Below, one piece after another: positions 1-24,664 of a DNA stretch of 24,664 nucleotides. The translations under genes and the position numbers were made by a program. This DNA is from Bacillota bacterium (GTDB lineage: Bacteria; Bacillota; Clostridia; UBA1381), in contig JAJPXA010000211.1 of the NCBI GenBank assembly GCA_021205715.1, forward strand, positions 1 to 24,664, given 5' to 3'. Positions within the stretch are counted from its first letter, which is position 1, and each line of letters begins with the position of its first letter. Under the pieces are notes generated by a model, which was not told the origin of the DNA, ran no database searches, and was given only the letters and a program-made list of their open reading frames with translations.

Positions 1-1
1 T

Positions 2-286
2 GTTAGCCCGTTCCTCGGCAGACTTGATGACATCGGCACAAACGGGATGATTTTGATTGAGGAAATCGCGGACATCTTTAAGCTCCACGACATAAAAACC
101 GAAATCATTGCCGCGAGTATAAGACACCCCATCCACGTAATCGACGCGGCGCGCGCGGGTTCGAATATTGCGACCGTTCCGTTTAAGGTGCTTGAGCAAA
201 TGCTCCATCACCCGCTTACAAATTCGGGTATCGACAGATTCTTAAAGGATTGGGAAACCGTTCCGAAGAATTCTACCGCCAAATAA
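2..286 (+). CDS. tal: Transaldolase (Tal/FSA family), 5'-truncated by window edge
   Basis: Frame is open from position 2: [10 protein letters not shown]...[12 protein letters not shown]...IATVP...[13 protein letters not shown]. Phe in VSPF (Tyr in FSA) favours transaldolase. Confidence 0.9.
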
Positions 287-297
287 TTTAATATTGC

Positions 298-338
298 AAA
301 TCAAAAACCGACGCTGTTTTGGCGTCGGTTTTTGATTT
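298..338. terminator. Bidirectional intrinsic terminator between convergent tal and csoR
   Basis: 17-bp perfect inverted repeat AAATCAAAAACCGACGC (298-314) / GCGTCGGTTTTTGATTT (322-338), 7-nt loop, A/T tracts on both sides. Confidence 0.9.
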
Positions 339-598
339 TATATCATTCTTTCAATCAAATTAAGCGCTTCCGTAATCTTCGGATTTTCCTCGTCGGAGTT
401 GAGCGCCTCTTTTACACACCCCTCTATATGCGCGCGCATTACCTCTTGATTGACCTTTTTTAACAGTGCCTGCGTCGCTAAAATCTGATTTGAAATATCC
501 ACGCAGTAGCGGTCGTCGTCGACCATTTTCAAAATACCGTCAAGCTGTCCGCGCGCTATTTTAATCTTCCTTATAACGCTGTCCTTGTCCGCTCTCAT
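338..598 (-). CDS. csoR: CsoR/RcnR-family copper-sensing repressor (86 aa)
   Basis: RKIKIARGQLDGILKMV..RYCVDI..Q...HIEGCV (Cys...His-x3-Cys metal ligands); ATGA overlap with copA stop at 595-598. Confidence 0.93.
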   Translation of the reverse strand: MRADKDSVIRKIKIARGQLDGILKMVDDDRYCVDISNQILATQALLKKVNQEVMRAHIEGCVKEALNSDEENPKITEALNLIERMI

Positions 599-3132
599 AC
601 GCTCTCAATTCCTTTCACCTTATAACCCGCGTTCTCGACCGCGGCCTTGAGTGCCTCGTCCGATGCGGCGCCCGTTATCTCCGCGCGCTTGTTTTCAAGA
701 CTTACCTCGACCGCGTCTACTCCGTCAACCGCCGCAAGCGCGTCGGTAACGTGCTTTACGCAATGCTCACACATCATACCATTAATTTCCATTTTCTTTT
801 TCATATTTTTCACTTCTCCTTTTCCGCCGTTTTCGGCTTTTATATTACATTCCGTATCGGAACATTTTACGTTTTCCGCAGCGCTCTTTGGTTTGAAAAA
901 CCTGAGCCGTAACGCGTTCGTTACAACGAACACGGAGCTGAAGCTCATCGCGAGCGCCGCTATCATCGGGTTCATTTTAAGTCCGAACGCGGCGTAATAG
1001 CATCCCGCCGCCACGGGTATTCCTACCGCGTTATAGAAAAACGCCCAGAACAAATTTTGCTTAATGTTTCTTATCGTCGCCTTGCTAAGCTCTATCGCCG
1101 TGACAACATCGAGCGGACTGTTTTTCATTAAAACTATATCCGCCGAATCAATCGCGATATCCGTTCCGGCGCCTACGGCGATACCCACGTCGGCACGGGC
1201 GAGCGCGGGAGCGTCGTTTATGCCGTCGCCTACCATCGCGACAGCGCCGCTCTCCTGCATACGGCGAACTTCCCTTTCCTTATCCTGCGGCAAAACCTCC
1301 GCCGTTACGCTGTCCGCACCGACGCGGCGGCATATCGCCTCGGCTGTTTTTTTATTGTCCCCCGTAAGCACCGCGACCTTTATTCCCATCTCGTGAAGGC
1401 GGTCGACCGCCGCCTTTGATGTCGGTTTCACCGTGTCGGCAACCGCTATTATACCTAAAAGTCTTGTGCCCTCGGCAAAATACATAACCGTTTTGGCGTC
1501 GTTTGAAAGCGCTTCCGCACGGGTTGAAAAATCCCCTGTGGGGACACTGAATTCCGTCATCATACGCAAATTACCCGCCATATACACCTTATCCCCGAGA
1601 GATGCGGTTATGCCGCGCCCCGGAATTTGCTTAAAATTCGACGCGATATACAGCGGGGTATCTCCCGCCGCCTCGACAACGGCGTCTGCAAGCGGATGCT
1701 CGGACAGCTTTTCTATGCTTGCGGCGATTTTTAAAAACTCGCCTTTATCTGTCCCCTCCGCGGCAATCAAATCCGTAACCGAGGGTTTGCCCTCGGTTAT
1801 GGTTCCTGTTTTGTCAAAAATTACCGTTTTTACCGAATGCGCCACCTCAAGCGCCTCGGCGGATTTTATCAATATTCCGTTTGCCGCGCCTCTTCCGGTA
1901 CCGACCATTATCGCCGTGGGCGTTGCGAGTCCGAGCGCGCAGGGACAAGAAACCACAAGCACTGATATGCCCATAGAAAGGGCGAATTCCGCCGTTTGTC
2001 CTGCGATAAGCCACACAATCGCCGAAACGGCGGCAATCGCGATAACTATCGGCACAAAAATACCCGACACCTTATCCGCGAGCTTTGCTATAGGCGCTTT
2101 GGAGCTTGTAGCCTCGTCGACAAGCCGTATTATCTGCGACAGAGTTGTTTCATCGCCGACGTTTGTCGCGCGCATTTTGAAATAGCCGCTCTTGTTTATC
2201 GTCGCGCCTATCACCTTATCGCCCGGCTTTTTCGTAACCGCCATACTCTCACCCGTAACCGCCGATTCATCAACCGCTGACGCGCCATCTGTCACTATGC
2301 CGTCCACCGGTATGCTCTCGCCCGCTTTAACTATCACAATATCGCCCTTTTCCACATCCTCCGCGGGTATCGTAACCTCTTTGCCGTCACGAAGCACGAC
2401 CGCCGTTTTCGGCGCGAGATTTAACAATTTGTTTATCGCATCGGTTGTGTGTCCCTTTGCGCGCGCCTCGAAAAATTTGCCGAGCGATATAAGCGCCAAT
2501 ATTGTACCCGCGCTTTCAAAATACAAATCGTGCATAAACGTCCCGACGGTTTCAAAATCGCCGTATCCGAGCGCGTAGGCAATCTTGAACATCGCGTAAA
2601 CGCCGTACACGACCGCTGCGCCCGAGCCGAGCGATATAAGCGAATCCATATTCGGCGACCGCCGCCAAAGCGCTTTAAAGCCAGTTTTATAGTATTTTGC
2701 GTTGATGAAAATTATCGGAATCAGCAATAAAAGCTGTGTCAACGCGAACACTATCGCGTGCTTTGCGCCGTGAACAAATTCCGGCAGAGGCCAACCCATC
2801 ATATGCCCCATTGACAAATAAAACAGCGGTACGGCGAACACAAATGTCCATATCAGATTTGCGCGCATTTTTTTATATTCATCCGCGCCGTCTGTTTTTT
2901 GCGCTTCGGCTTGCTTTTTCGCTCGGTCAAGCGCCGCGCCGTAGCCCGCGCCGGTGACCGCCGCGATTATGTCGCCGGATGTGAGCGCGGCATCGTCATA
3001 ACTTACGACCATACTGTTTTTTAGCAGATTTACCGAAACCTCGCTGACGCCGTCCAAAGCGGCGACGCTTTTTTCCACTCTCGCGGAGCAGGCAGCGCAG
3101 CTCATACCGCTGATATTATATTTCTCTTTCAT
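595..3132 (-). CDS. copA: Cu(I)-translocating P1B-type ATPase with N- and C-terminal HMA domains (845 aa)
   Basis: GMSCAAC N-terminal HMA, TGES, CPCALGLATP, DKTGT, SEHPLA, GDGINDAP, YN/MAFSS-like Cu motifs, C-terminal GMMCEHC HMA; SD GAGGAGG at 3138-3145. Confidence 0.97.
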   Translation of the reverse strand: MKEKYNISGMSCAACSARVEKSVAALDGVSEVSVNLLKNSMVVSYDDAALTSGDIIAAVTGAGYGAALDRAKKQAEAQKTDGADEYKKMRANLIWTFVFAVPLFYLSMGHMMGWPLPEFVHGAKHAIVFALTQLLLLIPIIFINAKYYKTGFKALWRRSPNMDSLISLGSGAAVVYGVYAMFKIAYALGYGDFETVGTFMHDLYFESAGTILALISLGKFFEARAKGHTTDAINKLLNLAPKTAVVLRDGKEVTIPAEDVEKGDIVIVKAGESIPVDGIVTDGASAVDESAVTGESMAVTKKPGDKVIGATINKSGYFKMRATNVGDETTLSQIIRLVDEATSSKAPIAKLADKVSGIFVPIVIAIAAVSAIVWLIAGQTAEFALSMGISVLVVSCPCALGLATPTAIMVGTGRGAANGILIKSAEALEVAHSVKTVIFDKTGTITEGKPSVTDLIAAEGTDKGEFLKIAASIEKLSEHPLADAVVEAAGDTPLYIASNFKQIPGRGITASLGDKVYMAGNLRMMTEFSVPTGDFSTRAEALSNDAKTVMYFAEGTRLLGIIAVADTVKPTSKAAVDRLHEMGIKVAVLTGDNKKTAEAICRRVGADSVTAEVLPQDKEREVRRMQESGAVAMVGDGINDAPALARADVGIAVGAGTDIAIDSADIVLMKNSPLDVVTAIELSKATIRNIKQNLFWAFFYNAVGIPVAAGCYYAAFGLKMNPMIAALAMSFSSVFVVTNALRLRFFKPKSAAENVKCSDTECNIKAENGGKGEVKNMKKKMEINGMMCEHCVKHVTDALAAVDGVDAVEVSLENKRAEITGAASDEALKAAVENAGYKVKGIESV

Positions 3133-3154
3133 TTGATACCTCCTCTTATACTCC

Positions 3155-3169
3155 TACCCCGTGGGGGTA
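3155..3169. promoter_or_regulatory. CsoR-type operator TACCCC-N3-GGGGTA
   Basis: TACCCCGTGGGGGTA, a C-tract/G-tract pseudo-palindrome as in Bacillus CsoR operators, lying between the copA -10 box and SD. Confidence 0.88.
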
Positions 3170-3181
3170 TTTGATGATAAT

Positions 3182-3210
3182 ATTATACCACCCCAAAATC
3201 ATTTTGTCAA
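3182..3210 (-). promoter_or_regulatory. Sigma-A promoter of copA-csoR
   Basis: Perfect consensus TTGACA (3210-3205), 17 bp, TATAAT (3187-3182). Confidence 0.9.
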
Positions 3211-3279
3211 CAACCGAAGCGTTTTATACTTGCTTTACATCGGCGCGGCTTCAAATATGTAAAATATTTGTCCGACGAC

Positions 3280-3309
3280 TTGACTATATCGCGTTGAATG
3301 TGTTATAAT
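3280..3309 (+). promoter_or_regulatory. Sigma-A promoter of rnj
   Basis: TTGACT (3280-3285), 18 bp, TG-n-TATAAT extended -10 (3304-3309). Confidence 0.75.
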
Positions 3310-3358
3310 AATAATGTTGTAATTGTGTTCGGAAATAAATAAAAACGGAGGTAATAAT

Positions 3359-5026
3359 TTGTCAAAGGCTAAAAAACTAAAAATCATACCACTTGGAGGT
3401 CTTGACGAAATCGGCAAAAATATGACCGTTTTCGAGTACGGAAACGAGATTATCTTAGTGGACTGCGGTATGTCCTTTCCGGATGATGATATGCCCGGCG
3501 TTGACCTGGTATTAAACGACATCACATATCTGGAAAACAATTACCAAAAAATTCGCGGTATCTTCCTCACTCACGGACACGAGGATCATATCGGAGGACT
3601 GCCGTACTTTTTAAAATCCATAAACGTTCCCGTTTATGGTACGCGGCTTACGCTCGGCTTGGTAGAAAACAAGCTCAAAGAGCATAATCTTTTGTCGCGC
3701 TGCAAGCTCGTTCGAACGAAGCCGGGCAGTGTGATAACGGCAGGGCAATTTTTCAAGGTTGAGTTTATTCATTCAAACCATTCCATCGCCGATTCCGTTG
3801 CGCTCGCGATAAAAACACCTGTCGGAATGGTGGTTCATACAGGCGATTTCAAAATCGATACCACGCCCATTGTCGGCGACGTTATCGATCTTGCGCGTTT
3901 GGGTCAGCTCGGAAAAGAGGGAGTTTTGGCTCTTATGTCGGAAAGCACGAACGTTGAGCGCCCGGGATACGCTATGAGCGAACGCTCGGTCGGCGAGAAA
4001 TTCGAGCAGATTTTCGCAAACTGCAACAAGCGCATTATCGTTGCGACCTTCGCCTCAAATGTACACCGCGTTCAGCAAATTATAGACGCGGCGGTCAAAA
4101 ACGGACGAAAAGTTGCGGTATCGGGAAGAAGTATGGAAAATATTGTTGAATTATCCATACTTTTGGGATATTTAAAGGTGCCGGAGGGTGTCTTAATTCC
4201 TATCGACAATATCAAAAAGTACCGTCCCAACCAGCTTGTTTTGATAACGACAGGCTCGCAGGGCGAACCAATGAGCGCGCTTACGCGTATGGCGTTTTCC
4301 GACCATAAAAAGGTTGAAATAACCAAAAACGACCTTATAATTTTAAGCGCCACCCCTATTCCCGGAAACGAGAAATCGGTTTCCTCGGTTATAAACGAGC
4401 TGTTCAAGATTGGCGCGGAGGTTATATATAAATCCCTCGCGGAGGTACACGTTTCGGGTCACGCCTGTCAGGAGGAATTAAAGCTGATGCTTTCGCTGGT
4501 AAAGCCGAAGTTCTTTATTCCCGTCCACGGCGAACACCGCCACCTTGTTTTGCACAAGCAGCTCGCCGAAAAAATCGGCATACCGTCAAAGAACATATTC
4601 GTTCTTTCAAACGGTTCCGTTTTGGAAATGGATAAATCGTCGGCGAAGGTTACGGGAACAGTGCAAGCGGGTCAAATATTGGTTGACGGCTTGGGCGTCG
4701 GCGACGTCGGAAACGTAGTTTTGCGCGACAGAAAGCTTCTCTCCGAGGACGGTTTGATAATCGTTATAATAACCATATCGCGCAGCGAGCATAAGCTTAT
4801 ATCTCCGCCGGATGTCATTTCGAGGGGATTTGTCTATGTACGCGAGGCGGAAAATCTGATTGACGGAGTTAAGTATGTTGTTGAGGAAACACTCGACAGA
4901 TGCCTTGATAAGAAAAATTATGATTGGTCTACTATGAAATCGGCGATAAAATCGGCGGTATCAAAATACATTTACAACAAAACCGAACGCAATCCAATGA
5001 TTTTACCGATTATCGAAGAGGTTTAA
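3359..5026 (+). CDS. rnj: Ribonuclease J (555 aa from TTG start)
   Basis: IIPLGGLDEIGKNM, THGHEDHIG, HTGDFK, TGSQGEP, HVSGHA, PVHGE motifs. TTG at 3359 follows SD GGAGGT (3347-3352), so the ORF-track start at 3323 is too early. Confidence 0.96.
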   Translation: MSKAKKLKIIPLGGLDEIGKNMTVFEYGNEIILVDCGMSFPDDDMPGVDLVLNDITYLENNYQKIRGIFLTHGHEDHIGGLPYFLKSINVPVYGTRLTLGLVENKLKEHNLLSRCKLVRTKPGSVITAGQFFKVEFIHSNHSIADSVALAIKTPVGMVVHTGDFKIDTTPIVGDVIDLARLGQLGKEGVLALMSESTNVERPGYAMSERSVGEKFEQIFANCNKRIIVATFASNVHRVQQIIDAAVKNGRKVAVSGRSMENIVELSILLGYLKVPEGVLIPIDNIKKYRPNQLVLITTGSQGEPMSALTRMAFSDHKKVEITKNDLIILSATPIPGNEKSVSSVINELFKIGAEVIYKSLAEVHVSGHACQEELKLMLSLVKPKFFIPVHGEHRHLVLHKQLAEKIGIPSKNIFVLSNGSVLEMDKSSAKVTGTVQAGQILVDGLGVGDVGNVVLRDRKLLSEDGLIIVIITISRSEHKLISPPDVISRGFVYVREAENLIDGVKYVVEETLDRCLDKKNYDWSTMKSAIKSAVSKYIYNKTERNPMILPIIEEV

Positions 5027-5032
5027 TAATTT

Positions 5033-5070
5033 AAAAGGAGTCTGCGGACAGAACCGCAGACTCTTTTTTT
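5033..5070. terminator. Intrinsic terminator between convergent rnj and CpXC gene
   Basis: Stem GAGTCTGCGG (5038-5047) / CCGCAGACTC (5054-5063) followed by T7; A-tract on the other side. Confidence 0.88.
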
Positions 5071-5074
5071 GACC

Positions 5075-5746
5075 TTATTTATTATTGTTAAATCCGTTTA
5101 ACAGCCTGCCGGCATACGCGCCGTCCACAATTTCCCAATCAAAGCTGTAGGGCTTTACGCCCGAATCGCGCAGGCTTTTCCACAAAGTGTCATAGGTTTC
5201 TTTCGGTACCTGTGATGTGTAAATTTGATTTTCCTCGCTGTCGTGTATCATAAATTCCATAACACCGCCGTCCATCTTGCCGAAACGGCATACTCTACGA
5301 TTCGATTTTTCAATTTCCTGCGACAGTATCATAAATTTTATGACCTCGATAACCTTATCGTTCAAATCCAAATCGAAAATCAAAATTTTCTCCAAAAACG
5401 CGTTAAAATCGGTTACAAACCGCAGATTATATCCCTCGAACCGCTTCAGCTCTCCGGACGCTTTTGACGAGCTTTTAATCTCGCTGTACAGCTTATCCTT
5501 TTTCAGCGGGTCATCGCAGGGCGAAAAGGAAATCATCAGCTTTTTATCCTCGTCGTTATATAAAAGCGGAGTCGGCATTATTGCCGTGTGCGCGCAAACG
5601 GAGCATCTGAAAATATTGACCCTGCCCTTTAACAAATCCTCCTTCAAATCCGGACTGTCCTTTACGGTAATGGAGTTCCAAACCGTAATATCGTTAAGCT
5701 GTCCGCATTTCGGGCAGCGCACATTTTGTTTGTTGTTTATACTCAT
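5075..5746 (-). CDS. CpXC-domain protein of unknown function (223 aa)
   Basis: Two Cys pairs (CPKC...CSVC) separated by 'WNSITVKDSPDLKEDLLKG..F', then 'LLYND', matching the CpXC family pattern; ATGA overlap with upstream gene. Confidence 0.8.
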   Translation of the reverse strand: MSINNKQNVRCPKCGQLNDITVWNSITVKDSPDLKEDLLKGRVNIFRCSVCAHTAIMPTPLLYNDEDKKLMISFSPCDDPLKKDKLYSEIKSSSKASGELKRFEGYNLRFVTDFNAFLEKILIFDLDLNDKVIEVIKFMILSQEIEKSNRRVCRFGKMDGGVMEFMIHDSEENQIYTSQVPKETYDTLWKSLRDSGVKPYSFDWEIVDGAYAGRLLNGFNNNK

Positions 5747-7050
5747 ATGCCTCTCCTTTTGCCGTTATCGATATCGTATACGCGCTGCGCCGCCGCCGCT
5801 ATGCCGAGCCGCGCCGATTCATACGTAAGCCCGCCCTGCATAAAAGCGGTATACGGCGGCCGAATCGGTCCGTCCGCGGACAGTTCTATCGACGCGCCCT
5901 GAATAAACGCGCCCGCCGCCATTATAACCTTATCCTGATAACCCGGCATATCCCACGCCTCGGGGGTGACAAAGCTGTCTATCGGCGCGCCCTTTTGTAT
6001 GCCTTGGCAAAAAGCCGTGAGCTTGTCCTCGCTCTCGAAGCGGATAGCCTGTATTATGTCGTGACGCGCGGCTTTGCTCGACGGCTCGACGGCATATCTC
6101 AGCCGCTCGAATACCGCCGCGCACAAAACGGCGGTTTTAACCGCCTGCGCGACAACGTGCGGCGCGAAAAACAAACCCTGATACATCGCGCGGTTAAATC
6201 CGAGCGACGCGCCGCACTCCTTGCCTATTCCCACCGATGTAAAGCGGTAGGCACAAAGCTCGATTAAGTCGGCTCTGCCGACTATATAGCCGCCCGACGG
6301 CGCAAGACCGCCGCCGGGGTTTTTGATAAGCGAACCCATAACGAGATCCGCGCCGACCTCGGTCGGCTCCTTATCATCGACAAACTCACCGTAGCAATTG
6401 TCAACCATGCAGATTGTGTCGGGATTTGCCGCCTTAACCGCCGCGATTATATCCCCTATCTCATCAACCGACAGCGTCGGACGGCTGTCGTAGCCCTTGG
6501 AGCGCTGAATCATAACCGCGCGCGGCTTGTATTTTTTCACGTTTTCCTCTATCGCCGCAAAATCCGCGCCGCCGTCCGGCTTTAAATCAACCTGCGCATA
6601 CTTAACTCCGAAATCCTTAAGCGAGCCGTTACCGGCGTTTCCGCTTATGCCTATTACCTCTTCAAGCGTGTCATACGGCTTTCCGGTAACCGGCATAAGC
6701 GTGTCGCCGGGACGCAAAACCGCAAAAAGCGCTGTGGAAATAGTATGCGTGCCGTTCACAAAGCTGTGGCGCACCAATGCGTCCTCCGCGCCGAAAATAT
6801 CGGCGTATACCTTATCGAGCGTATCCCTGCCGAGGTCGTCATAACCGTAACCGGTGGTTTCGGCAAAGTGCGCGTCGGACACGCGGTTGTCCGCGAACGC
6901 TTTCATCACCTTCATCTGATTTATCTGCGCACGCTCGTCAATCGCCGCAAACTGCGGGCGAATTTCTTCCTCCGCGGCATCGACAAGGCTCAATACCTCA
7001 TCGCAAATGCCGAAGCTGTTACTTATATACTCATTTTTATCCATTGTCAC
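5743..7050 (-). CDS. YnbB-like PLP enzyme (methionine gamma-lyase / 'aluminium resistance' family)
   Basis: NQMKVMKAF..NRVSDAHF..TTGYGYDDLGRD, VNGTH, DNCYGEF, GSLIKNPGGG (PLP Lys), QGASIELSADGP. Start is GTG 7050 or ATG 7044; SD AGGAG at 7056-7060. Confidence 0.9.
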   Translation of the reverse strand: MTMDKNEYISNSFGICDEVLSLVDAAEEEIRPQFAAIDERAQINQMKVMKAFADNRVSDAHFAETTGYGYDDLGRDTLDKVYADIFGAEDALVRHSFVNGTHTISTALFAVLRPGDTLMPVTGKPYDTLEEVIGISGNAGNGSLKDFGVKYAQVDLKPDGGADFAAIEENVKKYKPRAVMIQRSKGYDSRPTLSVDEIGDIIAAVKAANPDTICMVDNCYGEFVDDKEPTEVGADLVMGSLIKNPGGGLAPSGGYIVGRADLIELCAYRFTSVGIGKECGASLGFNRAMYQGLFFAPHVVAQAVKTAVLCAAVFERLRYAVEPSSKAARHDIIQAIRFESEDKLTAFCQGIQKGAPIDSFVTPEAWDMPGYQDKVIMAAGAFIQGASIELSADGPIRPPYTAFMQGGLTYESARLGIAAAAQRVYDIDNGKRRGI

Positions 7051-7068
7051 AATTTCTCCTTTTGCATT

Positions 7069-7097
7069 ATTCTACCATACTTTCGCGCTCTTTGCAA
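7069..7097 (-). promoter_or_regulatory. Sigma-A promoter of ynbB-like/CpXC operon
   Basis: TTGCAA (7097-7092), 17 bp, TG-G-TAGAAT (7074-7069). Confidence 0.7.
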
Positions 7098-7156
7098 CAA
7101 TTTTTGATGTTATTATGCGGCAACGAAAATTACAAGAACGGCAAAATTTACTCCGT

Positions 7157-7188
7157 AAAAAATGCCGCGCCCGAGGCGCGGCATTTTT
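7157..7188 (-). terminator. Intrinsic terminator after flavodoxin gene
   Basis: AAAAAATGCCGCGCC-CGA-GGCGCGGCATTTTT hairpin just downstream of the flavodoxin stop at 7195. Confidence 0.88.
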
Positions 7189-7194
7189 ATCATA

Positions 7195-7695
7195 TCAATC
7201 AAACAATTCTTTTGCTTTCTTTGCAAATCTTTCGCCGTAAATTTCAAACAGCTCCTTTGAATTATCAAAGCAATCCGCCTCGTTTACAAGCGCCGTAGGT
7301 CCCAGATGAACTATCGGCTTTCCGTACTCGCCGCCGCTTGAATACGCAAGCATACCCTTAACGAGCATATGACCGACTATCGTAAGGTTTGCGACGTCCG
7401 CGCCGCCCTGCGCCCAATTCGCCGTGGCATACACGCCGCCGAGCTTGCCGGCAAGCTTTATGCCGCTGCTGTCCGCGTCAAAGAATTTTTTCAACTGCCA
7501 ACAGGTACTCGCATAATATGTCGGCGTTCCGAACACTATGCCCGCGCAGCTTTCTATGTACTCCTTATCCGGCTGTCCGTCCTTTAAATTGAACATACGA
7601 ACCTCCGCGCCCTGCTTTTTCATACCTTCAGCGATTTGCTCGCCCTTTGTTTGGGTATGACCTGTTTCACTATAATAAATAATTGCCAAATTCAT
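7195..7695 (-). CDS. Flavodoxin-fold / WrbA-like NAD(P)H-dependent oxidoreductase (166 aa)
   Basis: YYSETGHT FMN phosphate loop, GTPTYY, LAGKLGGVYAT..W..GG; SD GAGGTG. Confidence 0.8.
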   Translation of the reverse strand: MNLAIIYYSETGHTQTKGEQIAEGMKKQGAEVRMFNLKDGQPDKEYIESCAGIVFGTPTYYASTCWQLKKFFDADSSGIKLAGKLGGVYATANWAQGGADVANLTIVGHMLVKGMLAYSSGGEYGKPIVHLGPTALVNEADCFDNSKELFEIYGERFAKKAKELFD

Positions 7696-7766
7696 TTTAT
7701 AAACACCTCATTTTTTCGTTTGCACAGCAACCGAAATACCTTTCTGTTAATTTAATATTCCGCGCT

Positions 7767-7871
7767 TTAAGAGAATATGCCGAACAACGACAAAATAGAC
7801 GATCCGACAGTAAAAATCATACCCGCGGCGATAACTATACATATAATTCTCATAGCCTTTTTACTGAACAT
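7767..7871 (-). CDS. Small single-pass membrane protein, 34 aa (not in ORF track)
   Basis: Hand translation MFSKKAMRIICIVIAAGMIFTVGSSILSLFGIFS*; SD-like AAGGGGTG overlaps the upstream gene's stop; basic N-terminus plus hydrophobic helix. Confidence 0.72.
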   Translation of the reverse strand: MFSKKAMRIICIVIAAGMIFTVGSSILSLFGIFS

Positions 7872-7883
7872 AATTGTCACCCC

Positions 7884-8573
7884 TTACTTTGCCATAAGAC
7901 GGCTTATTATAATCGCCGCCTGCGCGCGTGTCGCGGTAGCTGTCGGCGAAAATGTGCCGTCGTCCATTCCGTCGATAAATCCCTGCGCGTACGCGAGCTT
8001 GACGGTTTCATACGCCCATCCGCTTATGTCGCCGACATCGGTAAAGGGCATTTCCGAGGCGCCTTCCATATCCTTCATCGTGTTCGCGTTTCTGGTGTAC
8101 TGATACATATATTGCGTCATAACCGCCATTTCCTCGCGCGTTATCGGCAGTATGCCGTTAAACGCGCCGCCGTATACCGCGCGTGTCGAGCCGTCCTCGT
8201 CGGTTACCACCTCGACGGTGTAGCCGGTTATCATATTCGACGGCATAATTCCCTTATCAAGCGCGCTTTGCACATACGGCGCGAACCAATCGTCCGATTT
8301 CACCTCAAGACATTCGCCGTATCTGTACTCGACCGTTTCAATACCCACAGCGTTCATTACCATTTTTAAAAATTCCGCGCGAGTAACCTTTTCATCAGGC
8401 TGAAATTCGGTTTCCGTAACGCCGTTTACCACGCCGCCGTCGGCGAGAGCGATTATGGTATCCTCCGCCCAATGACCGGAAATATCCGTAAAACTTGCCG
8501 CGAGCGCGTTTGCCGATACGGCAAACGTCAAAGCGCAGCTCAAAAGCGTTGCCGCTGTTTTTTTAAATCTCAT
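7884..8573 (-). CDS. Secreted protein made only of a signal peptide plus three SLH repeats (229 aa)
   Basis: Signal peptide ending ANALA; FTDISGHWA...F.PD.KVTRAEF, ITREEMA, FTD...GFIDG..DGTFSPTATATRAQAA. Confidence 0.88.
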   Translation of the reverse strand: MRFKKTAATLLSCALTFAVSANALAASFTDISGHWAEDTIIALADGGVVNGVTETEFQPDEKVTRAEFLKMVMNAVGIETVEYRYGECLEVKSDDWFAPYVQSALDKGIMPSNMITGYTVEVVTDEDGSTRAVYGGAFNGILPITREEMAVMTQYMYQYTRNANTMKDMEGASEMPFTDVGDISGWAYETVKLAYAQGFIDGMDDGTFSPTATATRAQAAIIISRLMAK

Positions 8574-8595
8574 TTTCCTACCTCATTTATGTAAT

Positions 8596-10350
8596 TTATT
8601 TTAACAAATCCGCCAGACGGCTTATTATCGCCGCCGCCTGTGCGCGTGTAAGACTGTCCTTGGGACTGAATGTTCCGTCGCCCATTCCGTTCACCAAGCC
8701 GTATGAATACGCTGTGTCGACCGCGTTAATATACTCCTCGTATATGTCGCTGTCGGAAAACGCGTAATCCGCGTCCGCCGCAACCTCTGTCGGAGAATCC
8801 GCGTTTTTGAGCGCGTAAGAGAAGCAGTTCATAACAATTGCCGCGGTTTCCTCGCGCGTGATTGCGGTATCGCCGTCGAAATCACCCGTATAAACGGTCA
8901 CGTCCGCGGTAACCGCCTCGGCGGTTTCGGTTGCCTCCGAAAGCACTTTCGTAACCGACTCGCTTTCGCAGTCAGCTATCATAGCCTGCGGTATTATATC
9001 CTTATCGAGCGCGCCCTGCAAATAATAGCAGTACCAATCATCGTTCGATGCGTCAAGGCACTCGTCCTCGCGGTACGCGTGAGATGCGATGCCCGCCGCG
9101 TCCATAGCCATTTTCAAAAGCTCCGCTCTTGTAACCGTGCCGTCGGGATTGAATTTGCCGTTTTCGTCGCCGTCGATTAAATCCGCCTCAGCAAGCGCGG
9201 TTATATACTCCTCGCCCCAGTGACCGGAAATATCCGAAAACACTGTTTCATCATCCGCAAGATACTCCGCAAGCTCCGGAACACATTCGGGAATCGCGTC
9301 TGCGATAAGACCCGCGACGCGTCTTGCACCCAACGCCTTTAAATGCGTGTGGTCGTCCGTGCCGGTCGGATATGCCTTGCTTTCAAGCGGCTCGCATATG
9401 AAATATCCCGCGAGTACGTCATCCTTGTCCATAGAATTCCACTCGTCGGTCATAATTCTGTTAATGTCTATAAAATTAACTCCAAGCTCCTCCGCAAGCT
9501 CGCGCGTCGGGTCGGCATAGTCGGCTCTCGATTCGCTGAAGCACTCGTTTTCCTCGTCCCACCACGATGCCGCCGTTGCCGTCATAAGCACGGGTATTCC
9601 GCCGCGCTTTACGGTTTCGCCGATGTATTTATCGGTTATAAGCGTTTTGTAGTCCTCAACGCTGATATAGCGCTCCGGCTTTTCAACCGCGCCGTCGTTT
9701 ATGCCGAATTGGATAAACACATAATCGCCCGGCTTTAATTCGGTTAAAATTTTATCAAGTCTGCCGTCGTTGTTATAGCTTTTCGAGCTGCGTCCGCCCA
9801 TCGAGCGGTTCTCGACAATGACATCATCCGTGAAGCATTCGGCAAATACCTGTCCCCAACCGGTTTGCGGGTATACGCTTGTATAATTATAAGTCTGCGC
9901 GGTCGAATCACCCGCGATATATATCGTCAGCTTTTCGCCCGGCTCGGTTCTGTTTTCGAGCTGTTCTATCTCAATCGCCGTAACCATAGGATTCTCACCC
10001 AAAATTTGAACTGTAATCATACCGTCAAGCGGCACAACCGCCTGCTCGTTTTCCTGCGTTTCACCCGCCGCGAGCGTATACGCTCTTACGCGCTCGCCGC
10101 CGTTTATGTAAATATTCGCGTCGCTCTCGGCGTCGCCGCCCGTCGTCACGGTAACGGTGTAATCGCCATCGGGTACCTCGACCTCCAAAACAACGCCGTT
10201 TTCGCCGTCAGGCTCAACCTCCGTCATATCGTAGGTTTCATAAAACAGCTCGCTCTCGTCCTCCGCAAACGAGGAAACGCCGAATGCCGCGCCCGCCGTC
10301 ATAATAACCGACGCGCTTAAAAGCGCTGAAAGTATTTTCTTTAAAATCAC
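8596..10350 (-). CDS. SGNH/GDSL rhamnogalacturonan acetylesterase-like (CE12) with N-terminal beta-sandwich and three C-terminal SLH repeats (584 aa)
   Basis: Signal peptide; IAGDST, GWGQ, SMGGRSS, IQFGIND and DHTH blocks of RhgT/YesY-type esterases; SLH motifs TRAE/ITREE/TRAQ. Confidence 0.87.
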   Translation of the reverse strand: MILKKILSALLSASVIMTAGAAFGVSSFAEDESELFYETYDMTEVEPDGENGVVLEVEVPDGDYTVTVTTGGDAESDANIYINGGERVRAYTLAAGETQENEQAVVPLDGMITVQILGENPMVTAIEIEQLENRTEPGEKLTIYIAGDSTAQTYNYTSVYPQTGWGQVFAECFTDDVIVENRSMGGRSSKSYNNDGRLDKILTELKPGDYVFIQFGINDGAVEKPERYISVEDYKTLITDKYIGETVKRGGIPVLMTATAASWWDEENECFSESRADYADPTRELAEELGVNFIDINRIMTDEWNSMDKDDVLAGYFICEPLESKAYPTGTDDHTHLKALGARRVAGLIADAIPECVPELAEYLADDETVFSDISGHWGEEYITALAEADLIDGDENGKFNPDGTVTRAELLKMAMDAAGIASHAYREDECLDASNDDWYCYYLQGALDKDIIPQAMIADCESESVTKVLSEATETAEAVTADVTVYTGDFDGDTAITREETAAIVMNCFSYALKNADSPTEVAADADYAFSDSDIYEEYINAVDTAYSYGLVNGMGDGTFSPKDSLTRAQAAAIISRLADLLK

Positions 10351-10383
10351 AATATCATCCCCATATTTATTTTATATAATATA

Positions 10384-10412
10384 ATTCTATCAGATGTCCC
10401 CGCCGATGCCAA
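10384..10412 (-). promoter_or_regulatory. Sigma-A promoter for CE12-SLH gene cluster
   Basis: TTGGCA (10412-10407), 17 bp, TG-A-TAGAAT (10389-10384). Confidence 0.65.
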
Positions 10413-10420
10413 TAAATAAT

Positions 10421-10774
10421 TTATCCCCTCGGGGTTCCGCCGCTTGTCGGCGTAGGCTGTGGCGACGCGCTGGTTTCCGGCTCATCCGTCGGCTCAATCG
10501 TCGGCTCCGGCGTCGGAAGCGCCTCAATCTGCGTGTTAAGCTCCGCGTTTTCCGCCTGCAAGCTCTCAACCTGCTCTTCAAGCTCCGCTATTTGCTGTTT
10601 CAGCTCCGTGTTTTCCTCGACCGCCGCGACTATGCTTTCCCTGTCGGCGTTCGTAATATTTAATATTATCCCCAAAACGAACACCGCAAGCAGCAGCGCC
10701 GCTATGATACACACGGGTATAAGCCAAAGCTTTCTTTTTTTCTTTTTGTTATTGCCAAGTCCGTATAATTCCAT
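10421..10774 (-). CDS. Hypothetical bitopic membrane protein: basic N-terminus, TM helix, leucine zipper, Pro/Thr tail (117 aa)
   Basis: KKKKRK then a ~22-residue hydrophobic stretch, five Leu at heptad spacing, PTPEPTIEPTDEPE tail; SD GAGGT; 24 bp from GH13 stop. Confidence 0.8.
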   Translation of the reverse strand: MELYGLGNNKKKKRKLWLIPVCIIAALLLAVFVLGIILNITNADRESIVAAVEENTELKQQIAELEEQVESLQAENAELNTQIEALPTPEPTIEPTDEPETSASPQPTPTSGGTPRG

Positions 10775-10798
10775 AATACAACCTCTTAAAAATTTCGC

Positions 10799-12109
10799 TT
10801 ATCTCTCTGTTTTCCAATACTGCGCCGAGTACGGCGGCAATATCGAGCCGCCGCCGAAATCGTGCGTCTTGCCGCTGATTAAATCGACCGCCATACCGCA
10901 GCCCGCGTCAAAATGGCACTCCGTGCTTTCGCCGCCGGCGTTTATCGCGACAAGCACCCGTTCACTGTCGGTTTTTCGCTCAAAAATGCAGTGCGTGTTT
11001 TGCAAAACCACGCTTCTGAAGCTGCCGTTACACAGCGCGTCGCTGTTTTTATGCGCCTCGGCAAGCTTTGAGATATACTCGCAAAGCTCCGTTTCCTTGG
11101 GTTTATCTATCGCCGGACGCAGCGCGGGGTCGCCCTGGCTTTTCTCCGCCTTCTCTCCCCACTCGCTGCCGTAATACACGCACGGGATTCCGGGCATTGC
11201 GAAAATCAGCGCGTATACGAGCGGAAGATGGTGCGGCTCGTTTAAAATGCTCGCTATTCTTGTCACATCGTGATTATCGGCAAAATTCAGCAAATGCTTT
11301 CCCTTGAGCGTTGTCCACTGCTCCGGTCCGAAGAAACGTAAAAGCGAGTGGATAATCTCAAAAAGATTCATCGAGTTAAAGCTCGAATATATGCCCTTGT
11401 AGCATTGATAATTTGTGCAGCTGTGCAGCTCGCTGTCGTTTACGTACTGCGAGTAATCGCCGTGCAGAAGCTCGCCGACAAGGAAAAAGTCGCTTTTAAG
11501 CGTGTCGGTGTACGCGCGCAGACGCTTTAAAAACTCGTGACTCAAGCAGTATGCCACGTCAAGCCGCAGACCGTCTATGTCAAACTCGTCAATCCAGTAT
11601 TTTACGGCATCCAATATATGACACACAGCCTCCTCGCAGCCGAGGTTCAGCTTGACAAGGTCGTAATTGCCTTCCCAGCCCTCATACCATAGTCCGTCAT
11701 TGTAGTTTGAGTTTGAGTTGAAATCAATATAAAACCAATTTTTATACGCCGAATTTTCGCGGTTTTTCAAAACATCCCGAAATGCCCAAAATCCGCGTCC
11801 GACGTGATTAAACACTCCGTCCAAAACAACGCGTATGCCCTTTTCGTGCAAATCCTTAACAACTGTTTTAAAATCGTCGTTCGTTCCAAGACGGCAGTCG
11901 ATTTTTTTATAATCGCGCGTGTTGTAGCCGTGAGTGTCGGACTCGAACACGGGCGAAAAATAAACCGCGTCCGCGCCCAGATCGCGTATATGCTCCGACC
12001 AATCCAAAACCTTTAATATACGATGCTCGCATACTCCGTCGTTCTCAAATGGCGCGCCGCAAAGTCCAAGCGGGTAAATTTGATAAAATACACTGTTATA
12101 TGCCCACAT
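10799..12109 (-). CDS. GH13 alpha-amylase-family glycosidase (cyclomaltodextrinase/maltodextrin glucosidase-like), cytoplasmic (436 aa)
   Basis: FYQIYP, HGY, DGVFNH, GLRLDVA (nucleophile), GE (acid/base), DNHD; no signal peptide. Confidence 0.92.
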   Translation of the reverse strand: MWAYNSVFYQIYPLGLCGAPFENDGVCEHRILKVLDWSEHIRDLGADAVYFSPVFESDTHGYNTRDYKKIDCRLGTNDDFKTVVKDLHEKGIRVVLDGVFNHVGRGFWAFRDVLKNRENSAYKNWFYIDFNSNSNYNDGLWYEGWEGNYDLVKLNLGCEEAVCHILDAVKYWIDEFDIDGLRLDVAYCLSHEFLKRLRAYTDTLKSDFFLVGELLHGDYSQYVNDSELHSCTNYQCYKGIYSSFNSMNLFEIIHSLLRFFGPEQWTTLKGKHLLNFADNHDVTRIASILNEPHHLPLVYALIFAMPGIPCVYYGSEWGEKAEKSQGDPALRPAIDKPKETELCEYISKLAEAHKNSDALCNGSFRSVVLQNTHCIFERKTDSERVLVAINAGGESTECHFDAGCGMAVDLISGKTHDFGGGSILPPYSAQYWKTER

Positions 12110-12140
12110 ATCAGTTCTCCATTCTGTGTTAGTTATGTTA

Positions 12141-12169
12141 ATTATAGCATTTTATATTGAGTTAGTCAA
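12141..12169 (-). promoter_or_regulatory. Sigma-A promoter of GH13 gene
   Basis: TTGACT (12169-12164), 17 bp, TG-C-TATAAT (12146-12141). Confidence 0.82.
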
Positions 12170-12188
12170 ACATAAATTGCCCCAAACG

Positions 12189-13016
12189 TCATATAAAATC
12201 ACGTCTGTACTGCGACGGTGTTTGACCAACGTATTTTTTAAAGCGGTATATATAATTGCTGTCGTCGAGAAAGCCGCATTTTTCGGCAATTTCGGAAACG
12301 CTTCGGTCTGTCTGCCTGAGCATCGCCTTTGAAATATTGACGCGGCAGTTTATCAGATAGCGGTAAGGGGTAACTCCCGCGTATTTTTTGAACCGCCGTA
12401 TAAAATGATATTTTGACATATGCGCGGCTTCCGCCATATCGTCGACCGTTATTTGCGCGGCGCAGTTTTCCTCTATAAACTTAACTGCGGCATTCATTTT
12501 TTCAGCTGCGTCGGACTCCGTTTCCGCGCCGTTATGCGCGTTCAGGCGGCATAATATCGTGTGTATCGCAAGACCCGTTTCGTATTGGCGCTTTATGTCC
12601 GCGCCGATATTTAAGATTTTTTCAAGAAGATTTTGAAATTCCTCATCATCGTAAGGCGCAATTTCGCGGTTTAATACCGAGCCCGCCATAGCTTTTACAC
12701 CGCCGCCCTTTATATGCGCCCAATAAAAATCCCAAGAGCCGTTTGACGAATACTCGTGATATTCGGAGCAGTCGATTATCACCGCGTGAGCCTTTTTCAG
12801 GGCAAACTGCCTGTCCCTTGTTTTCACCGTGCCCTCGCCGCTTTGGGTGTAAAGCAAGAGGAAATCATCGCGTCCGTCACGGCGCGCGTAGTAATTTTCG
12901 TCCGCGAAAAACTCGCCCGCCTCGGTAAAATAAAATCCGCTCCTTACCGCGTTATCCGACAGTGCGGCGCTTATCCACCGCGATTTTTTTTGTATATCAA
13001 GCTCGCTTTCGTTCAT
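12189..13016 (-). CDS. AraC/XylS-family transcriptional regulator (275 aa)
   Basis: N-terminal cupin-like sensor (LLLYTQSGEG..FYWAHIKG); C-terminal double HTH (MSKYHFIRRFKK..G.TPY, IAEKCGF.D.NY..RFKK.VGQTP.QYR). ATG 13016 follows SD GGGAGG. Confidence 0.93.
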   Translation of the reverse strand: MNESELDIQKKSRWISAALSDNAVRSGFYFTEAGEFFADENYYARRDGRDDFLLLYTQSGEGTVKTRDRQFALKKAHAVIIDCSEYHEYSSNGSWDFYWAHIKGGGVKAMAGSVLNREIAPYDDEEFQNLLEKILNIGADIKRQYETGLAIHTILCRLNAHNGAETESDAAEKMNAAVKFIEENCAAQITVDDMAEAAHMSKYHFIRRFKKYAGVTPYRYLINCRVNISKAMLRQTDRSVSEIAEKCGFLDDSNYIYRFKKYVGQTPSQYRRDFI

Positions 13017-13050
13017 AATCCGCCTCCCGTTTTTTCGTAATACCGAAATT

Positions 13051-13079
13051 ATTTTACCACAGCTGTCCCTGACAATCAA
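13051..13079 (-). promoter_or_regulatory. Sigma-A promoter of araC-like gene
   Basis: TTGATT (13079-13074), 17 bp, TG-G-TAAAAT (13056-13051). Confidence 0.65.
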
Positions 13080-13087
13080 GCAAAAAG

Positions 13088-13151
13088 AGCAATAATTTTG
13101 TATTTTTAAGCAATTTTAACTAATGCATAATTGCGCGTTTGGTTATATACT
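13088..13151 (+). promoter_or_regulatory. Putative AraC-activated promoter of DUF5107-GH2 operon
   Basis: AGCAAT direct repeats at 13088 and 13109 (21-bp period); -10 TATACT at 13146-13151 with a poor -35 (ATGCAT). Confidence 0.55.
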
Positions 13152-13185
13152 GTATTTAACAAAATTTTCGGAAAGGATTTTCACT

Positions 13186-16100
13186 ATGAGCAAGGTTATT
13201 GTACGCGAAGAAATTGTAAACATTCCCACTTATGAGGCGGGAGAACCGTCGCCCATACCTATGTTTCTCGATAAGCGGGTGTATCAGGGAAGCTCGGGAC
13301 GGGTGTATCCGCATCCGGTGACGGACAAAATATCCGACGAGAAAACGGACAAGGACTATCAAGCAATTTTTCTTGAAAATGAATATTTGTCGGTTATGAT
13401 TTTGCCGGAGATAGGCGGAAAAATTCACCGCATATACGACAAGACAAACGGTTATGACGCGGTGTATCATAACGAGGTCATAAAGCCTGCCCTTGTGGGA
13501 CTCGCGGGCCCGTGGGTTTCGGGCGGAATAGAGTTTAACTGGCCGCAGCATCACCGCCCGTCGACATTTGACCCGGTGGAAAGCGCCATCGAGGAAAACG
13601 ATGACGGCTCCGTAACGGTTTGGTGCGGAGAAATCGAGAATATGTACCACACCAAGGGTATGACGGGCTTTACTCTGCGCCCGGGATGCGCGTATCTTGA
13701 GATAAAGGGGCAGATATACAACCCGACCGACCGTCCGCAGACGTTTTTGTGGTGGGCAAATCCGGCTGTCGCGGTAAACGAGAATACACAGTCAATTTTC
13801 CCGCCCGACGTTCACGCGGTAATGGATCACGGCAAGCGCGACGTTTCAAAATTCCCTATCGCCACCGGCACATATTACAAGGTCGACTACGGCGAGGGCG
13901 TGGATATTTCGCGCTATAAAAATATCCCCGTTCCGACATCGTATATGGCGTATCACAGCGATTACGATTTTGTCGGAAACTACGACTACGGCAAAAACGC
14001 AGGCATTCTGCACGTCGCCGACCACCGTATATCCCCCGGCAAAAAACAATGGACGTGGGGCTGCGGCGATTTCGGCAAGGCGTGGGACAGGAATTTAACG
14101 GACGAAAACGGGCCGTATATAGAGCTTATGACCGGAGTATTCACCGATAATCAGCCCGATTTCACGTTTATCGCGCCGTATGAGGAGAAAACCTTCACGC
14201 AGTATTTTATTCCGTATAAGGATGTCGGCGCGGTAAAGAACGCGACCCGCGATGTTATTATAAACCTTGAAACCGACGGCGATACCGCCGAAGCGTCGGT
14301 ATACGCCTCGCGCTTTATGGACGTTACAATAACGCTTTGCGGCGAGATAGAGGAATACATAAGTGAAAGCGTAACTCTTTCGCCGACGAACCCGTTCAAA
14401 AAAAGTGTGAAATTTACGGACGACAACGAGGGATTTCTGACCCTGTCCGTAAAGGACGAGGACGGCAATGTAATTGTCGAATACACGCCCGACGTGAGTG
14501 ATGAGATAATCGAAACCCCCGCGCCGGCGGAAGCAGCGGAAGCGCCGGAGGATATAGCGTCGCTTGAGGAGCTGTTTTTAACGGCAACACATCTCGAGCA
14601 ATACCGCCACGCGACCTACTCTCCCGAGGACTATTACCGCGAGGGACTTCGCCGCGATCCGACCGATATACGGCTTAACAACGGGTACGGCAAATATTTG
14701 TACAAAAACGCGCGGTTTGAGGCGGCAAAAGTGTGCTTTGAGGCGGCGATAAAAAAATCGACTTGGAAAAACCCGAATCCGTATGACACCGAGCCTTATT
14801 ACAATCTCGGTCTTGTCCTTAAAATTCTCGGCGATACCGATAAGGCTTACGACGCGTTTTACAAATCCGTATGGTCGTCTGCAATGCAGGACAAGGGATA
14901 TTATCAACTCGCCTGCATTTGCGCGTCGAAAAAGCAGTACGATAAGGCGCTTGATTTCGTGAGCCGCTCGCTATTAAAGGGCGCGCACAATATAAAGGCG
15001 CTGAATTTAAAAACATCACTTCTGCGCATTACCGGAAAACACGGCGAGGCGAAGGATTTGGCATATAAAACCGTGCTTATCGACCCGCTCGATTTCGGCG
15101 CGAGATACGAGCTTTACAGACTTACCGATGATTTTAAGGTTTTAAACGAGCTTACAACTTTAATGCGAAACGATGTTCAAAACTATATCGAGCTGTCTTT
15201 GAATTATAAAAACTTCGGCTTGTATGATGAGGCGGCAAAGGTGCTGGCGCTTATTTCCGAGCTTCCGAACCCTATGCTTCACTACTACATCGCCTATTAT
15301 TCAAACAGCGAAACGAATCTTGAAATAGCGGCGAACGGTGACGCGAGCTTGTGTTTCCCAAACAGGCTTGCCGAAATCGAGATTTTAGGCTATGCCATAG
15401 AGAAAAACCCGAGTGATTTCACCGCGCCCTATCTTTTGGGCAACCTCTATTACGACAAAGGCTGTGCTGAGCAGGCTGTTAAATATTGGGAAATGTCGCT
15501 TGCCATCGGCGAGGGCGGCATAAGCGCGTACTGTCACAGAAATCTCGCCGTTGCCTATTACAACAAGCTCTCCGACAAAGACAGGGCAAAAGCCGAAATG
15601 GAAAAGGCGTTTCGGCTCGCGCCCGACAACGCGCGGATTTTTTACGAGCTTGATATGCTTTACAAAAAGCTCAATGTAAGCGTTAAAAAGCGGCTTCGCG
15701 ATATGGCTGATAATTTTGAGCTTGTCGACCGGCGCGATGATATGTATGTCGAGTTTATGACCCTTTTAAATGACGAGCGCTATTTCGAGCGCGCGTACAA
15801 GGGAATGGAAATTCGCAAATTCCACCCGTGGGAAGGCGGCGAGGGCAAAATAACGCGCCAGTACAAACGCGCGAATATCGGTCTTGCGCTCGAACAACTT
15901 GAGAAAAACGATTACGAGGACGCGGCGAAATATCTTACAAACGCTCTCTCCTACCCCGAAAATCTCGGCGAGGGCAAGCTGATTACCGAAAACGACAACG
16001 ACGTGTATTTCTACCTCGGCGAGGTGTACAAAAACATCGACCTTATAAAGGCTAACGAATATTTTAAAAAGGCGGCGCGCGGCTCGGAGGACTTGTCGGA

Positions 16101-16464
16101 CGCGAAATATTACAACGACCGCCCGCCGGAGATGTACTTTTATCAAGCTATGGCGGAGCGCCGGCTCGGCAACGAGAAAAAGGCTATGTCAATGTTTAAC
16201 CGGCTTATCGATTACGGCGAACAACACATAAGCGATAAAACAAAAATCGACTATTTTGCCGTTTCACTCCCCGATTTCGATATATTCGACGCCGACCTTG
16301 ACGCGAAGAACAAGGCGCACTGCGCTCATATGGCGGCGTTGGGAAATTACGGGAAAGGCAACCGTGAAAAGGCGATGAAATACATAAACATAGGTCTTGG
16401 CTTCGACGCTTCGCACCAAGATTTGATACGTTTAAAATACGAGGTGGAAAATGAAAGTAACTGA
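13186..16464 (+). CDS. DUF5107-domain + TPR-repeat protein, E. coli YphG-like (1092 aa)
   Basis: N-terminal IPTYE..P.PMFLDKRVYQGSSGRVYP, LENEYL.VMILPEIGG, GPWVSGGIEFNWPQHHRP, FLWWANPAV, GPYIELMTG.F.DNQPDF; C-terminal TPR-like helical repeats. ATG 13186 follows AAAGGA. Confidence 0.88.
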   Translation: MSKVIVREEIVNIPTYEAGEPSPIPMFLDKRVYQGSSGRVYPHPVTDKISDEKTDKDYQAIFLENEYLSVMILPEIGGKIHRIYDKTNGYDAVYHNEVIKPALVGLAGPWVSGGIEFNWPQHHRPSTFDPVESAIEENDDGSVTVWCGEIENMYHTKGMTGFTLRPGCAYLEIKGQIYNPTDRPQTFLWWANPAVAVNENTQSIFPPDVHAVMDHGKRDVSKFPIATGTYYKVDYGEGVDISRYKNIPVPTSYMAYHSDYDFVGNYDYGKNAGILHVADHRISPGKKQWTWGCGDFGKAWDRNLTDENGPYIELMTGVFTDNQPDFTFIAPYEEKTFTQYFIPYKDVGAVKNATRDVIINLETDGDTAEASVYASRFMDVTITLCGEIEEYISESVTLSPTNPFKKSVKFTDDNEGFLTLSVKDEDGNVIVEYTPDVSDEIIETPAPAEAAEAPEDIASLEELFLTATHLEQYRHATYSPEDYYREGLRRDPTDIRLNNGYGKYLYKNARFEAAKVCFEAAIKKSTWKNPNPYDTEPYYNLGLVLKILGDTDKAYDAFYKSVWSSAMQDKGYYQLACICASKKQYDKALDFVSRSLLKGAHNIKALNLKTSLLRITGKHGEAKDLAYKTVLIDPLDFGARYELYRLTDDFKVLNELTTLMRNDVQNYIELSLNYKNFGLYDEAAKVLALISELPNPMLHYYIAYYSNSETNLEIAANGDASLCFPNRLAEIEILGYAIEKNPSDFTAPYLLGNLYYDKGCAEQAVKYWEMSLAIGEGGISAYCHRNLAVAYYNKLSDKDRAKAEMEKAFRLAPDNARIFYELDMLYKKLNVSVKKRLRDMADNFELVDRRDDMYVEFMTLLNDERYFERAYKGMEIRKFHPWEGGEGKITRQYKRANIGLALEQLEKNDYEDAAKYLTNALSYPENLGEGKLITENDNDVYFYLGEVYKNIDLIKANEYFKKAARGSEDLSDAKYYNDRPPEMYFYQAMAERRLGNEKKAMSMFNRLIDYGEQHISDKTKIDYFAVSLPDFDIFDADLDAKNKAHCAHMAALGNYGKGNREKAMKYINIGLGFDASHQDLIRLKYEVENESN

Positions 16465-19078
16465 TTTATCGGGCGAATGGAGATACGAAACCGACGAAAA
16501 TAATGTCGGAATCCGCGAAAAATTTTATCAAAGGGATTTGAAAAACGGCGGCTTTTCGCTTCCCGGCTCGACCTGCGATAATAAGATAGGAGAACGTTGT
16601 AAGGCGTTCTCCTATCTTTCGCGCGAGTCGGTGCGCTCGCTTGTTCCGAAGTACAATTATATTGGCGCGCTTTGGCTTGAACGCGAAATCGAAACGGAGG
16701 ATTTAACGGGCAAAAGTGTAAAGCTGTTTTTGGAGCGCGTTAATATCGCGTCGCGGCTTTGGATTGACGGCAAGAGCGTGGGACGCGAAATAATTGAGCT
16801 TTCCGCGCCGCATATTTACGACCTTTCAGGCGTACTGACCGCGGGACGTCACCGCATTACGCTCCGTATTGACAATTCAAATTTGCTTAACATCGACGGT
16901 ATGGCAAGCGGCTACAGTGCCGACACTCAATCGATATGGCTCGGAATTATAGGACGCATAGAGCTTTGGGAGGAGAATGTGTTTAATATTGCCTCTGTCC
17001 GTCTGTATCCGGACGTCAAATCGGTTTTTGCCGAGATTACCTTAGATTCCGACTGCAAAAAGCCCGATGACAGGCGGGCGGCAAAGCTTACATTGGATGT
17101 AACCGCGCCGAACGGCGAGCGCTTAAAGCCCGTAAAGCACAGCGCGGTGCTTTATAACCGCAGGCAGGTTGAGCGCGTCGAATACCCCATGGGCAAGAAC
17201 ATAGAATATTGGGACGAGTTCAATCCCGCGCTCTACACTATGAAGGTGACCTATGAATGCGGCGGCGTGACGGATGTTAAAAGCGAAATTTTCGGTATGC
17301 GCACCGTTGAGGTCAAGGGCAAGGAGTTTATATTAAACGGTCATCCGATTTCCTTGCGCGGCACTGTCGACTGCGCGATTTATCCCGATACCGGCTATCC
17401 GCCGACGGATTTGAATGAATGGCTTACGGTTATGCGCCGAGTTAAGGAATACGGCTTAAATCACATTCGCTTTCACGCGTGGTGTCCGCCGAATAACGCG
17501 TTTTTGGCTGCGGATATAACAGGTGTTTACGTGCTTGCGGAAATGCCCCTGTGGCTTAACGAGGACGTGTGCGCCCTGGACACGGGAAGCGACCCTATAC
17601 ACCGCGCGTATTATACCGCCGAAGCGCTCAACATTTCGCGCGCCTACGGCAATCACCCGTCGTTTATTATGTTCTCTAACGGCAACGAGCTTCTGGGCGA
17701 TTTTGAAATGCTTGAGGATATTACAACGCAGATAAAGGCGGTCGACGATAGGCGGTTATACACGCTGACGTCAAATTTTGACCACCCGCTCTCACCCTGC
17801 GAGGACTATTTGTGCGCGTTCGAGACATACGGTCACCGCGTGCGGCTTCAGGTGTTCCACGACGTGGTTTCGGAGCATACGAAAATCACATACGACGACG
17901 CCGTTGCCGACACTCCCGCGCCCGTTGTGTCGTTTGAGGTCGGTCAATACTGCGTTTATCCCGATGTCGACGGCGCGAATGATTACACGGGCAATCTCGT
18001 GCCGCTGAATTTTGACGTTATAAAGCGCTCTATGGTTGAAAAGGGCGTGTATCACAAGCTGAAAAAATACGTCCGCGCGTCCGGAAAATTCGCCGCACTT
18101 ATGTATAAGGAGGATATCGAGGCGGCGCTCAGAACGCGTAAAATGGGCGGCTTTGAACTGCTGTCCCTGACCGATTACACAGGTCAGGGCACCGCGACGA
18201 TAGGTCTTTTGGACGCGTTCGGAAAAAGCAAGGGCATTATATCACCCGACGAGTTCAGGCGTTTCTGCTCGCCGACAGTGCCGCTTTTTATGGCGAAGCG
18301 AATATTTAAAAACACCGAAAAGCTCAAAGCGGAATTTGACATATACAACTACAGTCCGACAAAAATTTTGCATCCGGAGTACAAATTCACGCTTTACGAC
18401 GGCACAAGCGTCGTATATGAAACCGTCACAAAGCGTCCGAAAATATCGATACCGCTTGATTTTATAACGAAGCCGTCGCAGCTTACGGCAACTCTTGAGG
18501 TCGGTATGTATAAAAATTCGTGGACAATCTTTGTCTACACCGGCGAAAAAGAAAAAATAAACGTGCCGATTTTGAAAAAGAAAAAGGATATTTTAAACAT
18601 TATCGAAAACGGCGGAAGGGCAGTTGTTCAAATGACGGCGGACAATTTGGCGGCGCCGATAGACGGTTTGTTTAAGCCTGTGTTTTGGTCGCCCGCGTAT
18701 TTTCCGTCAAAACGCGCCTGCGGTCTGATAATCGACAATGCGCACCCGCTGTTCGAGCGTTTCCCCACAGCGGACACGGCGGATTTTCAATGGAAGCATC
18801 CGATTGACAATTCCGTCGGCTGTGATATTTCGGCATTGCCCAAGGATTTCGAGCCGATAATCGAGCCGGTGCCGAATTTCTTCGACAACACGCCGCGCTC
18901 GCCATTATTTGAAGCGCGCGTAGGACGCGCCGACCTGCTTTTCAGCGGATTTGATTTATCCGCTAAGGATACCGCGTCCGCAGCGCTCACGTCGGCAATG
19001 GCAAAATATGTAAACAGTGGTAGCTTCACTCCCTCGCAGACGCTCGATGCGGCTGTGGTTATAGGGCTGTTTAAGTAA
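16451..19078 (+). CDS. GH2 glycoside hydrolase, cytoplasmic (875 aa)
   Basis: LSGEW, FGMRTV...FILNG..I.LRG, GLNHIRFHAWCPP, GNHPSF.M...GNEL (acid/base), FEVGQ (candidate nucleophile); SD GAGGTG; 14-bp overlap with upstream gene. Confidence 0.88.
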   Translation: MKVTDLSGEWRYETDENNVGIREKFYQRDLKNGGFSLPGSTCDNKIGERCKAFSYLSRESVRSLVPKYNYIGALWLEREIETEDLTGKSVKLFLERVNIASRLWIDGKSVGREIIELSAPHIYDLSGVLTAGRHRITLRIDNSNLLNIDGMASGYSADTQSIWLGIIGRIELWEENVFNIASVRLYPDVKSVFAEITLDSDCKKPDDRRAAKLTLDVTAPNGERLKPVKHSAVLYNRRQVERVEYPMGKNIEYWDEFNPALYTMKVTYECGGVTDVKSEIFGMRTVEVKGKEFILNGHPISLRGTVDCAIYPDTGYPPTDLNEWLTVMRRVKEYGLNHIRFHAWCPPNNAFLAADITGVYVLAEMPLWLNEDVCALDTGSDPIHRAYYTAEALNISRAYGNHPSFIMFSNGNELLGDFEMLEDITTQIKAVDDRRLYTLTSNFDHPLSPCEDYLCAFETYGHRVRLQVFHDVVSEHTKITYDDAVADTPAPVVSFEVGQYCVYPDVDGANDYTGNLVPLNFDVIKRSMVEKGVYHKLKKYVRASGKFAALMYKEDIEAALRTRKMGGFELLSLTDYTGQGTATIGLLDAFGKSKGIISPDEFRRFCSPTVPLFMAKRIFKNTEKLKAEFDIYNYSPTKILHPEYKFTLYDGTSVVYETVTKRPKISIPLDFITKPSQLTATLEVGMYKNSWTIFVYTGEKEKINVPILKKKKDILNIIENGGRAVVQMTADNLAAPIDGLFKPVFWSPAYFPSKRACGLIIDNAHPLFERFPTADTADFQWKHPIDNSVGCDISALPKDFEPIIEPVPNFFDNTPRSPLFEARVGRADLLFSGFDLSAKDTASAALTSAMAKYVNSGSFTPSQTLDAAVVIGLFK

Positions 19079-19105
19079 TTCCGCAAACAGTAAAATCAAT
19101 ACGCG

Positions 19106-19138
19106 AAACCCCTCGGCAGTATACCTGCCGAGGGGTTT
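19106..19138. terminator. Bidirectional terminator between GH2 and pyrD
   Basis: 14-bp perfect stem AAACCCCTCGGCAG / CTGCCGAGGGGTTT, loop TATAC, between convergent genes. Confidence 0.85.
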
Positions 19139-19159
19139 TAAAATCGTAAATATTCAGAC

Positions 19160-20068
19160 TTAATTCATCTCAACCTTGCCCACTATATCCGAAAGCGTGT
19201 CAATGCCGTATTTTTCGCAATACGCCTCGATGTCGCGCTTTACCTCGATAATCAAGTCGGGTTTTATAAACATACCCGTTCCGAGCGCCGTAAGCGACGC
19301 TCCGGCGAGCATAAATTCTATCACGTCCGCGCCGCTCATTATGCCGCCCATACCGATAATGGGTATATCCACCGCGTTATGCACCTGGTACACCATTCTC
19401 ACCGCCACAGGCTTTACCGCAGGGCCGGAAAGTCCGCCCATATTGTTCGCCAAAATCGGACGTCTTGTGTTAATGTCTATTTTCATTCCCAAAAGCGTGT
19501 TTATCAAGGACAGCGCGTCCGCGCCGCCGCGCTCGGCGGCGATAGCTATATCCGTAATCGATGTGACGTTCGGCGAGAGCTTTACGACGAGCGGCTTTTT
19601 TGAAACCGCCTTTACCTCGCGGGTTAACTCATAAACCGTGTTGGGGTCAGTTCCGAACGCCAAACCGCCGTGCTTTACGTTCGGGCAGGAAATATTCATC
19701 TCAATCATCGCCGCGTCGGTTTTTGATATAATCTCCGCCATTTCACAGTATTCCTCGATTGTGTTGCCAGACATATTTACTATCACGTTTGTGTCGTATT
19801 TCGCAAGCCGCGGCATAATCTCGTTCGAGAACACCTCGACCCCGGGATTTTGCAGTCCGACGCTGTTTAATATTCCGCTCGGCGTTTCCGCGATTCTCGG
19901 CGGCTTGTTGCCCTCACGCGGCTGTCTTGTTATGCCCTTTGAGCCGATACCGCCGTATTCCTCAAGCGCGGCGTATTCGCCGTATTCCTCGCCGAAGCCG
20001 AATGTTCCCGACGCGGTCACGATAGGATTTTTAAACTCCACACCGCAAAAGGTTGTCTTAAAATTCAT
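19160..20068 (-). CDS. pyrD: Dihydroorotate dehydrogenase B, catalytic subunit
   Basis: TASGTFG, GNKPPRIAET, NSVGLQNPG, NISCPNV (catalytic Cys), KLSPNV, INTLLG, GGLSGPAVKP; ATG overlaps pyrK stop (TGATG). Confidence 0.96.
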   Translation of the reverse strand: MNFKTTFCGVEFKNPIVTASGTFGFGEEYGEYAALEEYGGIGSKGITRQPREGNKPPRIAETPSGILNSVGLQNPGVEVFSNEIMPRLAKYDTNVIVNMSGNTIEEYCEMAEIISKTDAAMIEMNISCPNVKHGGLAFGTDPNTVYELTREVKAVSKKPLVVKLSPNVTSITDIAIAAERGGADALSLINTLLGMKIDINTRRPILANNMGGLSGPAVKPVAVRMVYQVHNAVDIPIIGMGGIMSGADVIEFMLAGASLTALGTGMFIKPDLIIEVKRDIEAYCEKYGIDTLSDIVGKVEMN

Positions 20069-20832
20069 CACAGCTTCACCACCTTTGAATTAAACACGGG
20101 GCCGTTTTTGCATACCCGCATATATTTGTCCGTGCCCTCGAATATCGTTTCGCACGAGCATACCAAGCACGCGCCTATGCCGCATCCCATACGCTGTTCA
20201 AGCGAAAGCTGGCACTCTATTCCCGCGCCTTCGGCGATTTGCTTTACCGCCTTCAGCATAGGTGTGGGGCCGCAGGAGAATATAACGTCGCATGGGTTGG
20301 ATTTTATATATTCCTCCATTGCCGATGCGATATATCCTCTGTAGCCGTAGCTTCCGTCGTCTGTGCCTACCTCGCAGGAGGCGGATACGGCTTTAAACTC
20401 GTCCTCCATAACAACTCTCGACTTGCCGCGGAAGCCCAAGAATACCTTTGCTTTTGCGTCAAGCCGCTTCGCAAGGTTCAAAAGCGGGAAAACGCCTATT
20501 CCGCCGCCGATTATAACCGGAGCGGTATACGCTTTATCAAGGTCAAATCCGTGACCCAAAGGCCCCAAAATGTCGATTTTATCTCCGACCTCGGCTTTGG
20601 CAAGCTCCGCCGTGCCCTCGCCCTTAACCTCAAATATAAATCTTACCGTATCGCCGTAAACATCGCAAACGCTTATCGGACGGCGCAGAAGCGTGCCGCC
20701 GCCGCAGGCGATATGCAAAAATTGTCCGCAATGTGTTTCGGACGCGATTTTCGGACTGCTTACCCGAAAGTCGAAAATCCCATCGGCTATTTCCGTCTTT
20801 GCGGTAAGAGTGCATAATTCGGTTTTTTTCAT
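20068..20832 (-). CDS. pyrK: Dihydroorotate dehydrogenase electron-transfer subunit
   Basis: LRRPIS, GPLGHGF, GGGIG, CGPTPML, LEQRMGCGIGACLVC...RVCKNGPVF 2Fe-2S motif. Confidence 0.96.
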   Translation of the reverse strand: MKKTELCTLTAKTEIADGIFDFRVSSPKIASETHCGQFLHIACGGGTLLRRPISVCDVYGDTVRFIFEVKGEGTAELAKAEVGDKIDILGPLGHGFDLDKAYTAPVIIGGGIGVFPLLNLAKRLDAKAKVFLGFRGKSRVVMEDEFKAVSASCEVGTDDGSYGYRGYIASAMEEYIKSNPCDVIFSCGPTPMLKAVKQIAEGAGIECQLSLEQRMGCGIGACLVCSCETIFEGTDKYMRVCKNGPVFNSKVVKL

Positions 20833-20864
20833 ATATTACCAATCCTTTCGATGATTAACTCAAA

Positions 20865-21779
20865 TCAGAGAACGCCGACAATATCCGCTTTCATTCTCAA
20901 AGCCTCGGCTCTTGCCGCCTCGGCATACTGCTCGTCCTTCCAATCGCCTTTTTTGTAGGCACACATAATGCCGCGCGACGAATTTACAATCGCGCCCAAT
21001 CCGTCCTCGTTAAAGCACGGCAGAACACCCTGCGCACCGCCGCCCTGCGCGCCGTAGCCGGGAACAAGGAAATATGATTTCGGCATAAGCTTTCTTAAAA
21101 CCGCCGCCTGCTCGGGATATGTAGCGCCGACCACCGCGCCGACCGCGCCGTAGCCGCTCTCGCCGATTGTACCCGCGTTCCATTCGTTCACACGTTCCGC
21201 GACCGTTTCAAATATGGCTCTGCCCCCCGCCTTTAAGTCCTGAAGCTCGCCCGAGGATGGATTTGAGGTCTTAACAAGCGTGAATATAGCCTTGTCATAC
21301 TTTTTGCAGTCCGCTACAAACGGCGCGACGCCGTCCGTTCCCAAATACGGGTTTACCGTGACGCTGTCGACGTCGCAGGGCGAAACCTCGTCCCCGTCAA
21401 TATCGACCTTGCCCAAATACGCCTTTGAATACGCCTCGGCGGTCGAGCCTATATCGTTGCGCTTTACGTCAAGAATCACATACAAGCCGCGCTCCTTGGC
21501 ATAGCTTATCGTTTTATGAAGCGCTCTCTCGCCCTCAAGTCCGTACATCTCGTAGAACGCGGACTGCGGCTTTACCGCCGGCACAATATCGTAAAGCGCA
21601 TCAATCAAACCCTTATTGAACATTATTATCGCCTCAGCCGCACCGCGCAGATTTTTGCCGTACTCATTAAACGCTTTTTCTTTTATATAACCGGGCACAT
21701 ACTCGAGCTTAGGGTCAAGTCCCGCCACCGACGGGTTGCCCTTTTCCTTTATTCTCTTAACCAACAAATCAACCGACAT
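20865..21779 (-). CDS. pyrF: Orotidine-5'-phosphate decarboxylase (long, subfamily-2 type)
   Basis: GLDP, KPQSAFYE, DVKRNDIGST, TVNPYLG, VKTSNPSS, VVGAT, LVPGYGAQG, NSSRGI. Confidence 0.95.
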   Translation of the reverse strand: MSVDLLVKRIKEKGNPSVAGLDPKLEYVPGYIKEKAFNEYGKNLRGAAEAIIMFNKGLIDALYDIVPAVKPQSAFYEMYGLEGERALHKTISYAKERGLYVILDVKRNDIGSTAEAYSKAYLGKVDIDGDEVSPCDVDSVTVNPYLGTDGVAPFVADCKKYDKAIFTLVKTSNPSSGELQDLKAGGRAIFETVAERVNEWNAGTIGESGYGAVGAVVGATYPEQAAVLRKLMPKSYFLVPGYGAQGGGAQGVLPCFNEDGLGAIVNSSRGIMCAYKKGDWKDEQYAEAARAEALRMKADIVGVL

Positions 21780-23072
21780 TTACATTTCCTCCAAATTTCC
21801 TTTATTTACAACAATTTTTCCGCCCACAATAACATATTCGGGCTTGCCCTTTACCTTAAATCCGTCAAAGGGTGTGTTGTGTCCCTTTGATCTAAACTCA
21901 TCCGCGCGTATCGTGTGTTCCTTTTCAAGGTCGAGAACCGCTATATCCGCGTCCGCGCCGACACCGAGCGTTCCCTTATCTATGCCGAGTATTTTCGCGG
22001 GATTTAACGCTGTGAGCTTTACAAAATCCGACATTGAAACGCCGCCGCGTCCGACCAAATAATCGAGCGTTACGGGAATTGACGTTTCAAGCGACGACAT
22101 ACCGCTCGCGGCGGCGGCAAATTCACAACGCTTTTCATCGGCGTGATACGGCATATGGCTCGACGCCACCGCGTCTATCGTGCCGTCCGCAAGTCCCGCT
22201 TTTATCGCCTCAACATCGCTTTTAGCGCGGAGCGGCGGATTTAATTTCGCGTTCGTGTCAAAGCCGTCAACCGCATCCTCTGTAAGCGCGAAATACTGCG
22301 GCGCGGTATCACAGGTTACCTTTATGCCGTCCGCTTTCGCGCGGCGCACAATTTCCACAGTTCCCGCTGTGCTTATATGCGTCAGATGAATTTTGCATCC
22401 GAGCGCTTTCGCGATAAGTATGTTTCTCGCCGCGTGTATTTCCTCGGCGGCGGCGTTTATGCCGCGCAAACCCAGCCTTGCCGACACTGTTCCCTCGTTC
22501 ATGTATCCGCCGTCGGAGAAATCCTTGTCCTCGCAATGGACTATAACCGGCATATCGAACATTGACGAATATTGCAAAGCCTTTCGGAGAAATGACGGAC
22601 TTTCCACACTTTTTATGCCCTCAGACAGAGCGACAGCGCCGTTTTCCTTTAGGTCGCCGACCTCGGTAAGCTCCTTGCCGCAAAGCCCTTTCGAGAGTGC
22701 CGCGATAGGATATACATTCGCGTATCCGCGCTCCTTGGCGACGCTTATTATAAATCTCACGACCGCCGCACTGTCGCATACGGGCGATGTGCCGGGCATA
22801 GCCGCGACGGACGTTATACCGCCCGCGGCAGCCGCCTTTGTTCCCGATGCTATGTCCTCGCGGTATTCAAGTCCCGGCTCGCAAAGCGCCGCGTTCATAT
22901 CCACCGCGCCCGGAACGACGTACATCCCGTCCGCGTTTATAACGCTCTCGCAGACCTCGTCTATATTTTCCGCGACCGCCGCGATTTTGCCGTCCCGAAT
23001 TAAAATATCGGCGGTTTTATCGACATTGTTTGACGGGTCGACAACATGACCGCCTTTAATTAAAATCTTCAT
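21780..23072 (-). CDS. pyrC: Dihydroorotase-like protein lacking catalytic residues (probable PyrC' pseudoenzyme, 430 aa)
   Basis: Full type-I DHOase scaffold (IKGGHVVDP, AAAAGGIT, HCED, HIST, KLNPPLR, NPAK, DADI, S..HNTPF.G), but DMHVHLRE reads DMNAALCE and ATDHAPH reads ASSHMPY. Confidence 0.9.
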   Translation of the reverse strand: MKILIKGGHVVDPSNNVDKTADILIRDGKIAAVAENIDEVCESVINADGMYVVPGAVDMNAALCEPGLEYREDIASGTKAAAAGGITSVAAMPGTSPVCDSAAVVRFIISVAKERGYANVYPIAALSKGLCGKELTEVGDLKENGAVALSEGIKSVESPSFLRKALQYSSMFDMPVIVHCEDKDFSDGGYMNEGTVSARLGLRGINAAAEEIHAARNILIAKALGCKIHLTHISTAGTVEIVRRAKADGIKVTCDTAPQYFALTEDAVDGFDTNAKLNPPLRAKSDVEAIKAGLADGTIDAVASSHMPYHADEKRCEFAAAASGMSSLETSIPVTLDYLVGRGGVSMSDFVKLTALNPAKILGIDKGTLGVGADADIAVLDLEKEHTIRADEFRSKGHNTPFDGFKVKGKPEYVIVGGKIVVNKGNLEEM

Positions 23073-23098
23073 ATCTTCACGTACTTTCCTTTAAATTT

Positions 23099-24022
23099 TT
23101 AAAATCCTCCGCGCGAGAGAAGATACATAACCGCCATTCTCACCGCAACGCCGGACGTTACCTGCTCGTTTATAACGCTCTGCGCGCCGTCTATAACTGC
23201 CGACGACAGCTCCACTCCCCTGTTCACAGGGCCCGGGTGCATCAAAAGCGCGTTCGGCTTCGCAAGTTTCAGCCGTCTTTCGTCTATGCCGAAATACTTG
23301 TGATATTCCCTGACGCTCGGGAAAAGTCCGCTCGCCTGACGCTCAAGCTGGATTCGAAGTCCCATAACAACGTCCGCACCCTTTACAGCCTCGTCAACGT
23401 CGGTGTAAACTTCGACGCCCATATCCTCGATATGAAGTGGCATAAGCGTTGACGGCCCCGCGACCGCAACACTCGCGCCCATCGTCTTTAAGCCGTAAAT
23501 ATTCGAACGCACAACGCGGCTGTGGTATACATCGCCTACGATTGCCACGCGCAGACCGTTGAAATTTTCAAAACTCCCGATATGCTCGTACATCGTGAGC
23601 ATATCCAAAAGCGCCTGCGTCGGATGCTCATTCATACCGTCGCCCGCGTTTATGACCGACGCGTTTATCAACGGCGCGATAACGCGCGGCGCGCCGCTCA
23701 TACTGTGGCGCATTATCAGAATATCCGTACCCATAGCGTTAATCGTTTCGGCGGTGTCGATAAGCGTTTCGCCCTTTTGCACCGACGAGCCGGACGCGGT
23801 AATATTCGCCGCGCTCGCGCCCATATACTTCGACGCAAGCTCGAATGACATTCTGGTTCTTGTGCTGTTTTCGTAAAACAGCGTTACCACGGTTTTGCCC
23901 TGCAAATGCGGCGTTTTTTTGTTCGCCTGCTCCACGATAATTTTCATCGTTTTCGCCGTGTCCAAAATGTTTTCCAGTTTTTCTCTGCTCAGTCCTCTAA
24001 GCCCCAGCAAATCCTCTTTCAT
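23099..24022 (-). CDS. pyrB: Aspartate carbamoyltransferase catalytic subunit (307 aa)
   Basis: FYENSTRTR, KGETL.DT, NAGDG.NEHPTQALLD, HSRV, RIQLER, HPGPVNRG intact; ATG 24022 is 7 nt after SD GGAGG. Confidence 0.97.
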   Translation of the reverse strand: MKEDLLGLRGLSREKLENILDTAKTMKIIVEQANKKTPHLQGKTVVTLFYENSTRTRMSFELASKYMGASAANITASGSSVQKGETLIDTAETINAMGTDILIMRHSMSGAPRVIAPLINASVINAGDGMNEHPTQALLDMLTMYEHIGSFENFNGLRVAIVGDVYHSRVVRSNIYGLKTMGASVAVAGPSTLMPLHIEDMGVEVYTDVDEAVKGADVVMGLRIQLERQASGLFPSVREYHKYFGIDERRLKLAKPNALLMHPGPVNRGVELSSAVIDGAQSVINEQVTSGVAVRMAVMYLLSRGGF

Positions 24023-24024
24023 CG

Positions 24025-24576
24025 TCAAACCTCCCTGTCGTGCAAGGTCACCGCGCCGATTTCACCGCCGGACTTTACCTCAACATTTATATATTCGTTC
24101 TCGGACGTGGGCACGTTTCGTCCCACATAGTCCGCCTGTATCGGAAGCTCGCGGTTTCCTCGGTCTATCAAGACCGCAAGCTCGATTTTATCCGGACGCC
24201 CCATATCGAAAAGCTCGTCAATCGCCGCTCTTATCGTGCGTCCCGAAAAGAGAACGTCGTCAACAAGTATTATGTTCTTATTTTCAAGCTGAAAGCCTAT
24301 GTCGTTGCCCATCACAACCGGATGCTGATTGAGCTTCGTCAAATCATCCCTGTAAAACGTTATATCGAGGCTTCCGAGCGGAATATCAGCGCCTTCCGTG
24401 TCCTTGATACAGCGCTTGACCGCCTTTGCCAAATCCACACCCTTTTTCTGTATTCCTATAAGAACCAAATTGCCGGCGCCCTTGTTGCGCTCCGTTATCT
24501 CATACGCGATTCGTCTTACAACTCGGTTTGCCGTTTCCTCGTTCATTAAAATTTTCTTAACCTTACCGATAGGCAT
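24025..24576 (-). CDS. pyrR: PyrR-family uracil phosphoribosyltransferase/regulator, divergent in RNA-binding residues (183 aa)
   Basis: ERNKG, DITFYRDD, PRPP motif ILVDDVLFSGRT, GRP, DRGNRELPIQADYVG; ATG 24576 after AGGGAG. Confidence 0.93.
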   Translation of the reverse strand: MPIGKVKKILMNEETANRVVRRIAYEITERNKGAGNLVLIGIQKKGVDLAKAVKRCIKDTEGADIPLGSLDITFYRDDLTKLNQHPVVMGNDIGFQLENKNIILVDDVLFSGRTIRAAIDELFDMGRPDKIELAVLIDRGNRELPIQADYVGRNVPTSENEYINVEVKSGGEIGAVTLHDREV

Positions 24577-24631
24577 TATATCAACTCCCTGCGTCAATGT
24601 AATTTGTGTAATTTTTCCTCTGCCGCTATTT

Positions 24632-24660
24632 ATTATATAACAAATTTTTATCTTTGTCTA
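24632..24660 (-). promoter_or_regulatory. Sigma-A promoter of pyr operon
   Basis: TAGACA (24660-24655), 17 bp, TATAAT (24637-24632). Confidence 0.7.
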
Positions 24661-24664
24661 TCAT

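Follow-up and report, generated by a model that had tools for sequence, protein, structure and literature searches.

A dihydroorotase homologue stripped of its active site in the pyr operon of gut Clostridia: a probable young PyrC'-type pseudoenzyme

Why would a pyrimidine operon retain, in one uninterrupted frame, a dihydroorotase gene whose product has lost most of its active site? The question is raised by the pyrC gene of an uncultured gut Clostridia metagenome-assembled genome (MAG G000; 70% complete, in 261 contigs), which we analysed in a 24,664-nt window, positions 1 to 24,664 of contig JAJPXA010000211.1. The window holds the operon pyrR-pyrB-pyrC-pyrF-pyrK-pyrD on the minus strand. 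Its first gene, pyrR (24025-24597, −), encodes the PyrR regulator/UPRTase (NCBIfam NF003549, 223 bits versus a cut-off of 138); the pyrR start codon is uncertain, the ORF having 190 aa here and 183 aa in the orthologue at locus L035, described below. It is followed by pyrB (23099-24028, −), encoding the 309-aa aspartate carbamoyltransferase (ATCase) catalytic chain (NF002032, 396 bits, and TIGR00670, 316 bits, both above cut-off). The gene under study, hereafter pyrC' (21780-23072, −), encodes a 430-aa homologue of type-I dihydroorotases (P0001), identified by alignments, profiles and an AF2 model. Downstream lie pyrF (20865-21779, −), encoding a 304-aa type-2 OMP decarboxylase (TIGR02127, 268 bits), pyrK (20068-20832, −), encoding the DHODH electron-transfer subunit (PF10418 and the NF000798/NF000799 family), and pyrD (19160-20071, −), encoding the dihydroorotate dehydrogenase 1B catalytic subunit (NF005574, 420 bits versus a cut-off of 269). 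A genome search found no ATCase-grade match in the MAG besides pyrB, and pyrI was looked for in this 70%-complete MAG and not found.

An earlier, sequence-only reading of the locus had described pyrC' as an intact full-length ORF whose stop abuts the pyrF start, and both statements hold: the 430-aa frame contains neither stops nor frameshifts, and the pyrF ATG begins at 21779, immediately after its TAA (21782-21780). The Shine-Dalgarno sequence of pyrF, GGAGGA, sits within the last codons of the pyrC' ORF. On its other side pyrC' adjoins pyrB on the same strand, with the pyrB stop at 23099 and pyrC' starting (ATG) at 23072, and the two genes are likewise adjacent at L035. The sequencing runs matched were three contig runs with a low share (0.06-0.13), none of them an RNA run.

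To map the active site, we used HMMER alignments to the dihydroorotases of Bacillus anthracis (3MPG, 4YIW) and Aquifex (3D6N) and to 25 active orthologues, taking DxHxHLRxPG, MPNT, (F/V/I)(S/T)DDG, HCE(D/E), HxxH(V/I)S and xTDHAPH as reference motifs. The altered motifs quoted in the sequence-only reading are all present, although the first of them required a correction of its position from 22881-22901 to 22878-22901. In this motif (22878-22901, −) DxHxHLRE has become DMNAALCE, which removes two alpha-metal ligands (H60N, H62A) and the substrate arginine (R64C). MPNT has become MPGT (22788-22799, −), with loss of the substrate-binding asparagine (N94G); xSDDG has become LSEGI (22614-22628, −), with loss of the bridging, alpha-site aspartate (D152G, corresponding to Aquifex Asp153); and xTDHAPH has become ASSHMPY (22146-22166, −), with loss of the catalytic, metal-binding aspartate (D305S) and of the substrate histidine (H309Y). 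Seven of the ten type-I dihydroorotase residues are therefore gone, among them all four alpha-metal ligands. The three that are kept are Asn278 (in NPPLR) and the beta-site histidines His179, in HCED (22527-22538, −), and His232, in HLTHIS (22371-22388, −), both motifs being placed by the orthologue alignment. In the Aquifex enzyme zinc is bound by His61, His63 and Asp153, with Asp305 the next closest ligand; the enzyme is inactive when metal-free, and an H180A/H232A double mutant is still active (PMC3880350). Since this mutant keeps its activity, the equivalent His179 of HCED is not an essential part of the site. The alpha-site ligands and the substrate Arg, Asn and His required of an active type-I dihydroorotase (EC 3.5.2.3) are thus absent from PyrC', and, judged from these residues, the protein would be unable to act as a dihydroorotase through the known mechanism.

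The losses are concentrated in the active site, as the sequence-only reading had proposed in calling them targeted. Of the 187 positions with a conservation of 92% or more among active orthologues, 38 differ both in PyrC' and in its one similarly stripped relative (below), and these include the seven active-site positions out of ten (Fisher one-sided p = 0.0007). The scaffold, expected to be preserved, indeed is: PyrC' matches PF01979 and PF12890 (E = 2e-97 against 3MPG), and its AF2 model has a pLDDT of 88 and a TM score of 0.93 to both 4YIW and 3D6N. In the monomer model pLDDT is low at residues 317-321 (loop C). CRMPs, non-catalytic members of the superfamily with unrelated roles, appear among the fold matches. 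Automated annotation had been predicted to miss the losses, and NCBIfam TIGR00857 does name the protein a dihydroorotase (381 bits versus a cut-off of 279), while every NCBIfam dihydroorotase equivalog model scores below cut-off (e.g. NF006845, 440 versus 728).

The stripped active site is rare. It was absent from approximately 220 operon-linked orthologues surveyed, same-genus proteins with 58-60% identity included, with a single exception: a 428-aa protein (P0002) with 73% identity to P0001, encoded with the same synteny at locus L035 in another metagenome (ERR13998902). This sister protein has DMNVSLCE, MPYS, LSDGA and ASSHNPC at the four altered motifs, and shares N60, C64, G152 and S305 with P0001. 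Orthologues of the same genus and order (L006-L030), with 48-60% identity and pyrR-pyrB-pyrC-pyrF-pyrK synteny, keep every catalytic motif; in 77 additional pyrB-linked PyrC genes of named Clostridia MAGs the metal ligands are retained throughout; and the best 120 of 7,169 database matches contain P0002 as the only protein above 60% identity. In our tree the PyrC' pair (support 100/100) groups as sister to the active PyrC of the same genus (100/99), its stem being long (0.69). These comparisons indicate that catalysis was lost once, in the common ancestor of the MAG and one sister lineage, and that, as far as the surveyed sequences go, the phenomenon is limited to this lineage of two members and does not extend to Clostridia at large. 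We found no sign of common descent with Pseudomonas PyrC', the Clostridial pair being nested in the active clade of its own order in a tree built without a Pseudomonas sequence; this nesting implies that the loss was independent of that in Pseudomonas and recent. It had been suggested beforehand that close relatives retaining HxH would point to strain-specific decay. All same-genus orthologues do retain it, yet decay of this kind is not indicated, because the loss is common to a sister protein of only 73% identity and the gene has been conserved since.

The MAG also encodes a second, stand-alone dihydroorotase. PyrC2 (G000:C239:1804-3015), of 424 aa, retains every dihydroorotase motif and scores above the NF006839 equivalog cut-off (587 versus 576). 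Its assignment to the 70%-complete MAG rests on binning, on composition (both the GC content and the tetranucleotide composition of C239 are typical of the bin) and on co-occurrence: the sister sample ERR13998902 holds a PyrC2 orthologue (79% identity) on one contig with, and beside, the same DacA-like gene (81% identity). The nearest relatives of PyrC2 fall outside the order, two of them being labelled "Lachnospiraceae bacterium", which suggests that the gene was probably acquired horizontally. A third amidohydrolase homologue, on C253 (487 aa), considered as the missing dihydroorotase, was rejected; it scores best as hydantoinase/dihydropyrimidinase-like and falls below the dihydroorotase cut-offs.

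The explanation that we favour, with a probability of roughly 0.6, is that the operon pyrC is a young, independently evolved PyrC'-type pseudoenzyme that was made redundant by PyrC2 and has been kept for PyrB binding. Acquisition of PyrC2 would have rendered catalysis by the operon copy redundant, and this copy would have survived through a second, non-catalytic job, namely binding PyrB via loops A, B and C and thereby building or stabilising an ATCase-DHOase-type assembly like those of Aquifex and Pseudomonas. More tentatively, we suggest that PyrC' may be a newborn pseudoenzyme, in which the acquired pyrC freed the operon copy and a dependence of PyrB on it kept it in place.

Binding to PyrB is supported by structure prediction. 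The PyrB-PyrC' complex scored 0.78, versus 0.27 for the best control, a mark that 58 of 80 solved complexes reach but that is attained by 2 of 110 mismatched pairs as well. The predicted PyrB contacts are residues 193-203, after loop A (22464-22496, −), a segment identical in P0001 and P0002; residues 270-271 in loop B (22260-22265, −); and residues 312-320 in loop C (22113-22139, −), where low pLDDT is expected of a loop that becomes ordered when its partner binds (PMC3880350). All 19 residues predicted to make contact are the same in P0001 and P0002, whose background identity is 73% (p = 0.006 and 0.002 by permutation), and the same positions are averagely conserved in active orthologues (0.79 versus 0.77). 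The complex model may, on the other hand, owe its pass to the predictor having memorised the known Aquifex structure (3D6N). PyrB itself, with 309 aa, has an ordinary length and can be aligned over its full extent with the orthologues of the active lineages, and at the predicted interface we found no PyrB changes specific to the lineage, and hence no sign of co-evolution. In complexes of the Aquifex type the DHOase needs the ATCase and not vice versa, so that a dependence of PyrB on PyrC' is not implied. We infer from the model and its contacts that PyrC' binds PyrB.

A maintained pseudoenzyme could instead have some other job, as a ligand sensor or regulator, as a scaffold for pyr enzymes or as a homo-oligomeric structural protein. 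Purifying selection (below) would be compatible with this, as it shows that there is a function and not which one; the unchanged PyrB interface fits it as well, and other non-catalytic members of the superfamily have unrelated roles. However, sensing of carbamoyl-aspartate or dihydroorotate is unlikely because R64, N94 and H309 are gone, in both lineages pyrC' has kept its place between pyrB and pyrF, the complex model stands up to its controls, and no part of the protein is more strictly conserved between the two copies than the loops predicted to contact PyrB. We regard a different job as rather unlikely, though it deserves to be taken seriously.

The comparison with the sister lineage also bears on whether the gene is functional at all. 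The sequence-only reading had called for a dN/dS below 1 among relatives, and P0001 and P0002 differ by a dN of 0.20 and a dS of at least 1.6, for an omega of at most about 0.13; this value is approximate, an upper bound, because none of the available pairs has an unsaturated dS (all are at least 1.5), and we accordingly give dN ratios and the omega bound only. In the same genome pair dN is 0.056 for PyrB (91% identity) and 0.079 for PyrF and reaches 0.148 in active PyrC2, and pyrB, pyrF, pyrK and pyrD of the window are all intact and strongly conserved (dN 0.056-0.147). Relative to PyrB, PyrC' has evolved at about 2.6-3.3 times the rate of active PyrC, which indicates relaxed constraint. On these substitution rates, pyrC' has been kept open and under purifying selection since the loss of catalysis. 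One could nevertheless regard PyrC' as a functionless relic, its frame held open by polarity on pyrF-pyrK-pyrD over a time too short for decay. The abutting TAA and ATG, the pyrF Shine-Dalgarno sequence inside pyrC', the acceleration over active orthologues and the evolutionary youth of the event, given that same-genus relatives are still active, would all suit such a relic. Polarity, however, would hold the frame and not the amino acids, yet dN has stayed at 0.20 against the saturated dS after the shared loss, and only approximately 35% above that of active PyrC2. The lengths (430 versus 428 aa) and the confidently predicted fold also speak against decay, and the abutting junction is itself not conserved, L035 having an 18-nt spacer between pyrC' and pyrF. 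A relic is thus quite improbable.

Even harder to credit is a PyrC' that is still an enzyme, making dihydroorotate independently of metal or with the beta site only, or catalysing a different amidohydrolase reaction. Both copies do keep His179, His232 and Asn278, and the TIM-barrel is intact. The replacements, on the other hand, differ between the copies (A62/S62, G94/Y94, I153/A153, M307/N307 and Y309/C309), as would be expected of relaxed former active-site positions and not of a newly tuned site. With every alpha ligand gone, the bridging Asp included, the two remaining histidines alone correspond to no known amidohydrolase metal site, and the Aquifex precedent, inactive without metal and active without both beta-site histidines, runs contrary to a beta-site mechanism. 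Finally, that PyrC2 is a binning artefact, and the lineage is losing de novo pyrimidine synthesis with no active dihydroorotase, is a scarcely credible alternative: a 70%-complete MAG in 261 contigs and the resemblance of PyrC2 to Lachnospiraceae-labelled proteins would permit it, but the composition of C239 is that of the bin, the linked DacA-like and PyrC2 orthologues occur in the very sample that holds the sister pyr operon and diverge to the same extent as the sister's other genes, the remaining pyr genes of the window are intact and conserved, and elsewhere the MAG has above-cut-off matches to pyrE, which is free of stops, and to carB, albeit with one internal TAG.

The pseudoenzyme reading places this protein beside several known systems. 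In Pseudomonas the gene lies directly after pyrB, in the order pyrR-pyrB-pyrC', as it does here. In the class A2 ATCases of P. aeruginosa, P. putida and P. fluorescens (Schurr et al. 1995; Patel et al. 2020), PyrC' (pDHO) is, as here, an inactive dihydroorotase homologue with a separate active pyrC elsewhere. According to PMC7053772, the P. aeruginosa pDHO is inactive yet required for ATCase activity, and the ATCase itself is extended at its termini and, without pDHO, a monomer. The Clostridial protein differs in its independent origin, with 58-60% identity to active same-genus PyrC, and in being very young and known from two lineages only. PyrB is also of ordinary length here, unlike the extended P. 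aeruginosa ATCase, and, whereas the Pseudomonas chain is kept because the ATCase needs it, dependence of PyrB is a proposal in the present case. The Aquifex aeolicus DHOase-ATCase dodecamer (DAC, 3D6N; class A1) offers a structural parallel and ranks among the nearest relatives of solved structure, with 38% identity and a TM score of 0.93 that B. anthracis 4YIW ties. Its DHOase loops A, B and C become ordered on ATCase binding (PMC3880350), and these correspond to the low-confidence loops of the PyrC' monomer and to the predicted PyrB contacts; the Aquifex DHOase is, however, active in the complex, whereas PyrC' lacks the whole alpha-metal site. The fungal URA2/CAD-like pseudo-DHOase of Chaetomium and yeast, according to PMC7053772 and PMC4581275, has lost zinc ligands and substrate residues and serves as a structural element beside ATCase. 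Unlike PyrC', it is a domain of a multifunctional eukaryotic polypeptide, and its origin is independent.

Proteins of this kind are thus already known from Pseudomonas and fungi, and one has arisen again here, recently. In keeping with the initial supposition that none was known in Clostridia, our literature search turned up no account of a protein like this from Firmicutes. For annotation, the consequence is that HMM pipelines would call pyrC' active, although PyrC2, encoded elsewhere, would be the pathway's enzyme, and reconstructions of metabolism from these gut MAGs would assign the step to the wrong gene. For the evolution of the family, the locus offers a clean, datable conversion of an enzyme into a pseudoenzyme, with active same-genus orthologues, a sister sharing the loss and a replacement enzyme that was probably gained by horizontal transfer; few pseudoenzymes have active relatives so close. 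If PyrC' does bind PyrB, class-A ATCase-DHOase assemblies would extend to Clostridia, and the PyrC' solution of Pseudomonas and fungi would be one that evolves repeatedly. Should the more tentative suggestion of a newborn pseudoenzyme also be true, the ancestral form of ATCase in this order of gut Clostridia, so far overlooked, would be a DHOase-ATCase complex (class A, Aquifex-like), in contrast to Bacillus subtilis, whose ATCase has been reported as a free catalytic trimer, and the active same-genus orthologues would form a natural before-and-after series for the passage from enzyme to pure scaffold.

The pyrC-like gene (pyrC′, 21780-23072) lies in a pyrimidine operon on the minus strand, where profile matches place pyrR (24025-24597), pyrB (23099-24028), pyrF (20865-21779), pyrK (20068-20832) and pyrD (19160-20071). 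Translation and the junction sequence confirmed two points of the sequence-only reading, a full-length 430-aa ORF uninterrupted by any frameshift and a TAA stop immediately preceding the pyrF ATG. The listed pyrR ORF begins with TTG and spans 190 aa (183 aa at the sister locus); since only 67 nt of contig remain upstream of it, a leader or attenuator, if any, lies mostly outside the window (24025-24664). Upstream and on the opposite strand (12189-19078) we observed a 1113-aa ORF (13123-16464) and, overlapping it, a GH2-family gene (16451-19078) with weak PF02836, PF00703 and PF02837 matches, both unrelated to the operon.

We aligned the encoded protein, PyrC′, end to end with the type-I dihydroorotases of B. 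anthracis (3MPG, E = 2e-97) and Aquifex (3D6N, E = 5e-93), and compared its motifs with solved dihydroorotases and 25 active orthologues. Its canonical blocks read DMNAALCE, MPGT, LSEGI and ASSHMPY, corresponding to H60N, H62A, R64C, N94G, D152G, D305S and H309Y, with His179 (HCED), His232 (HLTHIS) and Asn278 (NPPLR) retained. The alignments thus recovered the motif losses and bore out the earlier description of changed and kept motifs, apart from one coordinate that was 3 nt off. In the Aquifex enzyme the alpha-site Zn is bound by His61, His63 and Asp153, with Asp305 as the next closest ligand; the metal-free enzyme is inactive, and an H180A/H232A double mutant, from which the beta site has been removed, keeps normal kinetics (PMC3880350). 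Since PyrC′ has all four alpha-site positions replaced and only the two beta-site histidines, dispensable in Aquifex, are left, the known dihydroorotase mechanism is unavailable to it. Judged from its sequence, PyrC′ is a catalytically disabled dihydroorotase homologue encoded after pyrB.

A survey of relatives for the same losses, as the sequence-only reading had proposed, found them in a single protein. Across 40 related genomes from the same genus, family and order, no motif is missing from the orthologue with pyrR-pyrB-pyrC-pyrF synteny, not even in the same-genus orthologues at 58-60% identity to PyrC′. The metal ligands are also kept in all of another 77 PyrC genes linked to pyrB in named Clostridia MAGs (from sources such as goat rumen and rabbit; labels including Hominilimicola, Candidatus Ornithomonoglobus and Oscillospiraceae). 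Within the top 119 database homologues, P0002 alone (73% identity; Logan run ERR13998902), encoded in an identical operon (locus L035), is also stripped of its active-site residues, with the motifs DMNVSLCE, MPYS, LSDGA and ASSHNPC. N60, C64, G152 and S305 are common to both stripped proteins, which differ (window/P0002) at A/S62, G/Y94, I/A153, M/N307 and Y/C309, a pattern that a single loss of the site followed by drift at those positions would produce. About 20 pyrB-linked PyrC carry His for the substrate-binding Asn of NPPLR (N278H; loci L085-L095, L099-L101, L105, L110, L111, L113, L114 and L117, in Saccharofermentans-, Mageeibacillus- and Ruminococcaceae-labelled MAGs), and thirteen proteins of the pyrB-linked survey have ATDNAPH in place of ATDHAPH; because all metal ligands are kept, these look like an active-site variant clade and not a pseudoenzyme.

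In the tree, the two PyrC′ proteins group together (100/100) and the active same-genus PyrC form their sister clade (100/99); the stem of the PyrC′ pair measures 0.69 substitutions per site, versus 0.069 for the sister stem. With the topology fixed (LG+G4), the PyrC/PyrB branch-length ratio is ~1.4 on active same-genus branches, 4.6 on the PyrC′ stem and 3.7 on the two PyrC′ tips. Losses cluster at the active site: of 187 positions with 92% or higher conservation among active orthologues, 38 differ in both stripped proteins, and this set contains 7 of the 10 active-site residues (Fisher p = 0.0007).

The assembly that contains the window, a MAG (1.55 Mb, 261 contigs, 70% complete), has a second TIGR00857 match on contig C239. 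This 424-aa protein, PyrC2 (P0121), keeps every dihydroorotase motif and passes the NF006839 equivalog cut-off (587 vs 576); its gene lies away from the pyr genes, convergent with a DacA-like carboxypeptidase gene. The MAG has a single ATCase-grade pyrB and, elsewhere, over-cut-off matches to carB and pyrE; a search of this 70%-complete assembly for pyrI found none. Every de novo pyrimidine step searched (carA was outside the search) has a gene in the MAG, excepting a flag on carB, whose match (G000:C232:1160-4303, L037; 1471 bits, over cut-off) has one TAG reported inside it, and the dihydroorotase step would fall to PyrC2. Outside the window, a third amidohydrolase homologue (G000:C253:5867-7216; L003:1450-2913, plus strand; 487 aa, HxH intact) scores best as D-hydantoinase/dihydropyrimidinase or allantoinase, below every cut-off; flanked by a carbon-nitrogen hydrolase (N-carbamoyl-amidase-like) gene and a P-II gene, it may form part of a small module for the catabolism of cyclic amides or pyrimidines.

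Among database proteins, P0122 (79% identity) is most closely related to PyrC2; it also comes from run ERR13998902, and its gene likewise adjoins a Peptidase_S11 gene. Neighbouring genes on the two sister contigs are 79-91% identical to the MAG, which assigns both contigs to a sister species of the window organism. No PyrC2-type gene is present in same-genus relatives, where the operon copies (45-47% identity) are the sole matches to PyrC2. In the tree, proteins 65-70% identical, two of them labelled Lachnospiraceae, surround PyrC2 and P0122 (100/100), which stand apart from the family's own dihydroorotases. The simplest reading is that PyrC2 was gained once, in the common ancestor of the two organisms, probably horizontally. 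G020, a same-family relative, has an intact operon-type PyrC (G020:C29:15305-16591) plus a PyrC2-type copy (G020:C243:22530-23786; 58% identity to PyrC2), so a genome can hold both types redundantly while its operon copy keeps an intact active site.

Between the window and L035, PyrC′ has a Nei-Gojobori dN of 0.200-0.203 and dS of 1.58-1.62, giving an omega of at most about 0.13, approximate since dS is saturated, and in line with the dN/dS below 1 that purifying selection had been predicted to leave. The corresponding dN and dS are 0.056 and 1.89-1.94 for PyrB, 0.079 and about 1.74 for PyrF, 0.070 and 1.49 for PyrD, 0.147 and 1.71 for PyrK, and 0.148 and 1.56 for the active PyrC2. After catalytic loss, non-synonymous change in PyrC′ has thus been about eight-fold slower than synonymous change, which rules out a neutrally decaying pseudogene, and only modestly faster than in its active paralogue. 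The comparison indicates that PyrC′ is selectively maintained, a conclusion robust to the saturation of dS.

An AlphaFold2 model of PyrC′, made from an alignment of orthologues (mean pLDDT 88, pTM 0.90), superposes on 4YIW and 3D6N with a TM of 0.93. Its only poorly defined segments, 185-191, 272-274 and 317-321, map to the regions where PyrB contacts are predicted (193-203, 270-271, 312-320), and the first begins just past Cys180, the counterpart of the Aquifex loop-A Cys181. They would fit loops A, B and C of the Aquifex enzyme, which are disordered when free and ordered upon ATCase binding (PMC3880350). For the PyrB-PyrC′ complex, prediction from alignments A3 and A2 gave a score of 0.78 over three runs (best control 0.27), a value that 58 of 80 solved complexes attained and that 2 of 110 mismatched pairs also attained; a pass can arise when the predictor has learnt a solved homologous complex, in this case Aquifex 3D6N, and the score shows likeness to the known complex rather than binding. 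All 19 confident-contact residues of PyrC′ (193-195, 197-203, 270-271, 312, 315-320) are identical in P0002, versus 73% of the whole protein (segment-permutation p = 0.006; conservation-matched p = 0.002), and the same positions show only average conservation in active orthologues (0.79 vs 0.77). The strictest constraint on PyrC′ thus falls on the loops that touch ATCase in the model. PyrB has no lineage-specific change at the predicted interface.

Collectively, the sequence comparisons indicate a single catalytic loss, in a lineage of two members in which an intact stand-alone dihydroorotase is also present. Gain of PyrC2 would have created redundancy, leaving the operon copy's active site free to go, and a non-catalytic interaction with PyrB would have kept the protein. 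We put the probability that PyrC′ was retained as an ATCase partner at about 0.6. Retention for some other role would equally preserve the protein and is unlikely. Still less probable is a relic with its frame held open by operon constraints, as selection solely against polar stops would leave the protein sequence unconserved. Residual or new catalysis, for which PyrC′ has only its beta-site histidines and Asn278 to offer, carries similarly little weight, as does a binning artefact behind the assignment of PyrC2, the GC and tetranucleotide composition of C239 being typical of the bin.

Retention as an ATCase partner would follow the same logic as the class A2 ATCase of Pseudomonas, in which ATCase activity depends on an inactive pDHO chain (PMC7053772), and as the fungal pseudo-DHOase domain (PMC7053772, PMC4581275). 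By function PyrC′ would fit the PyrC′/pDHO kind on every sequence-level feature, its interaction with PyrB being a prediction. By descent it probably falls outside the proteobacterial PyrC′ group, because it nests among active Clostridial enzymes in the tree. Our literature search found no description of such a protein in Firmicutes, in keeping with the suspicion that it was undescribed in Clostridia. With a TIGR00857 match over the cut-off, PyrC′ would, as anticipated, be mis-annotated by automated pipelines as an active dihydroorotase; its value lies in being young, with close active orthologues and an identifiable replacement enzyme.
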